From: an uncultured Bacteroidia bacterium
GTDB taxonomy: Bacteria > Bacteroidota > Bacteroidia > Bacteroidales > Prolixibacteraceae
Assembly: GCA_903918045.1 (NCBI GenBank)
Contig: CAIXCY010000082.1
Coordinates: forward strand, 63,730 to 127,729
DNA length: 64,000 bases
Direction of reading: 5' to 3'
Shown: positions 1 to 64,000 of the stretch, piece after piece
How the letters are laid out: every line of letters begins with the position of its first letter
Position numbering within the stretch: position 1 is the first letter of the stretch
Made by a program: the position numbers and the translations under genes
The notes under the pieces: generated by a model
What the model was told of the DNA's origin: nothing
What the model saw: only the letters and a program-made list of their open reading frames with translations
The model's database searches: none

Positions 1-1
1 T

Positions 2-1366
2 CATCAGCGTTCCAATTCGCCACAGGAACTTGATGCCGACAAGAACCTGCAGCTTTTCGGAAGCGACAAAACGGTCGATTTGCACGGCGGTTGGTGCGAT
101 GCCTCGGGTGATATCAGCAAATACTTTTCGCACCTGGCTTATACAAATTTTATGTCGCCCCAACAGATTCCGATGGTGACCTGGGCAATGGTAAATACCG
201 CAGAAACAACCTCCAAACTTTTAAAGGAGATTAATGCCCAGGAATCCTTAATGCAGGAGGCACTCTACGGTGCCGATTATATCCTTCGATCGCTTTCGCC
301 CGAAGGTTATTTTTATATGACCGTTTTCTCCTATTTCAACAAAGATCCAAAGGCGCGTAGAGTGGTCGGACTACTCGCCGACAGCAAAACAACTTCCGAT
401 TATCAGTGCGCCTGGCGCGAAGGGGGCGGAATGGCTGTTGCAGCGCTGGCCCGGATTTCACAATGGAAGAGGGATGGTGATTTCACCGCGGCACAATATC
501 TTGCCGGCGCTGAAAAAGGATTTGCACATCTTTTAATAAATAGCACCAAATATGCCGATGATGGAAAAGACAATGTGATTGATGACTATTGTGCCCTAAT
601 GGCTGCTTCCGAATTGTGGAAGGCAACCGGTAAAACAGTATACCGTGACGAGGCGCGTAAACGGTCAAAAAGTCTGGCAAAAAGAGTAACTCCACAGGGA
701 TACTTTCTGGCTAATGACGCTAATCGTCCTTTCTGGCATGCCGCGGATGCCGGTCTGCCGGTCATCGCACTTGCCCGGTACCTTGATGTTGAGAAAGATC
801 CTGGTTTTCGAAAACCGGCTTTAGTAACCATAAAAATAGCTCTTGATTACAACCTGAAAGTTACGTGTGAAGTCGCTAATCCATTTGGATACCCGCGACA
901 GAGCTTTCTAAATAACGGAAAAGTTCAAAATGGATTTTTTATCCCTCACGAAAATGAGAGCGGCTGGTGGTGGCAGGGTGAAGATGCGCGATTGGGATCG
1001 CTTGCAACTGCCGCCATTGTAGGTGGTCGGCTTGTTTATCCCGGCAATGCTGCATTCGGAGTAAACCAGCAACTTGCAGAATATGCAAGTCACCTCGTAT
1101 CGTGGATACTTGGATGCAATCCATATAACATTTGCATGATGTACGGCTACGGAAGGAATAATGTGCCGTATATGAGTTCGATGTATGGCCATGGCTCGGG
1201 CAGAGGTGGTATTTCAAATGGAATCACCGGAAAAGACGGGCATGGCGACGGATCAGGCATCGACTTTAAAATAGAGGACCATGGCAATGAATGGCGCTGG
1301 AGCGAACAATGGATACCTCATTCGGGGTGGTTCCTGCAGGCTGTGGCAGCGATGTCGGCTGAATAA
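2..1366 (+). CDS. Glycoside hydrolase family 9-like (alpha/alpha)6 enzyme, 5' end outside the window
   Basis: The frame is open from base 2, with no stop upstream of the listed TTG at 80, so the gene begins before the window. 'DLHGGWCDASGD' resembles the GH9 GGW-DAGD catalytic box. 'NPYNICMMYGYG' and 'HSGWF' are GH9-core-like. Confidence 0.55.
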   Translation, partial: HQRSNSPQELDADKNLQLFGSDKTVDLHGGWCDASGDISKYFSHLAYTNFMSPQQIPMVTWAMVNTAETTSKLLKEINAQESLMQEALYGADYILRSLSPEGYFYMTVFSYFNKDPKARRVVGLLADSKTTSDYQCAWREGGGMAVAALARISQWKRDGDFTAAQYLAGAEKGFAHLLINSTKYADDGKDNVIDDYCALMAASELWKATGKTVYRDEARKRSKSLAKRVTPQGYFLANDANRPFWHAADAGLPVIALARYLDVEKDPGFRKPALVTIKIALDYNLKVTCEVANPFGYPRQSFLNNGKVQNGFFIPHENESGWWWQGEDARLGSLATAAIVGGRLVYPGNAAFGVNQQLAEYASHLVSWILGCNPYNICMMYGYGRNNVPYMSSMYGHGSGRGGISNGITGKDGHGDGSGIDFKIEDHGNEWRWSEQWIPHSGWFLQAVAAMSAE

Positions 1367-1463
1367 TTATTTTGAATTTATTTTTTTCTTTGCAGCTTTG
1401 CGTCTTAGCGTGAGAAAAAAGTTATACAGGAGATTAAAATAAACAATATTCAAAAATTCACCT

Positions 1464-2231
1464 ATGAAAAACTTATTCATCAAAGTAGTTGCTGCACTTG
1501 GGATAGTCCTTGCGCTGAATGCAAGCCTGTTCGCACAAGCACCCAAATTTAAGGTGCTTATCCTTGCCGAACGTGGCGGATACCATGAAGGATTTGTTGT
1601 TGCTGCCCTCGAATGGCTCACCAAATTGGCGCCCGAAAAAGGGTTTGAATTCACCGTAGTTAATAATACCAACCTGATTGATGAAGCTTATCTTTCAAAA
1701 TACAAGGTATTTATGCAGTTGAATTATCCCCCCTACATGTGGACCGACAAGGCTAAGAAGGCCTTTGTCAACTATATAGAGGAGGGTCGCGGTGGCTGGG
1801 TCGGATTTCATCACGCTTCGTTACTTGGCGAATTTGACGGCTATCAGCTGTGGGACTGGTTCTCCGGTTTTATGGGAGGGATCAGATATAAAAACTATAT
1901 TGCCGCGACAACGTCAGGTAAAGTAAACATTGAGGAGAGTCAACACCCTGTGATGAAAGGGGTCCCCCCCTCATTTGTAATTCCCGATGATGAGTGGTAT
2001 ACTTTTGATAAAAATCCGCGGCCAAATGTCCATGTGCTCGCTTCGGTCGATGAATCAACATACACCATTGCGACCGATATCAGGATGGGAGATCACCCGG
2101 TGATCTGGGTCAACGAAAAGATGAAAGCCAGGAACGTCTATTTCCTTATGGGGCATCATGCCAATCTGCTCACCTCTGCACCATTTAAAACGATGGTGAC
2201 GAATGCCATTTTATGGACTGCAGGAGAATAA
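1464..2231 (+). CDS. ThuA-like (trehalose utilisation) domain protein, secreted
   Basis: N-terminal signal peptide (…LNASLFAQA). ThuA-like blocks 'GGWVGFHHA', 'DEWYTF', 'HPVIW', 'GHH'. Confidence 0.65.
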   Translation: MKNLFIKVVAALGIVLALNASLFAQAPKFKVLILAERGGYHEGFVVAALEWLTKLAPEKGFEFTVVNNTNLIDEAYLSKYKVFMQLNYPPYMWTDKAKKAFVNYIEEGRGGWVGFHHASLLGEFDGYQLWDWFSGFMGGIRYKNYIAATTSGKVNIEESQHPVMKGVPPSFVIPDDEWYTFDKNPRPNVHVLASVDESTYTIATDIRMGDHPVIWVNEKMKARNVYFLMGHHANLLTSAPFKTMVTNAILWTAGE

Positions 2232-2275
2232 TCAGGATTTAATTCATTATTCAGAAAACTGTAATTTGAACCACT

Positions 2276-2689
2276 ATGCGAAAATATCTGATCGCAACTC
2301 ACGGAACATTTGCTGGCGGTATAAAATCATCCCTCGATATTATTCTTGGGGAATCTGAAACTATAAATCTGATTGAGGCCTACACCGAAACCAATAAATC
2401 ACTTCAGGAAGATATCGAAGAGGTAATGACACAACTTATTCCGGAGGATGAGCTTATCGTATTTACCGATCTTTTGGGGGGAAGCATTACAAATCAGATC
2501 CTGCAGTTTGGATTAAGGGAGAATATCTTTATCGTGGCGGGAATTAATCTTCCCCTTTTGCTCGACATCATGCTTGCCGATTCAGAAACTCCAATTAATG
2601 AGGTTATTGAAAATGGTATTGAAAATGGCCGGGAGCAAATGGTTTTTGTGAATAAATTAATAAATTCAACCAAAGAGAATTATGATTAA
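2276..2689 (+). CDS. PTS mannose/sorbose-family EIIA component
   Basis: 'YLIATHGTFAGG' matches the EIIA-Man active-site His context. About 137 aa. Its stop overlaps the EIIB start (ATGATTAA). Confidence 0.8.
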   Translation: MRKYLIATHGTFAGGIKSSLDIILGESETINLIEAYTETNKSLQEDIEEVMTQLIPEDELIVFTDLLGGSITNQILQFGLRENIFIVAGINLPLLLDIMLADSETPINEVIENGIENGREQMVFVNKLINSTKENYD

Positions 2690-3152
2690 ATTGGTACGCA
2701 TAGACGACCGGTTGGTGCATGGTCAGGTGGCATTTACCTGGGTATCTGCTCTTGGAATCGACTGTCTGGTGGTGGCGAATGAAAAAGTTGCCCAGGACGA
2801 ATTCCTGAAGATGACCATGGGACTGGCAAAACCACCCGCTGCAAAACTGTTGATTTTAACCATTGCAAATGCGATTACCTGGCTCAATGATCCTAGGGGA
2901 AAGAACCTTAAAATCCTGGTTCTTGTGAATAGCATAAACGACGCATTTCTACTTTCGGAAGGTGTTGCTGAAATTCAATCCATCAACTTTGGTGGTATCC
3001 GTACCAAAGATGGGTCCAGACTAATATCAAAGGCAATTGCGGTAAATGAAGAAGATGTAATCACAATTCACCAGATGGTTGCGAAAGGGCTTGAGCTCGA
3101 GATCAGACAGGTTCCGACCGATAAAAAACAACTTGTAGAGAATTTAATTTAA
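2682..3152 (+). CDS. PTS mannose/sorbose-family EIIB component
   Basis: 'LVRIDDRLVHGQV' is the EIIB-Man phospho-His signature. 156 aa. Confidence 0.85.
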   Translation: MIKLVRIDDRLVHGQVAFTWVSALGIDCLVVANEKVAQDEFLKMTMGLAKPPAAKLLILTIANAITWLNDPRGKNLKILVLVNSINDAFLLSEGVAEIQSINFGGIRTKDGSRLISKAIAVNEEDVITIHQMVAKGLELEIRQVPTDKKQLVENLI

Positions 3153-3164
3153 GGAGGATATAAA

Positions 3165-3557
3165 GTGATCATTACCTATCTGTTAATCACCCTAATTGCG
3201 ATGTTTGGCCACCTCGAAGATTTCCTGGGAACCTCATTGCTGAGCCGTCCGCTGGTTCTGGGGCCTTTGGTTGGGCTCGTACTTGGCGACATGACCCAGG
3301 GGATAATTATTGGTGCAACCCTGGAACTAATTTTCATGGGAAACATTAAAGTCGGAGCTGCAATTCCACCCGATGTTATCAGTGGTGGCGTACTGGGAAC
3401 CGCCTTTGCAATTATGTCAGGGAAGGGACCTGAGATTGCACTTGCCATTGCTGTTCCGGTTTCCATCCTGGCTGAAATGTTGATCAGTGGCCTTTTTGTT
3501 TTCCGGCCAATGTTCAACAGCCGGTTTAACCGATACGCTGAAGCGGGGAAATTGTGA
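3165..3557 (+). pseudogene. PTS mannose-family EIIC, truncated to about half length
   Basis: 130 aa of hydrophobic EIIC-Man-like sequence ('IIGATLELIFMG', 'FNSRFNRYAE') ends at TGA 3555-3557. Full-length EIIC-Man is roughly twice this size. No EIID follows. A convergent gene ends at 3624. Confidence 0.6.
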
Positions 3558-3623
3558 GATCTTACTTGACACAGCGGCAGCGGCACGAATAATCGGAAAA
3601 ATTAAACTGAGCAGACTAACCAA

Positions 3624-3998
3624 TTAGTTGATGGCCATTTCCTTTGGATCGGATCCATACCGGTTTTGGCCGTCAACACCATTTGAACAAAAAAGAATAA
3701 TCAGCCAGATTAGTCCGAGTACCGGCACTAAAACGATAAGCGAGAACCACCCGCTTTTTCCTACATCATGAAGCCTGCGGATCGAAACTGCGAATGTGGG
3801 AATAAGAATCGCTGTGATATAAACATAATTGAATAATCCATAGGGAAGACCTGCAGCAGTCAAACCTAATATATTGTCCGTTGCAATAGCCAGAAGAATG
3901 AAGACCAGATTATAAAAGAGAAACTTTCCCAACTCTTTTCTGCTTGCTCTTCCCCGAAGCACATCATACTTTTTAAGCGCTAATAAATACCATTTCAT
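3624..3998 (-). CDS. DUF805-family inner membrane protein
   Basis: 'RGRASRKE' N-terminal motif followed by 3-4 TM helices, as is typical of DUF805 (YhaH-like). Confidence 0.7.
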   Translation of the reverse strand: MKWYLLALKKYDVLRGRASRKELGKFLFYNLVFILLAIATDNILGLTAAGLPYGLFNYVYITAILIPTFAVSIRRLHDVGKSGWFSLIVLVPVLGLIWLIILFCSNGVDGQNRYGSDPKEMAIN

Positions 3999-4036
3999 CT
4001 TTAAATAATTATTCGTTAATCGATATAAATTTCAAT

Positions 4037-4528
4037 TCAGAAAGCTCTGATAGCACGCACAAAATAAGTGCCGCTCTTCTCATATTTAAACTGAACACCA
4101 TTACTAAAGAACTGAAGCCAGGCAGAATTTTCATCACATTCGCTAGAACTCCAGTAAAAGGAACTTTGAAAACCTCCAATTCGAGTTCTGCTAATGTAAA
4201 GCAGGTTTAATTCATCCTTGCTGGGTAAATACCAGTCAGAATACCCACCCCCCCGGTATGAACGCGCTATTCCCGCAGCATAGGCTGAAGATCGGCTACC
4301 TGTGCTGTTATAGATTTTATTCGTATTTGCAAGTCCGGAACCTAATTCAACTCCTGACGCACCTAAAATTTGTTTAAAATATTTAATCCAGACGATCCCA
4401 TTACTTTGATCGGCTTTGGCCGCAATTAACCCATGTAATCCGGTTTCGTCAAGATATGCAATTTTGCCCCCTCTGTATCTATCTCCAACAACTAATTTCC
4501 TGAATTTAAACAGGTTAAGAATATTCAT
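4037..4528 (-). CDS. DUF1566 (Lcl C-terminal-like) domain protein
   Basis: 'DWYLPSKDELNLLY', 'YWSSSE' and 'VRAIRAF' match the DUF1566 pattern. Confidence 0.65.
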   Translation of the reverse strand: MNILNLFKFRKLVVGDRYRGGKIAYLDETGLHGLIAAKADQSNGIVWIKYFKQILGASGVELGSGLANTNKIYNSTGSRSSAYAAGIARSYRGGGYSDWYLPSKDELNLLYISRTRIGGFQSSFYWSSSECDENSAWLQFFSNGVQFKYEKSGTYFVRAIRAF

Positions 4529-4571
4529 TCGTTATAAATTATCTCAGATTAACTATAATAACTAATTTTAT

Positions 4572-5147
4572 TTATATGGTCCTCAATTCCGGTGAAATGG
4601 ATCGGGATGATGGATTTTGGAAAATTGAATTTCCATTTATGACCTCAGTTGCCAGCTCATTTTGCCAAATTCCATTTACCGGTGGGTCATAAGTCATCAG
4701 TGAAAGGTCCTGATTATATAATGCTCCGCTTTGTCTGAATCCTAATTTATTCAGAATATGAATCATCGGCTGCTTTCGCGTCGTCGCATAAATTGGGAGG
4801 GACCTGATCTGATAAAAAATTGTTGTAAGCAACTGTTGACAATGCCCCTGATTTTCAAAATCAGGATGCGTAACAATATAACCAAGCTCCTTATGGTAAT
4901 TTTTCGATGATTCCAGATCCGCCAGCCGAAAAACTTTTTCTTTATACTCTTTGTATGGGTTCTTTAAAGTTGCTGTACAAATAACAGTCCCGTCGAGAAT
5001 CATATAACCGACAAAATCGGCATGACCGATTAAGATTCTGATCGCCTGACGATCCCCTTTTATTTGTCCGCCCCTGACAATTAGATCAATAATCTGGCTC
5101 AGATGCACCTCATCAATTTTGTTTGGCTTGCTTATTCTGATTTCCAT
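4572..5147 (-). CDS. GNAT-family N-acetyltransferase
   Basis: 'GYIVTHPDFENQGHCQQLLTTI' fits the GNAT motif A (Q/RxxGxG/A-like). I chose the internal ATG at 5147 (MEIRISK...) over the ORF-track start at 5213. Confidence 0.55.
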   Translation of the reverse strand: MEIRISKPNKIDEVHLSQIIDLIVRGGQIKGDRQAIRILIGHADFVGYMILDGTVICTATLKNPYKEYKEKVFRLADLESSKNYHKELGYIVTHPDFENQGHCQQLLTTIFYQIRSLPIYATTRKQPMIHILNKLGFRQSGALYNQDLSLMTYDPPVNGIWQNELATEVINGNSIFQNPSSRSISPELRTI

Positions 5148-5385
5148 ATCTCCTCCGATTTTGATTCGAAAATAGGTTATCACTATTACAGAAATATTCC
5201 AAAATGGATACAATACGATTAAACCTCCTTTTAAAATTTCAGATTGAAACCGGAATATTTCAACGAATCGTTATTCACTTCTCTCTTTTTAATCAGAATG
5301 TAATATATTCGCAACGAAAGTTTAACACCTTAAAAGGAAGTTTGCATTTTTACCAATAAAGCCGAAAATCATCTTAACCGTCTAT

Positions 5386-6138
5386 ATGGAAAAAATAAGG
5401 TTGGTAATTTTTGATCTTTCCGGGACTACGGTTAGTGACGATAATGCAGTTGCGAAATGTCTGTTTGAGGGGGCGCAACATTTTGGTCTGCGGACTACAA
5501 TTGAGGATTTTGAAAAAACGATTGGAACCAATAAAATTCATTTGTATGAATTTATGCTTGCCAGAGACTTTGGAGAGCCTGTTCAAATTGAGAACCTTGA
5601 GCAATATCTTTTTCCACAGTACCATAATCAGGCGATTGAAATATTTAAGTATTACTCGGTTCTTATGATCGATCATTACAAGAGAGCAGTAAAAGCTATT
5701 CCCGGAACTGAAGAGACCTTTAACTGGTGCCATAACAATGACATTAAGGTAGTTACGGATACCGGATTTCACAAGGATGTAAATACCGCTATCATGGATG
5801 GACTGCAATGGAGAGAGCGGGGACTCGTAGATTTTGCGCTGGACGTGGAAGACACAGGCGAAATTGGAAGGCCTGCCCCGTTTATGATTTTCAAGGCAAT
5901 GGCTCTGACTGGAGTGCAAAGTGTCCATGAAGTAATTAAAATCGGTGATACACCCGCGGACCTTCTTTCAGGCTATAATGCTGGCTGTAAAGGAAATATC
6001 GGTGTATTGAGCGGTGCTAACCGCATTGAAACATTAAGAATTTATCCCCATACCCATATTATTAACAGTGTTGCTGACCTTCCTGAACTGATTGGCAAAA
6101 CGTTTAATGGTTCACCTAATAAATTAAGAATTGTATGA
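5386..6138 (+). CDS. Phosphonatase-like HAD hydrolase (PhnX paralogue)
   Basis: Motif I 'FDLSGTT' compares with PhnX 'FDWAGT'. It has a cap-domain 'GTNKIH' (Lys-His as in the PhnX Schiff-base region), 'GRPAPFMIFKA' (Arg rather than the usual HAD Lys) and 'GDTPADL'. Confidence 0.65.
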   Translation: MEKIRLVIFDLSGTTVSDDNAVAKCLFEGAQHFGLRTTIEDFEKTIGTNKIHLYEFMLARDFGEPVQIENLEQYLFPQYHNQAIEIFKYYSVLMIDHYKRAVKAIPGTEETFNWCHNNDIKVVTDTGFHKDVNTAIMDGLQWRERGLVDFALDVEDTGEIGRPAPFMIFKAMALTGVQSVHEVIKIGDTPADLLSGYNAGCKGNIGVLSGANRIETLRIYPHTHIINSVADLPELIGKTFNGSPNKLRIV

Positions 6139-7454
6139 CAGTACCAATGTCCACTTCCACTCCTAAAATAAAAGCACAGGAGATTCGTTTCGTTATTTTT
6201 GCCGCAATTGCGGCCTTTATAACCTACCTGAGCATGTATGCTTTTAGAAAACCCTTTTCTGCCGGCACATTCGATGGTCTTGCGATCTGGGGCATCGATT
6301 ATAAAATCCTCCTGATAATCTCCCAGTTAATCGGTTATACACTATCTAAATATTTGGGTATTAAAATAATATCTGAATTAAATCATGATAGTCGGACCAA
6401 AACACTAATTTTTCTAATGGGTACTGCATGGGTTATGCTCTTGCTCTTTGCAATTATTCCTTACCCCTACAATTTCCCGTTTATGTTTCTGAACGGTTTG
6501 CCGCTGGGGATGATCTGGGGAGTGGTATTCAGTTATATTGAAGGTCGTCGCTACACCGAATTACTTGGGGCAGTAATGGCATCAAGTTTTATACTATCCT
6601 CAGGAATTGTAAAGGGTGTAGGAAGATTTATGATTGACAATTTTCACGTCAGCGAGATGTGGATGCCTTTCCTTGTGGGCCTTGCATTTGTCCCTTTGCT
6701 TTTGCTTGGAATTTATATGCTAAGCCAGCTGCCTCCGCCGGATGAAACAGATATCGCACTTCGGACTGAACGTATTCCGATGAACAGTCATCAACGAATA
6801 GCCTTCTTCCTGAGATTTGCCCCGGGTTTTATTCTTTCTATCCTGATTTATATCGCGCTTACTATTTTTCGGGACTTGCGCGATAATTTTGCAGTAGAGT
6901 TCTGGAAGGGATTAGGATTCAGTAATACCCCTAAGATGCTGGTGATGACGGAAGTTCCTATTGCACTTTTTGTCCTTGTGATCATTTCACTGATGATTAT
7001 GATCCGAAATAACCGCCTTGCCTTTTATTCAACTTTTGCAATTATCTTTATAAGTGGCATTTTACTCCTGGGGTCGACACTTATGTTTAGCGCCGGAATT
7101 TTAGATCCTGTAAAATGGATGGTTATTGCCGGTTTTTCGATGTATCTCTCTTACCTGATTTACAACACCGTTTTTTTTGAACGATGGATTGCACACTTTC
7201 GGGTTAAGAGTAATATCGGATTTTTGATTTATGTTTCAGATGCAATCGGCTATCTTGGTAGCACAGCGGTGTTATTATTCAAAAATTTCAGTCATACAAA
7301 AATTAGTTGGGTCGAATTCCTAAAGATTAGCGCCCTCTCAACCGGTGTTATTATGGTCTTCCTCTCTTTACTCGCATTCCTTTACTTTAAGAATCTCGAG
7401 AAAAGAGCCATTTCCATAGAACCACTAATTGCTGAAAATGATGGACACAAGTAG
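6135..7454 (+). CDS. Polytopic (about 12 TM) membrane protein, putative phosphonate-related transporter
   Basis: 439 aa, hydrophobic throughout. The ATGA start/stop overlap with the upstream HAD gene suggests translational coupling. It sits inside the phosphonate cluster. Confidence 0.55.
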   Translation: MTVPMSTSTPKIKAQEIRFVIFAAIAAFITYLSMYAFRKPFSAGTFDGLAIWGIDYKILLIISQLIGYTLSKYLGIKIISELNHDSRTKTLIFLMGTAWVMLLLFAIIPYPYNFPFMFLNGLPLGMIWGVVFSYIEGRRYTELLGAVMASSFILSSGIVKGVGRFMIDNFHVSEMWMPFLVGLAFVPLLLLGIYMLSQLPPPDETDIALRTERIPMNSHQRIAFFLRFAPGFILSILIYIALTIFRDLRDNFAVEFWKGLGFSNTPKMLVMTEVPIALFVLVIISLMIMIRNNRLAFYSTFAIIFISGILLLGSTLMFSAGILDPVKWMVIAGFSMYLSYLIYNTVFFERWIAHFRVKSNIGFLIYVSDAIGYLGSTAVLLFKNFSHTKISWVEFLKISALSTGVIMVFLSLLAFLYFKNLEKRAISIEPLIAENDGHK

Positions 7455-8790
7455 TTTATTTACAGAGGGGGATATCAATAGCTCCGATGAACGGAGAATG
7501 TGGAATCAACAGATTGCCGACCCGTTGTCGCGAGAGGTGCTCAATGACGATGCCCGTTATTTTTTACATCAGTCCATGTCGACACCCTGTCTCGATGTCT
7601 TGGAAAGTTGCAAAGGGAGTGGGATGAAAACCCTTTCAGGCAAATACTTACTCGATTTCCATGGAAATAATGTGCACCAGCTGGGTTATGGGAATGACTA
7701 TATAATAGGTCAGATCAAGGCACAAATGGATCGTTTGTCGTTCTCACCGCGTCGGTATACCAATCAACCAGCTGTTGAATTAGCCAAAAAACTGGCGGCA
7801 CTCCTTCCGGGAGATCTGAACCGTTCCTTATTTGCACCGGGTGGCACCTCTGTTATTGGAATTGCTTTGAAACTGGCAAGGGTGGTCACTGGTAAACACA
7901 AGATTGTTTCGCTCTGGGACTCTTTTCACGGCGCCTCGATGGATGCAATTTCAGCGGGTGGGGAGGCAGTTTTCAAGAAACACCTGGGTCCAATGATGCC
8001 TGGAGTAATCGGCATTCCTCCCCCGACCCATTATCGCGGGATTTTTGGTTTTACAGACAATGATCAACTCAGATATGCCGACTACCTCGAATATGTTATT
8101 GAAAAAGAGGGGGATATTGGCGCCTTTATTGCTGAAACAATTCGTAATACCGACGTTCAGATTCCCACAAAAACTTACTGGAAACGAGTTCGCGAAATCT
8201 GCGACAAGCATGGGGTACTCTTAATTCTGGATGAAATTCCAATTGCCCTTGGACGCACCGGAAAAATGTTTGCTTTTGAGAATTTCGGAATTGAACCAGA
8301 TATCCTTTGTCTTGGAAAGGGGCTAGGTGGAGGAATAATCCCCTTTGCTGCAATGATTGCCAGAGACAGGTTCAATGTGGCCTCAGATGTCTCACTTGGC
8401 CACTACACCCATGAAAAAAATCCGCTTGGAAGCGTGGCTGCAAATGCAACGATATCCTATCTTGAAGATCATAATTTATTGCAAAAAGTAACCTCCGACG
8501 GTGTGTGGATGCATTCGCAGTTAAACGGGTTAAAAGAGCGATTTCAATTAATCGGTGATATCCGCGGGATCGGACTTTTGTGGGGAATAGAACTGGTCAG
8601 GAACCGTACAACAAAGGAGAAGGCAAACCGCGAGGCGGAGAAAATAATGTACCATTGTATGCGTGAAGGGTTAAGTTTTAAAGTTTCACAAGGAAATGTT
8701 TTGCAGCTCTCTCCTGCCCTTACGATCAGCCGTGAGGAATTAGCATCGGCTTTGGTAATTTTAACCTCCGCCTTGGAAAGTCTAATCTAA
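7438..8790 (+). CDS. Class-III aminotransferase-fold PLP enzyme (possible PbfA-like aminophosphonate lyase or transaminase)
   Basis: 'DSFHGAS', 'LILDEIP..GRTGKMFAFE' and 'LCLGKGLGGG' (PLP Lys) are class-III aminotransferase hallmarks. The ATG at 7438 is preferred over the TTG at 7429. Confidence 0.8.
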   Translation: MMDTSSLFTEGDINSSDERRMWNQQIADPLSREVLNDDARYFLHQSMSTPCLDVLESCKGSGMKTLSGKYLLDFHGNNVHQLGYGNDYIIGQIKAQMDRLSFSPRRYTNQPAVELAKKLAALLPGDLNRSLFAPGGTSVIGIALKLARVVTGKHKIVSLWDSFHGASMDAISAGGEAVFKKHLGPMMPGVIGIPPPTHYRGIFGFTDNDQLRYADYLEYVIEKEGDIGAFIAETIRNTDVQIPTKTYWKRVREICDKHGVLLILDEIPIALGRTGKMFAFENFGIEPDILCLGKGLGGGIIPFAAMIARDRFNVASDVSLGHYTHEKNPLGSVAANATISYLEDHNLLQKVTSDGVWMHSQLNGLKERFQLIGDIRGIGLLWGIELVRNRTTKEKANREAEKIMYHCMREGLSFKVSQGNVLQLSPALTISREELASALVILTSALESLI

Positions 8791-8846
8791 AAATCTGAAT
8801 TGCTTCTATTTGAATATTAAATAATAAAATCTTTAAAACGAGCATC

Positions 8847-9662
8847 ATGAAAAAACTTGAAAATATTAAGGCGGTTATTTTTGACTGGGCAGGAACAATC
8901 ATCGACTTCGGATGCATCGCCCCAACACAGGTATTTATTGAGGTATTCGAACGAAGGGGAATCAAAGTGACAGTTGATGAGGCCCGCGGGCCCATGGGCC
9001 TTGCCAAAAAAGACCATGTTCGCGCACTAATCAGGCTTGAATCAGTTGAACAACAGTGGAATAAAAAATTTGGAGTATCACCATCCGAATCCGATGTAGA
9101 TGCCATTTATGCCGAGCTGAATCCTGGTCTTGCGCTGATTGTAAAAAACTTTAGTGAACCCATTCCCGGAGCAATCGAATTAATTAATCAGCTAAAAAGC
9201 CAAGGGATTAAAGTTGGCACAACAACCGGATATGTTGTTGAAATGATGGATAATATTCTGCCTCTGGCTTCGGCTGCCGGATTAATACCCGATTCAGTCG
9301 TAAATTCCTCTGAAGTAGTATTTGGCAGACCTGCACCCTGGATGATCTACAAAAATTGTGAAATAATGGATGTTTATCCACTATCAGCGATGGTGAAAAT
9401 CGGGGATACTGTGGCCGATATCCAGGAGGGGATTAACGCCGGGTTATGGACTATCGGCCTCACAAAATCGGGAAACGAGGTGGGGCTATCCCATGAAGAG
9501 GCAGAAAAAGCAGACCCTTCATGGCTAAAGGAGAGAATTGGTTTTGCTTCACATAAACTACTTGACGCCGGAGCCGACTTTGTAGCCGAAGGTGTTTGGG
9601 AGTGCTGGCCAATCCTTGAAGAGATAGACCGCAGAATTGCACAAAAATCAGGTAAGATTTAG
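8847..9662 (+). CDS. phnX: Phosphonoacetaldehyde hydrolase (phosphonatase)
   Basis: 'AVIFDWAGTIIDFGC', 'ARGPMGLAKKDHV', 'GRPAPWMIY' and 'GDTVADI' are the PhnX-specific HAD motifs. Confidence 0.9.
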   Translation: MKKLENIKAVIFDWAGTIIDFGCIAPTQVFIEVFERRGIKVTVDEARGPMGLAKKDHVRALIRLESVEQQWNKKFGVSPSESDVDAIYAELNPGLALIVKNFSEPIPGAIELINQLKSQGIKVGTTTGYVVEMMDNILPLASAAGLIPDSVVNSSEVVFGRPAPWMIYKNCEIMDVYPLSAMVKIGDTVADIQEGINAGLWTIGLTKSGNEVGLSHEEAEKADPSWLKERIGFASHKLLDAGADFVAEGVWECWPILEEIDRRIAQKSGKI

Positions 9663-9707
9663 ACTTTAAACTATTCGTATTACTTGATACTAATTTAATT
9701 TTTTAAA

Positions 9708-10811
9708 ATGGACAATAAATTATTTACCCCGGGCCCATTGAATACAAAACTTTCTGTAAAGGAGGCGATGCTTCACGATATGGGCTCACGCGACAAAGAG
9801 TTCATAAGCGTCGTAAAAGAGATAAGGGAACAACTGCTTCTATTGGCGGGGCTAACCAAAGAAGAGGGTTACGACACAGTACTGATGCAGGGCTCCGGCA
9901 CTTTTGGGGTCGAATCGGTTATCTCAACGGCGATTCCTGCTGATGGTCATTTGTTACTCATCACTAATGGCGCTTATGGTGACAGGATCGGCGAGATGGC
10001 AAAAGTGTACGGCATTAAAACAACAACGCTAAGCTATAAGGAAAATATTGTCCCACCGGCTCAGGACGTTGAAGAGGTTCTGAAAACAGATAGCACTGTT
10101 ACCCATGTAGCGATAATCCATTGCGAAACCACGACCGGAATATTCAATGACATTGAGCGAATTGGGTACTTAGCCCGTAAATATAATAAAATTTATATCG
10201 TCGATGCAATGAGCAGTTTCGGTGCTGTCCCCATTGATTTTAAAAAATTTGATATTGATTTTCTAATCTCTTCATCCAATAAATGCATCGAAGGGGTTCC
10301 CGGGTTTTCGTTTATAATCTTCAAAGTGAGTTCACTTGAAAGTTGCAAAGCGAATGCGCGGACTGTATCACTGGACCTCTACAGCCAATGGGCCTACATG
10401 AGGAACAGCAATTCATTTCGTTATACCCCTCCAATTCAAACAATTCTGGCCTTTCACAAAGCTCTTGCCATCTTAAAGGAAGAGGGGGGAATTCCCAAAC
10501 GATCGGAACGGTATCAGCAGAACTACCACCGGTTAATCGAAGGAACTGAAGCGCTCGGATTAAGAACCTACCTCAACAAAGAAGATCAGGGGTATATTAT
10601 TACTTCATTCCTTTTCCCGCAACATCCCAATTTCGATTTTACACAATTCTACCAAAAGCTGCACGAGCAAGGTCAGGTTATTTACCAGGGGAAGTTATCG
10701 GATACAGACTGTTTTCGGATTGGAAATATCGGCGATCTTTTTGTAACGGATATTGACCGGCTCATTTTAGCTATTGACGATGTCTTTAAAGAGATGAACA
10801 TCCACTTTTAA
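9708..10811 (+). CDS. phnW: 2-aminoethylphosphonate--pyruvate transaminase
   Basis: 'LFTPGPLNT' N terminus and 'SSSNKCIEGVPGFSF' (PLP Lys) of class-V aminotransferases. Immediately downstream of phnX. Confidence 0.9.
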   Translation: MDNKLFTPGPLNTKLSVKEAMLHDMGSRDKEFISVVKEIREQLLLLAGLTKEEGYDTVLMQGSGTFGVESVISTAIPADGHLLLITNGAYGDRIGEMAKVYGIKTTTLSYKENIVPPAQDVEEVLKTDSTVTHVAIIHCETTTGIFNDIERIGYLARKYNKIYIVDAMSSFGAVPIDFKKFDIDFLISSSNKCIEGVPGFSFIIFKVSSLESCKANARTVSLDLYSQWAYMRNSNSFRYTPPIQTILAFHKALAILKEEGGIPKRSERYQQNYHRLIEGTEALGLRTYLNKEDQGYIITSFLFPQHPNFDFTQFYQKLHEQGQVIYQGKLSDTDCFRIGNIGDLFVTDIDRLILAIDDVFKEMNIHF

Positions 10812-10847
10812 GAAATTACAGAACAGCATTTTATCAACCTGAATTTT

Positions 10848-10892
10848 AAGCAGGAGAAGATTCAACACACTGAAGCTTCTCCTGCTTTTTTT
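10848..10892 (+). terminator. Rho-independent terminator after phnW
   Basis: Perfect 12-bp stem aagcaggagaag / cttctcctgctt followed by a T run. Confidence 0.8.
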
Positions 10893-10939
10893 CGTGACCA
10901 CACCGATTTTATCCTAAATGGAACAATGATTCATCAAAT

Positions 10940-10967
10940 TGTAACAAACATGTATTTATGATGAAAT
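10940..10967 (+). promoter_or_regulatory. Three 11-bp-phased TGTAAC/TGTATT/TGAAAT hexamers (Pho-box-like)
   Basis: tgtaac at 10940, tgtatt at 10951 and tgaaat at 10962. About 90 nt upstream of ATG 11058. Confidence 0.3.
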
Positions 10968-11057
10968 AATATAATCGGACTTTTGCCGAAAGAAATTATT
11001 AAAAAATGTTAAAATCTCTTATTTAGAGTTATTCAATCAAAATACATCAAATTAATT

Positions 11058-11597
11058 ATGCTTATAAGATTCCTTTTACTTTTGATTCTTGCCGGTTTGA
11101 TAACGGATAGAATTTCTGCTCAAAATTCATTAGCTCTGGCAAATGCTGCAAATACACCAGGTTCGGGCTCAGCTGGATCCGGATTGTCGGTATATGAGTT
11201 CCGGATATATGTATTTGAGAATGATCTTACCTCTATTTCAGAAGATTTATTGCAGCAGCATGTTTTTGGACAACTTGTATCCAGAAAGTTATACCTGCTT
11301 GAATCCAAATATACGTTCGAGGTTCCGGTTGTTCCCGGAAACCCGCAAACAAAAACAGTGATCCGAAAACCTGCTATTTATGAGGCGGTAAGAAAGATTG
11401 AGCATTATCTTAAGAAATCGGTTAGAAAGGGTATAATGTCAAATGATGCCGCGGCAACTGCTTTCAATAAAGTATTGGATGTAGCTCTGAATGCCTTTGC
11501 TGCTGATTCCGGTAATTTTGAGAAAACGATTGAAAAGTGCGATGATTTAGTATCGCTCATTGCTCTTTTTACAAATCGGGTAAACCTCGTTTCATAG
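11058..11597 (+). CDS. Hypothetical secreted protein
   Basis: Signal peptide ending '..RISAQ'. No recognisable domain. It lies upstream of SusC on the same strand. Confidence 0.45.
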   Translation: MLIRFLLLLILAGLITDRISAQNSLALANAANTPGSGSAGSGLSVYEFRIYVFENDLTSISEDLLQQHVFGQLVSRKLYLLESKYTFEVPVVPGNPQTKTVIRKPAIYEAVRKIEHYLKKSVRKGIMSNDAAATAFNKVLDVALNAFAADSGNFEKTIEKCDDLVSLIALFTNRVNLVS

Positions 11598-11729
11598 TTT
11601 TTTAGCTCCGGTTACAATTTTATTAACCACAGAGATTGCTGCCTAAAAAGCATCAAAATACTCAACCTATGTCTAAAAATTATTTAATCATTTAAAATCA
11701 AATCCATTATTAATTCTAAAATCCTTAAA

Positions 11730-14700
11730 ATGCAGAAATTTATTTTTTTAGTAATAACCGTCCTTCTACTGGGGAATCTTACGTTTGCTCAGAAAGCAAA
11801 TATTGAGGGTCTGGTTAAAAGCAGGACAGGAGAGCGCCTTTCGGGTGCCACCGTTTTAGTTAAAGGGACCACAAATGGAACCTTAACTGATGAAAATGGC
11901 CATTTTACAATTAAAGCCGAACCGAAAGAGATTCTGGTTGGATCGTTTATTGGTTTCGAGACTTTGGAAATTACTGTTGGAAATCAAAAAACGATCGATC
12001 TGACCTTATCCGAGCTGAAGGAGCAGCTCTCAGAAGTGGTTGTTACCGCTTTGGGTATCGAAAAACAGAAAAGCACAATCGGCTTTGCTGTAGAAGATAT
12101 CAAGGGTAGTGAACTTGTAAAGGCTAGAGAGCCAAATCCAATCAATGCACTCACAGGAAAAATTGCAGGACTTACAATCGGTTCTTCAACCGAAATGTTG
12201 GGCGCTCCAACGGTCTTGCTTCGGGGTTACGCGCCCCTTTATGTTGTTGATGGCGTTCCTGTTCAGACTGATACCTGGGATCTTAATCCGGATGATATTG
12301 AAACTTACACTGTACTTAAGGGGCCTGCAGCTGCAGCTCTTTACGGATCGAGAGGCCAGTTTGGCGCCATCCAGATTACAAGCAAACGGGGATCTAAAGA
12401 TAAACGGGGATTCAATGCAGAATTTAATTCAAGTACCATGTTTGATGGCGGATTTATTGCATTGCCTAATACTCAGGATTTATATGGTCCAGGTGATCAT
12501 GGGGTTTATGCTTTTGGAGATGGCAAAGGTGGTAACGGCGGATTAAATGATGCCGATTACGATATCTGGGGACCCGCATTAAACGGCCAGCTTATACCAC
12601 AGTATGACAGCCCTGTAGTTAATGGTGTCAGAACTGCTACCCCATGGACTGCACGTGGAAAAGATAACCTCAAGAGGTTTTTACAAACCGGGTCTTTATC
12701 GACAAACAGCTTCTCTTTTGGTGCGACAAATGGAAAAGGGGATATCCGTATGTCGGCATCACATAGCTACCAAAAAGGGATGGTGCCCAATACTGAATTG
12801 AACATGACCAATTTCAACCTTTCAGGCGGATACAATATTACACCGAAACTTAGGGTTGACGCTAACCTTGCTTACGGCAGACAATATACTCCCAATACTC
12901 CCGACGTAACTTACGGCCCCAACAGTATCATTTACAACATCACCGTATGGGGCGGAGCAGACTGGAATATTGCAGACATGCGCAACTACTGGCAGCCCGG
13001 GAAAGAGGGTGTTCAATCCAATTATGAGGAGTATACCCGTTACCACAACCCTTACTTTATGTCGTATGAATGGCTTAGGGGTCATTACAAAAATGACATG
13101 AAAGGTTATGCTTCAGTAAGCTACAAATTCAATAATTACCTTAATGTACAAGCCCGGACAGCCGTTACAACCTACGATCTTTTCAGATCTGAAAAAATGC
13201 CTTTCTCTGCTCACCCTTATGGTCGTGAACAGGCTCTCGGAGATTATCGCGAAGACAAACGAAATCTGTTTGAGAACAATACCGATCTTTTGCTCTCATT
13301 CGACAAGTACGTTCTCCCTAAATTAAGCGTTCATGCAACCGCCGGAGGAAACATCCGCACCTATGAATTCAGAAGCAGCTTTGCAACAACCGATTACCTA
13401 AACGTTCCAGGGTGGTATAACCTAAGCAACTCAAAGAACCCGGTAAAATCATACAATTTTGATGCTCCGATGCAGGTTTTAAGTGCCTATGCCACCGCTG
13501 ATATTACCTATAACGATTTTGCAACATTATCGTTAACCGGTCGTAACGACAAAAACTCAACCCTACCATCCGCCAACAATTCGTATTTCTATCCGTCGGC
13601 TTCAGCAAGTATCGAAATGTCCAAGCTTGTTAAAATCCCAACGGTAAAATCGTGGAAAATCAGAGGATCGTATGCAAACGTCGGAAGTGCACTTACTTCA
13701 AGGCAAATCGGAACAACTGATGTTACTCTTGGGTTAGGTCAACTGCAATATGGTACCACCTATTATTCCCCTTATGATGGACCCACTTATCAGAATTCAT
13801 CATCATACAATATTAACCTGATTCAGGGCCAGGCTGCCGCTGCCTATACAGGAACTATTTCGAATCCAAAACTAAAACCCAGCTCAAGTTCAGCATGGGA
13901 AGCAGGAACAGATGTAGGGATGTTTGATAATAAGCTCAGATTCGATTTCACCTATTTTTCAAGTATCGACGGCCCTCAGATTTTCAACCTTCCTATTTCA
14001 GGAGCGACCGGATTTAACAGCGCGCTTGTAAACGGTATCAAGATCCAGCGCAGGGGCTATGAGTTTACAGTTGCAGGAACACCATTCCATAATAAGGATG
14101 GGTTTAGCTGGGATATTTCGGCCAACTACTCAACCTATCAGCAGTATCTTAAAGAAATTTATCCCGGTGTTGAGAATTTAAATACATTCTTAAAAGTTGG
14201 TGACCGACTCGATAAACTCTATGAATCTGCATTTGTAAGAACTCCGGATGGTAAGATTATCAATGATGGAAGTGGTCGCCCAATCAGAAACTCTGTGAAA
14301 CAATTTTTAGGAAATGCGAACTACGACTTTACTGCAGCCATTAATAATACCCTCTCTTATAAAAATTTAAGTTTGAGGTTCCAGTTTGACGGACGCTTCG
14401 GTGGTAAGATCCAGGATTACGTTGAGAAAAAAACATTCCAGGGTGGACGTAACATTGCAACGGTTCAGGGCGCAATGGGGATTGCACGGTTAAATGACAC
14501 GAAAGGTATCAAATCCTATGTTGGAGAAGGTGTTCAAGTAAGTAACAGCACAGCAATCGCATACGATTCTGACGGAAAAGTAACAAACTACGATCAGCTA
14601 CAATATGCGCCAAATACAACTGCAACCTATCTTCAGGATTACCTGAGTCGTTGGTCAGGGACTAATGAAGCAACGATGATTAGCAGAACATTCGTGAAAC

Positions 14701-14915
14701 TGCGCGAGGTGGTTCTCACCTATACGTTGCCAAAACGTTACCTGCAAGGGACATTTATCAATCAGGCAAATATCTCGTTTGTAGGACGCAACCTGCTCTA
14801 TCTTGCAGCAAAATCTGATATCGACATCGAACAATATGCCGGAGCCAACTTTGGTTCAGACTTACAGACACCTACTCAAAGACGTATTGGATTTAACCTG
14901 AATTTCACATTCTAA
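11730..14915 (+). CDS. SusC/RagA-family TonB-linked outer membrane protein
   Basis: Signal peptide, a carboxypeptidase-regulatory-like N-domain ('IEGLVKS..GERLSGATVLVKGT'), a plug ('VLKGPAAAALYGSRG'), 1061 aa, C-terminal '...NLNFTF'. Confidence 0.9.
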   Translation: MQKFIFLVITVLLLGNLTFAQKANIEGLVKSRTGERLSGATVLVKGTTNGTLTDENGHFTIKAEPKEILVGSFIGFETLEITVGNQKTIDLTLSELKEQLSEVVVTALGIEKQKSTIGFAVEDIKGSELVKAREPNPINALTGKIAGLTIGSSTEMLGAPTVLLRGYAPLYVVDGVPVQTDTWDLNPDDIETYTVLKGPAAAALYGSRGQFGAIQITSKRGSKDKRGFNAEFNSSTMFDGGFIALPNTQDLYGPGDHGVYAFGDGKGGNGGLNDADYDIWGPALNGQLIPQYDSPVVNGVRTATPWTARGKDNLKRFLQTGSLSTNSFSFGATNGKGDIRMSASHSYQKGMVPNTELNMTNFNLSGGYNITPKLRVDANLAYGRQYTPNTPDVTYGPNSIIYNITVWGGADWNIADMRNYWQPGKEGVQSNYEEYTRYHNPYFMSYEWLRGHYKNDMKGYASVSYKFNNYLNVQARTAVTTYDLFRSEKMPFSAHPYGREQALGDYREDKRNLFENNTDLLLSFDKYVLPKLSVHATAGGNIRTYEFRSSFATTDYLNVPGWYNLSNSKNPVKSYNFDAPMQVLSAYATADITYNDFATLSLTGRNDKNSTLPSANNSYFYPSASASIEMSKLVKIPTVKSWKIRGSYANVGSALTSRQIGTTDVTLGLGQLQYGTTYYSPYDGPTYQNSSSYNINLIQGQAAAAYTGTISNPKLKPSSSSAWEAGTDVGMFDNKLRFDFTYFSSIDGPQIFNLPISGATGFNSALVNGIKIQRRGYEFTVAGTPFHNKDGFSWDISANYSTYQQYLKEIYPGVENLNTFLKVGDRLDKLYESAFVRTPDGKIINDGSGRPIRNSVKQFLGNANYDFTAAINNTLSYKNLSLRFQFDGRFGGKIQDYVEKKTFQGGRNIATVQGAMGIARLNDTKGIKSYVGEGVQVSNSTAIAYDSDGKVTNYDQLQYAPNTTATYLQDYLSRWSGTNEATMISRTFVKLREVVLTYTLPKRYLQGTFINQANISFVGRNLLYLAAKSDIDIEQYAGANFGSDLQTPTQRRIGFNLNFTF

Positions 14916-14950
14916 TAAAACGTTATTTAATTAATTTGATTCTTAGAAAC

Positions 14951-16438
14951 ATGAAAAATATTTATTTACTAATAATTGTGCTCCTGATTTCGACGACCTC
15001 CTGCCAGAAATTCTCGGCATTGGAGAAAGATCCAAATCGTCCTGGCCAGGTCCCTCCATCATTGATCTTCACAAATGTTCTTTACAACAGCTACTATTCC
15101 CCCTGGAGCGATGTCTCAAGATGGAATCAGTTCTGGTGTAGTAATTATGCCTATTACAATGATCAGACTTATGATTGGACAAATACAAGTTTTAATTATG
15201 CTCAGCTTCAGAATGTTAAGCAAATGACAGCCGAGGCTACGCGTGTGGGTTTACCGGTTAACAATCCTTATGCAGCCCTGGGAAAATTCTTCTATGCCTA
15301 TTTCTTTGTGGATATGTCGATGAAACTGGGAGATATTCCAATGACTGATGCGCTAAAAGGGCTGGATAATACACAGCCAAAGTACGACACACAAAAAGCT
15401 GTTTTCAAACAGTCTTTGGCCTGGCTTGACGAGGCAAACAGCGATTTGCAGCTGCTTATTAACAGCAACGACAATTCGTTGGTGGGTGACTTTATGCTTG
15501 GAAATGACCTGGTAAAATGGCAAAAAGTTGTAAACAGCTATAAACTAAGGTTGCTTGTAACATTAAGCAAAAAATCAGCCGATAGTGATTTGAATATTGC
15601 ATCAGCTTTCAGTGCAATTATCTCAAATCCTTCAAAATACCCGGTGATCACCTCATTGGATGACAACCTGAAATTTACATTTAATGCTTCAACAGACAAA
15701 TATCCCCTTAATCCTGATGAATACGGTAAGACCGCAACGCGTAATAATATGTCTGCGACCTATCTGAATACGCTTGTTGCGTTAAGAGATCCCAGAACAT
15801 TTATTGTTGCTGATCCGGCAGAAGCGAAAATCAAGGGGGGGTTACATACCACTGATTTTGAAGCTTATGTAGGCGCCAGCTCAGGCGAGAGTCTTGACGA
15901 TATGTCCGTAAAAATGTTAAATGGTGATTATTCACCAATCAGCAAAAATCATTACTACGGTAGTTACCTGGGAGAACCGTGTATCCAGATTGGTTATTCT
16001 GAATTGTGTTTTAATATTGCGGAAGGAATTAACCGAGGCTGGGCAAGTGGAAATGCTGAAGCTTACTATATCAATGGAATACAGGCCTCATGGACTTTTC
16101 ACGGAGCCAGTGTCGCGCCTAATTGGGATGCTTATTATATACAGTCAACAGTTAAATACAGCAGCGATAACGCAACCGCTTTAACCCAGATCCTGACACA
16201 AAAATACCTGGCATTTTTCAATAATTCAGGATGGGAAGCGTATCGGAATGCACGACGTACCGGAGTGCCAACCTTCCTCACAGGTGTAGGAACCGGAAAT
16301 AGCCAGCGCATCGCCAAAAGATGGCAATATCCAAGTTCTGAAAGAACAACCAACGCCGTTAACTATAATGCAGCTTTGACGAGCCAGTTTGGTGCAGATA
16401 CAGACGATATCAACAGCGAAATGTGGATCTTTAAATGA
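14951..16438 (+). CDS. SusD/RagB-family nutrient-binding lipoprotein
   Basis: Lipobox '..ISTTSC'. Size and position directly after SusC fit. The ATG at 14951 is preferred over the TTG at 14936. Confidence 0.8.
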   Translation: MKNIYLLIIVLLISTTSCQKFSALEKDPNRPGQVPPSLIFTNVLYNSYYSPWSDVSRWNQFWCSNYAYYNDQTYDWTNTSFNYAQLQNVKQMTAEATRVGLPVNNPYAALGKFFYAYFFVDMSMKLGDIPMTDALKGLDNTQPKYDTQKAVFKQSLAWLDEANSDLQLLINSNDNSLVGDFMLGNDLVKWQKVVNSYKLRLLVTLSKKSADSDLNIASAFSAIISNPSKYPVITSLDDNLKFTFNASTDKYPLNPDEYGKTATRNNMSATYLNTLVALRDPRTFIVADPAEAKIKGGLHTTDFEAYVGASSGESLDDMSVKMLNGDYSPISKNHYYGSYLGEPCIQIGYSELCFNIAEGINRGWASGNAEAYYINGIQASWTFHGASVAPNWDAYYIQSTVKYSSDNATALTQILTQKYLAFFNNSGWEAYRNARRTGVPTFLTGVGTGNSQRIAKRWQYPSSERTTNAVNYNAALTSQFGADTDDINSEMWIFK

Positions 16439-16470
16439 TCATCAAATTAATAAGCACTAATTGAAAAATA

Positions 16471-16517
16471 GAAAACCCTGCCAGAACCTAATATCTGACA
16501 GGGTTTTCTTTCGTTTT
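16471..16517 (+). terminator. Rho-independent terminator after SusD
   Basis: gaaaaccctgccag ... ctgacagggttttc stem with one mismatch, followed by tttcgtttt. Confidence 0.75.
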
Positions 16518-16720
16518 AAGACCACTAAAAATTGAATCTTACTGGATTTTAATCGGAATGTAACATTTTTGTATCCAAAATGAAATAATTCAATGTGATT
16601 TTTACCTTGTGTACTTTTTTAGGAAAAATAAATCCACCAGGGTGGAAAATAAAACTATAATTAAATTATATATCAGACTATTACACAAATTAAATCAACT
16701 AAAGTAAAACAATAGTAAAT

Positions 16721-17014
16721 ATGAAAGTTGTACAATCAGATGAATCATTAGTTAAAATCGCCTTTGCGGGAAAACTTGACGGCAATTACGTTTCGACCAT
16801 TGACGTGAAATTATTTGCTTTACTAAATGGCGTCGAAGGACCCGTTGTATTTGATTTTTCAGAAGTCAGTTTTATCTCATCGCTGGGAATACGCATGATA
16901 CTTATGGCTTATAAGGAGATTAAAAGGCAGGGGTTTACCCTTAAAATTGAAAACACCAGTGACGATGTTGAAAACGTCTTTCTGATGACAGGTTTAGAAG
17001 ATTTATTAAATTAA
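16721..17014 (+). CDS. STAS-domain protein (anti-sigma-factor antagonist-like)
   Basis: 97 aa. 'FDFSEVSFISSLGIRMIL' fits the STAS/SpoIIAA Ser-loop region. Confidence 0.7.
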   Translation: MKVVQSDESLVKIAFAGKLDGNYVSTIDVKLFALLNGVEGPVVFDFSEVSFISSLGIRMILMAYKEIKRQGFTLKIENTSDDVENVFLMTGLEDLLN

Positions 17015-17298
17015 TAGACCGTTAATTGTTAGAAATTGAATTATTATAAAAATTGTGAAGTGGCTAATGCAATCTCCGGAGAAATAATAGAATATAAAAT
17101 TCGGATTGGAGCTGCTGCAATTGCACATAAATAAGGTGCTGTTTTATACATGGGTGGATGGCAGAGGCAACCTTTAAATTGCGGGGAACCCATTGTCAGA
17201 AAGACTGTCCCGCTGCAGTAAGTCACCGACTTTTTTCCAATAGTCCTGAATTACTATTGAACGCCAATAAAATCAAATTCAAATACCTTAGTTCCTCA

Positions 17299-17339
17299 TC
17301 TCCTGGGAATAAAAATGAGAAATTTTTATTCCCAGGAGA
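17299..17339. repeat. Perfect 18-bp-stem hairpin in a gene-free region
   Basis: tctcctgggaataaaaat / gagaa loop / atttttattcccaggaga. No U tract on either strand. Confidence 0.6.
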
Positions 17340-17544
17340 ATTGTCCTTACAGGCTATACCACGCCTAATACTGGTTCAATAAAGAGCCCTTTTATAGCGT
17401 ACCCATCCTTTTTACTGCTTTACATTTTTCTCGTAACGACATTGACAAACTTCGAAAACCAGTCGATAGTCTTACGATTCAACAAGTCACCCTCAACCTG
17501 TGAAACTTGTGGTAATTGCAGAACTAATCATTTTATTTTTAGAA

Positions 17545-17595
17545 TGTATTCACAATGTAATTAATCTGTAATCATACTGCATTTAAACTGTAATT
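17545..17595 (+). promoter_or_regulatory. Five helically phased TGTAAT-like hexamers (Pho-box-like array)
   Basis: tgtatt at 17545, tgtaat at 17556, tgtaat at 17567, tgcatt at 17578 and tgtaat at 17589, at an exact 11-bp period. The CTGTAAT form is close to the E. coli PhoB half-site CTGTCAT. About 50 nt before ATG 17643. Confidence 0.4.
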
Positions 17596-17642
17596 CTTAA
17601 GTCTTTTATTTGAGCTCATTTTATTTTGTCTAAATAAGAATA

Positions 17643-20477
17643 ATGAAATATATCGTTTTTACGTTTTTGAGCTCCTTAATACTGGTTACTTCTTCCATCG
17701 CATCATCAGTCACCGGCTACATTTTTGACAAAAATGGAAGGGAGCAGCTTGTCGGTGCGACAGTGGTTTTACTTCCGGGGCAGGCAAACTCTGCTTCGAT
17801 GTTAAGTGGAAAATATTCCCTGAGTAATATTCAGGCTGGTGATTATAAAATAAGGGTTTCGTACATTGGTTATAAAACAATTGATACAACACTGACTGTT
17901 TTTGAACATACTGACTCAAGGCTAGATTTCTACCTTGCCTCAAACAGTACGAGCCTAAGTCTTGTGACTGTAACCGCAAAAGGGGGTAAAGAGTCGGATG
18001 GTTTCGCTAAGCGGGCTGAACAAAGAGCTGATAATCTGGTGAATATCGTATCTGCAAATTCCATAGCAATTTCGCCAGATATCACAGTAGCCAATGTAAT
18101 GGCGAGAGTATCAGGGGTATCCATTGAGCGCGGGAATAGCGGGGAAGGACAATATGCCATCATTCGTGGCATGGATAAAAGGTACAATACGACTTTAATA
18201 AACGGAATAAAAATCCCAAGTCCTGATAATAAGAACCGTTATGTCCCATTGGATATCTTTCCTTCAGATCTGATAGAACGGATTGAAGTCTCCAAATCGC
18301 TCACTCCCGACATGGAGGGTGATGCATCAGGTGGGGTAATTAATTTAGTGATGAAAACTGCGCCTGAGGAATTCCGGTTGGAAGGGAATATAGGGACCGG
18401 TTACTCCGGGTTGTTCTCCGAACGACCCTTTGAAAGTTTCAGTACCGCTGCCGTGAATAAAAAATCGCCGGCTGAGCTTTTAGGTACTGGTATCGAGGCC
18501 CCGATTTCAGCATTCCCCTATCAGAACCTGATAACAACCACCAAAAAATCACCGGTAAACAGTAATTACAGCCTCACTATTGGGGATCGGTTTTTAGATA
18601 AAAAGCTGGGTGTCATATTCTCCGGAAGTTACCAGAATACCTATGCCGGGAATAATACTTCCCGATTGGTTGAGAATGCTACTCTTGGTCCTGCACAAGG
18701 GCCAAATGCCGAAATGACGCAGGTTTTCCCGGAATATCTAACCCGGAAATACTCTTCACTTACAAACAGATTAGGTCTTATTTCAACGGTTGATTACAGA
18801 TTTAATCCCGATAATATGATCAGTTTATTCGGGACCTATCTACAACTTAACGAGGATCGGGTCAGAATGACAAATGATTTACTCCTGGGCAATTACTCCT
18901 ATCAGGGATATACCGGAGGCTTCCAGCAAAGTTATGAAACACAAACCAGGCAGGATCTCCAAAGTATTTTCAGTTTAATTTTACATGGGAATAACAAACT
19001 CGCTGGGTTGTTAACCACGGACTATTCATTAGCCTATTCAGCTGCAAAACAGCAGTTGCCCGATATGGCAGCCTATAATATCACTCAGGAAATCAGTCCA
19101 AATACTTCGGGGACTGCCACTTCGATCAGTTACGGTCCGCTGACTGTTCGCCCTGAAAAGAGGGAATGGTCCCATAATACAGACAAAGATATTTCCGGGT
19201 ATTTGAACCTTCACTATAATACTGAACTTAAAGGACATAAATCCCTTTTTACGTTTGGCGGGATGTTCAGACACAAAAGCCGCGATAACTACGATAATGT
19301 TTACAGCTTAAATGCCCCTCCGGATCCAAATTCAACCGATCAGAAATTTAATTCAATTGCCACTTCGCAGTTTAAGTTCATCCCACACACTGACGCGCTT
19401 GGAACAGCATTCAGTAATGCAGGGGTTTACACATTCAATGAAAATATCCAGGGAGCCTATGGTGAGCTCAAGTATTTCATAAAAGATCGTTTCGATGTTT
19501 TATTTGGCTTGAGGGTGGAAAATACAAGCCAGATTTACAACTCATCTTTGCCAGAGACCATAGCCGGAAAATCGGCCACCATCGGGTATATGGACTTTCT
19601 GCCAAGTCTGAATGCCAAATACTCGCTTACCAAAAATCAGGCAATAAGGCTCTCCTACTTCACCTCCGTGTTACGCCCTGCTTATTCCGACCTTGTTCCA
19701 TACCTGGATAAAACCGGATTTTCACAAGACGATTTTGGTACAATAGGAAATCCGAATTTGCAGCATACCGTTATCAATAATTTTGATTTCCGTTACGAAA
19801 TGTTCCCAAAGGGACTCGACCAGTTTATGCTCGGAGCATTTTATAAATCGATCATAAATCCGATCGAGTACGCATTGGTACAATCCAACTATTCGGCAGA
19901 TCTCGAATTAACGCCCAATAATTTCGGCACAGCACATAATTATGGTCTGGAAGCAGTTTTCAGAAAGTATTTTGGTGATTTTGGAGTTTCAGGTAACTAT
20001 ACCTATACCTATTCATTGATTAATTCGATCAAAAAATTCACCTATATCGATCCAAAAGATAATAGTTATCACAATATTGATGTAAATCAGGCACGACCAC
20101 TGCAGGGGCAGGCGGCTCATATTGGAAATTTGGCCTTACTCTTTAAGAACAGTAAAAACAAACTTGATGCTCAGTTGGCCATGGTTTATACCGGAGAACG
20201 GATAAACACCCTCTCAATGTATAAAGACCTGGATAACTGGGAACGGCCCACTGTCAATCTGGACTTTTCCGCACAAAAAGAGTTTGGCCGTCATTACATA
20301 ATCTATGTCAAGATCAACAATCTGTTAAATACACCTTATCAATTGATTGTCAAGCAATCAAACAGGGGGTATAGTGGAATCAATAAATTGCCTATACAGG
20401 ACAGCCCGCAATATGCAACCATTGAAAAGGATGTCTATTACGCACGATACTCACTTGGTTTTCGCTTTAAATTCTGA
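17643..20477 (+). CDS. TonB-dependent receptor with carboxypeptidase-regulatory-like N-domain
   Basis: Signal peptide, 'VTGYIFDKNGREQLVGATVVL', plug region, 944 aa, C-terminal 'GFRFKF'. Confidence 0.9.
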   Translation: MKYIVFTFLSSLILVTSSIASSVTGYIFDKNGREQLVGATVVLLPGQANSASMLSGKYSLSNIQAGDYKIRVSYIGYKTIDTTLTVFEHTDSRLDFYLASNSTSLSLVTVTAKGGKESDGFAKRAEQRADNLVNIVSANSIAISPDITVANVMARVSGVSIERGNSGEGQYAIIRGMDKRYNTTLINGIKIPSPDNKNRYVPLDIFPSDLIERIEVSKSLTPDMEGDASGGVINLVMKTAPEEFRLEGNIGTGYSGLFSERPFESFSTAAVNKKSPAELLGTGIEAPISAFPYQNLITTTKKSPVNSNYSLTIGDRFLDKKLGVIFSGSYQNTYAGNNTSRLVENATLGPAQGPNAEMTQVFPEYLTRKYSSLTNRLGLISTVDYRFNPDNMISLFGTYLQLNEDRVRMTNDLLLGNYSYQGYTGGFQQSYETQTRQDLQSIFSLILHGNNKLAGLLTTDYSLAYSAAKQQLPDMAAYNITQEISPNTSGTATSISYGPLTVRPEKREWSHNTDKDISGYLNLHYNTELKGHKSLFTFGGMFRHKSRDNYDNVYSLNAPPDPNSTDQKFNSIATSQFKFIPHTDALGTAFSNAGVYTFNENIQGAYGELKYFIKDRFDVLFGLRVENTSQIYNSSLPETIAGKSATIGYMDFLPSLNAKYSLTKNQAIRLSYFTSVLRPAYSDLVPYLDKTGFSQDDFGTIGNPNLQHTVINNFDFRYEMFPKGLDQFMLGAFYKSIINPIEYALVQSNYSADLELTPNNFGTAHNYGLEAVFRKYFGDFGVSGNYTYTYSLINSIKKFTYIDPKDNSYHNIDVNQARPLQGQAAHIGNLALLFKNSKNKLDAQLAMVYTGERINTLSMYKDLDNWERPTVNLDFSAQKEFGRHYIIYVKINNLLNTPYQLIVKQSNRGYSGINKLPIQDSPQYATIEKDVYYARYSLGFRFKF

Positions 20478-20541
20478 AAATTCAATAATAACACAACATA
20501 ATAATTTAGCAATCAACATTTATAATTAATAATTTAAAATC

Positions 20542-21963
20542 ATGAAACATTTAAGAAACGCCCTATTTATGCTTATCATTTTTGTGTTTGTATCATGCAC
20601 AAAAAAGGATTCAGCTGTCGTATCTGTTCCTTTGTTAAAGGTCGGAGTAACGGTTAGTAATACTGCCCCACTATCAGGTCCGATTAAAGGGACCTTGCTT
20701 GCCAATCAGATATATAGTGTCACGGGTGATGTTATTATCAATGCAACAGATACCTTACTGATTCAGGAAGGTGTGAAAATTAATATTACAAATGGTGCCA
20801 ATTTTATTGTTCACGGTACCTTCATTAGTCTTGGGTCTAAAATGGCTCCTATTACAATTACCGACCCGTCAAAAACAAAAACACCGGGCGCTTCGTCTGC
20901 CGCTACGGATCCTGCTTATGTTGGTGGCTGGGGCGGTATCTATTGCGATGTCACCTGTCCGCTTTTGGTTATTAAATGGACTCATCTTGACTTTGGTGGT
21001 GCGGGACTTATTGCGCCACCCTTCACCGGACCCTCAACAGGTGACCAGTATATTGTTTACTGGCAGAATCCAAATGGTAACCTGATCCTTGAAGATTCTT
21101 GGTTATATGGAAGCCCGGATGATGCAATTCGTTTTTATGGCGGACATATCAATGTGATGAGAAATACCCTTGAAAAACTTGGTGGAACAGGTGGTGACGG
21201 ATTTAATGCCAAAGGGGGAACCCAGGGAAATATGGCATACAATCTCATTATTGGGGGTGCAACAAATGGCACAAAGTCAGCTAATGATGGGAATAAAGGT
21301 TCAAGTGTCACACAAATTGCGATGTACAATAACACTTATGTAAATGGAGGTTTCAGAAATACCGGAACCTATGGTGCCAGAAGCGGATCGATTGAAGTGG
21401 AAAATAATTCAAGAGCTCTTGCTTATAATAACCTGATTGTAGATTGCAACTTTGGTGTCCGTATTGCAGGTGGAAATCTTATTACTGCAAAAGTTTACCT
21501 GGCAGATACCCTAAGTCATGTAGATGGCCCAATTATGAAAACGGCTTATGGTCACAACTTTTTTTATGTTGATAATGCAGCTCAGGCCAATCAGATCGTA
21601 CCCACCAATATTGCCCAGGCAGTTGTTACTCATCCACAACCTACCGATATTCCAAATATGTTTGCCTTTCTTGGACCTACCTACACTTTTGGTTTTGCCT
21701 ATGATGGTTCATCATTAGTTGGTCAGAATAATCCAAAGTTCGTAAACTACACTCTTCCAAACATGAATTTTGCAAGTCAGGCCTCTGTTGATGGATTCGA
21801 TTTCCATCTGCAGGCGAGTTCCCCTGCAGCAGGTAAGGGATTAACAACTTTCTCCCCTATTGAAAATGTTCCTGTTAACAAGAACTTTGGTTCAACAGAG
21901 ATTACCCCTCCGGGAAAAGATATCGGCTGCTATCAGTTGGATGGTACCGGTAACCAGCACTAA
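20542..21963 (+). CDS. Lipoprotein with probable right-handed parallel beta-helix repeats
   Basis: Lipobox 'FVFVSC'. Gly/Asn-rich repeats ('NGANFIVHG', 'NNTYVNGGF', 'YNNLIVDCNFGVRI') are typical of beta-helix folds. Confidence 0.5.
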   Translation: MKHLRNALFMLIIFVFVSCTKKDSAVVSVPLLKVGVTVSNTAPLSGPIKGTLLANQIYSVTGDVIINATDTLLIQEGVKINITNGANFIVHGTFISLGSKMAPITITDPSKTKTPGASSAATDPAYVGGWGGIYCDVTCPLLVIKWTHLDFGGAGLIAPPFTGPSTGDQYIVYWQNPNGNLILEDSWLYGSPDDAIRFYGGHINVMRNTLEKLGGTGGDGFNAKGGTQGNMAYNLIIGGATNGTKSANDGNKGSSVTQIAMYNNTYVNGGFRNTGTYGARSGSIEVENNSRALAYNNLIVDCNFGVRIAGGNLITAKVYLADTLSHVDGPIMKTAYGHNFFYVDNAAQANQIVPTNIAQAVVTHPQPTDIPNMFAFLGPTYTFGFAYDGSSLVGQNNPKFVNYTLPNMNFASQASVDGFDFHLQASSPAAGKGLTTFSPIENVPVNKNFGSTEITPPGKDIGCYQLDGTGNQH

Positions 21964-21992
21964 GGTGCATTTTAAAAACTGAAAATTCCAGT

Positions 21993-22028
21993 AACCTCCT
22001 GCTTTCGACCGGCAGGGGGTTATTTATT
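21993..22028 (+). terminator. Hairpin plus T-rich tail between the lipoprotein and phosphoesterase genes
   Basis: aacctcctgc / gcagggggtt stem (one G-U pair) followed by atttatt. Confidence 0.55.
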
Positions 22029-22081
22029 AATCAAATATTTTCAATTCGTCATTCACTATTTTCATTAACCATTCAAATATT

Positions 22082-23269
22082 ATGCACACCTATTTCACTG
22101 GACGGATCAAAAATTTCAGCCTGAATCTTAATAAAGCGGGGATTATTGCACTGCTGCTTTTATTAATGCTGACAAAGACTGTTGATGCAAAAAAAGGTCC
22201 GGAATTAATCCAGCTTATTTTTACCTCGGACTCCCATTTTGGTATAAAAAGAAACTCGTTCCAGGGGGACTCCAACGTCTATTCCAATGTTGTAAACGCA
22301 GCAATGGTAGCCAGAATGAATACTTTGCAAACAGTAAAACTACCGGATGACAATGGGATAAATGGGGGCAAACTGGTTGGAGGAATTGATTATCTGATTA
22401 ATTCAGGAGATATTGCGAATCGCGAGGAACCAGGAATTCAGAGCTCAGATGTCTCATGGAGTCAATTTACAACGGTCTATTTAAATGGAGTACATCTTAC
22501 AAATAACAGGAATAAAAAAACTGAAATTTTACTCTTACCTGGAAATCATGATATTTCGAATGCCATTGGTTTTACAAGAAAAATGGTTCCATTAACCGAT
22601 AATACCGCTCTTGTTGGAATATACAATTTCATGTTTCCAAAAAATCCCAGGACCTCGTCATCCTTTCAATATTCCAAAGACAAAGTTCACTATTCCATAA
22701 ACAAGGGTGGTATTCACTTTGTATTTATCAATATGTGGCCCGATTCATGCGAGCGTCTCTGGATTGAAAAAGATTTACAACGTGTCAGCAAAAAAACTCC
22801 TGTATTATTATTTGCTCATGACCAGCCAACTGTAGAATCGAAGCATTTTACCAATCCCAACGGATCTCACACCATTAATTTGAGCGATAATTTTGAAAAT
22901 CTTCTTCCAGAGGTTTTTAAAGATGGAACAAAGATATCGGATCCAAGCAAAATTGAACAAATATCATTTGTCGAATTTCTCAAAGTGCATCCCAATATTA
23001 AGGCTTACTTTAACGGGAATGATCATGAGAACAAAATGTATGATTATACCGGACCAAACAACGATATCTCACTGAAAACATTTCAGGTTGATTCACCAAT
23101 GAAAGGGAATAAATCGGCAAAGGACGAAACCAAATTGTCATTTCAATTAATTTCAATCGATTTCAGGACCAAAATGATGACTGTCAGAGAGTGTCTTTGG
23201 AATGCTATTCCGAAGAACAGGTCGGCTGTGATGCAATGGGGAATGTCCAGAACGATTTCTTTAAACTGA
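22082..23269 (+). CDS. Secreted calcineurin-like metallophosphoesterase
   Basis: 'FTSDSHFG', 'SGDIANRE', 'LPGNHD' and 'FAHDQP' are the metallophosphoesterase motif series. There is an N-terminal hydrophobic signal. Confidence 0.75.
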   Translation: MHTYFTGRIKNFSLNLNKAGIIALLLLLMLTKTVDAKKGPELIQLIFTSDSHFGIKRNSFQGDSNVYSNVVNAAMVARMNTLQTVKLPDDNGINGGKLVGGIDYLINSGDIANREEPGIQSSDVSWSQFTTVYLNGVHLTNNRNKKTEILLLPGNHDISNAIGFTRKMVPLTDNTALVGIYNFMFPKNPRTSSSFQYSKDKVHYSINKGGIHFVFINMWPDSCERLWIEKDLQRVSKKTPVLLFAHDQPTVESKHFTNPNGSHTINLSDNFENLLPEVFKDGTKISDPSKIEQISFVEFLKVHPNIKAYFNGNDHENKMYDYTGPNNDISLKTFQVDSPMKGNKSAKDETKLSFQLISIDFRTKMMTVRECLWNAIPKNRSAVMQWGMSRTISLN

Positions 23270-23415
23270 TCCAATCCAGTAAAAATAATAGAGGTTAAAA
23301 ATAGAAAAAGTCAAAATTATTTTTTCAAACTGTAACAGGGAAATTCCGTTAAAATAGCTCATTGATAATCCTGATAGCTAAAAAATCTCTTTTCGTGAGA
23401 TTGATTATTATGTTG

Positions 23416-23465
23416 TGCCGGCAAATCCTTCTAATAAAGTAAGTAGATTTGCCGGCATATTATTT
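23416..23465 (+). terminator. Hairpin plus U-rich tail upstream of priA
   Basis: Perfect 12-bp stem tgccggcaaatc / gatttgccggca with an 18-nt loop, followed by tattatttt. Confidence 0.5.
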
Positions 23466-23471
23466 TAACCG

Positions 23472-25979
23472 ATGAATCCCGATCCTGAACAATATGCCGA
23501 TGTAATCCTGCCGCTCCCTCTGGCCGGATATTTTACTTATAATATCCCTGATGAATTAAGGGATCAAATAACTCCGGGCTCTCGAGTTATCGTTCAGTTT
23601 GGAGTGAAAAAATTCTATTCAGCATTGGTTCGTACAATTCATACCAATAAGCCAGAAGGTTATAATACTAAACCTATAGAATATTTAATTGATCCCCTTC
23701 CAATTGTCCCTATTGAATGTTTTCCGTTCTGGGAATGGATTGCCGGATATTATCATTGCACAATAGGTGAAGTTTTGAAAGCGGCCCTCCCATCCGGGCT
23801 AAAATTGGAAAGTGAAACGAGGATCAATTTCAATAATAATTATGAGGAGGATCGGGGCAATAAGCTTACGCCAAGGGAGCAGCTTTTATATGAGGTGATC
23901 CGGGAAAAGCACAGCCTTTCGATTGCAGAACTCAATAATTCAGTACTTAAGAAAAATTCAATTGCTGTGATTAAAGAGTTGCTAATCAAGGGGGCAGTCT
24001 CAGTTGAAGAGGAGCTGAAAGAGAGCTACCGGCACAAAACCGCAACATACATTGAATTACCGGATCGGCTTAAAACGGAGAGATCAATAGAGCTTGCCCT
24101 GGATTTACTCAGAAAAGTACCACTTCAGCAAAGCTTGTTAATCGGGTTTCTTGAACTTCGCCAAAGACGAATGTCTACCGCTGAAATGGGGGTCACCAAA
24201 AAGGAGTTGCTCCAAACAACAGGTATTGGCACCAGCGTATTTAGCGGTCTAGTAAACAAAAACATCTTCAAACTGGTTGAGAAAAAGATTGACCGGCTCG
24301 CCTCCTTCGCCGGCGAGATCAAAGTCGTTTCGGAATTAAGTCCTGCTCAATCGGCGGCTTTGATGCAGATCAAACAATCCTTCAATGTAAAACCGGTAAC
24401 ATTGCTCCATGGTGTAACTTCAAGCGGAAAAACAGAGATCTATATCAAATTAATCAGGGAATGCCTTGACCGCGGTAAACAGGTACTTTATTTGCTTCCT
24501 GAGATCGGACTTACGACCCAAATCATCGGACGTTTAACACGTGTCTTTGGAGATAGAGCAGGGATCTATCATTCAAAATTCAATGATTCGGAACGGGTCG
24601 AGATATGGAATAAAGTGTTGAACTTTGAACCAACTGAACCAGAGGATGACCGGAAATCAGATTATCAATTAATTGTAGGGACACGATCAGCTTTATTTTT
24701 ACCCTTTAAGGATCTGGGTCTGATCATTGTGGATGAGGAGCATGAGAACAGTTTTAAACAATATGACCCTACTCCAAGATATCATGCGAGGGATGCCGCA
24801 GTAATATTAGGCCATCTCCACCATTCACCGGTTTTGATGGGGACAGCCACCCCGGCTGTGGAAACTTACTATAATGCGCAGTCCGGAAAATTTGGCCTGG
24901 TTACTTTAAGTGAAAGACATCAGCAGATCGAGATGCCCGAGATCCTCATTGCCGATTTCAAGGATGCATACAAGAGGCGGCAGATGAATTCGCACCTTAC
25001 CCCCTTGTTATTTAACGAGATCACAGGTGCCCTTGAGCGAAATGAGCAGGTGATCCTTTTTCAGAACCGACGCGGATTTTCCCCTTTTATTGAATGTAAG
25101 TTATGCGCATGGATACCTAAATGCACCCACTGTGATGTGAGTCTCACCTACCATAAACATAATAATTCACTGGTTTGTCATTACTGCGGTTACACGACGA
25201 ATCATCCCGGAACCTGTAAGAGTTGTGGCACCAAAGAGCTCACGAACAAAGGGTTCGGAACAGAAAAAGTCGAGGAAGAGCTCCAGGTTATTTTCCCGGA
25301 AGCAAAAATCGACCGGATGGATCTGGACACAACCAGGTCAAAACATGGATTTGAGAAAATTATTCATCGTTTTGAACAAGGTGAAATCGACATCCTTATT
25401 GGGACCCAAATGGTGACTAAAGGACTCGATTTTGAAAATGTAAGCATCGTAGGAATTTTAAACGCAGATAATCTGCTGAATCAACCCGATTTCAGAGCCT
25501 ATGAACGGAGTTACCAGTTAATGGCTCAGGTCGGCGGGAGATCGGGGCGCAAAAATAAACGGGGAAAGGTAATTATACAAACCTCAGAACCAACACATCC
25601 AATCATACTCAATGTTACCAATAATGATTATGAGGCGATGTACCGGGGACAGATTGCTGAAAGAAAACATTTTAAATACCCTCCATTTTACCGAATGATC
25701 GGCATCACGCTGAAACACAGGGAGAAAAGCGAACTTGACCGGATTACCCATGAGCTGGCAACAAATTTACGTGAAAGATTCGGTGCGAGAATTCTTGGAC
25801 CTGAATACCCTCTGATAAACCGAATAAAAATGCTATTTATTAAACAAATGTGGATTAAAGTTGAGCGGGAAGTCTCAGTTGTTAGCGCCAAAAGACAAAT
25901 GCAGGAAATCATCGACCTGGTCAGGAAGCGGGATGGGAATAAAATGATCCAGATCGCAGTTGATATAGATCCAATTTAA
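23472..25979 (+). CDS. priA: Primosomal protein N' (replication restart helicase)
   Basis: Walker A 'GVTSSGKTE', 'IIVDEEHE' and the Cys-rich zinc region 'CKLC..CTHCDV..CHYCG..CKSCG'. Confidence 0.9.
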   Translation: MNPDPEQYADVILPLPLAGYFTYNIPDELRDQITPGSRVIVQFGVKKFYSALVRTIHTNKPEGYNTKPIEYLIDPLPIVPIECFPFWEWIAGYYHCTIGEVLKAALPSGLKLESETRINFNNNYEEDRGNKLTPREQLLYEVIREKHSLSIAELNNSVLKKNSIAVIKELLIKGAVSVEEELKESYRHKTATYIELPDRLKTERSIELALDLLRKVPLQQSLLIGFLELRQRRMSTAEMGVTKKELLQTTGIGTSVFSGLVNKNIFKLVEKKIDRLASFAGEIKVVSELSPAQSAALMQIKQSFNVKPVTLLHGVTSSGKTEIYIKLIRECLDRGKQVLYLLPEIGLTTQIIGRLTRVFGDRAGIYHSKFNDSERVEIWNKVLNFEPTEPEDDRKSDYQLIVGTRSALFLPFKDLGLIIVDEEHENSFKQYDPTPRYHARDAAVILGHLHHSPVLMGTATPAVETYYNAQSGKFGLVTLSERHQQIEMPEILIADFKDAYKRRQMNSHLTPLLFNEITGALERNEQVILFQNRRGFSPFIECKLCAWIPKCTHCDVSLTYHKHNNSLVCHYCGYTTNHPGTCKSCGTKELTNKGFGTEKVEEELQVIFPEAKIDRMDLDTTRSKHGFEKIIHRFEQGEIDILIGTQMVTKGLDFENVSIVGILNADNLLNQPDFRAYERSYQLMAQVGGRSGRKNKRGKVIIQTSEPTHPIILNVTNNDYEAMYRGQIAERKHFKYPPFYRMIGITLKHREKSELDRITHELATNLRERFGARILGPEYPLINRIKMLFIKQMWIKVEREVSVVSAKRQMQEIIDLVRKRDGNKMIQIAVDIDPI

Positions 25980-26182
25980 AACTATTCTACAAAAAATATC
26001 AACGTAAACCGATTCCCAGATTCATTATATCTATTTGAATATAAATTATTTACAAAATATTCTATGAAATATTTGTTGATAATTTCGATTTATTAACATC
26101 CTAATCGAGCCAATTCTCCACGAATGCCGGCTAATTCAGCTTAAAATGTTAATTTTGAGCCTGTCTTTTTAATACAAAAACA

Positions 26183-26983
26183 ATGGGAAAGGTAATAGCA
26201 ATAGCGAACCAAAAAGGGGGTGTAGGTAAAACAACTACAGCGATTAATCTCGCTGCAAGTCTGGCTGTTTTAGAACACCGCGTTTTACTGATTGATGCCG
26301 ATCCTCAGGCCAATGCGACATCCGGAGTTGGGTTTGATGTCCGAAATGTAAAAACGAGTATATACGAGTGTGTGGTTGACGGTGTAGATCCGAAAACGAT
26401 TATCCTCAATACGAAAACGCCAAATTTTGATCTTCTTCCATCACATATTGATCTGGTTGGTGCGGAAATTGAAATGCTCAATCTCCCTAACCGGGAAAGG
26501 GTATTGAAACAGGTTATTGATCAGGTTGCCGGTGATTATGATTTCATTCTTATCGATTGTTCCCCATCCCTGGGTTTGATTACTGTAAATGCCTTGACTG
26601 CAGCTGATTCTGTCATAATTCCAGTTCAATGTGAATATTTCGCACTGGAGGGGTTAGGGAAGTTACTCAATACAATTAAAATTATTCAAAGCAGGTTAAA
26701 TCCGGAACTTCAGATTGAGGGATTTTTGCTAACCATGTTCGATGCCCGTTTGAATCTGTCTAATCAGGTCTACGAAGAGGTGAAACGCCATTTTCAGGAA
26801 ATGGTTTTTGAAACAGTGATTACAAGAAATATAAGGCTCTCTGAGGCTCCAAGTTATGGCCTTCCTGCAATTGAATATGACGTAAGTTCTAAGGGCGCTC
26901 AGTCATATCTAACCTTTGCGCGCGAATTATTGCAAAATAATAACCTCACAAAGATTGACCACAAAGAGATTGTTGAACAGTAA
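26183..26983 (+). CDS. parA: ParA/Soj chromosome partitioning ATPase
   Basis: Deviant Walker A 'NQKGGVGKTTT'. 'IDCSPSLG'. Confidence 0.9.
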   Translation: MGKVIAIANQKGGVGKTTTAINLAASLAVLEHRVLLIDADPQANATSGVGFDVRNVKTSIYECVVDGVDPKTIILNTKTPNFDLLPSHIDLVGAEIEMLNLPNRERVLKQVIDQVAGDYDFILIDCSPSLGLITVNALTAADSVIIPVQCEYFALEGLGKLLNTIKIIQSRLNPELQIEGFLLTMFDARLNLSNQVYEEVKRHFQEMVFETVITRNIRLSEAPSYGLPAIEYDVSSKGAQSYLTFARELLQNNNLTKIDHKEIVEQ

Positions 26984-27007
26984 TATACAATAAAATATTT
27001 CCAAATC

Positions 27008-27883
27008 ATGATTAAACGAAGCGCGCTTGGCAGAGGTCTTGGGGCATTAATAGAAGGAAGTGAAACGACATCAATTGGTACGCCGGCTTCGAATGAGATA
27101 TCGATTACCGAAATTGAGGCAAATCCATTTCAACCCCGCATCCATTTTGATGAGGAGGCGCTTGCAGATTTGGCAAATTCGATCAGGGAACTTGGCATTA
27201 TTCAGCCGATAACACTGCGTAAACTTGAAAATGGTAAATATCAGATTATTGCTGGTGAACGTCGGTTCAGGGCCTCAAAGCTCGCGGGTTTAACTACAAT
27301 TCCTTCGTTTGTTCGCGAAGCTGGTGACGAAACGATGCTGGAAATGGCGCTTGTGGAGAATATTCAGCGCGAAGATCTTGATGCAATTGAAATTGCCTTA
27401 AGTTACCAGCGGCTCATTGATGAGTGCAACCTTACCCAGGAGACATTAAGCGAAAAAGTAGGTAAAAAACGGTCAACAATCTCTAATTATCTGCGCTTAC
27501 TTCGACTCCCTGCCGCAATTCAGAAAGCGATCAGGGAACAGGAGATTTCCATGGGTCATGCCCGTGCTTTAGTCAATATTCAGGAACCGGAAACGCAGAT
27601 CATGATTTATCGGCAGGTGGTCAAATACGATTTCTCGGTTCGTAAAACAGAGGATATCGTCCGGAAAATTAGTTCTGAAGATGGAGAAGGTACCCCGGCA
27701 GTCAAAAAGCCTACCCCTTTCCCCGATGAATACCGTGATTTAAAAAATCATCTGACTAAATATTTCGACACCAGTGTAGTTTTTAAAATTAATGATCTCG
27801 GCAAAGGGAAAATTGAAATTCCTTTCGGCGATGCGAAGGATCTTGAACGAATCATTGGAATATTTGACAAATTAAATTCGTGA
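27008..27883 (+). CDS. parB: ParB/Spo0J partition protein
   Basis: 'IAGERRFRASKLAG' ParB box and the HTH 'TQETLSEKVGKKRSTISNYLRLL'. Confidence 0.9.
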   Translation: MIKRSALGRGLGALIEGSETTSIGTPASNEISITEIEANPFQPRIHFDEEALADLANSIRELGIIQPITLRKLENGKYQIIAGERRFRASKLAGLTTIPSFVREAGDETMLEMALVENIQREDLDAIEIALSYQRLIDECNLTQETLSEKVGKKRSTISNYLRLLRLPAAIQKAIREQEISMGHARALVNIQEPETQIMIYRQVVKYDFSVRKTEDIVRKISSEDGEGTPAVKKPTPFPDEYRDLKNHLTKYFDTSVVFKINDLGKGKIEIPFGDAKDLERIIGIFDKLNS

Positions 27884-27901
27884 GAATCAGCTAAAATTGG
27901 C

Positions 27902-28543
27902 ATGTTTAAAACCATAATTGCAGGACTTTCGATTTTTTTTAGTATACTTACAGCAAATCTGGAGGTAAAAGCCCAGCAAATAATTATTTCGAACGATAGT
28001 TTAAAGGTTACGACTCCTGTGCAAACAGTGCATCGTTCCCCGAAAAAAGCTTCGATTTACGCTGCCCTTTTCCCGGGATTAGGACAAGTATACAATAAAA
28101 AGTACTGGAAACTACCGATTGTTTATGGTGGATACGCAGGGCTGATTTATGTATTGGGATGGAATAATAATAATTACAAAGACTATTTTCAAGGTTACCG
28201 GATTATTGCCCAATATACCAGCGCTGCAGGTTTGAAACCTGAAGAACGGTTATTTTTAAATAATCTGATAAAAAACCCGTCGATTAGGCTCGATAATCCG
28301 ACGACATTTACATACATTGCTGATCAGTTAAAAAGCGGCAAGGACTTTTATAGAAGAAATAGAGACTTAACAATCATTTGTATCGCTGCTCTCCATGTTT
28401 TGAGCATAATCGATGCCAGTGTCGATGCCAATCTTTTTGACTTCGACATAAGTGATGACATCAGTATGAGGATTGAACCGATGCCTGTAAATTTGGGAAA
28501 CCAAAATATGGGGATGGGTTTAAATCTTGCAATTCATTTTTAA
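27902..28543 (+). CDS. DUF5683-like membrane protein
   Basis: 'ALFPGLGQVYNKKYWKLPIVYGG' motif and position after parB, as in many Bacteroidota. Confidence 0.55.
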   Translation: MFKTIIAGLSIFFSILTANLEVKAQQIIISNDSLKVTTPVQTVHRSPKKASIYAALFPGLGQVYNKKYWKLPIVYGGYAGLIYVLGWNNNNYKDYFQGYRIIAQYTSAAGLKPEERLFLNNLIKNPSIRLDNPTTFTYIADQLKSGKDFYRRNRDLTIICIAALHVLSIIDASVDANLFDFDISDDISMRIEPMPVNLGNQNMGMGLNLAIHF

Positions 28544-28554
28544 ACAGAAGAGAC

Positions 28555-30201
28555 ATGAAGCTTATAAATTTAGGAATACTAGTTTTAATGCTAGTGACAT
28601 CAACGATCAATTTGAATGCCCAAAGTATTAATAACCTGGAGAGACCGTCAATTGCCACCTCTGAAGTTAAAACCCTTGATTCACTAAAAACAATTCATCC
28701 GGATACTCTAAAGACCGCCCTCGTTGATACAATACCTACCGAGAATTTGGACAATATTTTATCCGACAAACTCGATTCGATGGTGCATACCTGGTACGTA
28801 CAGAATGCCTTTCCTGTTGATAGCCTTGAGAAAGCCTTTGCATCCGATACCTTGCAACGTGTATTACCAGATTCAGTTTATATCAGCCGACTTCAGAATC
28901 TTGACTCCTATATTCCGCTTCCCTATAATGAGTCGGTGAAGAAATTCATAAATTTTTACCTCAACAGGCGCAAAGGGATGGTCTCCATTATGATGGGACT
29001 TACCAATTACTATTTCCCCCTGTTTGAAGAGGCATTAGCCAAATATGATCTCCCAGCCGAATTAAAATATCTCCCAATTATTGAATCTGCGTTAAACCCT
29101 AAAATAGTTTCAAGAGCCGGGGCTTCCGGATTGTGGCAATTTATGCATGGCACAGCAAAAATGTATGGGCTCGAAATCAATTCATACATCGATGAGCGAA
29201 ATGATCCGATCAAATCTACCGATGCAGCTGCCCGCTATTTAAAAGATCTTTATGCAATTTACGGCGATTGGCATGTTGTTATTGCAGCCTATAATTGCGG
29301 CCCCGGGAATATCAACAAGGCTGTACGGCGATCAGGTGGCAAACAGGGATACTGGGAGATCTATTCCAAACTCCCAAGGGAAACCAGAGGTTATATCCCA
29401 ATCTTTATAGCGGCAAACTACGTAATGAACTATGCCAAGGATCATAATTTATATCCAGTCAGACCTGCCTTTAAGATCTTAACCGACACAATCGTCATAA
29501 ACTCCTACCTGAATTTCGAACAGATCTCATCTGTTTTGAATATCCCTGTTATGGAAATCAGGCAGCTTAATCCTCAATACAAGCGGGATATCATCCCTGC
29601 TAAAGCAGAAAAGCATTTTGTCCTTAAATTACCTATCGACAAAATATCCCCATTTATCGACAGTCAGACTCAGATTTTCGCCTACAACCGCGACAAGTAT
29701 TTTCCGAATAATCAGATCGTTCCGGTCAGAGATGAGCGGGGAAGAACCCTATATTTCGATACCGATGGAAAGAAAAAGATTACCTACACCGTTAAATCGG
29801 GGGATAATCCACGATCTGTTGCGAATAAATATAAGATCACAACAAGCCTCCTTGCCGAATGGAACCATATCCGACACAACCGAATTAAAGTTGGACAAAA
29901 GCTTACCATTTATATTGAAGACAAAACAATTGCAGTTGCGGGTTCTAAAAAGGCAAAAGCTGAAAGTTTAAAAGCAAACGGAACCTCTACTTTGTCTCAG
30001 AAACCTTTGGAAACAATCACTGGACCACTTACCTTTAATGAGGAATACACCTTTTATATCGTGCGGCGCGGTGACAGCCTTTATACTATAGCCAAACAAT
30101 TTGCGGGGGTATCGGATACTGATATTAAATTGCTGAATAATATTAAAAACGCCAGAAACCTTGTAGTAGGTCAGAAACTTAAAATCCCGGTTAAGGCTTA
30201 A
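28555..30201 (+). CDS. MltD-like lytic transglycosylase with two LysM domains
   Basis: SLT core 'ESALNPKIVSRAGASGLWQFM' and 'AAYNCGPGN'. Two C-terminal LysM repeats ('YTVKSGDNPRSVA..', 'YIVRRGDSLYTIA..'). Confidence 0.8.
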   Translation: MKLINLGILVLMLVTSTINLNAQSINNLERPSIATSEVKTLDSLKTIHPDTLKTALVDTIPTENLDNILSDKLDSMVHTWYVQNAFPVDSLEKAFASDTLQRVLPDSVYISRLQNLDSYIPLPYNESVKKFINFYLNRRKGMVSIMMGLTNYYFPLFEEALAKYDLPAELKYLPIIESALNPKIVSRAGASGLWQFMHGTAKMYGLEINSYIDERNDPIKSTDAAARYLKDLYAIYGDWHVVIAAYNCGPGNINKAVRRSGGKQGYWEIYSKLPRETRGYIPIFIAANYVMNYAKDHNLYPVRPAFKILTDTIVINSYLNFEQISSVLNIPVMEIRQLNPQYKRDIIPAKAEKHFVLKLPIDKISPFIDSQTQIFAYNRDKYFPNNQIVPVRDERGRTLYFDTDGKKKITYTVKSGDNPRSVANKYKITTSLLAEWNHIRHNRIKVGQKLTIYIEDKTIAVAGSKKAKAESLKANGTSTLSQKPLETITGPLTFNEEYTFYIVRRGDSLYTIAKQFAGVSDTDIKLLNNIKNARNLVVGQKLKIPVKA

Positions 30202-30210
30202 AATCAAACT

Positions 30211-31635
30211 TTATTTACCATTAATCGGCCGGTTTAAATCACCCAGTCCCAACGCGAGGTTACCCGAAAATACTACATTTGCCTTCACCGATTCAGGGGA
30301 TAAATAGAGGTCTGAAACTGTAAGCCGCACCAACTTTCCATTTAATTCGAATCCGTAAACCAGCGGATAATGGCGGATTAACCTGGTTATCTGCTCTTCA
30401 ATTCCTGAGATGTTGGATTTAAAAGGAATCGCCACCGATCGTGTTATAGCCCGCTCAATTTTACCGTTAAACAGCCATTTTGAAGATTTCATAACAAGGT
30501 TACGGGTTTTAAGGTCAAATTTAAGATCCTTTATCCGAAGCGTAGTATCCTGTTCCTGAAAATACGGGATACCAGTCAGATAGAGGGTTCCATTAATGCT
30601 TCCCGACACCTTCGTTTCAACGGCCATTTTTTCATTGGTACCGTAGACACGGAATGTTTCAAACTTTATACGCCGGGTTCCAAATTGAAAAGTTGAATCA
30701 CCAATCTGCCTGGTGATCATCCTGTTAATTGTTGAATAGGGAATATCAGTTAAAAGATTGATCTTAAAGGTGTCGCTGGCCAATTTTAAAGGTTGTATAT
30801 AGGGTAGTGCAGTAACTTTTCCGGCAGGGGGAATATTATCCATCAAACACATTACATCGGAAGTAATTGCGGCTCCCAGCCGAATATGTCCTGCTGATCC
30901 TTGCACCGGAACCAGGGAGACAGAATAAGGGATAACAGATAACCAGGCATTGTATTCACCGGGAATTTTAAACGGATTAAAGAGCATCCTCCACCCCTTC
31001 TCCGCAAAACCTCTGAAATCGAAACCTGCCGAAATTACCTCATCAATCTGCTTAGAGAAAGTTTTAAGATAAACCGGCAAGAGCAGGTTCGCAACGATAG
31101 TTACCGGAATATCGACATTCCCGATTTTAACTGCGGGCTTCTTTGTCCAGGTATAACCATCCGGTGTAGTGGTTGTCTTTATGCTCCAGTCGCGGTTTAC
31201 GGTTAATTTGGTTTTATACCTAAGCCTGATTTGACCCGAATATTCCCACGAATCAATCATAGGAAGATTATATCCAAACAGTTTTACCCCTTTCTGAAAG
31301 GTGACCCGGGCCGGCAACTCCCAGCTTAATTCATCCTGATCAAACTTTAATTTAATCACTCCGGCCCTCCACGCTTTGAGCTTCAGGTTATCATTCCCGT
31401 TATCCACAAAGCTGGTATCCTGATAAAGGACACTATCAACATGTTGATTAACTATTTCCTGAAGTTTTGAGATCTCAAGATCAGCATACAAATTTATAAT
31501 TGAAGTTTGAGGCTTTTGAAGGATTGAATTATAGTTCTCTGCGGGCATCGGAGGTTTTAAGACATTGCATTGATTCAGCAGAAGAAGGGAACACATAACT
31601 GCAAAATATCGGATTTGAACACTACGAACAATCAT
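30211..31635 (-). CDS. Hypothetical lipoprotein (DUF4403-like)
   Basis: Long clean ORF. The internal start MIVRS... gives a lipobox-like 'LLLNQC'. The family name is from memory only. Confidence 0.45.
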   Translation of the reverse strand: MIVRSVQIRYFAVMCSLLLLNQCNVLKPPMPAENYNSILQKPQTSIINLYADLEISKLQEIVNQHVDSVLYQDTSFVDNGNDNLKLKAWRAGVIKLKFDQDELSWELPARVTFQKGVKLFGYNLPMIDSWEYSGQIRLRYKTKLTVNRDWSIKTTTTPDGYTWTKKPAVKIGNVDIPVTIVANLLLPVYLKTFSKQIDEVISAGFDFRGFAEKGWRMLFNPFKIPGEYNAWLSVIPYSVSLVPVQGSAGHIRLGAAITSDVMCLMDNIPPAGKVTALPYIQPLKLASDTFKINLLTDIPYSTINRMITRQIGDSTFQFGTRRIKFETFRVYGTNEKMAVETKVSGSINGTLYLTGIPYFQEQDTTLRIKDLKFDLKTRNLVMKSSKWLFNGKIERAITRSVAIPFKSNISGIEEQITRLIRHYPLVYGFELNGKLVRLTVSDLYLSPESVKANVVFSGNLALGLGDLNRPINGK

Positions 31636-31737
31636 AACTTTAACGATAAAAAAATTTGTTAAGAGCCAATGGCAGACTGGAAAAAGCACAAACCGAATTC
31701 AGTGGAATAACAAAAAGCTAAAGCCGAAACGGATCCA

Positions 31738-32550
31738 TCACATCATTGATATTAATTCCCTGATGATCAAACTCATTTTTGGTTCAGCATTTCGTGCTAC
31801 CTGCTGAACCTCTTCATGGGAAATCTCTACTATCTCTCCGGGAACACCACTATCTGTAATTATTGAGATTCCGAAAACGCGCATCCCCATATGACGGGCA
31901 ACAATCACCTCCGGGACTGTTGACATCCCAATAGCATCACCTCCCAATATCCGAAACATCTTATATTCTGCAGGGGTTTCAAAGGTTGGACCTGCAACAC
32001 CAACATACACACCTTCCTTAAGGTCAATGTGATTTGAAACTGCAATCCTTCGGGCAAGGTTACAGAGATGGTTGTCGTAACTCTGGCTCATATCGGGAAA
32101 CCGGGTACCCAACTCACTGATATTCTGGCCAATTAGTGGATTTGTGCCAAACATATTAATATGGTCATTGATCATCATCAGATCACCAACTTTGAATCCG
32201 GGGTTAAGTCCTCCACTGGCATTGGAGACACAAATTGTTTGTATTCCGAGGTCATGCATCACTCTGACCGGAAAGGTGACCTGCTGCATATCGTATCCTT
32301 CATAAAAATGGAACCGACCCTGCATTGCAATAATATTCTTTCCACCCAGCTTCCCGAAAATCAGCTCACCTTTGTGACCCTCAACGGTTGAAACCGGGAA
32401 ATTGGGAATATTCTGATAAGGTAAGGTCTGAATGATCTCAATCTCGTTAACCAACCCGCCCAGACCGGTACCCAGAATAATCCCGGTTTCGGCTTTAAGC
32501 CCAATTGCTGCTTGAATAAAAGTTGAAGTTTCCTTTATTTTCTTTAACAT
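31738..32550 (-). CDS. Purine nucleoside phosphorylase (PunA type)
   Basis: 'ILGTGLGG', 'STVEGHKGEL', 'MQGRFHFYEGY' and 'GMSTVPEV' are PNP family I motifs. Confidence 0.85.
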   Translation of the reverse strand: MLKKIKETSTFIQAAIGLKAETGIILGTGLGGLVNEIEIIQTLPYQNIPNFPVSTVEGHKGELIFGKLGGKNIIAMQGRFHFYEGYDMQQVTFPVRVMHDLGIQTICVSNASGGLNPGFKVGDLMMINDHINMFGTNPLIGQNISELGTRFPDMSQSYDNHLCNLARRIAVSNHIDLKEGVYVGVAGPTFETPAEYKMFRILGGDAIGMSTVPEVIVARHMGMRVFGISIITDSGVPGEIVEISHEEVQQVARNAEPKMSLIIRELISMM

Positions 32551-33589
32551 ATCTCAGAATTTTTCGGTCAAATTCTTTTCCGGCATCATTCAAGAAACTA
32601 ATTTTTACAGGAATGTAATACATCACTTGTCGGATCTGATCAGGAATTGAGTTCATATCCCGAAATCTCACCATATCTTTTTCGGTAGTTATGATAATTT
32701 TTCTTTGGTTTTCCAGTGAATCCAGTTTATTTTGGATACGATCAATATCCTTTGAAGTAAACGAATGATGATCAGAGAAACTGATCTCATGAATATCATG
32801 CGAACCATGTTTAATATACTCCTTTAAAGGTAAGGGATTTGCGATACCTGTAATCATTAAAACGGTTAATCCCTCAGTTAGTTCGGTTACGGGTTCAGCC
32901 AAATCTTCCGTATAGACTGGGATTAATGGTCCGTAATCGATCTTGGAGAAATAAAGGTTCTGATAGGGTCTGATATCAAGCTCTTTGGTAATTATCCGCT
33001 CATCGATAGGCTTTATTTCTGATGGGCATTTAGTCACGATGATGATTGTTGCCCTGGATTTATTTGAAGCCGATTCTCGCAACCGCCCATAGGGAAGAAG
33101 AGAATCCTTGGTAATCAATCGGTTAAAATCAGTCAACAGGATATTGATACCTGGAGTTACATACTGGTGCTGAAAGGCATCATCCAGGATTATTACAGCC
33201 GGTTTTTCGGGACGAACGATTAATTTCTTAATTCCTCTAACGCGCTTTGCATCAACGGCGACCAGTATATTTTTAAATTTCAATTTAATCTGCAATGGTT
33301 CGTCTCCAACTTCCCGAACTTTGGAGGATGCCTCGACCATAAAAAATCCGCGGGTTTTTCTTTTATATCCCCTGCTCAACACTGCAACCATAAATTTTGA
33401 TTTCAATAAATCGACAATATACTCGGTATGGGGGGTTTTGCCGGTTCCTCCCACGGTGATATTTCCTACCGAAATTATTGGTAAGTCAAATTCTTTTGAC
33501 GAGAGTATACGGAGAGAAAACAGCTCATTTCTCAATCCCACAGCAATGCCATAAAACAGCGCTAATAATTTAAGAAAGATATACTTCAC
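32495..33589 (-). CDS. lpxK: Tetraacyldisaccharide 4'-kinase
   Basis: 'ISVGNITVGGTGKTP' P-loop and 'ILDDAFQH'. Confidence 0.85.
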   Translation of the reverse strand: MKYIFLKLLALFYGIAVGLRNELFSLRILSSKEFDLPIISVGNITVGGTGKTPHTEYIVDLLKSKFMVAVLSRGYKRKTRGFFMVEASSKVREVGDEPLQIKLKFKNILVAVDAKRVRGIKKLIVRPEKPAVIILDDAFQHQYVTPGINILLTDFNRLITKDSLLPYGRLRESASNKSRATIIIVTKCPSEIKPIDERIITKELDIRPYQNLYFSKIDYGPLIPVYTEDLAEPVTELTEGLTVLMITGIANPLPLKEYIKHGSHDIHEISFSDHHSFTSKDIDRIQNKLDSLENQRKIIITTEKDMVRFRDMNSIPDQIRQVMYYIPVKISFLNDAGKEFDRKILRYVKENKGNFNFYSSSNWA

Positions 33590-33604
33590 CGTTTATTTTT
33601 AAAG

Positions 33605-35383
33605 CTAATTAATGTCAAGATTATAAGGCATTCTGGCGTAAAGGCCATTAGCATGAGCCTCTCGGGAGAAGTTTTCCCAAAGGTGGTAGGATTCTCCCAA
33701 TTTTGATTCCAGGAAGCTGTTTTGCATCTTTGTTGAGAAGCTCTTCATCAGCTCTTCGAATGTATCCTTTTGTTTAGGTAATTCTTTTATCCGGTAATTT
33801 TTTATTTTAGCTTTTAGAGCAGCAAGTTTAACCGCATCCTTCAACCCCCCAAATTCGTCAACGAGACCGTTTAGTTTCCCGTTTTCACCGCTCCAAACCC
33901 GCCCCTGTCCGATTGAATCAACAAAGGTGGTGGTCATCCTGCGACCTTCAGCCACATGCGAGATAAAAGTATTATAAGTCGACTCAACATAGCTTTGCAT
34001 TAGATCCTTCTCGAATGGTGTCATTTTACGGGTCATCGAAGGCATATCGGAATGGTCGTTGGTAGAAACATTATCGAATGTAATCCCGATTTTATCGGTA
34101 AGCAATCCGCTAAGATTTGGGATAGTCCCAAAAACACCTATCGATCCTGTAATCGTTGTTGGATTTGCCAGGATTGCATCTGCACCGCATGCAATATAAT
34201 AGCCACCTGATGCCGCATAATCACCCATTGAGACGACCACCGGTTTCACTTTCTGGGCAAGGATTACCTCACGCCAGATGACCTCAGAGCCGAAGGCTGA
34301 CCCCCCGGGGGAATTAACCCTTAATACAATAGCCTTTACAGCAGAATCGGTTCGGGCCTCCCGTATCCCTTTAGAAACTTCTTTGGAATCAATCTGATAA
34401 GGTCCATCTGTTCCACCGTCAATCTCACCAGAGGCATAAACAACCGCAATCCTGTCTTTTGCCAATCCTCCGGCGACTATTGGTTTAGGTACTTTATCAT
34501 ACTCTCCCACAGAAACAACAGGAATCTCCTCATTTCCACCCAGACCGGTAAGTTTTCTGAAGTCGGCCAATACCTGATCCTTGTATTTTAAATTATCGAA
34601 AAACCTGCATTTTAATGCTCTATCAGGTTTCTGAAAGGTCATTACTCCATTTGCATACCTGTTCAGGCTGTCAACAGGAATTGATCTGCGTTCAGAAATA
34701 CCCTTTAACACATGATTCCAGATACTTTTGAGATATACCGTAGTTTGTTCTCTGTTCGCATCAGACATTTTGTCAAACAAATAAGGTTCAACAGCCGACT
34801 TGAACTTATTATTCTTCCCACGAACCACCTGCATTTCGATGCCAAATTTATCGAGTGCCTTCTTAAAAAAAGTATGTTCTGCATTTAATCCGCGAAAATC
34901 AAACATACCCATAGGATTCAAAATCAGGCTATCGGAAACCGTGGCTAAATAATAGGCCTTTTGTGAGATCATGTCGGCATAGGTATAAATAAATTTCCCT
35001 GAGGTTTTAAAATCTATGAGTGCATTTCTGATCTCCTCAACAGTGGCATATCCTGAATTAATCTCAGAAAGTTCAAGGTAAATCCCTTTAATACGGTCAT
35101 CTGTTTTAGCTTTTTCGATACACTCAAGTATCTGATTCAGACCTGTGGTATTGGATACTTTAATCCCGGGAATCTCAAGATCTTCAAAAGGATTATTTGA
35201 CTTCCGTTCAACAATCTTTCCATCAAGTTTAAGGATGAGCAATGACTGGCTTTTGATTGTAACAATCTGATCTTTAAAGGAGGTAAGAGCAGAAACCATT
35301 CCAATAAGGAGGATAATCAGTAAAAATGATCCCACGATAATGGCAAGAAGTGACGCAAAAAATGCTTTCCAAAAAATTTTCAT
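33605..35383 (-). CDS. sppA: Signal peptide peptidase SppA, 67K type
   Basis: N-terminal TM helix and two S49 domains ('RVNSPGGSAFGSE', 'MGDYAASGGYYIA'). Confidence 0.85.
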   Translation of the reverse strand: MKIFWKAFFASLLAIIVGSFLLIILLIGMVSALTSFKDQIVTIKSQSLLILKLDGKIVERKSNNPFEDLEIPGIKVSNTTGLNQILECIEKAKTDDRIKGIYLELSEINSGYATVEEIRNALIDFKTSGKFIYTYADMISQKAYYLATVSDSLILNPMGMFDFRGLNAEHTFFKKALDKFGIEMQVVRGKNNKFKSAVEPYLFDKMSDANREQTTVYLKSIWNHVLKGISERRSIPVDSLNRYANGVMTFQKPDRALKCRFFDNLKYKDQVLADFRKLTGLGGNEEIPVVSVGEYDKVPKPIVAGGLAKDRIAVVYASGEIDGGTDGPYQIDSKEVSKGIREARTDSAVKAIVLRVNSPGGSAFGSEVIWREVILAQKVKPVVVSMGDYAASGGYYIACGADAILANPTTITGSIGVFGTIPNLSGLLTDKIGITFDNVSTNDHSDMPSMTRKMTPFEKDLMQSYVESTYNTFISHVAEGRRMTTTFVDSIGQGRVWSGENGKLNGLVDEFGGLKDAVKLAALKAKIKNYRIKELPKQKDTFEELMKSFSTKMQNSFLESKLGESYHLWENFSREAHANGLYARMPYNLDIN

Positions 35384-35474
35384 AGGTGCTTACGATATTG
35401 AAATGCAGGTATTATTCAATTATTTCTGAATTATCCTTACTATTGTTGTTATAAATTATGCAAATTTAAAAAAA

Positions 35475-35975
35475 ATGGCCGAAGTTTTTATCCTTTTAGG
35501 TGGTAATGTGGGAGATAAGCCCAAAATATTAGGGCAGGTACGAAAACTGATCCGGGAAAGAGCAGGAATAATCACCAGATCTTCGTCGGTATATGCCACA
35601 GAGTCGTGGGGATTTAAATCGGAACTGTTCTGGAATCAGGTCATTGTCATTGAAACGAAACTCAATCCTTTCGAAATGTTGGCCTGTAGTCAGGGTATTG
35701 AACACGAGATGGGGCGAATCCGGAAACCAATAATTAATAATGAATCAACTACTTACCAGGAGCGGACTATTGATATCGACCTCCTCTTTTATAATGACTT
35801 AATAATTGATACGAAAGAACTTACAATCCCTCATCCGAAAATAGGCGAGCGTAGATTTGTATTGGTACCACTAGCCGAACTGGCACCCGATAAATGTCAT
35901 CCGGTTAAAGGTAAGCGAATTCAGGAATTGCTTTCCCTTTGCAGTGATCAGTTAAAGGTAAATCGGATTGACTAG
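35475..35975 (+). CDS. folK: 2-amino-4-hydroxy-6-hydroxymethyldihydropteridine diphosphokinase
   Basis: 'LGGNVGD', 'RTIDIDLL', 'IPHPKIGERRFVLVPL'. Confidence 0.85.
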   Translation: MAEVFILLGGNVGDKPKILGQVRKLIRERAGIITRSSSVYATESWGFKSELFWNQVIVIETKLNPFEMLACSQGIEHEMGRIRKPIINNESTTYQERTIDIDLLFYNDLIIDTKELTIPHPKIGERRFVLVPLAELAPDKCHPVKGKRIQELLSLCSDQLKVNRID

Positions 35976-36655
35976 AAGTGGGTAGATTTTACCCGCTCCT
36001 TTGAATCGATCTTCTCCCCGAATGCGAGGTCCCCGGCATCTCCTAATCCGGGAACAATATAAGCCTTAGGGGTCATTCCGGAATCGATAGCTCCAACCCA
36101 GAGTGTAATCTTATCGTTTGGAAGAGTTTTCATAACATGGTCAACCCCTTGCTGACTGGCAATCACGCAAACCAGATGGACATGGCTTGGTTCCCCTTTT
36201 TCCAGTAAGGCGTAGTAAGCCATCTCCATCGAAGAACCTGTTGCCAACATCGGATCTACCATAATCACCACCTTATTATCGAGAAGCGGAGAAGCGATGT
36301 ATTCAAATTCGATATGGAACTCTCCATCGGGATCGTATTTTCGATAAGCAGAGATAAAACAGTTTTCAGCCTTGTCGAAATAGTTCAGGAAACCCTGGTG
36401 TAGCGGGAGGCCCGCGCGGAGTATTGTGGCCAGTACAGGTTGATGATCAAGCATCGGAATTTTGGCCGTACCAAGTGGTGTTGTAACATCTTTGGTCTTA
36501 TAATTCAGCTTCTTACTGATTTCATAAGAAAATATCTCGCCAACCCGTTCAAGATTTCTTCTGAACCGAAGGGGATCTTTCTGTATTACTTCGTCCCGGA
36601 TCTCTGCGATGAATTGATTGAATAAGGAGTTAGTCTCGCCTAATAAATGTATCAT
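35972..36655 (-). CDS. upp: Uracil phosphoribosyltransferase
   Basis: 'VVIMVDPMLATGSS' PRPP loop and 'YIVPGLGDAGD'. The internal ATG at 36655 removes the overlap with radC. Confidence 0.85.
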   Translation of the reverse strand: MIHLLGETNSLFNQFIAEIRDEVIQKDPLRFRRNLERVGEIFSYEISKKLNYKTKDVTTPLGTAKIPMLDHQPVLATILRAGLPLHQGFLNYFDKAENCFISAYRKYDPDGEFHIEFEYIASPLLDNKVVIMVDPMLATGSSMEMAYYALLEKGEPSHVHLVCVIASQQGVDHVMKTLPNDKITLWVGAIDSGMTPKAYIVPGLGDAGDLAFGEKIDSKERVKSTHF

Positions 36656-36686
36656 TGGAAAATTTTGCCCAAAAATAAAAAATATA

Positions 36687-37382
36687 TTACAACAAACCCT
36701 CGTCTGCAAAACTAAAATAACCTCCCTGGGTAATTATCAGATGGTCGAGCAGTGGAATATCAAGAATAATGCCGGCCTCTTTTAATTGTCTTGTTATTTT
36801 GCGGTCTGCTTCACTTGCCTCCAGATTGCCTGATGGGTGATTATGGGCAAAAATAAGTGAAGTGGCATGCTTTTCGATGGCCATTTTAAGAACCAGACGG
36901 ACATCAATAACGGTTCCTGTGATTCCTCCCTGACTCAGACAATGTTTATCAATGACTTTATTTTGCCTGTTCATAAATAATGCCCAGAACTCCTCATGTG
37001 GTAAATCCCCGATCAGGGGGCGCAGAAAATTGGCAACATCATTACTTCCTGTGATCTTATTCATTTCAAGAGCGGAGGCGTGGTTTCTGCGCCTCCCAAG
37101 CTCCATAGCAGCGATGATAGAGATCGCCTTTGCATCTCCGATCCCCTTAAAGGTTTTCAGATTTTCGACGTTCATCTTACCAAGTTCATTCAGATTGTTT
37201 TTTACATTCTTCATGATCCGGCGCGAAAGTTCAACCGCAGATTCATCATTGCTGCCGCTGCCAATCAATATCGCAATTAATTCAACATCAGTAAGGGAAC
37301 CTATTCCCCGATATAATAGCTTTTCACGTGGACGGTCCTCCAACGCCCAATCCTTAATATTCTTCCTCTGGTACGGTTCCAT
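36687..37382 (-). CDS. radC: RadC-family JAB/MPN domain protein
   Basis: 'FAHNHPSGNLEASEAD' JAMM motif and an N-terminal helix-hairpin-helix region. Confidence 0.85.
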   Translation of the reverse strand: MEPYQRKNIKDWALEDRPREKLLYRGIGSLTDVELIAILIGSGSNDESAVELSRRIMKNVKNNLNELGKMNVENLKTFKGIGDAKAISIIAAMELGRRRNHASALEMNKITGSNDVANFLRPLIGDLPHEEFWALFMNRQNKVIDKHCLSQGGITGTVIDVRLVLKMAIEKHATSLIFAHNHPSGNLEASEADRKITRQLKEAGIILDIPLLDHLIITQGGYFSFADEGLL

Positions 37383-37497
37383 CCTGATTGGTTTTATTGC
37401 TTAGGTCTGACACCAAATTTAACCAATAAACAGGAGAATAACAAAAAAAGCCCACCCGATTAAGGATGAGCTTCACAAAATATTTTGGTGCAGGAAA

Positions 37498-37749
37498 TTA
37501 CAGGCTGTTAACGTGTAATGCGAGACTTGATTTTAAGTTTGAGGCCTTGTTTTTGTGAATAACATTCTGCTTTGCAAGTTTATCCAACATCGTAGCTACC
37601 CTTGGGAAAAGCTCTGCTGCAGCAGCTTTCTCTGTGGTTTCACGTAATAAACGAACCGCATTACGGGTTGTTTTTGAATAATACTTGTTATGCAGGCGAC
37701 GAACTTCACTCTGCTTAGCTCTTTTAATAGCTGATTTATGGTTTGCCAT
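37498..37749 (-). CDS. rpsT: 30S ribosomal protein S20
   Basis: '[18 protein letters not shown]...' is typical of S20. 83 aa. Confidence 0.9.
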
Positions 37750-37781
37750 TTCTTATAAAAATTTCTTCGTTCTAAAATTTG

Positions 37782-37853
37782 TAGTCTGTAGGGGATTCGA
37801 ACCCCTATGGCAAGAATGAAAATCTTGAATCCTAACCCTTAGATGAACAGACC
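37782..37853 (-). tRNA. tRNA-Glu (anticodon UUC)
   Basis: Folded by hand. Acceptor GGTCTGT/ACAGACT (first pair G-U), D stem ATCT/GGAT, anticodon stem CAAGA/TCTTG with loop TT-TTC-AT, T arm AGGGG-TTCGAAT-CCCCT, discriminator A. 72 nt, CCA not encoded. Confidence 0.85.
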
Positions 37854-38258
37854 ATCTGATTAATTCCCCATTGTTTGGGGTCGTAAAAGTAATCTATTTT
37901 TTTAAACTGACCACAAAATTGAACAGTTAAAAATCAAAATAAATATGCCGTGGCCTTATTTATTTTAGCGTTGCAAAGAAAGGAACTATTTCTCAGAATG
38001 ACAAGGTGAATCGAAAAAAAAATAAACAATTTATAATTATTATAATTCACTGACAATGAATGGGTGTCTGTGATTAATTCAGAACCGGGTATCCCTAAAA
38101 TCAGTTTTTTTATATCTTTACAACGAAATTAGTGGAACAGAAGGGGTAATTCAACTCCAAATAATGTTATTTTAAAATTTAAACACCCCTGAAAAATTAA
38201 ACAAACGCTATCAATATCCTCCGAATTTGGGCAATATTGAAAATTTAGAACTTAAAAT

Positions 38259-39062
38259 ATGAACTACAAATTATCTGTTTTTGCAGGAATTACATTAATT
38301 CTGACGATTGCTTTAGGTTGTTCTCCTTCAAAACAGGAGCTCGCTGCAAAGAAAATCAGAGCTTCAGAGGTGTGTCTGGCCAAAGGTGACACCTTAAATT
38401 GCCTGCTTCATCTCGATTCTATCGTTAAACGGTATCCTGAAGCCGTTACAGAGCTTCATAATGCAATTGAAATCAGCAACCGAATCTATGGCGCTCAATT
38501 GGCAAAACAACGCGAAAACCTCGCTAAAGCCAATATCCTGATCGCAGTCCTGATTAAGGAATTCAAACCCGAGAAGGGGGAGTTCGAAAAATATACCAAT
38601 TATATCCCGAACCGCCAGGTATTCGACAAAAGCTGGGCACGCTCATTTGTTCAGGTGACCCTCAATGAAAAGGGTGACCTGACTCTTGCCAGCAATTATA
38701 TTGGTGAATCGTGGCTCGATCATACCTCATTCCGGATCATTGGCGATCGGTTTGAAGTGAAAACAGATTCTGTTTCCCTGGACAATGTCAATAACCATCA
38801 CAGTGATTTTACCCCTTCGAAGTGGGAGAAGGTAACCTTCCGCGGAGCCAATGCAGATCAGGTTATTGCAATGATTGCTGCGAATTGGGATAAGAAACTC
38901 AAAGCGGTCTTTAAGGGGAAAGGGAAGACAACTTACATAATGTGGCTTGAAGATTATGATAAAAAAGCCTTTAAAAGCTCTTATGAACTTTCAAAGGCGT
39001 TTAAGGTTAAAAGTGAAGCTGAAAAATTAATACCGATTTTGGAGAAAAAGATCAAATCCTGA
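38259..39062 (+). CDS. Hypothetical lipoprotein
   Basis: Lipobox 'IALGCS'. No recognisable domain. Confidence 0.45.
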   Translation: MNYKLSVFAGITLILTIALGCSPSKQELAAKKIRASEVCLAKGDTLNCLLHLDSIVKRYPEAVTELHNAIEISNRIYGAQLAKQRENLAKANILIAVLIKEFKPEKGEFEKYTNYIPNRQVFDKSWARSFVQVTLNEKGDLTLASNYIGESWLDHTSFRIIGDRFEVKTDSVSLDNVNNHHSDFTPSKWEKVTFRGANADQVIAMIAANWDKKLKAVFKGKGKTTYIMWLEDYDKKAFKSSYELSKAFKVKSEAEKLIPILEKKIKS

Positions 39063-39140
39063 CAATAATTTGGAGTTTCCATCCTGCAAAATAATCAAGC
39101 GCTGTTGCTTCAGGTAAATGCACGAAAATAAATTTTATTA

Positions 39141-39175
39141 AAAAAGTCCGAAGAAAATTCTCTTCGGACTTTTTT
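39141..39175. terminator. Bidirectional terminator between convergent genes
   Basis: aaaaagtccgaaga / tcttcggacttttt perfect stem, flanked by an A run and a T run. Confidence 0.8.
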
Positions 39176-39196
39176 AATTTATAGAGTCGATAATGA

Positions 39197-41353
39197 TCAA
39201 TCTGCCTGCGCAGCGATCAGAATTTCCATAATCTTCCTTCCGGCAGCAGCAACAGAGGTTCCGGGGCCAAATATTGCAACTACACCGGAGTCATAAAGGA
39301 ACTGATAATCCTGGGCTGGGATTACCCCACCTGCAATTACCATTATATCTTCACGACCGAGCTTTTTGAGCTCTTCCATAACAGATGGGATAAGTGTTTT
39401 ATGACCGGCAGCCAGTGAGGAGACACCCAGCACATGCACATCGTTTTCGACAGCTTGTTTGGCGGCCTCGGCGGGTGTCTGGAACAATGGTCCCATATCG
39501 ACATCAAAACCAAGGTCAGCATATCCTGTTGCCACAACTTTGGCTCCGCGGTCATGTCCGTCCTGCCCCATTTTTGCGATCATGATCCGGGGTTGACGCC
39601 CCTCTTTTTCTGCAAACTGATTGACAAGTTCAATTGCTTGCTCAAAATCTTTGTCGTTTTTAGCTTCTGATGAATACACGCCTGATATTGTTCTGATGGT
39701 TGCTTTATAACGTCCTGCAATCTTCTCACAGGCAGAGGAGATCTCACCCAGAGAAGCTCTTCTTTGAGCAGCTACAATGGCCAGTTCCAGCAGATTCCCT
39801 TCGCCGGTCTCAGCACATTTGGTTATAGCTTCAAGGGCTTCAATCACTTCGGCTTCGTTGCGCTCTGCACGAAGTTTATTCAACCTTTCAATTTGTGAAA
39901 GACGAACTGCTGTATTGTCAATATCCAGAATATCGATTGGATCTTCTTTCCCGAGCCTGTATTTATTTACCCCAATAATAGCCTGTGTGCCGGAATCGAT
40001 GCGCCCCTGAGTCCGGGCAGCAGCCTCTTCAATACGCATTTTTGGTACACCTGTTTCAATTGCTTTTGACATACCACCCAAGGCTTCAACCTCCTCAATG
40101 AGTGCCCACGCCTTTTTTACAAGTTCGTTGGTCAGCGATTCCACATAATATGAACCTGCCCACGGATCAAGTGAACGACATACTTCAGTCTCCTGCTGGA
40201 TATAAAGTTGCGTGTTACGGGCAATTCGCGCAGAGAACTCGGTTGGAAGGGCTATCGCCTCGTCAAGGGCATTGGTATGCAATGACTGGGTATGTCCCAG
40301 AACAGCCGCCATTGCTTCTATACAGGTACGTCCAACGTTGTTGTAGGGATCCTGTTCGGTAAGCGACCACCCGGAGGTTTGGGAATGTGTCCGCAAAGCC
40401 ATGGATTTAGCGCTCTTTGGATTAAATTGTTTGACCAATTTAGCCCAGATCATGCGGGCGGCGCGCATTTTGGCAATCTCCATAAAATGGTTCATCCCCA
40501 CTGCCCAGAAGAATGATAAGCGCGGTGCAAAAGCATCAACGGTTAATCCAGCTTTGATCCCTGTCCGGATATAATCCAGGCCATCAGCAAGGGTATATGC
40601 CATTTCGATATCAGCCGTTGCTCCGGCTTCCTGCATGTGATAACCGGAAATTGAGATCGAGTTAAATTTGGGCATATATTTGGAGGTGTACTCAAAAATA
40701 TCGGCGATAATCTTCATAGAGAATTCAGGAGGATAGATATAGGTGTTACGCACCATAAACTCCTTAAGAATATCGTTTTGAATGGTCCCTGCAAGCTCAT
40801 CCAGTTTAGCACCCTGTTCCAAGGCTGTAACGATGTAAAACGCCAGCACCGGAAGGACTGCCCCATTCATTGTCATCGAAACTGACATTTTATTAAGCGG
40901 AATATTGTCAAAAAGGATCTTCATATCCAATATTGAATCGATTGCAACCCCCGCTTTCCCGACGTCTCCAACAACACGCGGATGATCGGAGTCATAACCA
41001 CGGTGGGTGGCCAGGTCAAAAGCGACAGAAAGTCCTTTTTGTCCCGCGGCAAGGTTGCGGCGATAGAACGCATTCGACTCTTCGGCGGTTGAAAATCCGG
41101 CATATTGGCGAATCGTCCAGGGACGTGTAACAAACATTGTAGAATAAGGTCCCCGAAGAAAAGGGGCAATACCAGCCGCAAAATTCAAATGTGTCAGACC
41201 TTTAACATCCTCTTTGGTGTAAACACTTTTAACCGGAATTAATTCAGGAGTGATCCATCTATTTTCAATTCCGCTTTCATTTCCCAGCTCCGCTGTTGTA
41301 CAGCATGGTTTTGGGGCATTCGTTATCTTTATATTTCTAAAATCAGGCTTCAT
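39197..41353 (-). CDS. Methylmalonyl-CoA mutase, large (catalytic) subunit
   Basis: 718 aa. C-terminal B12-binding '[12 protein letters not shown]' (DxHxxG) and 'GGVIP'. N-terminal TIM-barrel blocks '[13 protein letters not shown]'. Confidence 0.9.
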
Positions 41354-41361
41354 AACAGATC

Positions 41362-43272
41362 CTATTTTATCCCAAGTTTATGATTATAACCAGTGAGTGA
41401 TTCCAGTAAATTGGTTTTCACATTAATGAAGTTCTCTATACCAACGGCTTTGAGATCCTCTGAACAAGCAGGGGCTCCTGCAACAACAAAAATTGCTTTC
41501 CCCTTCAATTGCCTGTAAACCTCGGGAGCATATTGGGCATATTCATCGTCAGAGCTACAAATTACAACAATGTCAGCAGAAGCCTCCAGGGCTGAATTAA
41601 CCCCTGCCTCAACCGATTCAAAGGCATTGTTGTCAACGACTTCATACCCGGCAACGGCAAAGAAATTTGAGGAAAACTGTGCTCTTGCCTTACTAAATAC
41701 AAGGTCCCCGATAGTGAGCATAAATGCTTTTGGACGTATATTTAATGTTGAAAACCGATCTGTAGCATACCTGAGCGCCTCCAGTTGACGTGCGCTGCGA
41801 TACATTTTAATCGTGTCAACTTCAGCATCTTTGCTGGTCTGGTCAATAGCCTCAAATGATTGGCTGCTTAATTCAATTCCAATCTGTTCTGTATAATTTG
41901 GAAACTGATTAACACCTAGGATATTTTCGCGACGGGTGGCGACCGCTTTTGTCCGTTTAACAGCCATTTCATTCACCTGTGTCTGGACAATTCCTGAACG
42001 AAAAGCCGCAATAAATCCACCTTTATCCTGGATATCGAGGAAGATTTTCCACGACTGTTCTGCAATTTCAGCAGTCAATGACTCAATATAGTATGAGCCG
42101 GCGCCAGGATCTGCTATCTTATCAAAATGGGCCTCCTCCTTTAGTATAGCTTGCTGGTTACGTGCAATTCGTTCTGCAAAATCGGTCGGTTGCTCATATA
42201 CCACATCAAACGGTTTTATAGTCAGTGAATCGGTCCCCCCCAAGGTGGCTGACATGGCTTCGGTTTGGGTACGAAGCAGATTCACATACGAATCGTAAAT
42301 TGTCTTATTCCAAACAGAGGTCTCAGAATGGATATGCATTTTTCCTGCACAAAGGCATTCCCCCTCTCCGCAATTCTCATCACATTCACATTTAGGGTGA
42401 TAAGCCTGAACTATCCTGGCCCACAACATCCGGGCAGCGCGCAGTTTGGCTATTTCCATAAAATAGTTTCCACCGATTCCAAAGTTAAAACGGATCCTGG
42501 GAGCGATGATCCCTGCATCTAACCCCAGGTCAGTTAATCTGGTCAGATATTCTGCGCCGATTGCCAATGAAAATCCCAATTCCTGCACGATAGATGCACC
42601 GGCATTGTTAAAATTCCGGCCATTGACACCAATCAGCTGAATTCCGGAATAATCAACAGCAGAGTCCAGGACCTCTTTAACCCGCACGAATGCTTCATTT
42701 TCGCTTGAGCAGAATTTACCCTTTAATGTAAAAACCCCGACTGGATCCAGGTTAACAGAGCCTTTCACCAGGGAGGGATCAGCTTTCTGCTCTTTTAAAA
42801 ATTCAACCAGACTCTTTACCAAAATTGGATTCTTGCAGGTCATGACAAAATTAACCTCCGTTTTTTGAAGATCAATTCCACTGCAAAGCGCTTTTAGATC
42901 TTCAGTACTGATCTCCTGACAGGATTTAAATAGAAAGCCAAGGGAGGTAACACCTTTTGAGAGGATTTGCAAAGCCTTCCGGTTGGCCTGGACAAAACCG
43001 GAGACTTCGATATCCTGTCGAACCAACCAGTTATTTCCTGTTTTATGATTTCCCCGCACATAGGGGAACTGCCCCGGCAAGGTATCAAGGAATTCGAGCC
43101 CGCTTAAATTTTCGTCCCGATAATACGGACGCACCTTAATACCCTCATTGGTAGACCAGATTAGTGTCTTGTCGTAATCTTTACCCTTAAGATCAGTGCG
43201 GATTTGAGATTCCCAGGTTTCCGTGGATACGGAGGGAAATTCTTGAAATAAATTCATATCATTCTCATTCAT
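41362..43272 (-). CDS. Methylmalonyl-CoA mutase, small subunit
   Basis: Paralogous to the large subunit ('[15 protein letters not shown]', 'RIARNQQ') but lacks the DxHxxG motif. It sits immediately upstream of the large subunit. Confidence 0.85.
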
Positions 43273-43666
43273 AACAAAATAGCTATTGTATAAAATCGAA
43301 TGACAAAGGTAAAAGTTTAAATTTTATATCGACCTATAAGCCATGTTAATTTAAAATTAAATAACAACAAAACACCGAACAATTCGGGGACCATGGTATG
43401 AAAGGAAATTTAAGGAAGATTTATTGAGTTTCTTAACACCAGATGAGTCAGGATATTTAGGAAGGAGGATAATTGCCACTCTAATCTTTTCGTTGTATTT
43501 TCGCAGGGTTCTCAATATCGATTCAGACAAGGGTTTTTGGTTAAATTGTTGCACCACTTTTCGGTGATTCAGAGGCGATCGGTTTATCCTGAAGTTATTC
43601 CCGGATAACTTTGGCAATGAGAGAACACAGGGTGCTAATTATAAAACATAGTTTAAAATCGCATGC

Positions 43667-44335
43667 ATGAAAAAATATCTCCAATATGGCATCCTCTTAT
43701 TCCTGTTTTTGTCATTGATATCGTTTAAGATACGCGACAATAATCGTAAGAGTTCAAAAAATGATCCGGAACCACAATATCTTTCTAATCTGGAACGGGA
43801 GGTTATTGAGGAACTAAATCTGGCCAGAAGTCACCCCAAAGTCTATGCTGATTTCCTCGCTTCGTATGCTGACCTCTTTATTGGAAGGGAGGTCCATGAG
43901 TCAGGAAAGACAATCCTGCTGACGAAAGAAGGTAAAGAGGCAGTAATTGAAGCAATAAAATTTCTGAGAAAACAGGCTCCGCTTGGAATATTAAAGGCAT
44001 CCATAGGGATGAGTAAGGGGGCCGGCGATATGGTCAGGATGCAGGAGACAACATCGCAAATCGGTCACAAAGGGAGAGATGGAAGCACATTTGCTGAACG
44101 CATCAGCCGTTACGGTACCTGGAGTGGATTATGTTCCGAAAATATTGATTACGGAAACAATGTAGCACGAAGAATTGTGATGGCGCTTATAATCGATGAT
44201 GGAGTTGGTAGCAGGGGTCATCGAAAAAGTATTTTCGAACCTGGTTTTAAAAGAGTCGGAGTCTCATTCGGAAGCCACAAAACATATAATTATATGTGCG
44301 TTATCGAATATGCAATTGGCTATACAGAGAAATAG
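43667..44335 (+). CDS. CAP (SCP/PR-1-like) domain protein, secreted
   Basis: Signal peptide. 'GHKG', 'ENIDYG' and 'SRGHRKSIF' are CAP-domain-like. Confidence 0.7.
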   Translation: MKKYLQYGILLFLFLSLISFKIRDNNRKSSKNDPEPQYLSNLEREVIEELNLARSHPKVYADFLASYADLFIGREVHESGKTILLTKEGKEAVIEAIKFLRKQAPLGILKASIGMSKGAGDMVRMQETTSQIGHKGRDGSTFAERISRYGTWSGLCSENIDYGNNVARRIVMALIIDDGVGSRGHRKSIFEPGFKRVGVSFGSHKTYNYMCVIEYAIGYTEK

Positions 44336-44368
44336 ACCGTTGTTCGCTGTGTGGATCACTAAATAGTT

Positions 44369-44416
44369 GGACATAAAAAAAGTTTATTGAATGCTCAATA
44401 AACTTTTTTTATGTCC
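44369..44416. terminator. Bidirectional hairpin (22-bp perfect stem, 4-nt loop)
   Basis: ggacataaaaaaagtttattga-atgc-tcaataaactttttttatgtcc, between convergent genes. Confidence 0.7.
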
Positions 44417-44469
44417 TGAAGTAAAAATCCCGTTGCATTATGAATTACACCGGTAGTATGGTGACAATA

Positions 44470-45516
44470 CTATTCAGTTTCGTTGTAGATTGTGACTACG
44501 GTATTTGAGTTACCAAGGTCGATACCAACATAAGTAATATTTTCCTTCATCTCAAGGCTATTTGTTGCAGGAACCATTGATACCGAGTTTAAGCAATATC
44601 CCTCGCTGGCGCAAAGATAAGGTTCCGGGTAAACGATTACTTCAAGAATATCCTGGAACTCCTCTGTGAATAATGTAACTAACTCCGAATACATGGCACC
44701 TCCGCCAACGAGATAGATTTTATTTGTTCTTGAGAAGTCTTCATCTGAAAATTTCTTACGCATTGCAGGTGAAACCACTTCGTTATAATAGCTGGTTAAA
44801 GCGCGTTTGCGCATCTCCAAAACATCCACTTTACGACGATTGATCAGGAAGAAACCTCGCTGAAAGGCCCGTTCGATTTGCTGGCCGGTGAGCAGGTTGA
44901 GGTAATAGTTTTTTTCAATCTCATTTTCAAGGATATTAACAGCATATTGGATCCCCTTTTCGCTATGGGCTGTCCGCTGAATAATACCTGAAGGGGTGGA
45001 AAGTGCTAATTCGAAGGTCCCAAATCCAAGACTTCCAATAAAGAAATTTTGTGTTTCGGCCATCTGACCCTGACGAATTGCCTTTATGCAACCGTCAATT
45101 TCTGTCATTACATCAAACGCAGAAACATTGACACTAATATTCTCAACACCAGTTCCACCAAATGTTCTGGTATCAAAGCTAACCTGATGTTTACCTAAAT
45201 AGAAATCTCTGGCCCCTTTTTTATAAATAGCGTGAGTGATAAACGGAAAACCTGTAGTTATAACCATCTTATTATCTGTTCCCTGTGCAGCAATGATTAA
45301 TGCAGTAAGCGCCATTAACTGATAATCCAGATCCTGTGCAGAACTATTCAGAAATTTATGAGGGGCATTGCCTTCAGTCAGTGCCATATTACCAATCAGG
45401 TAATTGCGCTGGTTAAAATTATTGATTTTCATCCCTTCAATAAAGTTGGCTGCTACTTTAGCAAAATCCACAGTGGTTTCCTCATAAACACTAGGGAATA
45501 CATAAGATCGTTTCAT
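44470..45516 (-). CDS. Actin-fold (ParM/Alp-like) ATPase with phosphate-1 hairpin at the C terminus (apparent circular permutation)
   Basis: Motif order in the ORF: 'YVFPSVY' (beta3-like) at the N terminus, 'FFIGSLGFGTFELA' (phosphate-2-like), 'KIYLVGGGAMYSEL' (adenosine-like), then C-terminal 'MKENITYVGIDLGNSNTVVTIYNETE' (phosphate-1-like). Confidence 0.6.
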   Translation of the reverse strand: MKRSYVFPSVYEETTVDFAKVAANFIEGMKINNFNQRNYLIGNMALTEGNAPHKFLNSSAQDLDYQLMALTALIIAAQGTDNKMVITTGFPFITHAIYKKGARDFYLGKHQVSFDTRTFGGTGVENISVNVSAFDVMTEIDGCIKAIRQGQMAETQNFFIGSLGFGTFELALSTPSGIIQRTAHSEKGIQYAVNILENEIEKNYYLNLLTGQQIERAFQRGFFLINRRKVDVLEMRKRALTSYYNEVVSPAMRKKFSDEDFSRTNKIYLVGGGAMYSELVTLFTEEFQDILEVIVYPEPYLCASEGYCLNSVSMVPATNSLEMKENITYVGIDLGNSNTVVTIYNETE

Positions 45517-45588
45517 AAATGTTTTTTTATAGTTTAAAGGTATTTTATATTGTTATTTTCAACGTATATGATTCATATAAATTAAATT

Positions 45589-46956
45589 TTAATTGAATAA
45601 TGATGAATAATCATCACTTGGCAGCTTACGAATAGCATCATTAAGAAAAAAATCGCCGTTTTCGATCGCCTTGGCCTTATTGGCAGGCTCATTTTCACTG
45701 TTTTTCTTTATTCCAAATTTTTCCTGTTCACTCTTTTTATCAACAGATTTTGCGTCCTGATATCTCACAGGGCTCAATAAATTTCTAAGTTCCTCGAAGC
45801 CCGATATGCTGTAATTTTTGCCCTTTCGTGCAGTGGGTGAAATCAGCGTAGCATCAGAACTGTATGGTTTTTTCTTTCCTTTTCTTATCTTGGAGGAATC
45901 CTCCCTGATCGGCTCCCCCAGGCAGTTGGCAATAGAAACAGGGGAAGGAAGCGGGAAAAGAACCAATTCGCCATTTTCAGCCATATTATCTTCAAAATCA
46001 AAGTCGAGTAACTGAACATAGTCATTTTCAGACTTCAACGTCAGTTCTGAAATTTGAGTTGCAACTAATTCATCCTGTGGATTTTCAACTAATTCATCCG
46101 ATACGGTTAAGAGTGTGAATATTTCATCCTCTTCAATCCCTGGCTGCTCCAGAAACAGCATTTCCTCTGATTCGGACGGAAGGTCGGAAGGGATAGTATC
46201 CACAGAATTCACTGATGAAATTGATTCACCAGCAATAAGCGAAAACCTGTTTTCTATTGTTTCATCTGTCAATTGAACTGCATCACCTTCTAGCGATAAA
46301 TTATCAGAAAGGTCAACTATTTCGGACAATGAATCTGAAGGAGTTAATAATTTTGAAATTTTGTCATTCCCAGAAGGGTCTTCCTGGTGATTTATGAAAT
46401 TCTCGTTACCGGTATTCTGCCCAATTAATTTCGATAGCATATCTCCCGAATTACCGGGCATCTGCTCCCACAACGTTTTATTCAGTGAAAAGGAATCCAA
46501 TTGCTCTTCCTTCACAAAATCGATTGGATCCTCAAAGGTAATCTGAGCATGATTATAGGCTGGTATTTGTCGGCGGTTGGGTTCAATTTTAATCATCTCC
46601 TCTGCGAGGCAAATTTGAGCTTCATCGATTGCTTCCAATTTTTCATAGGTAATAACCCTGGCAGTAATTGTAGCACCATCCTTTACTTCAAAGACCTTTG
46701 TATAAAGATTTCCAAAAACGGATGCATGCTCATGAAGGATTGTAATACCGGAAACGATTATATTACCCTCAATTCTTCCGAATACAACAAGATCTTTAGC
46801 CCGAAGAAACCCTTTAACAAATCCTTCTGCACCAATAATTACATTTTTATCAGATTCCACCTTACCAAATACTTCACCATCGATGCGCACATCGGTGGTA
46901 AATATAAGTTCCCCATTTATTTTTGAGGAGGAATTAATTAATGTAGGTATCTTCAT
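45589..46956 (-). CDS. Bactofilin-domain protein with a long acidic C-terminal extension
   Basis: Residues ~10-105 ('INGELIFTTDVRIDGEVFGKVESDKNVIIGAEGFVKGFLRAKDLVVFGRIEGNI..') fit the bactofilin (DUF583) beta-helix repeats. The remaining ~340 aa are rich in D, E and S. Confidence 0.75.
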   Translation of the reverse strand: MKIPTLINSSSKINGELIFTTDVRIDGEVFGKVESDKNVIIGAEGFVKGFLRAKDLVVFGRIEGNIIVSGITILHEHASVFGNLYTKVFEVKDGATITARVITYEKLEAIDEAQICLAEEMIKIEPNRRQIPAYNHAQITFEDPIDFVKEEQLDSFSLNKTLWEQMPGNSGDMLSKLIGQNTGNENFINHQEDPSGNDKISKLLTPSDSLSEIVDLSDNLSLEGDAVQLTDETIENRFSLIAGESISSVNSVDTIPSDLPSESEEMLFLEQPGIEEDEIFTLLTVSDELVENPQDELVATQISELTLKSENDYVQLLDFDFEDNMAENGELVLFPLPSPVSIANCLGEPIREDSSKIRKGKKKPYSSDATLISPTARKGKNYSISGFEELRNLLSPVRYQDAKSVDKKSEQEKFGIKKNSENEPANKAKAIENGDFFLNDAIRKLPSDDYSSLFN

Positions 46957-47116
46957 ACTAAACTAACATGCTATGATTGAATGAGTTTTAAACAAAACTA
47001 CAATTCGGAATAATTCAAATTTAAATCTTTACAGCCAACAAATATAACAAGTTATTTTTACACACACATAAAATTTTGCAATAATTATTTATTCGTCGTA
47101 AATAATTATTCGTAAC

Positions 47117-48445
47117 TTAAATAACTTTTCCTCTCCAATTACCCCATTTAAGGTACCAATAAGATAATAATCCAGTTAAAATGCTATAAATAAATTCACA
47201 AGTCCAAACATACTCTATTTTCATGTGAAGTTTTACAGCGATTATCCAGGCAAACAAAAGGTATACTGATATTGTAACCATTTCAATAACAAGTGCATAA
47301 TTGGTATTAGCTGTTCCCAGAACCCCATTAAAAAGAATGCTCATAATTCCCAGAATGAAGAGGGCTGCCAGAATAATATAATAGGATGCAACCGAAGCTT
47401 CGGCGAGTGCCTGATTATTCGTAAAGAGCGAAATTACAACTCTTGGAGAAATCACTGCCAAACCAACTGTAAATGTCATTGCGAACATACTAAATCTGAC
47501 GACCTTTTTGATAATCGGGATTACAAGTTGTGGCTTCCCTTCGCCCAGAGCTTTGCTTACCAGTGTACTGACTACCGAGCATAGTGCCCAACCAGGAATC
47601 ATCAGCAGAAGGTAAATACTTCGAATGATATTGGATACGGCAAGCGACCTTTCACCCATTTTTTCGATGAACATAAAAAATAAGAACCAACTGCCTAGCG
47701 ATAGAACATATTGCAGCATTACAAACCCGGATATGCCCAGTGTACTTTTGATGATCCCAAAATCTGGCTTAACCCACTTTAAAAGTGCATATTGTTTAAA
47801 TTTTGAATTTGTTCGGGTGACAAAAATCAAGAATAAAAGTGCACAAAGTTCGGCAATAACAGATGCAATTGCTGCCCCCTGAATCCCTAATTGTGGCAAC
47901 CCCCAATGACCAAAAATAAGGAGATAGGCAAGCACGACATTTATGCCGGCCATAATTGCCGAACTGATACTCAGATACCTTGTAAAAGCAATACCGGTAT
48001 AAAACGAACGAAAAATCAATCCTGCTGAAGCAAATATAAGTCCTAAGATCCTGTAAGTAAGAAACTTCGTGCTTGCTGTAAAAACTGCCTCCGAGGCCAT
48101 AAATGGATGCAGCATATTGGGGCCGTAGAAAAATACGATGGAAGTAATAACCAGTGAGGTTATCCCCAAAAAGTAAAAACTGTTATCCACTATCCTTCCA
48201 ATTCCAAGATAGTTTTTCTCCCCGTTTCTCCGGGAGATCAGAATCTGTACACCGGTTGAAAATCCGAAACCAACCATGTAAAAGGTCGTATACAAAAGAC
48301 CTCCAATAGCAGATGCGCCCAGTTCCACTTCACCAACACGTCCTAAGAAAGCGGTATCCGTAATATTAACGACACTCTGAGCAGCCAGACTCAACATAAT
48401 TGGCCAGGCTATATCCCAGATTACCCGGGAGGTGGGGATCGACAT
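47117..48445 (-). CDS. MATE-family efflux transporter
   Basis: 442 aa, 12 TM helices. 'IAWPIMLSLAAQSVVNITDTAFLGRVGEVELGA' is a typical MATE N terminus. Confidence 0.85.
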   Translation of the reverse strand: MSIPTSRVIWDIAWPIMLSLAAQSVVNITDTAFLGRVGEVELGASAIGGLLYTTFYMVGFGFSTGVQILISRRNGEKNYLGIGRIVDNSFYFLGITSLVITSIVFFYGPNMLHPFMASEAVFTASTKFLTYRILGLIFASAGLIFRSFYTGIAFTRYLSISSAIMAGINVVLAYLLIFGHWGLPQLGIQGAAIASVIAELCALLFLIFVTRTNSKFKQYALLKWVKPDFGIIKSTLGISGFVMLQYVLSLGSWFLFFMFIEKMGERSLAVSNIIRSIYLLLMIPGWALCSVVSTLVSKALGEGKPQLVIPIIKKVVRFSMFAMTFTVGLAVISPRVVISLFTNNQALAEASVASYYIILAALFILGIMSILFNGVLGTANTNYALVIEMVTISVYLLFAWIIAVKLHMKIEYVWTCEFIYSILTGLLSYWYLKWGNWRGKVI

Positions 48446-48622
48446 AAAAACAATTCAGCTATGAACAACAATAATCACTAATGCCGCAAAGGTATGAAAT
48501 TCACAAGCAATTAAGGCTATAGGAAAAGACTTTAGTGATACTAAATATCTTAATCCAATAGCCTTAAAATTAGTTATATTATTGCATATCAATATCTTAT
48601 ACCCGAAAGTAAAAGATCGGTT

Positions 48623-50518
48623 TTACTCCTCGAGGGTACTAAGGTCTCCCTCCGGCAAACCAAGTGCCCTGGCTTTCAGTACCCTTCGCATAATCTTTCC
48701 ACTTCTGGTTTTGGGAAGTGCTTCGGTAAAGGTAATCTCTTCCGGGCGGGCAATTGGACCAAGGTGCTCAACCATATGAAGGATCATTTCGTGTTCAAGC
48801 TCTTTTCCTGCGATATATCCCAAACGTAAAACCGCAACAATATGGATGCAGTTCCCTTTTAGAGCATGTGGAAGTGCAATCGCCGCCGCCTCGGCAATAG
48901 CCGGATGACTCGCCATAACACTCTCTATTTCAGCAGTTCCAAGACGATATCCACTTACTTTAATAACATCATCAGTTCGTCCTATAATACGGAAATACCC
49001 ATCTTTATCGATTTTAGCAGAGTCACCGGTAAGGTACCAGCCTTGTTTCTCATATTTCTTCCAGTAAGTTTCAACAAACCGTTGTGGATCACGATAAATC
49101 CCGGCAGTCATTCCGGGCCATGGGGTTTTTATAACAAGTGTTCCCTCTTCCCCTGGCTTTACGTTGTCTCCATGTTCGTCAACCACATCGATTACTGTAC
49201 CAAAGAATGGCTTTGTTGCGGACCCTGGTTTTAATGGTGTGATGGGTAAAGGGGTAATCATAAATCCACCCGTTTCGGTCTGCCACCACGTATCTATAAT
49301 CGGACATTTTTCGCGACCTACAACTTTGTAATACCATTTCCAGGCCTCCGGACTAATCGGTTCACCAACGGAGCCCAAAAGCCTCAACGAACTGATATCG
49401 TTACGGTTAGGCCAGGAGTCTCCAAATCGCATTAAACTCCGGATTGCTGTCGGTGAAGTATACAGGATATTGATTCCGTATTTTTCAACCATTTTCCACC
49501 AACGGTCAGGGTAGGGAAAATTTGGGGCGCCCTCGTACAACATAATGGTTGCTCCGTTTAACAATGGACCGTATACTATGTAACTGTGGCCGGTGATCCA
49601 TCCCGGATCGGCAGCACACCAGTAGCGATCTTCTGGTTTAATATCGAATACCATCCGGTGTGTGGTTGAGGTGTAGACACTAAATCCACCATGCGTATGA
49701 ACCAAGGCCTTTGGTTTACCGGTTGAACCCGAGGTATAAAGGAGGAATAACATTTCGGAAGAGTCCATTTGCTCAGTTTCACATTTATTTGAGGCAATAG
49801 GAAGCGCTAAAAGTTCGTGTAACCAGTAATCACGGCCATTTTCCATGTAAACATCAACGCCGGTTCTTTTTACAGTGATGCAAATTTCCATTGTAGGGGA
49901 CAATTCCATTGCCTTATTTACAACGCTCTTCATTTCAACTACTTTCCCACGGCGATAGCCCCCATCTGCAGTGATCACGATGCGGCTGTTTGCATCATTG
50001 ATCCGATCTGCCAATGCTTCATGACTAAAACCACCATAAACGACGCTGTGAACAGCTCCAATTTTCGAACAGGCAAGCATTGCAATAATTTGCTCTGGTA
50101 TTTGGGGCATATAAATTGTAATCACTTCACCCCTTTTGGCACCCATGCTTTTCAGAACATTGGCAAACTGACAAACTTCACGATTAAGTGCATGATAGGA
50201 AAAAGTTCTTACATCACCCGGCTCACCTTCCCAAATCAACGCAAGTTTATTCCGATTGGCATTTTCAAGATGACGATCGATCGCGTTGAGGACAATATTG
50301 GTTTTGCCTCCCTCAAACCATTTAAAGAAAGGAGCATTGCTCCGATCCAAAACCTGGTCCCATTTTTTGTACCAGGACAATTGTTCTGCCTGTTCCGACC
50401 AAAAAATCTCCGGATTCTCTATTGATCGCGCATACAATTGATCGTATTCCTTAATATTTGCCTGTTCAATAACCGCTTGAGAGGGGTAATAAATTTTCTC
50501 ATCATTCGTGTTTTCCAT
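48623..50518 (-). CDS. acs: Acetyl-CoA synthetase (AMP-forming)
   Basis: 'LLYTSGSTGKPKA' AMP-binding motif, 'YWCAADPGWITGHSY', C-terminal 'LPKTRSGKIMRR'. Confidence 0.9.
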   Translation of the reverse strand: MENTNDEKIYYPSQAVIEQANIKEYDQLYARSIENPEIFWSEQAEQLSWYKKWDQVLDRSNAPFFKWFEGGKTNIVLNAIDRHLENANRNKLALIWEGEPGDVRTFSYHALNREVCQFANVLKSMGAKRGEVITIYMPQIPEQIIAMLACSKIGAVHSVVYGGFSHEALADRINDANSRIVITADGGYRRGKVVEMKSVVNKAMELSPTMEICITVKRTGVDVYMENGRDYWLHELLALPIASNKCETEQMDSSEMLFLLYTSGSTGKPKALVHTHGGFSVYTSTTHRMVFDIKPEDRYWCAADPGWITGHSYIVYGPLLNGATIMLYEGAPNFPYPDRWWKMVEKYGINILYTSPTAIRSLMRFGDSWPNRNDISSLRLLGSVGEPISPEAWKWYYKVVGREKCPIIDTWWQTETGGFMITPLPITPLKPGSATKPFFGTVIDVVDEHGDNVKPGEEGTLVIKTPWPGMTAGIYRDPQRFVETYWKKYEKQGWYLTGDSAKIDKDGYFRIIGRTDDVIKVSGYRLGTAEIESVMASHPAIAEAAAIALPHALKGNCIHIVAVLRLGYIAGKELEHEMILHMVEHLGPIARPEEITFTEALPKTRSGKIMRRVLKARALGLPEGDLSTLEE

Positions 50519-50724
50519 AACGGGATGTTTGTTTTGTTTATGCAGAAATTTAATTTACAGTTTGGTATACAAATATGAACAATTTAAATGAAATTGCTTA
50601 TATCAGCTAAAAACAACTACAACTTAATAATGTTCTACATTTTCATTTTAAAAACTGACAAAATGGGTATAAATGCCAAAATTATTCTGCGCTGGGGAAA
50701 CATCACGATGGTTATATTCTGACG

Positions 50725-50782
50725 CCAATATTATAAAATGTAGGGAAGCACCGCGGTGCTTCCCTACATTTTATAATATTGG
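50725..50782. repeat. 58-bp perfect palindrome (probable bidirectional terminator)
   Basis: ccaatattataaaatgtagggaagcaccg|cggtgcttccctacattttataatattgg. Every position was checked as complementary. The centre is CCGCGG. Confidence 0.85.
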
Positions 50783-50813
50783 TTCTCAAAAACACAAAAA
50801 TCTCAAACTGAAA

Positions 50814-51909
50814 TTAATCCTCTCCTTCCGAAAATTCCATTAAAAATGCCTTTATAAAACCATCAATGTCACCATCCATAACTCCCTGTACATTTGATGA
50901 TTCAAATCCGGTCCTCACATCTTTGACCAATTTATAGGGTTGCATGGTATAAGAGCGAATCTGAGACCCCCACTCTATTTTTTTCTTGCCTGCCTCAATT
51001 TTGGTTACCGCTTCATGACGCCTCTGAAGTTCAAGAGCATATAGCTGAGATTTAAGCAGCCTTATTGCATTCTCTTTATTCTGCAATTGTGAACGTGACT
51101 CTGTATTTTCAATGATAATACCTGAAGGTGCATGTTTGAGCCTCACACCGGTCTCCACCTTATTTACATTTTGCCCCCCTGCCCCTCCGGAACGGAACGT
51201 ATCCCACGAAATATCACCCGGATTTACATCAATGATGATTGTATCGTCAACGAGTGGGGCAACGAAAACCGAAGTAAATGAGGTTTGCCTTTTCCCCTGG
51301 GCATTAAACGGCGAGATACGAACCAAACGATGTACACCATTTTCGCTTTTGAGATACCCGTAGGCAAATTCACCATCAATCTCAATGGTGACACTTTTTA
51401 CACCAACATCTTCACCAGGGACAAAACTGGCCTCGCGGACTTTGTATTTATGCTTCTCAGCCCATCGCAGGTACATTCGCATCAGCATATCGGCCCAGTC
51501 ATTCGATTCCGTACCGCCGGCGCCGGCATTGATTTTCAAAACTGCTCCAAGCCGATCCTCTTCGCGGCGAAGCATATTTTTGGTTTCAAGATCTTCAATC
51601 AAACCCCTCGCCTCAAGAAATTGCTCTTCAAGTTCATCTTCGGTTATTTCACCGGCTTCACTATAATCAAACATGATCTGCAAATCCTCTATGGCCTGAT
51701 CAACAGCTTTAAATCCGTCAGTCCATTGTTTGACTGAACGGATCACAAACATTTGCTTCTCAGCTTCTTTGGGATTATCCCAGAATTTGGGATCCTGAGT
51801 TTTTAATTCTTCTTCCTCTAAACGGATTAATTTATTATCGACGTCAAAGAAACCTCCTCAGCGCATCCCGGCGCTCAACAAGCTCTTTTAGCTGTTCCTT
51901 TAGGATCAT
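50814..51909 (-). CDS. prfB: Peptide chain release factor 2, requiring a programmed +1 frameshift
   Basis: ORF0 is 51909..51847 (MILKEQLKELVERRDALRRFL) and ends at an in-frame TGA (51846..51844). The +1 frame continues DVDNKLIRLEEEELKTQDPKFWDNP... into the listed ORF, which carries 'SPF' and 'GGQ' motifs. Confidence 0.9.
51843..51862 (-). other. prfB +1 frameshift site
   Basis: The minus strand reads GAGGAGGTTTCTTTGAC: an SD-like AGGAGG followed by the slippery CTT TGA C, the same architecture as E. coli prfB. Confidence 0.85.
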
Positions 51910-52106
51910 TATGATTGTTTTTTAAATTAAGGTGCAAAGGTAGGAATAATGGGGGAATGTGCTAATGAGAAAATTTGGCAATTCGATAATTCGGCAATTA
52001 GACTATTAGGTAATTACTTGAAATTTACTGTTGAAGGATGAATCAGTTTTTAATCGGATATTTTGCAATTTGCACCTTCTATTTTAAATTCTTCATTTTT
52101 AATTCT

Positions 52107-52592
52107 TCATTCCTCATCTCCTTCACTACCAATAATTTGCCCTGAAATCTGGAACGCCAGTTCAGCCTCAAAACCATGGCTTTGCGCAAAAACGGCAAGT
52201 TTTCCCTTTCGTTCATATCCTGTTGCCCCTTTGACCGACCTGGCCTTACCTTTGAGTAAGTCAGATAGAATTTTCCGGTAAAATTCATCTTCAATGTGAC
52301 TGAGACCGGAACGGATTAACTCCTCCGGAATCTGTTTTTGCCGGAGCATAAAGAATAGCTTAATCTTTCCCCACTTATTAAACCGCAGTTTGTCATTGAT
52401 ATAGAAATCAACAAATCGCTGCTCATTCAAAAACCGCTCTTTGATCAGGTAATCTATCGCCTTTGAAATCTCCTCTTCAGAAAGCTCCCAAACCCTTAGT
52501 TTTGCCACTACATCAAAGCGACAACGTTCCGACTGACTGCACATCGCCATTGCCTTTGTAAGTGCCTGGCGATAATTTACATTACCCTCCAT
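52107..52592 (-). CDS. recX: RecX-family regulatory protein
   Basis: 161 aa helical-repeat protein. 'YRQALTKAMAMCSQSERCRFDVVAKL' fits the RecX N-terminal repeat pattern. Confidence 0.7.
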   Translation of the reverse strand: MEGNVNYRQALTKAMAMCSQSERCRFDVVAKLRVWELSEEEISKAIDYLIKERFLNEQRFVDFYINDKLRFNKWGKIKLFFMLRQKQIPEELIRSGLSHIEDEFYRKILSDLLKGKARSVKGATGYERKGKLAVFAQSHGFEAELAFQISGQIIGSEGDEE

Positions 52593-52699
52593 TCTAAAAA
52601 AACAACTAATTTATTGCAAAGATAAGTGATCTTAGCTGGAATCATTCTGTATTATTTTGCATCCCTAAATTGTTACTTATTTTTAATTCTTTTGTTAAA

Positions 52700-52815
52700 G
52701 TTTTCTCCGAGTTTATCGTTCTAACTGTTCGGGCATATGAATTATAAACCGATGGGTATTAATGGAAACGTTAATGCCTCCCGAAGGAATAATTTCCTCA
52801 ATTTGGAAAGGAGAT
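52700..52815 (+). promoter_or_regulatory. Candidate molybdenum cofactor (Moco) riboswitch
   Basis: 5' 'UCUCCGAG' (52703-52711) and 3' 'GCCUCCCGA...UGGAAAGGAGA' (to 52813) match, from memory, the conserved Moco-motif elements (E. coli moaA leader '...GCCUCCCG...CUGGAAAGGUG'). UCUCC/GGAGA can close P1, with internal hairpins gggcat/atgcc and aggaa/ttcct. Confidence 0.55.
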
Positions 52816-52906
52816 ACAGTTTATATTCAACATCCGGCAGGAAATCAACCGGCGCTAACTGTTGTATCCAGGTTTCTTTGGGAACTGAGAAAGAAATATT
52901 CAAAAT

Positions 52907-53632
52907 ATGGAATATCTGTTTCTTTTATCCCTTTTTGTCATTGCCTTCCTCTATTCGTCCGTTGGGCATGGAGGAGGAACAGGATATCTGGCCCTCCTGG
53001 CCCTTTGGGGGATCGCACCGTTACTCATCAAACCGACCGCCTTAACACTTAACGTTTTTGTCTCAGCCATCGCCTTTTACAGCTATTATAAGGCCGGATA
53101 TTTCAAATGGAAACTGATATTTCCATTTCTGATCTCCTCTATTCCTTGTGCATATCTGGGTGCCTTAACCAGGGTAAATCCATCGACCTATAAAATCATA
53201 CTTGGCATATTTCTTCTTATTGCAATCGGACGAATGCTATTGATATCCAATGCAATAACTGAAAAATCAATAAAAATGCCTTTTATCCCCGCAGTGGTAA
53301 TTGGCGCTCTGCTCGGATTCTTCTCCGGAATGATCGGTATTGGAGGGGGAATAATTTTAAGCCCGATAATCATCTTATTCCACTGGGCCAATGTAAAGGA
53401 ATCAGCAGCCGCATCTGCACTATTTATTTTTCTGAATTCCCTTTCGGGGTTATCGGCACTTGTAAGCGGTGGATTTAAATTTGATCAACATCTGTTAATC
53501 TGGATTACAGTGGGCATTATCGGTGGAATTGCAGGCTCATATATTGGAAGTTTCAGACTAAAACCGAATAAATTAAAGTTTGTGCTTGCTGCCGTTTTAT
53601 TGCTCGCAAGTATTAAACTCATTATTTTTTAA
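52907..53632 (+). CDS. TauE/SafE (TSUP) family anion permease
   Basis: 241 aa, 7-8 TM helices. 'SSVGHGGGTGYLALL' and 'GMIGIGGGIILSP' are the duplicated TSUP Gly-rich motifs. Confidence 0.8.
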   Translation: MEYLFLLSLFVIAFLYSSVGHGGGTGYLALLALWGIAPLLIKPTALTLNVFVSAIAFYSYYKAGYFKWKLIFPFLISSIPCAYLGALTRVNPSTYKIILGIFLLIAIGRMLLISNAITEKSIKMPFIPAVVIGALLGFFSGMIGIGGGIILSPIIILFHWANVKESAAASALFIFLNSLSGLSALVSGGFKFDQHLLIWITVGIIGGIAGSYIGSFRLKPNKLKFVLAAVLLLASIKLIIF

Positions 53633-53633
53633 G

Positions 53634-54182
53634 ATGAATGATTTAAAACTGCCTCATCTTCTTCTTGTTGCCGGAACAGGTCGAAATACGGGAAAGACAA
53701 CCCTTGTCTGTAATATAATTCGAAATTTCTCCTCTTCACAATCTATAATCGCAGTTAAAATCACCCCTCATTTTCATAAAAATATCGAAAGTGGGAGGGT
53801 TTTAATCAATACAGAAAACCTGTATCTCGCCGAAGAAACCAATCATGCAACCGGAAAAGACAGCTCTCGCATGCTTCAAGCCGGGGCAAGTCGCGCCTAC
53901 TTTGTAATGGCAAAGGATGAAAATCTGGAGGAAGCTTTCCTGCAGATCAAAAAATCAATTCCAGACGATTCATTAATAATTTGTGAATCAGGGGGATTGC
54001 GATTTTATATCGAGCCCGGGCTATTTTTTATGATGAATAAAAAGATACCGGAAGCCATTAAACCTTCAGCTGAAAAATTAATATTCCTTGCCGATCGGGT
54101 AATTATCTTCGATGGTGAAAAGATCGATTTCAATCCCGATTCAATAAGGATCCGGGATAATCAATGGGCTTTAAAACATTAA
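53634..54182 (+). CDS. mobB: MobB-like P-loop protein (molybdopterin-guanine dinucleotide biosynthesis adapter)
   Basis: 'VAGTGRNTGKTTL' P-loop, 'KITPHFH', 'GKDSSRMLQAGA' and 'LIICESGG' parallel the E. coli MobB blocks. The ATG is 1 nt after the upstream stop. Confidence 0.6.
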   Translation: MNDLKLPHLLLVAGTGRNTGKTTLVCNIIRNFSSSQSIIAVKITPHFHKNIESGRVLINTENLYLAEETNHATGKDSSRMLQAGASRAYFVMAKDENLEEAFLQIKKSIPDDSLIICESGGLRFYIEPGLFFMMNKKIPEAIKPSAEKLIFLADRVIIFDGEKIDFNPDSIRIRDNQWALKH

Positions 54183-54187
54183 AAACA

Positions 54188-55363
54188 ATGATATCCTTTG
54201 AAGAAGCTATTCAGATAACAAATGGTTTTGCACTCCCTTTCCGGAGGGAGCATGTTGATTTATTAGATGCATTAAACAGGACGCTTGCCGAGGATATCAT
54301 TTCGGATATTGCAATGCCACCTTTCAATAAATCGGCGATGGACGGGTATGCCTGCCGAAAATCGGATCTAAAGAACATTTTGCACATTATTGAAGAGATT
54401 GGCGCCGGAGCTATCCCGCAAAAAACTATCGGTGAAAACCAGTGTGCACGTATTATGACAGGAGCAAAGGTTCCGGAGGGTGCAGATATTGTAATAATGA
54501 AGGAGGATGTGGAAGAAACAGGCTCTGAGAGGATCCGTTTAATAACAGAAAACTTGCGGACTAACATCTGTTATGAAGGGGAAGATGTCAGGTTTGGTGA
54601 CCTTGTTTTAAGAAAGGGAGATCTGATATTACCAGCACAAATTGCTATTCTGGCTTCGGTAGGATGTACCAATCCATTGGTTTATGCTGTACCTTCAGTT
54701 TCAATAATTTCTACTGGTAACGAGCTGGTTGAGCCGGATCAAAACCCGGGGATCGCAAAAATCAGGAACAGTAATAGTTATCAGCTGGCAGCTCAGGTTC
54801 AGCAATTGGGAATCACGCCTGTTTACCTTGGAATTATAAGGGATGAAGAGCAAAATTTATTGGACGTGCTTACCTCTGCAATCGGGAAATATGATATTAC
54901 AATCATCTCAGGTGGTGTTTCTGTGGGTGATTTTGACTTTGTTCCAAAAATTCTAAAATCGTTAAATGTGAACATCCGGGTTCACGGGATGAATGTACGA
55001 CCCGGGAAGCACCTCCTCTTCGGCGAAAAGGAAAACCATTTTATTTTTGGCATGCCGGGCAATCCGGTCTCTTCCTTTGTCCAGTTCGAAGTTCTGGTCC
55101 GCCCGTTTATCAATACCCTGCTGGGAAAGACTAAAGCGGAAACGTTTCTCTACCTTCCAATTGAAGAGGAGTATATTCGAAAAAAAGGAGATCTGCTTAT
55201 CTTTGTTCCGGTTACATTAACACGCAAAGGTACGGTGTTGCCTCTCGAATATCATGGATCGGCACATATTCATGCCTACAGCCTTGCTCAGGGAATCATG
55301 GAAATCCCACAAGGAATTTCAACCATAAAAAAAGGAGAAACCGTTCGTGTACGACCGCTATAA
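54188..55363 (+). CDS. moeA: Molybdopterin molybdenumtransferase
   Basis: 'PPFNKSAMDGYA', 'RIMTGAKVPEGAD', 'ISGGVSVGDFDFV', 'PGNPVSSFV'. Confidence 0.85.
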   Translation: MISFEEAIQITNGFALPFRREHVDLLDALNRTLAEDIISDIAMPPFNKSAMDGYACRKSDLKNILHIIEEIGAGAIPQKTIGENQCARIMTGAKVPEGADIVIMKEDVEETGSERIRLITENLRTNICYEGEDVRFGDLVLRKGDLILPAQIAILASVGCTNPLVYAVPSVSIISTGNELVEPDQNPGIAKIRNSNSYQLAAQVQQLGITPVYLGIIRDEEQNLLDVLTSAIGKYDITIISGGVSVGDFDFVPKILKSLNVNIRVHGMNVRPGKHLLFGEKENHFIFGMPGNPVSSFVQFEVLVRPFINTLLGKTKAETFLYLPIEEEYIRKKGDLLIFVPVTLTRKGTVLPLEYHGSAHIHAYSLAQGIMEIPQGISTIKKGETVRVRPL

Positions 55364-56147
55364 CCGACATATCAATTACCTGAGAATCTCAGTGACCGAC
55401 CGGTGTAATCTGCGGTGCAAATATTGCATGCCAGAGGAGGGAGTCACACTGATGAATCATTGCGATATCCTTTCCTTTGAGGAGATTACGGAGGTTGTCA
55501 GGGTAGCCGTCACTCTTGGTATTGATAAATTCCGTATCACCGGAGGAGAACCATTGGTTCGAAAGGATATCGTGACACTAATCTCGAAGATTGCGTCAGT
55601 CGATGGCATCAAAGACCTTTCAATGACCACAAACGGAATGTTGCTTGATGAACTCGCCCTACCGCTAAAAGAAGCCGGTTTAAAACGGGTGAATATTAGT
55701 TTGGATACAACAAACAGGGATAAATTTAAATCGATTACCCGCGGCGGAGATATATCCAGCGTACTCAGAGGAATTGAAGCTGCGAAACGGGCTGGTCTGA
55801 AACCCATAAAGATTAATTGTGTGGTCTTTAAGTCATCCGAAGAGGACGATGCACAGGAGGTCAAAGAATTTTGCAGGATCAACAACCTTCAGGTGCGATT
55901 TATTCACCAGATGAATCTTGAGACGGGCGAATTTTCTGTTGTAGAGGGCGGCGAAGGGGGTAATTGCCAAATATGCAACCGTTTAAGACTGACCGCAAAT
56001 GGGATGGTTAAGCCTTGCCTCTTCGATGAAAGTGAATTTTCGGTCAGGGAATTGGGCGCTCAAAAAGCCTTATTAACTGCATTAAATATCAAGCCGTTAA
56101 ATGGATGTCTGAATACCAAAGGAAGTTTTTATAATATTGGAGGATAA
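55347..56147 (+). CDS. moaA: GTP 3',8-cyclase (radical SAM), compact form
   Basis: '[18 protein letters not shown]' CxxxCxxC motif, second cluster '[20 protein letters not shown]', C-terminal '..NIGG'. GTG start. Confidence 0.85.
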
Positions 56148-56152
56148 TAAAA

Positions 56153-56611
56153 ATGAAAACACTAACACATACCGATTCAGAGGGGAATGCCCGGATGGTA
56201 GATGTCGGGGATAAAGCGGTTCAATTACGGATTGCCAAAGCCTCTGGAATCATTCACCTTTCACCGGACACCTTAAATCTTATTTCACAGAACCTTATGA
56301 AAAAGGGGGATGTCCTCACGGTTGCAGAAATTGCAGGAATTCAGGCTGCCAAAAGGACTTCGGAGCTTATTCCGTTATGCCACAATATCTTATTAAACAA
56401 AGTGCTTGTGAAGGCAGAAATCACAGATTCAGGCGTTTCTATTTACAGTGAAGTGAGATGTACCGGGACAACCGGTGTTGAGATGGAGGCCCTGACCGCT
56501 GTAAGTATTGCTCTTTTAACAATTTACGATATGTGCAAGGCTGTCGATAAAACGATGGTGATTGAAGCAGTAAAACTGATTGAAAAAACCAAAACCAACA
56601 TTCCCTGTTAA
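56153..56611 (+). CDS. moaC: Cyclic pyranopterin monophosphate synthase
   Basis: 'ARMVDVGDK', 'IPLCHNI', 'GVEMEALTA', '[10 protein letters not shown]'. Confidence 0.9.
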
Positions 56612-56612
56612 G

Positions 56613-57545
56613 ATGGAAAAGATAAAGGTATTGTCGGTGAACATCTCCGAAAAGAAAGGGACAATCAAAGTTCCTGTCGATAAAATTTCACTTTCGGATA
56701 TTGGGATTGAGGGGGATGCCCATTCGGGAAAATGGCACAGGCAGGTAAGTCTGCTTGGCAAAGAAAGTATTAATAAAGCGGAACAGGAAATCGGACGAAA
56801 ACTGACCTCTGGCGAATTTGCCGAAAATATAACGACAGAAGGGTTCCCACTCTATCAGATGAAACCGTTCGACCGGTTAGTTTGCGGAAATCTACTCCTC
56901 GAAGTTACCCAGATCGGGAAAAAATGCCATGGGACAAACTGCGCCATATACCAGGAAACCGGCAATTGCGTGATGCCAAAAGAGGGGATTTTCTGTCGGG
57001 TCCTTCATGGCGGCGACCTTCAGGCAGGTGCTGTCTTTGATTATCACCCGAGATTAATTAAGGTACACATTATCACCCTAAGTGACCGGGCAAGCCAGGG
57101 GATCTACGAGGATAAAAGCGGCCCATTACTGAAAAAATTATCTGAGGAGTTCTTTTTATCCGTCGGAAGGAAGGTTGAAGTTGAAAATTCAGTGATTCCG
57201 GATGATGAACACATGTTAAAATCCCTGATTGAATCATTAATCAAAAGGAATATTGATATTCTGTTCACCACCGGCGGTACCGGAATTGGTCCGCGAGACA
57301 TCACCCCTGACGTAATTAAGGAGCTGCTCGATAAAGAGATCCCCGGCATTATGGAGATGATACGGATGAAATACGGGATGCAATTCCCCAATGCCCTCAT
57401 AAGCCGAAGTATTGCAGGTGTGGCCGGCAAAACCTTGATCTATGTTTTACCGGGTAATCCCAAAGCTGTTAAAGAATATTCCGACGAGATCTTCAAAACG
57501 GTGGAACACTCCTTCAGGATGCTTTATAATATCGATGAACATTGA
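56613..57545 (+). CDS. MOSC domain fused to a MogA/MoaB-type molybdopterin adenylyltransferase domain
   Basis: The N-terminal ~140 aa are MOSC-like ('GIEGDAHSG..HRQVSLL', 'GEFAENITTEG'). The C-terminal part has 'ITLSDRAS', 'TTGGTGIGPRDITPD' and 'LPGNPKAV' (MogA/MoaB). Confidence 0.75.
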   Translation: MEKIKVLSVNISEKKGTIKVPVDKISLSDIGIEGDAHSGKWHRQVSLLGKESINKAEQEIGRKLTSGEFAENITTEGFPLYQMKPFDRLVCGNLLLEVTQIGKKCHGTNCAIYQETGNCVMPKEGIFCRVLHGGDLQAGAVFDYHPRLIKVHIITLSDRASQGIYEDKSGPLLKKLSEEFFLSVGRKVEVENSVIPDDEHMLKSLIESLIKRNIDILFTTGGTGIGPRDITPDVIKELLDKEIPGIMEMIRMKYGMQFPNALISRSIAGVAGKTLIYVLPGNPKAVKEYSDEIFKTVEHSFRMLYNIDEH

Positions 57546-57868
57546 GGGGGACGGAGGTGTTTAGGCTGCTAGACTATTCGGCTATTTGGCGAAAGGCCAC
57601 CAAGTATCTGTCTACCACCTGCTTTCTATAAGGAAGCTAATTGTCGATTGACTGATTATCATATATTTAAATATTGCAAGGCAGGTTGTTCACCGGAAAA
57701 CAATTACATGATAGAATCATACAATTATTCTACTTTATTTTACCTTTGACACCTTAGTACCCGACGAACCTCCTTCAAACCCTAACCTTATTTTAATTGA
57801 CAAATATTCTTTCAAACAAAAAAACGAAATCCCCTGGTGAGCTTAACTTTCTATTATTATAAATAAAG

Positions 57869-58453
57869 ATGACCACGCCTAAAATTACCGGAATAGTCCT
57901 CGCTGGTGGACGAAGCAGCAGAATGGGAGAAGACAAATCATTGATGAGACTGAACGGAAAAACACTCATCGAATATTCAATCGATGCCCTGAGGCCGATT
58001 TGCGAGAAAGTTATCATCAGCTCAAATAATCCCAATTACGATTTCACCGGATGTGAAGTTTGGCCTGACGAGTTGCCTGATCAGGCACCAATTATTGGAA
58101 TTTATTCCTGCCTTAAACGATCGGAAACTGAACTCAATATTATTTTATCCTGCGATATACCCCTGATGAGTGCTTCAATGATCGGGTTTCTTCTTGCAAA
58201 ATCAGCTGATTATGATATTACAGTCCCGGTTCATGATAACGGACAAATAGAACCCCTTTGTGGCGTCTACAAAAAATCATCGCTGGCAATTTTAAAGGAG
58301 TTTATCGAAAGTGGAAACTTTCGTCTGAATGATTGCATCCGATCGGCATCGTATCAATTCATTCCAGTTGATGCGCAAATCCCGTGCAATACGCCAAATC
58401 TATTCCTAAACATCAATACACCTTCCGATTTTGGGTATTTATTATCGGAATAA
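57869..58453 (+). CDS. mobA: Molybdenum cofactor guanylyltransferase
   Basis: 'GIVLAGGRSSRMGEDK' and 'SCDIPLM'. Confidence 0.85.
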   Translation: MTTPKITGIVLAGGRSSRMGEDKSLMRLNGKTLIEYSIDALRPICEKVIISSNNPNYDFTGCEVWPDELPDQAPIIGIYSCLKRSETELNIILSCDIPLMSASMIGFLLAKSADYDITVPVHDNGQIEPLCGVYKKSSLAILKEFIESGNFRLNDCIRSASYQFIPVDAQIPCNTPNLFLNINTPSDFGYLLSE

Positions 58454-58483
58454 TAAAACGAATATATTAAAAATGCGTTTGTT

Positions 58484-58511
58484 GTAGAGACGTAAGATCT
58501 TACGTCTCTAC
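58484..58511. terminator. 28-bp perfect palindrome between convergent mobA and the crp/fnr-family gene
   Basis: gtagagacgtaaga|tcttacgtctctac, checked base by base. Confidence 0.7.
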
Positions 58512-58519
58512 GCTACACC

Positions 58520-59227
58520 CTATCCAAATTCACTGATCCGCTCCAGACGTCCAATATCCAGCAGATGAATTTGTTTGCTGTGCATATCAATCAATCCGTC
58601 ATCCTTAAATTCCTTCATAATCCGAATCACACTTTCGGTCGACATTCCGGTCAGATCACCCAGATCGGCTCGCGAAAGGGGAAGATCAAATGAATCGCTA
58701 AGGAAGATCCTGTGCGAAAGACAGAGGAGAATATCTGCCAGTCTTCCGTGTAACTGTTTCTGAGTCAGTGAGAAAAACCGACCATAGATCTGCGAGGTAC
58801 TTTCGTTTAGAAGACTGATAACATGATATGAAAATGCGGAATTCTGCATTAATAACTGCTTAAATATCTGAATATCTATCATCCTGATCCTCGAATCAGT
58901 ATAGGTTGCAATAGAGTAAGGCAACTTATCGTTCCCGTCAAAAATTGCAGATAGACCAAGTAGATTATTCTTTTTTGAGAGGGTGATAATCAGATTTTTA
59001 GTTTTCTCCTCAAGGTAAACTTTCACAAGCCCCTCCTCCAGGAAAAAGATGTGCGATGCAAATGCTCCTCGTTTGCAAACAGTTTCTCCTTTATTAAAAT
59101 CGATACTTACCGAATTGGAATCAATCATCAATTTCTCCTCGGCAGATAAAATCTCGTACCAGCTTTCAGCAAAATCGAAGGCTGAGCAACGACTAATTCC
59201 AATACTTGTTTCATCAGACTGATTCAT
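58520..59227 (-). CDS. Crp/Fnr-family transcriptional regulator
   Basis: cNMP-binding-like N-domain and a C-terminal HTH 'RADLGDLTGMSTESVIRIMKEF'. The classical FNR N-terminal Cys cluster is absent. Confidence 0.8.
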   Translation of the reverse strand: MNQSDETSIGISRCSAFDFAESWYEILSAEEKLMIDSNSVSIDFNKGETVCKRGAFASHIFFLEEGLVKVYLEEKTKNLIITLSKKNNLLGLSAIFDGNDKLPYSIATYTDSRIRMIDIQIFKQLLMQNSAFSYHVISLLNESTSQIYGRFFSLTQKQLHGRLADILLCLSHRIFLSDSFDLPLSRADLGDLTGMSTESVIRIMKEFKDDGLIDMHSKQIHLLDIGRLERISEFG

Positions 59228-59618
59228 AACGGGTTTTATTACTTAATCAGTCACAAAAATAGTTGATTAATGCCATTTATTTATATGAGATTTGAAAGGT
59301 TTTTTAATATAACCTGGTAATATTTTGCCATTTATTTAGCCTTATTTTTCAAACCCAGCGGGTTTGTAGGTTTATAGAAATTTGATCAATCCTGGAAATG
59401 TATGACTCCAGCAGTCATACATAATTTTATTTATTTCTTCTCTATAATCATACGACCTCTCTGAGGTCATTAACATCAACATAATTATCTTTATAAGATT
59501 ATGTGTTTTGAAGTTGGGTCAAACAACTTCCGATTATTTAGATGTAAAAGAAGATTGTTCATAACTTCATTCCTGGAGGATATTAAACCAGAACCTTCTG
59601 TAGCATATTAGAAATTGA

Positions 59619-62321
59619 TTACCAGTCTGGCATAATACATTCTCTTTTTCGCTGCAAACGGATTTTTGAATAATCCTCCAGCGCCCCTTCCATAACTTTG
59701 GATTTTACGTCATGACAGGTGAGACAACTCCCAACTTCCAGAATGTGCTGCTGCTCTTTGACAGTAAAAGGCCTCAGCCAGCTCCGGGTTGAATTGGGAA
59801 GCCTTCCCTCCTTCAAAAATCCAACCCAGGCATCTTCAGGAAGTGAATCGTGTTCATTCCTTGCGAATTTCGGCTCAAAGACCCATTTACCGGCAGATCC
59901 TGAGATTCTATAAATTAATACCCCATCTCCATATCCAAGAGCTAACGGATTATTATGACACGACTTGCAGCCGCGCCCCTCACGAACAGTGGTGTGCCCT
60001 GATGCCGGGGCATACAACCGGTGAAATTTGGTACCCTCACCTTTTCCAAAGGATTCCTTTTCAATAGTCATAACCATGCCGGGCATTGCTGTTACAATTT
60101 TACCCGGGATCTTATCACTTACCCCCAGAACAGGCGCCCGGGCAAATCCTATCCCTGCATATTCAACCCACGTTCCGGTCACCTGTTTATTAGTCAACAG
60201 ATCATATCCTTTGGTATCTTTTTCAAAAGCATTATGACAGCCGATACACTGCGGAACCCATGAGGTATGGCACGATTCGCAGCTTAACCTGTTGTGCCCT
60301 TTTCCTTTGGTGCAAATCGGGGAAGGTGGTTTTGACAGGTGATTTTTACCAGTGAGTTTACCTGTAAGCCAAATACGCTCTGATGAATCAACCCGGGTAT
60401 TCATCAGCGGATACTCCCCTTTTGCTGTTACAACTAGGCTGTTTTTCGGATCAATCTTTCGTAACCATGCGACCATTTGCGATTCCCTGTCCGACAGCCT
60501 AGCAACCAGAACCGACTTGGGATTTCCTGCCAAATGACAATCCATACACTGCACCTTCACACCATCCTCCTTGTGAACCTGGTGCTTCCCGTCACCCATT
60601 ATTTCATACGAACCATGGCAATCGATACAAGCCATCCCTTTCTGATGGTGAATATCTGACTGAACATATTCCACAACCCTTTCGTCGGGCAAAACCTTTT
60701 GGTGAACCGAATCGGTGACCGCTGAAGCTTTTAGGGTCGTTTCATTCCACCCTTCATAATTGAGCGAAATCCTTCCAGAACGGCTGTGACAACTCTTGCA
60801 GCGGTCGTTTGAAACCTGAATATCGATCGATGGATGCACCCCGAAACCTGAGGCCGGAAGCTTTGACTGCATCCGCTTCATACTTTTCAAAGCCTCATCG
60901 TTGTAATGAAGGTGGCAGGCGTTACACCCCCCTCCGCGTTCGAGCCACGCAGAATTTCCTGTTGTTAGCTTATCATTTCCAAGGTGGCAGCTGGCACAAA
61001 GGTTACGCAGATGAGTGTCGGCCGCTGAATGACCCAGATTTTTAACCTGAAAGGTGTCATTCAACGATGGAGTTTCGCCAAACACGAATTTATCAACACC
61101 TATAATTCCGCTCTGGGTTGTCATCAGGGAGTTCAACATCCGTCCGGCCATATCGGGATGGCAGTTTTGAGTCCCGCAGGTTTGCCTGACATTCGAAAAA
61201 TTACCGGGTATTTTGATCATATTGCGATGTGCCGAAACCTTATCCGAAGTAAACGGATCACCTTTATGACAGGCAAAACACCCTATAGTCGCAGGTTTAT
61301 GTGATTCAGACAAACCTGTCGTTGTACCATGGCACACCAGGCAACCCTCCTTTTTTTGATTCTCCGGAGTAAATACGATGCTATCGGAGTTAAATAAATT
61401 AACCGGATTAAAAATAACGAGCTTCTCATCCGATTTCCGAAAATCGTTCCACCCTTGCCATTGCCAGTTTTCACCACGAAAAAGAAGCGCACAAAAGGTA
61501 ATTGACAGGTAAAGTATACCCCCGACAAAGAGAAACCATTTAATGATCCGACGAATTCTTTGCGACATCCGGGGAATAAGGTAAAACACAGAAAAAACAA
61601 CTCCTATAAGGGAAATAACATAGGAGGGATGACTTGAAAGATGAAGTATTTCCTGGATACCGATAAAAAACCAGGGACCTTTTATCTGACTGCTCTCTAC
61701 CATACCTAACGGAGCTCGGAATAACAGACTGATCAGGAGAAGGAGTACAAATATCAGTGCAAAGCTGCGAGGTTTAGGCCAAATTCTTTTAACATGCTCG
61801 TAAACCCCAATAAATAGAATAATCGTCCCAGTGGCTACATGCTGAATATAAATGATCTGCCAGTTTTCTTCAGATCCTGTTAATGCAGAACTCAACATAT
61901 TACCGGCAAGCGGGATATTTCGGAGCAATGAGGCAATAATCCGCCTGGCCTGAATGCCACCTGCATCCCCCTTAAGGATAAAACCTGAAATCATTTCATA
62001 ACCCAACGTAGCTAAAACAATACACAAAATCAGCCATGTCCGGCTGTTTCGAATGTTGGTCTCAGTCGATTTATTAAGATGATCGTAAATATGAAAAATG
62101 GTAAATATAAAGAAGACCTGTGCGCTCCAATAATGGAGATTCCTTACAAGAGTAGCGGAAGGATTGAAAAGAAGAATTCCTGTGACAGACTCGAATGAAT
62201 GGGTGAAATCGTAAGGGATCGCCAGTAAAATTCCACTTAAGACGCAAATCAATAAACCGGATATGGCAATCCATCCGGCAGTATCAAATTGGATCAGTTT
62301 TTTAATTTTATTTATATCCAT
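59619..62321 (-). CDS. Fusion protein: cytochrome b6-like + subunit-IV-like membrane domain + multihaem (about 12 haem) cytochrome c domain
   Basis: H63-x13-H77 and H161-x14-H176 in predicted TM helices 2 and 4 (b6-type spacing). 'GPWFF' sits where PEWY does in subunit IV. Seven predicted TM helices. Then 11 CxxCH motifs (CLVCH, CFACH, CASCH, CNACH, CKSCH, CIDCH, CMDCH, CESCH, CIGCH, CKSCH, CLTCH) plus one Cx4CH (CGTQNCH). Confidence 0.8.
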   Translation of the reverse strand: MDINKIKKLIQFDTAGWIAISGLLICVLSGILLAIPYDFTHSFESVTGILLFNPSATLVRNLHYWSAQVFFIFTIFHIYDHLNKSTETNIRNSRTWLILCIVLATLGYEMISGFILKGDAGGIQARRIIASLLRNIPLAGNMLSSALTGSEENWQIIYIQHVATGTIILFIGVYEHVKRIWPKPRSFALIFVLLLLISLLFRAPLGMVESSQIKGPWFFIGIQEILHLSSHPSYVISLIGVVFSVFYLIPRMSQRIRRIIKWFLFVGGILYLSITFCALLFRGENWQWQGWNDFRKSDEKLVIFNPVNLFNSDSIVFTPENQKKEGCLVCHGTTTGLSESHKPATIGCFACHKGDPFTSDKVSAHRNMIKIPGNFSNVRQTCGTQNCHPDMAGRMLNSLMTTQSGIIGVDKFVFGETPSLNDTFQVKNLGHSAADTHLRNLCASCHLGNDKLTTGNSAWLERGGGCNACHLHYNDEALKSMKRMQSKLPASGFGVHPSIDIQVSNDRCKSCHSRSGRISLNYEGWNETTLKASAVTDSVHQKVLPDERVVEYVQSDIHHQKGMACIDCHGSYEIMGDGKHQVHKEDGVKVQCMDCHLAGNPKSVLVARLSDRESQMVAWLRKIDPKNSLVVTAKGEYPLMNTRVDSSERIWLTGKLTGKNHLSKPPSPICTKGKGHNRLSCESCHTSWVPQCIGCHNAFEKDTKGYDLLTNKQVTGTWVEYAGIGFARAPVLGVSDKIPGKIVTAMPGMVMTIEKESFGKGEGTKFHRLYAPASGHTTVREGRGCKSCHNNPLALGYGDGVLIYRISGSAGKWVFEPKFARNEHDSLPEDAWVGFLKEGRLPNSTRSWLRPFTVKEQQHILEVGSCLTCHDVKSKVMEGALEDYSKIRLQRKRECIMPDW

Positions 62322-62333
62322 CGTACTCCGGAT

Positions 62334-62753
62334 TTAGGAAGGATCCCTATGAAATTTCACGATCCATTGCCCCGATTGTTTATTAAAACTGCAATCAAAC
62401 TCCTGAAGCGGTTTGATTGCAGGCCCTTTTAGCGGTTTACCACTTGCACCGTCAAATTGAGAACCGTGACAGTTACATTGGAGGATGGCTTCACTCCCCT
62501 TCCCTATCCGGCAACCCGCGTGTGTACAGGTGGTTGAAAATGCCCGGGTTGAATTTTCAGAGTGAAAGATATAATACTTTCCAAAATAACTAACTCCTAA
62601 AGGTATGTCCTCCCCGTGAACAAATTCGATCTTATTTTCAAGTTCGGTTTGAAACCTGGTAAGTCGGTACCAAATCCACAGACTAATTCCCAAAATCAGA
62701 CGAACTGTCCATCGAATAAATATTTTCCGGGATATCTGCTTTTGTATTTTCAT
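62334..62753 (-). CDS. Rieske [2Fe-2S] protein, bc-type
   Basis: 'CTHAGC' and 'CNCHGS' boxes, including the two extra Cys typical of bc1/b6f Rieske proteins. One N-terminal TM helix. It ends 12 nt upstream of the cyt b fusion gene. The ATG at 62753 is preferred over the TTG at 62777. Confidence 0.8.
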   Translation of the reverse strand: MKIQKQISRKIFIRWTVRLILGISLWIWYRLTRFQTELENKIEFVHGEDIPLGVSYFGKYYIFHSENSTRAFSTTCTHAGCRIGKGSEAILQCNCHGSQFDGASGKPLKGPAIKPLQEFDCSFNKQSGQWIVKFHRDPS

Positions 62754-62845
62754 AGGATGCAACCTTAAAGCACCCAAAGCTACAACAATTTATTTCTGCT
62801 CATGAATTGCCCGAAATATCAAAACATGCTTTACGTCAGTTTTTT

Positions 62846-62863
62846 TTATGATTCATATCATAA
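62846..62863. promoter_or_regulatory. Crp/Fnr-like palindromic box in the divergent promoter region
   Basis: TTATGAT-tcat-ATCATAA, perfect 7-bp arms with a 4-bp spacer. The core TGAT-N4-ATCA matches the FNR consensus TTGAT-N4-ATCAA. About 90-100 nt upstream of the Rieske start. Confidence 0.35.
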
Positions 62864-63171
62864 GGTATAGTGAGAATATCAATAAAACAGTATTTAATTG
62901 ATATTCAATTATTTAAGCATTGCAAACTAACAAATAATTATTATAAATAATAACCTATATAATTCTGTTTATCAATTAATTAAACCAATATTTTATTTTT
63001 CGCATCTAAATCAACAAAAATCAAGATATTGATTTTCAATAACTTGCACACACGGGAGTCAGGAATACCAATTTGTATATCAAAAACCAATAAAATACTT
63101 TTGGTTTTAATAATGAGCGCAGGCAAAAAATGCGCTTTTAAACTGACATTAAAACCCTAAATATCAGCACA

Positions 63172-64000
63172 ATGCGTACAAGGAGGGATTTTATTAAAAT
63201 TTGTTCGGTAGGATTAGGAGCCACTGCCTTAACCGGAAGCGCAGTTAATTGGGTGGTAGGAGCCTCCACACCAAAGGGGAGTTTAAAAGATTTTAGAGGA
63301 GTGCGAAGGGTGCCCACTTATTGTGAGGTTTGTTTCTGGAAATGTGCCGGATGGTCGTATGTTACAGAAGACGGTCAGATCCAAAAAATAATCGGCAATA
63401 CTGATGACCCGCAATGTAAAGGTCGTCTCTGTCCACGTGGCACGGGTGGTGTCGGGATGTTCTCAGATCCCGATCGACTAAAAACACCCTTGATCCGTGA
63501 GACAAAAAACGGGGAACAAACCTATCGTGAAGCAACGTGGGATGAAGCTCTCGACTACATTGCCACAAAAATGAAGGCAATTGCTGAAAAACACGGTCCT
63601 GAAAGTATGGCTTTGTTCAATCACGGCAGTTCCGGAAAGTATTTTACCCATCTGCTTAACGCCTTTGGCTCAAATAATGTTGCAGCCCCCTCGTTTGCAC
63701 AATGCCGCGGTCCACGCGATACCGGTTTTGAACTCACGTTCGGAGAATCTGTGAGTAGTCCCGAAGTGACCGATATCCGCGATACCCGATGTCTGATACT
63801 GATTGGATCACATATCGGTGAGAACATGCATAACGGGCAGGTTCAGGAGATGTCGGAGGCTATTGACCGCGGTGCAGTAATCATCACCGTTGATCCGCGT
63901 TTGTCGACCGCAGCAAGCAAATCTAAATATTGGTTGCCAATAAAACCATCAACAGACCTTGCCCTTTTACTTGCCTGGATTCATGTCCTTATCTATGATG
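63172..64000 (+). CDS. Tat-exported molybdopterin oxidoreductase catalytic subunit (DMSO reductase family; Psr/Phs/Ttr/Arr-like), 3' end outside the window
   Basis: My own translation: MRTRRDFIKICSVGLGATALTGSAVNWVVGAS... (twin-arginine RRDFIK), [4Fe-4S] motif 'CEVCFWKCAGW...CKGRLCPRG', then 'LILIGSHIGENMH' and 'ITVDPRLS'. The frame is open to base 64000. It is not in the ORF track because no stop is reached. Confidence 0.8.
   Translation, partial: MRTRRDFIKICSVGLGATALTGSAVNWVVGASTPKGSLKDFRGVRRVPTYCEVCFWKCAGWSYVTEDGQIQKIIGNTDDPQCKGRLCPRGTGGVGMFSDPDRLKTPLIRETKNGEQTYREATWDEALDYIATKMKAIAEKHGPESMALFNHGSSGKYFTHLLNAFGSNNVAAPSFAQCRGPRDTGFELTFGESVSSPEVTDIRDTRCLILIGSHIGENMHNGQVQEMSEAIDRGAVIITVDPRLSTAASKSKYWLPIKPSTDLALLLAWIHVLIYD

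What the first reader, a model, noticed from the sequence alone, without database searches (positions are those of the whole stretch)
5386..10811. Phosphonate cluster with two phosphonatase-type HAD enzymes and two PLP enzymes
The cluster contains the canonical phnX-phnW pair. It also encodes a second PhnX-like HAD (DLSGTT motif I, cap 'GTNKIH' retaining the Schiff-base-type Lys, Arg-containing 'GRPAPFMIF'). A class-III-aminotransferase-fold PLP enzyme and a 12-TM membrane protein are tightly packed with them (ATGA overlap at 6135, 17-nt overlap at 7438). PbfA, the (R)-1-hydroxy-2-aminoethylphosphonate ammonia-lyase, is known to belong to this PLP fold and to occur in AEP clusters, so the PLP enzyme may be PbfA-like. 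The second phosphonatase-like enzyme implies cleavage of a second 2-oxoalkylphosphonate. The membrane protein would be the importer, since no phnCDE is present.
Basis: partly seen in the sequence, partly recalled or inferred. Interest (0 to 1): 0.6.

Follow-up and report, generated by a model that had tools for sequence, protein, structure and literature searches.

The report
Phosphonate operon with a second phosphonatase
A lake Bacteroidota genome has a five-gene operon for using natural phosphonates as nutrients: three genes are well known (PhnW, PhnX, PbfA), and the other two, a second phosphonatase-like enzyme and the unstudied membrane carrier DUF5690, look like the remains of a recently described hydroxyethylphosphonate module that lost its dehydrogenase.

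Summary
Window 5386-10811 is one + strand operon with 4-nt and 17-nt gene overlaps and a strong terminator at 10848-10894. It encodes a PhnX-like HAD ("HAD-S", motif DLSGT), a DUF5690 membrane protein, PbfA, PhnX and PhnW.

PbfA, PhnX and PhnW all score above the NCBIfam cut-offs, so the AEP/R-HAEP route to phosphonoacetaldehyde (PAA) and then phosphate is the known pathway.

DUF5690 has a major facilitator (MFS) fold. In 77 genome loci it sits beside phosphonate or phosphoester enzymes. In a sample of 301 Bacteroidota genomes, all 15 with a phosphonatase-type HAD also have DUF5690. It is the likely importer. This scan had already linked DUF5690 to phosphonates on other DNA.

HAD-S is a separate, well-supported clade inside the TIGR03351-like group. 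It keeps the nucleophile Asp, the Schiff-base Lys and the motif III Arg. In relatives it lies directly after a PbfG-type Zn dehydrogenase; PbfG is the HEP dehydrogenase described in Protein Sci 2026. The window's lineage has lost pbfG but keeps HAD-S under purifying selection (dN/dS about 0.07).

HAD-S is most likely a second PAA hydrolase. A distinct substrate is not excluded, because every HAD-S genome tested also has another phosphonatase.

Novelty and interest are moderate.

The parts
5288..5304 (+). Pho-box-like direct repeat (TTTAATCAGAATGTAAT; TGTAAT-type hexamers 11 bp apart), 82 nt upstream of the first start codon
   Evidence: One search gives one mismatch to TGTAAT-N5-TGTAAT. The same phased motif lies upstream of the orthologous operons in L002, L003, L005 (perfect, three repeats) and L006 (four phased hits). 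A regulatory role is inferred, not shown.
5386..6138 (+). HAD-S: phosphonatase-like HAD hydrolase of the 'DLSGT' clade, 250 aa
   Evidence: TIGR03351 177.9 bits (below cut-off 218.9) and TIGR01422 104.8 bits. D10, T14, K50, T126, R162, D188 and D192 align with the catalytic residues of PhnX. S12, N20, L53 and F128 replace Ala14, Cys22, His56 and Tyr128. The clade has 100/100 support. dN/dS is 0.06-0.09. The model has pLDDT 90 and a C1-cap HAD fold.
6135..7454 (+). DUF5690 membrane protein, 439 aa; predicted MFS-fold importer of C2 phosphonates
   Evidence: PF18943 516.8 bits. AF2 model pLDDT 84, pTM 0.83, 12 long helices. Foldseek hits are MFS transporters, including G6PT/SLC37A4, sialin and GlpT 1pw4. 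Neighbourhood data are and co-occurrence data.
7438..8790 (+). [quoted passage not shown]
   Evidence: NF049939 709.1 bits against cut-off 525; PF00202. The start ATG at 7438 overlaps the DUF5690 stop by 17 nt.
8847..9662 (+). PhnX, canonical phosphonoacetaldehyde hydrolase (DWAGT, Lys54, His57, Cys23, Arg161)
   Evidence: TIGR01422 312.9 bits against cut-off 220.
9708..10811 (+). PhnW, 2-aminoethylphosphonate:pyruvate transaminase
   Evidence: NF010006 471.7 bits and TIGR02326 459.9 bits, both above cut-off.
10848..10894 (+). Intrinsic terminator closing the operon (16-pair interrupted stem followed by U7)
   Evidence: Sequence. Fold energy -25 kcal/mol, z -6.0, 0 of 200 shuffles as stable. 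No + strand terminator-like site lies inside 5386-10811.

Best explanation
Window 5386-10811 is a single operon for hydrolytic breakdown of two-carbon phosphonates, probably phosphate-regulated. The proposed steps are as follows. DUF5690, an MFS-fold carrier, brings the phosphonate across the inner membrane (inferred). PhnW transaminates 2-aminoethylphosphonate (AEP) to phosphonoacetaldehyde (PAA). PbfA converts (R)-1-hydroxy-AEP to PAA plus ammonia. PhnX cleaves PAA to acetaldehyde and phosphate. These three assignments rest on curated family models; the reactions themselves are established for characterised homologues. The extra HAD (HAD-S) belongs to a distinct 'DLSGT' clade of TIGR03351-like phosphonatase relatives. 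In other Bacteroidota this clade forms a three-gene module, pbfG - HAD-S - DUF5690, whose dehydrogenase PbfG oxidises 2-hydroxyethylphosphonate (HEP) to PAA. A close relative (Mariniphaga, L006) has the full operon pbfG-HAD-S-DUF5690-pbfA-phnX-phnW. The window and its two nearest relatives have lost pbfG but keep HAD-S and the carrier. HAD-S retains the Asp nucleophile, the cap Lys that forms the Schiff base, the Arg that replaces the motif III Lys, and the Mg-binding Asp pair. It most likely still cleaves PAA, or a very close analogue, by the PhnX mechanism (inferred).
For: Operon structure: overlaps of 4 and 17 nt, no internal terminator, a strong terminator after phnW, and conserved phased TGTAAT repeats upstream in five genomes.

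Known enzymes: PbfA 709 bits (cut-off 525), PhnX 313 (220) and PhnW 460 (401). The reactions are described in PMC8154272.

DUF5690: it has an MFS fold. In 77 loci the neighbours are a PbfG-like Zn-ADH (49), a phosphonatase-type HAD (38), a PhnZ-like HD oxygenase (21), a PbfD/TIGR03364 oxidase (20), SusC (16), and PbfA/PhnW/PhnX (5-7 each). Elsewhere it lies beside PLC-type, PhoD, metallophosphoesterase and NPP phosphoesterases. In 301 Bacteroidota genomes DUF5690 occurs in 22. All 14 genomes with a TIGR03351-like HAD and both genomes with canonical PhnX are among those 22, and the HAD is usually adjacent.

HAD-S: the clade is monophyletic at 100/100. Catalytic residues are conserved in 19/19 locus sequences, and DLSGT occurs in 115 of 120 cluster representatives. 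A PbfG-like gene lies directly upstream in 19 of 22 informative loci. That ADH carries residues matching the published PbfG substrate and Zn ligands: C43, S45, R54, H64, H123 and C165 against Cys45, Ser47, Arg56, His66, His124 and Cys166 (PMC13576164). PbfG makes PAA (PMC13576164). Related H-type HADs are the only phosphonatase-type HAD in genomes where the partner is PbfD or PbfA, which also make PAA.

Gene state: the own genome lacks PbfG. HAD-S dN/dS is 0.06-0.09, the same as PhnX, so the gene is functional.
Against: No TIGR03351-like enzyme has a published activity that I could find, and HAD-S scores below both curated cut-offs.

A plain second PAA hydrolase in the same operon as PhnX should be dispensable, yet it has been kept under strong purifying selection since pbfG was lost (dS about 1).

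Every HAD-S genome or locus examined also has another phosphonatase-type HAD: 11 within the locus and 5 of 5 elsewhere in the genome.

The same gene set (PbfG, DUF5690, PbfD, PhnZ-like, H-type HAD) exists with and without HAD-S, which suggests HAD-S adds something.

HAD-S has its own invariant polar residues at or next to positions that line the PhnX active site (S12, N20, T48, N49, D125, H129).

Transport by DUF5690 and co-transcription are not shown.
Confidence: 0.55

Rival explanations
1. HAD-S is a C-P hydrolase with a substrate different from PAA. Candidates are 1-hydroxy-2-oxoethylphosphonate (from slow transamination or oxidation of HAEP, or from a dihydroxyethylphosphonate) and 2-oxopropylphosphonate. 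It would widen the range of phosphonates the operon can mineralise, while PhnX or the H-type HAD handles PAA.
For: HAD-S always co-occurs with another phosphonatase-type HAD (16 of 16 cases). It is an add-on to an otherwise identical gene set. It has been maintained at dN/dS about 0.07 beside PhnX after pbfG loss. It has clade-specific invariant polar residues near the PhnX substrate positions, plus Ser in place of Ala at +2. The PbfA paper reports that PhnW/PhnX deal poorly with HAEP.
Against: Its usual upstream partner PbfG is reported to be specific for HEP and makes PAA (PMC13576164). Separate HEP and AEP clusters, each with its own PAA hydrolase, are the published norm. No candidate source enzyme for an alternative 2-oxo substrate is encoded in the window. 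There are no biochemical data.
Confidence: 0.3
2. HAD-S is not a C-P hydrolase at all. It would be a phosphatase, or a non-catalytic or regulatory partner of the carrier, kept only because its gene is translationally coupled to DUF5690.
For: The scores are below the cut-off for both phosphonatase models. Ser at +2 resembles the Thr of P-type ATPase DKTGT more than the Ala of PhnX (my own knowledge). Fold search does not separate it from ordinary HAD phosphatases. The ATGA coupling to DUF5690 is conserved in L002 and L003.
Against: It lacks the Asp+2 general acid that HAD phosphomonoesterases need. It keeps the two phosphonatase-specific features, the cap Lys and the motif III Arg, in 19/19 and 120/120 sequences. 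Its nearest relatives by profile are phosphonatase families, by a margin of 70-140 bits over any phosphatase model. Purifying selection acts over the whole protein.
Confidence: 0.08
3. DUF5690 is not the importer of the substrate. It could instead export a product or work only as a phosphate/organophosphate exchanger, with uptake by an unidentified system.
For: The family also lies next to phosphoesterases with no phosphonate enzyme nearby, for example in Dyella and Rhodanobacter. Direction of transport cannot be read from sequence. Structural neighbours include antiporters (G6PT, GlpT) and efflux pumps (NorA, MdfA).
Against: No PhnD-type binding protein is found in the genome and no other transporter is in the operon. 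DUF5690 is the one gene shared by AEP-type, HEP-type and PbfD-type clusters. All 15 sampled genomes with a phosphonatase-type HAD have it. Antiport with phosphate would still amount to import of the phosphonate.
Confidence: 0.12

Closest known systems
PhnW-PhnX hydrolytic AEP pathway with the ancillary lyase PbfA (Zangelmi et al. 2021, PMC8154272)
   Same: phnW, phnX and pbfA are all present, above curated cut-offs, and clustered in one operon. About 13% of phnWX clusters are reported to carry pbfA.
   Different: This operon adds a second phosphonatase-like HAD and uses a DUF5690 carrier instead of an ABC system (PhnSTUV, AepXVW) or AepP. Canonical PhnX is rare in Bacteroidota, found in 2 of 301 sampled genomes.
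PbfG-type HEP degradation clusters, pbfG plus phnX plus transporter (Piazza et al. 2026, PMC13576164)
   Same: In relatives, HAD-S and DUF5690 follow a Zn-ADH that carries the PbfG ligand residues. The paper lists Bacteroidota among the phyla with such clusters.
   Different: The window has no pbfG, in the locus or in the genome. The paper calls the hydrolase simply 'phnX' and does not name the transporter family. Here the hydrolase is a separate clade and shares an operon with a canonical PhnX.
TIGR03351 'phosphonatase-like hydrolase' (HpnX of the proposed HpnWXZ pathway)
   Same: It is the best-scoring family. HAD-S shares the cap Lys, the motif III Arg and the missing Asp+2, and sits inside that radiation in the tree.
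   Different: The score is below the cut-off (177.9 against 218.9). The motif is DLSGT rather than DxAGT. There is a 14-residue cap insertion, and here the gene is linked to phnW. The family itself is only a hypothetical equivalog with no assay.
AepP, the AEP permease of Pseudomonas putida BIRD-1 (Murphy et al. 2021, PMC8316502)
   Same: It is a single-component MFS carrier encoded in AEP catabolic clusters, so it has the same proposed role.
   Different: AepP is a GlpT-like organophosphate:phosphate antiporter family member. DUF5690 matches no GlpT/UhpC or MFS_1 model at E<=0.001, and only its fold places it in the MFS.

Membership tests
PbfA (NF049939, R-HAEP ammonia-lyase) | Whole-protein score above the curated equivalog cut-off | tested here: met
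   709.1 bits against 525, matching model positions 1-441 of 442.
PbfA (NF049939, R-HAEP ammonia-lyase) | Located in a phnW plus phnX (or phnYA) cluster | tested here: met
   It is in the same operon as phnX and phnW. PbfA is also found beside DUF5690 in 6 other loci.
PbfA (NF049939, R-HAEP ammonia-lyase) | Elimination of ammonia from R-HAEP giving PAA | not testable with these tools
   This needs an enzyme assay.
PhnX (TIGR01422), gene 8847-9662 | Score above cut-off and the residues Asp12, Ala14, Cys22, Lys53, His56, Tyr128, Arg160 | tested here: met
   312.9 bits against 220. DWAGT, C23, K54, H57, Y129 and R161 are all present.
PhnX (TIGR01422), gene 5386-6138 (HAD-S) | Score above the curated cut-off | tested here: not met
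   104.8 bits against 220. In the tree it is separated from PhnX by a branch of about 3 changes per site.
PhnX (TIGR01422), gene 5386-6138 (HAD-S) | Core mechanism residues: Asp nucleophile, cap Schiff-base Lys, motif III Arg, motif IV Asp pair, no Asp at +2 | tested here: met
   D10, K50, R162, D188 and D192 are invariant in 19/19 sequences, and +2 is Ser.
PhnX (TIGR01422), gene 5386-6138 (HAD-S) | Cap residues Cys22, His56 and Tyr128 around the Schiff base | tested here: not met
   They are replaced by N20, L53 (with His/Lys/Arg one position earlier) and F128.
TIGR03351 phosphonatase-like hydrolase | Score above cut-off; DxAGT motif | tested here: not met
   177.9 bits against 218.9. The motif is DLSGT in 115 of 120 relatives. 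The gene is nested in the wider TIGR03351-like radiation.
PhnW (TIGR02326) | Score above cut-off | tested here: met
   459.9 bits against 400.8, and NF010006 471.7 against 296.
Major facilitator superfamily (for DUF5690) | Twelve transmembrane helices in two six-helix bundles, MFS fold | tested here: met
   The model has pTM 0.83. There are 368 PDB matches at E<=0.001, and those listed are MFS carriers with TM 0.55-0.64.
Organophosphate:phosphate antiporter family (GlpT/UhpT/AepP) | Sequence membership (GlpT-type profile match) | tested here: not met
   There is no NCBIfam hit, and the only Pfam hit is DUF5690, at E<=0.001. G6PT and GlpT appear only as fold neighbours among many other MFS carriers.
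PbfG-type HEP catabolic module | Presence of a PbfG dehydrogenase (Zn ligands Cys, His, Cys; Arg, His, Ser for the phosphonate) | tested here: not met
   It is absent from the window and the genome: the best Zn-ADH scores 117.6 bits and lacks R54, H123 and C165. It is present directly upstream of HAD-S in L006 and 18 other loci.

The most novel reading that the evidence does not exclude
HAD-S is not a spare PAA hydrolase. It would be a phosphonatase with its own substrate, for example 1-hydroxy-phosphonoacetaldehyde derived from HAEP that PbfA cannot use. That would explain why it never occurs without a second phosphonatase and why it survived the loss of pbfG. Together with DUF5690 as a new phosphonate-importer family, this would add a new C-P cleavage specificity to the hydrolytic pathways.
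Probability: 0.25. Interest if true: 0.65.

Novelty: new variant of a known kind. Interest (0 to 1): 0.4.

Why it matters
Phosphonates are a large pool of organic phosphorus in lakes and oceans. The enzymes for AEP, HAEP and, since 2026, HEP are known, but two gaps remain. The inner-membrane carrier used by Bacteroidota has not been studied, and no TIGR03351-like 'phosphonatase-like' enzyme has been assayed.

This locus and its relatives address both gaps. They give a clear importer candidate: DUF5690 is present in every sampled Bacteroidota genome that has a phosphonatase-type HAD. They also define a phosphonatase subclade (DLSGT) that always accompanies another phosphonatase. That pattern means either a regulatory or kinetic division of labour, or an unrecognised substrate. 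Both questions can be settled by simple assays.

Tried and rejected
Expression: no RNA holder was listed for the stretch, so co-expression could not be tested.

Fused forms of HAD-S: a search of longer proteins found none, which is weak evidence.

Fold search of the HAD-S model: PhnX structures rank 4th to 8th, but ordinary HAD phosphatases score equally well, so the fold does not discriminate function.

Sigma-70 promoter scan: 19 sites against 20.2 expected, so it is uninformative. Bacteroidota promoters are not covered by the tool. The terminator scan missed the real terminator because of its long interrupted stem.

Supplementary tables of the PbfG paper are not held. Identity to the published PbfG was therefore judged from family score and ligand residues only.

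The idea that another Zn-ADH in the genome replaces PbfG was rejected, because the signature residues are absent.

No PbfA structure exists in the PDB copy.

A complex prediction for HAD-S with DUF5690 was considered and not run, because gene adjacency alone is not reason enough.

The weak GNAT hits of the divergent upstream gene (E 0.003-0.02) were not taken as evidence for a PhnO-like acetyltransferase.
Full report
**1. What is there**

The window carries five co-directional ORFs on the + strand:
- 5386-6138, 250 aa
- 6135-7454, 439 aa
- 7429/7438-8790, 450 aa from ATG 7438
- 8847-9662, 271 aa
- 9708-10811, 367 aa

The first two overlap by ATGA. The second and third overlap by 17 nt. The remaining gaps are 56 and 45 nt.

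No + strand terminator-like site lies inside the block. Directly after phnW there is a strong hairpin at 10848-10887 followed by seven U residues. Its energy is -25 kcal/mol with z -6.0, and 0 of 200 shuffles fold as well. This is the anatomy of one operon. Transcription itself could not be checked because no RNA run holds the sequence.

The DNA is held by lake, pond and freshwater metagenomes. The nearest loci are from Prolixibacteraceae and Bacteroidia MAGs.

**2. The known part**

Curated NCBIfam models place three products above their cut-offs:
- PbfA: NF049939, 709.1 bits against 525
- PhnX: TIGR01422, 312.9 against 220
- PhnW: TIGR02326, 459.9 against 400.8

A phnW-phnX-pbfA cluster is a published arrangement: PhnW makes phosphonoacetaldehyde (PAA) from AEP, PbfA makes PAA from (R)-HAEP, and PhnX cleaves PAA (PMC8154272).

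**3. The membrane protein**

It is a full-length member of Pfam DUF5690 (516.8 bits). It matches no transporter model by sequence.

A model built on 12 homologues has pLDDT 84, pTM 0.83 and twelve long helices. Foldseek finds only major-facilitator carriers, among them G6PT/SLC37A4, sialin, GlpT, NorA and MdfA, with TM 0.55-0.64.

The family alignment has invariant basic motifs at the ends of helices 1 and 7 (YAFRKPF and FRDLRDNF). I note these as a pseudo-symmetric pair. I did not establish equivalence to the GlpT arginines.

*Context in 80 species-level genomes.* I called ORFs, clustered them and annotated the clusters. Of 77 loci with the gene intact:
- 49 have a Zn-dependent alcohol dehydrogenase directly upstream
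- 38 have a phosphonatase-type HAD
- 21 have a PhnZ-like HD oxygenase (TIGR03276)
- 20 have a TIGR03364/PbfD-type FAD oxidase
- 16 have a SusC and 11 a SusD
- 5-7 have each of PbfA, PhnW and PhnX

Loci without phosphonate enzymes carry phospholipase-C-type, PhoD, metallophosphoesterase or NPP-type phosphoesterases instead.

*Whole-genome test.* In 301 good-quality Bacteroidota genomes, DUF5690 occurs in 22. TIGR03351-like HADs occur in 14 and canonical PhnX in 2. All 15 genomes with either hydrolase are among the 22, and the genes are mostly adjacent. Related genomes are not independent, but 11 genera are involved.

The own genome has no PhnD and no C-P lyase PhnJ.

DUF5690 is therefore the best candidate for the inner-membrane phosphonate carrier. 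I found no paper saying so. An earlier follow-up in this scan reached the same family-level conclusion on other DNA.

**4. The second HAD**

The quoted motifs are real. Aligned to Bacillus cereus PhnX and to 47 HADs from the loci, the conserved positions are:
- D10 = Asp12, the nucleophile
- T14 = Thr16
- K50 = Lys53, the Schiff base
- T126 = Thr126
- R162 = Arg160
- D188 and D192 = Asp186 and Asp190

These are invariant in all 19 relatives. The replaced positions are S12 for Ala14, N20 for Cys22, I46 for Met49, L53 for His56 (with His, Lys or Arg one position earlier) and F128 for Tyr128.

Among 120 cluster representatives at 60% identity or more, 115 read DLSGT, and all keep GTNKI and nearly all GRPxP.

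The protein scores 177.9 bits on TIGR03351 (cut-off 218.9) and 104.8 on PhnX. A maximum-likelihood tree resolves three groups:
- canonical PhnX (DWAGT)
- a broad H-type group (D[MIL]AGT) that straddles the TIGR03351 cut-off at 176-234 bits
- the window's type, called HAD-S here, which is a 100/100 clade on a long stem nested in the H-type radiation

The AF2 model (pLDDT 90) is a C1-cap HAD. The fold does not separate phosphonatases from phosphatases.

**5. What HAD-S goes with**

HAD-S lies directly upstream of DUF5690 in nearly all loci. In 19 of 22 informative loci it lies directly downstream of the Zn-ADH. The three exceptions are the window and its two closest relatives, L002 and L003.

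A paper of September 2026 identifies exactly such pf00107, threonine-dehydrogenase-like enzymes as PbfG. PbfG is a HEP dehydrogenase that makes PAA, and it occurs in pbfG-phnX-transporter clusters, including in Bacteroidota (PMC13576164).

The ADHs in my loci score 316.7 bits on TIGR03366. They have invariant C43, S45, R54, H64, H123 and C165, matching the published Cys45, Ser47, Arg56, His66, His124 and Cys166.

ADH - HAD-S - DUF5690 is therefore a HEP module made of a dehydrogenase, a hydrolase and a carrier. The Mariniphaga locus L006 has pbfG-HAD-S-DUF5690-pbfA-phnX-phnW, which is the window's operon plus pbfG.

The window's genome (98.8% complete) has no PbfG. Its best Zn-ADHs score at most 117.6 bits and lack the signature residues. 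It also has no TIGR03364 oxidase and no PhnZ-like oxygenase.

**6. Is HAD-S a relic?**

No. Between the three pbfG-less genomes, dN/dS for HAD-S is 0.06-0.09 at dS of about 0.9-1.3. This is indistinguishable from PhnX at 0.06-0.08.

**7. Same substrate or a different one?**

*Evidence for PAA.* PbfG makes PAA. H-type relatives are the only phosphonatase-type HAD in genomes where the partner enzymes are PbfD or PbfA, both PAA producers. So this wider clade almost certainly contains PAA hydrolases despite lacking Cys22 and His56. The PbfG paper also notes that HEP and AEP clusters are usually separate, each with its own hydrolase.

*Evidence for something more.*
- HAD-S never stands alone. Eleven loci have a second HAD (PhnX or H-type) in the same locus.
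- All five further HAD-S genomes tested have an H-type HAD elsewhere, four of them beside a PbfD-like oxidase.
- The same gene set exists with and without HAD-S.
- HAD-S has its own invariant polar residues at or next to PhnX active-site positions.

I put about 0.55 on a PAA hydrolase isozyme, about 0.3 on a distinct beta-carbonyl phosphonate such as hydroxy-PAA, and the rest on other roles. No computation available here can separate these readings.

**8. Regulation and surroundings**

A TGTAAT-type direct repeat with 11-bp spacing lies 82 nt upstream of the first ATG. The same phased motif is found upstream of the orthologous operons in four other genomes. It is perfect and triple in L005 and fourfold in L006. 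It also recurs before the downstream SusC/SusD unit and the TonB-receptor operon of this window.

Window-wide enrichment is weak: 18 hits against 10.5 expected, reached by 3 of 100 shuffles. The positional conservation is what counts. The motif resembles a Pho box, but binding is untested.

A SusC/SusD pair belongs to the same protein clusters as those next to DUF5690 in 16 and 11 loci. In this window it is preceded by a small secreted protein of no known family, and it follows the operon. This suggests an outer-membrane capture arm.

**9. Verdict**

The locus is a variant of known hydrolytic phosphonate clusters: an AEP/HAEP operon fused to a HEP module that has lost its dehydrogenase. Two parts are uncharacterised and worth an assay, DUF5690 and the DLSGT phosphonatase clade.

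Noticed in passing
window 5288-5304, 10940-10967, 16548-16564, 17545-17594; L005:6891-6918; L006:6035-6084: TGTAAT-type hexamers repeated every 11 bp (Pho-box-like) lie upstream of the phosphonate operon, the SusC/SusD unit and the TonB-receptor operon. They also lie upstream of the orthologous phosphonate operons in four other genomes. This may be a shared phosphate-starvation operator of Bacteroidota.
   Followed up: partly
window 11058-11597 (+): A 179-aa protein with a signal peptide and no Pfam or NCBIfam family. It lies between phnW and SusC here and in L002, L005 and L006 (cluster c16).
   Followed up: partly
window 11730-16438 (+): A SusC/SusD pair. The same SusC protein cluster lies next to DUF5690 phosphonate clusters in 16 loci across several Bacteroidota families, often with PA14/PhoD/metallophosphoesterase or beta-propeller-phosphoesterase genes. 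This looks like a PUL-like capture arm for bound phosphonates.
   Followed up: partly
window 4572-5213 (-): A divergently transcribed 213-aa gene conserved beside the operon in L002, L003 and L006. It has only weak GNAT/FR47 hits (E 0.003-0.02). A PhnO-like aminophosphonate acetyltransferase role is conceivable but unsupported.
   Followed up: no
L063:7593-9476: A Planctomycetaceae MAG encodes a single 627-aa PhnX-PhnW fusion (HAD plus class-V aminotransferase) directly after DUF5690.
   Followed up: no
L068, L074, L076, L080 (Dyella, Rhodanobacter): In Xanthomonadales, DUF5690 sits beside a phospholipase-C-type phosphoesterase (PF04185 plus PLipase_C_C) and not beside phosphonate enzymes. The family may also carry phosphoester head groups.
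   Followed up: no
Bacteroidota sample of 301 genomes: Canonical PhnX is rare in the phylum (2 of 301), while TIGR03351-like HADs are the usual phosphonatase type (14 of 301). The pbfA-phnX-phnW block of this window may therefore have been acquired from outside the phylum.
   Followed up: no
L103:5651-6304: An H-type HAD beside DUF5690 and a PbfD-like oxidase reads DMSGT. Ser at the +2 position has therefore arisen outside the HAD-S clade as well.
   Followed up: no

Follow-up and report, generated by a model that had tools for sequence, protein, structure and literature searches.

The locus described here raises the question of whether the chain of a bacterial actin has to begin at the place where canonical ones begin. 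To our knowledge, the described members of the bacterial actin family all share one chain topology. A common fold is found in the ParM/Alp actins Ta0583 (PDB 2fsj/2fsk), pCBH ParM (6izr), Dh-cParM1 (8x1i), Alp7A (5ec0) and pSK41 ParM (3js6). In the 64,000-nucleotide stretch of DNA analyzed in this work (the window), a sequence-only reading had pointed to an open reading frame that would start at strand beta3, continue with phosphate-2- and adenosine-like motifs in the normal order, and end in a phosphate-1 hairpin. This ORF is present on the minus strand with all the strings quoted in that reading and encodes 348 amino acids; its reading frame is unbroken and M1 is conserved. The protein, referred to as the window Alp, has the three nucleotide motifs of ParM/Alp proteins (phosphate-1, phosphate-2 and adenosine), but the canonical order of these motifs does not hold, with phosphate 1 located at residues 327-345 of 348, at the C terminus and not at the N terminus as in canonical Alps. 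The features of the locus are collected in Table 1.

Table 1. Position of the permuted actin-like gene, its motifs and the neighboring elements in the window.
Feature	Position	Strand	Basis or remark
Circularly permuted actin-like ATPase gene (348 aa + stop)	44470..45516	-	ORF, Pfam, AlphaFold2, Foldseek
New N terminus, residues 1-14 (MKRSYVFPSVYEET), equivalent to canonical strand beta3, subdomain IA	45475..45516	-	Alignment, ALP_N, model
Interdomain helix, residues 139-149, first residue E139	45070..45102	-	E139 invariant (89 sequences), model helix 139-149
Phosphate-2 motif, residues 158-169 (FFIGSLGFGTFE)	45010..45045	-	G164, G166 invariant; S162 at least 90% conserved (89 sequences)
Adenosine motif, residues 268-276 (YLVGGGAMY)	44689..44715	-	Y268, G271, G272 invariant (89 sequences)
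Linker, residues 315-326, from former C-terminal helix (299-314) to former N-terminal hairpin	44539..44574	-	Model, orthologues
Transplanted phosphate-1 hairpin, residues 327-348	44473..44538	-	Invariant residues, model strands, rotated profile
Bactofilin-Alp spacer, 72 nt	45517..45588	-	No terminator-like site
Partner gene, bactofilin of 455 aa	45589..46956	-	Pfam PF04519
Bactofilin C-terminal peptide, residues 436-455 (FFLNDAIRKLPSDDYSSLFN)	45592..45651	-	Kept in related bactofilins
Inverted repeat I1, perfect, 22-nt arms, 4-nt loop, A/T runs at flanks	44369..44416	.	100% complementary

Profile searches and structure prediction agreed on the nature of the protein. Residues 3-133 matched Pfam ALP_N (PF17989) with 35.9 bits (cutoff 26.3), MreB-like_C (PF21522) gave 31.0 bits (cutoff 27.8), and PHROG 691, annotated as 'partition protein', matched through columns 26-310 of its 329 with an E value of 2e-17. 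The ALP_N alignment covers profile columns 17-139 of 148, so that the phosphate-1 columns find no match at the N terminus of the window Alp. Membership in the MreB/Mbl group was considered and rejected: Pfam MreB_Mbl reached 14.2 bits (cutoff 27) and NCBIfam MreB 13.1 (cutoff 293), in both cases by the adenosine motif only. The AlphaFold2 model, proposed in the sequence-only reading as a check, predicts with confidence an actin fold of two lobes, comprising subdomains IA, IB, IIA and IIB (pLDDT 89.9, pTM 0.89), and Foldseek matched it with probability 1.00 to Ta0583, ParMs, Alp7A, CorM and MreB. When a distant permuted relative, P0208 (model pLDDT 90.7), was also considered, the top matches of the two models were Ta0583, pCBH ParM, Dh-cParM1, Alp7A, CorM and MreB, all of them polymer-forming Alps; values for Alp/ParM structures were E 1e-14 to 1e-11 and TM 0.6-0.7, in alignments that are sequential and hence unable to show the hairpin superposed on canonical beta1-beta2. 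No solved relative was found at E <= 0.01 when PDB sequences were searched with the family profile, and PADLOC gave no defense system match for the Alp or for the adjacent bactofilin.

The chain opens with MKRSYVFPSV (N terminus, MKRSYVFPSVYEE), forming two strands in the model (residues 2-8 and 10-14), and this segment aligns with '..DYIFPSVVG', which in canonical Alps comes after the hairpin. Judging by its position, E139 probably corresponds to the catalytic Glu/Gln residue found in ParM, MreB and actin, a role that is assigned by analogy with the family. The phosphate-2- and adenosine-like motifs then follow in the normal order, as had been noticed from the sequence. Phosphate 2 reads SLGFGTFE at residues 162-169, with Ser162 in the place where canonical Alps carry Asp: the canonical form is IDIGF(K/R)T.D, whereas nearly all permuted proteins, most of the distant ones among them, show S(L/I/V)G(F/Y)GT.E; P0234 has Q at the Ser position. 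With Ser in place of Asp, ATP may be hydrolyzed slowly or in an altered way. The VGGGA string of the adenosine motif (270-274) is kept throughout the permuted family, and the weak matches to MreB_Mbl and EutJ profiles land on this segment.

The C-terminal tail (residues 323-348, MKENITYVGIDLGNSNTVVTIYNETE) carries the phosphate-1 hairpin, I327-N345 (VGIDLGNSNTVV), with GIDLGNSNT at 331-339. It consists of beta1 (I327-L334), a loop (G335-S337) and beta2 (N338-N345), and was modeled as two strands (327-334 and 338-345) with a pLDDT of 93 for residues 331-340. The phosphate-1 loop differs from that of canonical Alps, being DxGNxNT in the permuted family as opposed to DxG(Y/F)GxxK. The motif is short, and when PDB sequences were searched with phmmer residues 329-346 aligned with residues 2-19 of 7yyl_E (an ASKHA activase) at -3.0 bits, which is not significant by itself, so that the tail might be thought an unrelated phosphate-1 lookalike at the end of an N-terminally truncated Alp devoid of hairpin. 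Against this, five residues (G331, D333, G335, N336 and T339) do not vary over an alignment of 89 homologues (53-91% identity), the motif recurs in every homologous locus ORF and in distant relatives on mobile elements, as detailed below, a confident beta-hairpin is predicted in both the window Alp and P0208, and the IA sheet would be short of two central strands if the hairpin were absent.

In silico rotation of the sequence was also informative in this respect. Moving residues 323-348 to the front raised the ALP_N score from 35.9 to 46.7 bits (+10.8) and extended the alignment from columns 17-139 to columns 1-139, with columns 1-16 now falling on the C-terminal hairpin. Joining the C-terminal segment to the N terminus thus restores the N-terminal part of the profile match, in agreement with the sequence-only reading, and the profile check suggested there gave the expected result. 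The same test was done with 156 family members against an HMM built from 24 canonical Alps: the score increased in 155 of them, by 12.2 bits on average over the whole set, and the start of the alignment shifted from column 21 to column 1, compared to a gain of only 1.5 bits with shuffled hairpins. In a joint alignment with canonical Alps, the N-terminal hairpin was present in the canonical proteins only and the C-terminal hairpin in the permuted ones only. The canonical N-terminal segment therefore matches the C terminus of the Alp and the rest is colinear, as corresponds to a circular permutant. The gain being specific to the true hairpin, the lookalike explanation is largely refuted and we give it practically no credit.

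The permuted arrangement is not a single case but a large family. A homologue search found 195 proteins and, among the 120 listed, all but one span 96-100% of the query; 79 genome loci were located in Prolixibacteraceae, Paludibacter, Maribellus, Mucilaginibacter, Sphingobacterium, Dysgonomonas and others. The pattern G[ILVM]D[ILVMF]G[NSTAY].[NSTG] is present in 86 out of 86 homologous ORFs (85 loci), at positions 322-349, with the motif at position 168 in a truncated ORF of 184 aa (L048). All 86 begin at a beta3-like FPSV/FSSL or with a short leader ahead of it, and an N-terminal hairpin is absent. Taken together, the permuted order is kept in around 200 homologues down to 38% identity, and this disposes of misassembly, one of the concerns that the sequence-only reading had raised. 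An artefact of assembly or rearrangement, or a pseudogene, has nothing found in its favor; the same arrangement appears in independent assemblies from many projects, including the isolate genomes of Dysgonomonas mossii DSM 22836, Maribellus maritimus, Sphingobacterium spp. and Mucilaginibacter spp., and together with the intact frame and conserved M1 of the window gene this refutes such an explanation, whose probability we regard as negligible. The permutation also explains the clipping of these permuted Alps by profile annotation, with ALP_N matching from column 17; several orthologues drop under Pfam reporting for one or the other domain.

One detail of the sequence-only reading did not hold. 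The hairpin had been described as still having its own Met, placed at around residue 322; this Met is actually residue 323, and orthologues carry I, L, T or N there. Since the residue is not conserved, it is not a relic start codon but a chance trait of the window orthologue. Duplication followed by truncation, put forward as the route to the permutation, was not demonstrated: when 297 collected proteins were scanned with a loose motif, it was present at the C terminus only in 161, at the N terminus only in 35, at neither end in 13 and at both ends in two, and no convincing double-hairpin intermediate could be recognized among them. The two proteins with the motif at both ends were judged to be a chance match and a fragment. 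In a neighbor-joining tree, permuted and canonical proteins split with a bootstrap value of 77%, which fell to 58% when the hairpin columns were omitted; the Bacteroidota clade reached 97-99%. Going by these sequences, the permutation may have arisen once, with moderate support from the tree. A natural permutant this ancient and widespread would mean that cytomotive actins can have their chain ends in more than one place.

The circular permutation proposed from the sequence is thus supported, and the permuted actin form appears to be undescribed so far: neither a literature search of full texts outside subscription journals nor a profile search of the PDB yielded an exception to the common actin chain topology, or a described permuted bacterial actin in the case of the literature. 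The best-known natural topological rearrangement in the bacterial actin family is that of FtsA, where subdomain 1C replaces IB. In FtsA an entire subdomain is relocated and the N-terminal phosphate-1 hairpin is kept, whereas the window Alp keeps the four subdomains and only the chain termini have moved, making it a true circular permutation.

As for how such a chain could build its active site, it starts at beta3 and passes, as in canonical Alps, through subdomains IB, IA, IIA, IIB and again IIA; the last helix (299-314) returns to IA and leads through the variable linker (315-326) into the hairpin (327-345), which would pair in cis with beta3 in the IA sheet. Mg-ATP would then have its phosphates bound by D333 and by the hairpin loop G335-N336-S337, and E139, the S162-T167 loop of phosphate 2 and the G271-G273 loop of the adenosine motif would complete the ATP site. 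The placement of the hairpin in that site is suggested by the pLDDT and pTM values of the models, by the short linkers and by the IA sheet, which would otherwise lack two central strands. The linker of the window Alp is a low-confidence segment along its 12 residues (pLDDT below 50 for residues 318-323 in AlphaFold2), and its length and sequence differ among orthologues. A flexible linker of this kind, and the proximity of subunits in filament-forming proteins, could let the hairpin complete the active site of a neighboring subunit in trans, a 3D domain swap that would couple polymerization to assembly of the ATP site and that is compatible with a prediction made on the monomer only; the topology would still be permuted. 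Nevertheless, AlphaFold2 places the full chain in one confident model, and in canonical actin folds both chain ends are found together in subdomain IA anyway. In P0208 the linker from the last helix to beta1 is 3 residues long, and distant relatives have linkers of about this length, which favors closure in cis. We therefore consider docking in trans very improbable. APC-corrected mutual information, calculated over 221 unique family sequences (Neff 66) with a view to placing the hairpin next to beta3 and beta4, gave top pairs that mostly reflected the variable linker and phylogeny.

More distant permuted relatives occur on contigs that look like those of plasmids or phages, with a layout resembling parC-parM-parR. 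Genes in their vicinity include TrfA, resolvase, toxin-antitoxin, terminases and PolB, and an HSP70 gene adjoins some of them. Each one is followed by an ORF of 89-128 aa; these small ORFs had no significant match to Pfam or PHROG families and have in common just a weak pattern, so that they are considered ParR-like by size and position. Of the five distant relatives examined, three (L086, L088 and L091) have upstream repeat arrays with a 10-11-bp period. One viral contig of IMG/VR carries a permuted Alp plus a small ORF, and a tblastn search with P0198 against INPHARED gave no match. Such relatives on plasmids and phages point to a second kind of parMRC segregation system, one with a permuted actin.

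By analogy with its structural neighbors, the window Alp most likely binds ATP and polymerizes. It could instead be a permuted actin fold without cytomotive function, either a non-polymerizing ATPase resembling the chaperone or enzyme members of the ASKHA superfamily or a catalytically weak scaffold; the replacement of the phosphate-2 Asp by Ser in the whole family, the weak likeness to EutJ and to the activase at the adenosine motif, and the HSP70 gene beside some of the mobile-element relatives would fit such a protein. This we see as very improbable, since the top structural neighbors all form polymers, PHROG 691 ('partition protein') is matched at E 2e-17, the EutJ and MreB scores are far under their cutoffs, the mobile-element relatives have centromere-like repeats and an adaptor-sized ORF, and the partner of the Bacteroidota proteins, a bactofilin, is itself a polymer former.

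The permuted Alp of the window differs from canonical ParM/Alp systems in its genomic setting as well. It is surrounded by housekeeping genes of the chromosome, for methylmalonyl-CoA mutase, acetyl-CoA synthetase, RF2 and a MATE transporter, the orthologues lie on contigs of 3-7.6 Mb, and tblastn of the window Alp against PLSDB gave no match. On the 3' side there is no small parR-like gene, but a probable terminator hairpin and then a CAP-domain gene in convergent orientation; at 44300-47200 no parC-like repeat array was found, only short two-copy repeats. Without a downstream parR, an upstream parC or a location in a plasmid or phage, it does not classify as a type II (ParMRC) system. The inverted repeat I1 sits between the Alp gene and the CAP-domain gene, no further ORF follows downstream on the minus strand, and it is probably a bidirectional terminator closing the operon.

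What the gene does have upstream is a bactofilin gene, and the two are presumably co-transcribed. The product has a genuine bactofilin domain at residues 5-101 (nt 46654-46944; PF04519, 73.4 bits, cutoff 27.9, 97 of 98 profile positions), followed by a tail of about 350 residues, poorly conserved in length and sequence and presumed to be disordered. The extreme C-terminal peptide is conserved in related bactofilins while the intervening tail diverges, and in other clades these proteins end in SKISQIxSL, SFLFxNL or ..RWW. In other genomes, a same-strand bactofilin gene adjoins the Alp gene in 60 of 71 evaluable cases; it is absent in the remaining 11, among them an entire rumen/gut Bacteroidales clade. 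The synteny is the basis on which an interaction between Alp and bactofilin is proposed. Bactofilin tails are known to recruit client proteins, as in BacP-PadC of M. xanthus and BacA-PbpC of C. crescentus (PMC12448750), and as with these scaffolds, the window protein has a genuine bactofilin domain; its long tail is of low conservation except for the terminal peptide, which is a candidate docking motif. A literature search of full texts outside subscription journals returned neither a bactofilin partnering an actin-like protein nor an actin-bactofilin operon.

Considering the data as a whole, it is in our opinion very likely that the window Alp is an actin-fold ATPase of the ParM/Alp type whose circular permutation is genuine and kept by selection, with its hairpin acting in cis and its gene paired with that of a bactofilin. 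In the Bacteroidota branch the gene is chromosomal, lacks both the repeats and the small adaptor and has a bactofilin gene as its companion instead, and our best guess is that a domesticated partition-type actin and a bactofilin scaffold would form a two-polymer cytoskeletal module. The terminal peptide of the long bactofilin tail might play a role like that of ParR, capturing or nucleating the Alp filament. In its full form, a composite cytoskeleton in which a permuted actin derived from parMRC is nucleated, capped or anchored by bactofilin, with the tail peptide replacing the ParM-binding peptide of ParR, we put this forward as a rather doubtful, tentative proposal. A precedent is CorMR of Anabaena, a chromosomal ParMR system turned to the control of cell shape (10.1101/2025.06.27.661541; PDB 9rmi). 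CorM, which is among the best structural matches, is likewise a ParM-type actin that passed from the partition of mobile elements to a chromosomal cytoskeletal role; however, by our reading it has the canonical chain order and keeps a ParR-type partner, whereas the window Alp is permuted and is conserved together with a bactofilin.

There could also be a functional side to the permutation, since the C-terminal end of the chain now lies free in subdomain IA, at the end of beta2. It also provides a natural experiment on the order of folding and on the contribution of the phosphate-1 hairpin to nucleotide-driven polymer dynamics. The pairing with bactofilin in cultured Dysgonomonas mossii, Sphingobacterium, Mucilaginibacter and Maribellus makes the possible actin-bactofilin partnership directly testable.

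Other observations concern the ends of these proteins. Those of the bactofilin tails are short acidic-aromatic peptides (..DDYSSLFN, ..SFFFKIFQNQ, ..RWW), and one mobile-element adaptor has a similar end, ..EIDSFFSN. Some permuted members carry long tails at the C terminus.

The window protein is an Alp/ParM-type actin in circularly permuted form, maintained by selection. The sequence-only reading had proposed that the phosphate-1 hairpin of this ATPase lies at its C terminus, and all the strings it quoted are present in the translation of the ORF (see table). An upstream extension was excluded, as Met1 is the first start codon past the preceding stop, and this Met is invariant in the aligned set of homologues. 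The Pfam profile ALP_N recognized residues 3-133 (35.9 bits, cutoff 26.3) through columns 17-139 of 148 only, MreB-like_C matched residues 178-275 (31.0 bits, cutoff 27.8), and the match to PHROG 691 ('partition protein', E 2e-17) began at profile column 26; the MreB and EutJ models stayed far below their cutoffs and touched solely the adenosine motif. When residues 323-348 were placed before residues 2-322 and the scan was repeated, ALP_N columns 1-139 were matched from G331 and the score rose to 46.7 bits. The rotation was also done family-wide, with an HMM built from 24 canonical Alps, i.e. the nearest non-permuted relatives in an exhaustive profile search, each with the N-terminal hairpin motif within residues 5-40. 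The median alignment start in the 156 permuted proteins scored moved from HMM column 21 to column 1, with a mean gain of 12.2 bits that was positive in 155 of them; the shuffled-hairpin control gained 1.5 bits on average. Thus, as anticipated, the N-terminal profile columns of both models align to the C-terminal segment after rotation. In a joint alignment, canonical proteins open with '..LGIDLGYGFVKA..DYIFPSVVG'; permuted ones open with '..FPSV..' and close with '..VGIDxGNxNTV..'.

Coordinates of the permuted Alp, its motifs and modelled elements (residues), and of neighbouring features in the window (nucleotides)
Feature	Position	Strand	Sequence or remark
Permuted Alp ORF	44470..45516	minus	intact, 348 codons
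N terminus of Alp	beginning of chain		MKRSYVFPSVYEE
Phosphate-2-like motif	residues 158-169		FFIGSLGFGTFE
Adenosine-like motif	residues 268-276		YLVGGGAMY
C-terminal tail with phosphate-1 hairpin	residues 323-348		MKENITYVGIDLGNSNTVVTIYNETE
beta3 (AlphaFold2 model)	E2-8		then IB elements
IA strand (AlphaFold2 model)	83-90		
Long strand (AlphaFold2 model)	124-138		
Interdomain helix (AlphaFold2 model)	139-149		first residue is invariant E139
IIA strands bearing phosphate 2 (AlphaFold2 model)	158-181		then IIB helices
Strand (AlphaFold2 model)	266-270		then adenosine loop
Final helix (AlphaFold2 model)	299-314		
Least confident part of linker (AlphaFold2 model)	318-323		pLDDT < 50
C-terminal hairpin (AlphaFold2 model)	E327-334 + E338-345		pLDDT 93 for residues 331-340
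Inverted repeat	44369-44416		perfect, 22 nt, 4-nt loop; 3' of Alp stop codon
CAP-domain gene	43667..44335	plus	convergent with Alp gene
End of bactofilin	45592-45651		..LPSDDYSSLFN
RF2 (prfB) ORF	50814..51752	minus	N-terminal part missing
CTTTGAC site	51843-51849	minus	prfB region; ...RRFL* precedes in another frame

A word-indexed search returned 195 homologues; among the 120 listed, all but one cover 96-100% of the query, and they are mostly about 345-360 aa long and 53-95% identical, named, where a name is given, hypothetical, 'ParM/StbA family protein' or 'plasmid segregation protein ParM'. Residues G331, D333, G335, N336 and T339 in the hairpin, and E139, G164, G166, G271 and G272 outside it, are invariant in 89 aligned sequences. 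Scanning a single genome for each species gave 79 loci, with identity down to 38%, nearly all labelled Bacteroidota; one is a contig filed under a Peptostreptococcaceae MAG. Proteins 94-96% identical to the window Alp belong to Prolixibacteraceae MAGs from lake and groundwater, and further loci were found in Paludibacter, Draconibacterium, Sunxiuqinia, Penaeicola, a Prevotella MAG and rumen Bacteroidales, as well as in the cultured Maribellus maritimus, Mucilaginibacter spp., Sphingobacterium spp. and Dysgonomonas mossii DSM 22836. The hairpin motif is near the C terminus in 86 of 86 homologous ORFs (positions 322-349, or 168 in one truncated ORF), an N-terminal hairpin being absent from every one, which makes read mapping superfluous: the permuted order is a conserved family trait and not an assembly artefact. 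The claim that the hairpin keeps its own Met did not hold, and a relic start codon was ruled out, since other homologues have I, L, T or N at that position. An uncultured Tangfeifania MAG (L025) carries two permuted paralogues (3950-5050 and 5828-6874), about 780 nt apart, the first of which alone adjoins a bactofilin gene.

The AlphaFold2 model of the window Alp, built from an 89-sequence alignment (mean pLDDT 89.9, pTM 0.89), predicts a complete actin fold with a confident C-terminal hairpin, in line with the sequence-only reading. The top Foldseek matches in the PDB were Ta0583, pCBH ParM, Dh-cParM1, Alp7A, CorM, BtParM, pSK41 ParM and Alp12, followed by MreB, R1 ParM and MamK, all the best matches being filament-forming or actin-homologue Alps; the best viral matches were phage proteins of actin-like fold. 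Foldseek alignments are sequential and hence incapable of showing the hairpin superposed on canonical beta1-beta2. Its docking in subdomain IA is deduced from the model, because confidence is high, because the IA sheet, with canonical strand order 3-2-1-4-5, would otherwise be without its two central strands, and because a distant permuted relative folds (pLDDT 90.7, pTM 0.88) with only three residues joining its last helix to beta1, and has the same structural neighbours. We infer with high confidence that the hairpin would enter the sheet in cis beside beta3, rebuilding the phosphate-1 site; with moderate confidence, the protein could bind ATP and polymerise.

The window Alp is genetically linked to a bactofilin. 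Its locus is chromosomal, with genes for methylmalonyl-CoA mutase, acetyl-CoA synthetase, a MATE transporter and RF2 as neighbours; the prfB arrangement (50814-51900) is one that we take to fit the classical +1 programmed frameshift. The bactofilin gene (455 aa; PF04519, 73.4 bits, residues 5-101) lies 72 bases upstream on the same strand, and no terminator-like site was found between both genes. The inverted repeat that separates the Alp gene from the CAP-domain gene is probably a bidirectional terminator, missed by a consensus terminator scan because its stem is AT-rich. Neither a parR-sized ORF nor a repeat array was found at this locus. A same-strand bactofilin gene adjoins Alp in 60 of 71 evaluable genes (38 upstream, 16 downstream, 6 on both sides); all other neighbours vary. 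Exceptions include a rumen/gut Bacteroidales clade; in its rumen member L053 (Alp at 4001-5050), the gene is flanked upstream by a large ORF, perhaps encoding a MiaB-like enzyme, and downstream by a large uncharacterised ORF, and the Alps of this clade have a conserved C-terminal extension (..QYEDVNIESGNLRFK).

The window bactofilin has a tail of around 350 residues, poorly conserved in sequence and length. Bactofilin tails vary in both, but their terminal peptides are conserved and differ between clades. In the window's clade the peptide is FL.xAI..LP.DDYSSLF(N/K); other Prolixibacteraceae and Paludibacter lineages show SKISQIxSL, SFLFxNL or FFFKIFQNQ; Mucilaginibacter, Sphingobacterium and their relatives (L050-L085), a Massilibacteroides MAG among them, share ..(R/S/G)WW-COOH, which is strikingly conserved. 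In this last group the bactofilins begin with a membrane-targeting-like MLSIFKKE and are encoded downstream of Alp; several loci, mainly of Sphingobacterium, have another, short bactofilin of 113-135 aa upstream. Bactofilins are nucleotide-independent scaffolds, usually membrane-bound, that recruit client proteins, M. xanthus BacP doing so via a motif in its long C-terminal tail (PMC12448750). In Anabaena, a ParMR system encoded on the chromosome has been described as repurposed to control cell shape (10.1101/2025.06.27.661541). In Bacteroidota, the bactofilin might take the place of ParR/parC as filament anchor or nucleator, possibly via its terminal peptide, a proposal of low to moderate confidence. 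The Alp homologue P0127 (535 aa), which itself has a long K/E-rich tail, terminates in ..PDDDYEPDFS, and the small ORF downstream of the Alp in L088, a mobile-element locus, in ..EIDSFFSN; together with the end of the window bactofilin, these may represent a common terminal docking motif.

The window Alp shares its fold and probable activity with ParM/Alp proteins. Its chain topology appears to be new within that family, as does the bactofilin partner. No permuted bacterial actin, of which the sequence-only reading knew none, and no actin-bactofilin operon was described in the full-text library searched, which takes in few subscription-journal papers, nor in papers on chromosomal ParM, CorMR, bactofilin and CIRPIN; no PDB sequence matched the permuted-family profile.

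The exhaustive profile search, covering 1.84 billion representatives, yielded 15 full-length permuted representatives at E <= 1e-73, followed by a gap. Between E 1e-9 and 1e-3, canonical Alps, offset by ~20 residues owing to their N-terminal hairpin, were mixed with divergent permuted proteins (P0198, P0208, P0229, P0239, P0241, P0243, P0234); one cluster came from Silvanigrellaceae. The permuted lineage therefore extends beyond Bacteroidota, and includes partition-like loci in mobile-element-like contexts: L086 (trfA, resolvase, BrnT/CopG toxin-antitoxin pair), L091 (two GpA terminases), L093 (PolB and 5'-3' exonuclease) and L094 (IMG/VR viral contig). An ORF of 89-128 aa directly follows Alp in every such locus, and repeat arrays with 10-11-bp spacing lie upstream of Alp in three of five examined (L086, L088 with 11 registers, L091 with six plus four), a layout shared with type II parC-parM-parR loci. 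These short downstream ORFs had no significant family match in Pfam or PHROG and show a weak common pattern; by position and size they are putatively ParR-like.

Neighbour joining with bootstrapping, on rotated permuted and canonical sequences, recovered the Bacteroidota clade in 97-99% of replicates and the permuted/canonical split in 77% (58% without hairpin columns), so a single origin is likely, short of proof. Shared derived motif characters agree: permuted proteins have DxGN(x)(N/T)T in the phosphate-1 loop where canonical Alps have DxG(Y/F)GxxK, and the phosphate-2 Asp of the latter is replaced by Ser, which suggests altered kinetics of the putative hydrolysis. A loose motif scan of 297 proteins gave no convincing double-hairpin intermediate, and thus the duplication-then-truncation route is put forward hypothetically; two proteins with the motif at both ends were set aside as a chance match and a fragment. 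The Bacteroidota protein might descend from a mobile-element partition actin, which we consider with low to moderate confidence.

Two further features were observed in these mobile-element-like loci. In L086 (4400-4700), a ~22-bp iteron (TTAGGGCGTTATCACCCACC..) is repeated many times in tandem beside the trfA gene, presumably a plasmid oriV and distinct from the 11-bp repeats nearer the Alp gene. In addition, a full-length, convergent DnaK/HSP70 gene lies just downstream of the permuted Alp and small ORF in L089 (4135-5949), L090 (4891-6684) and L094 (4688-6535).
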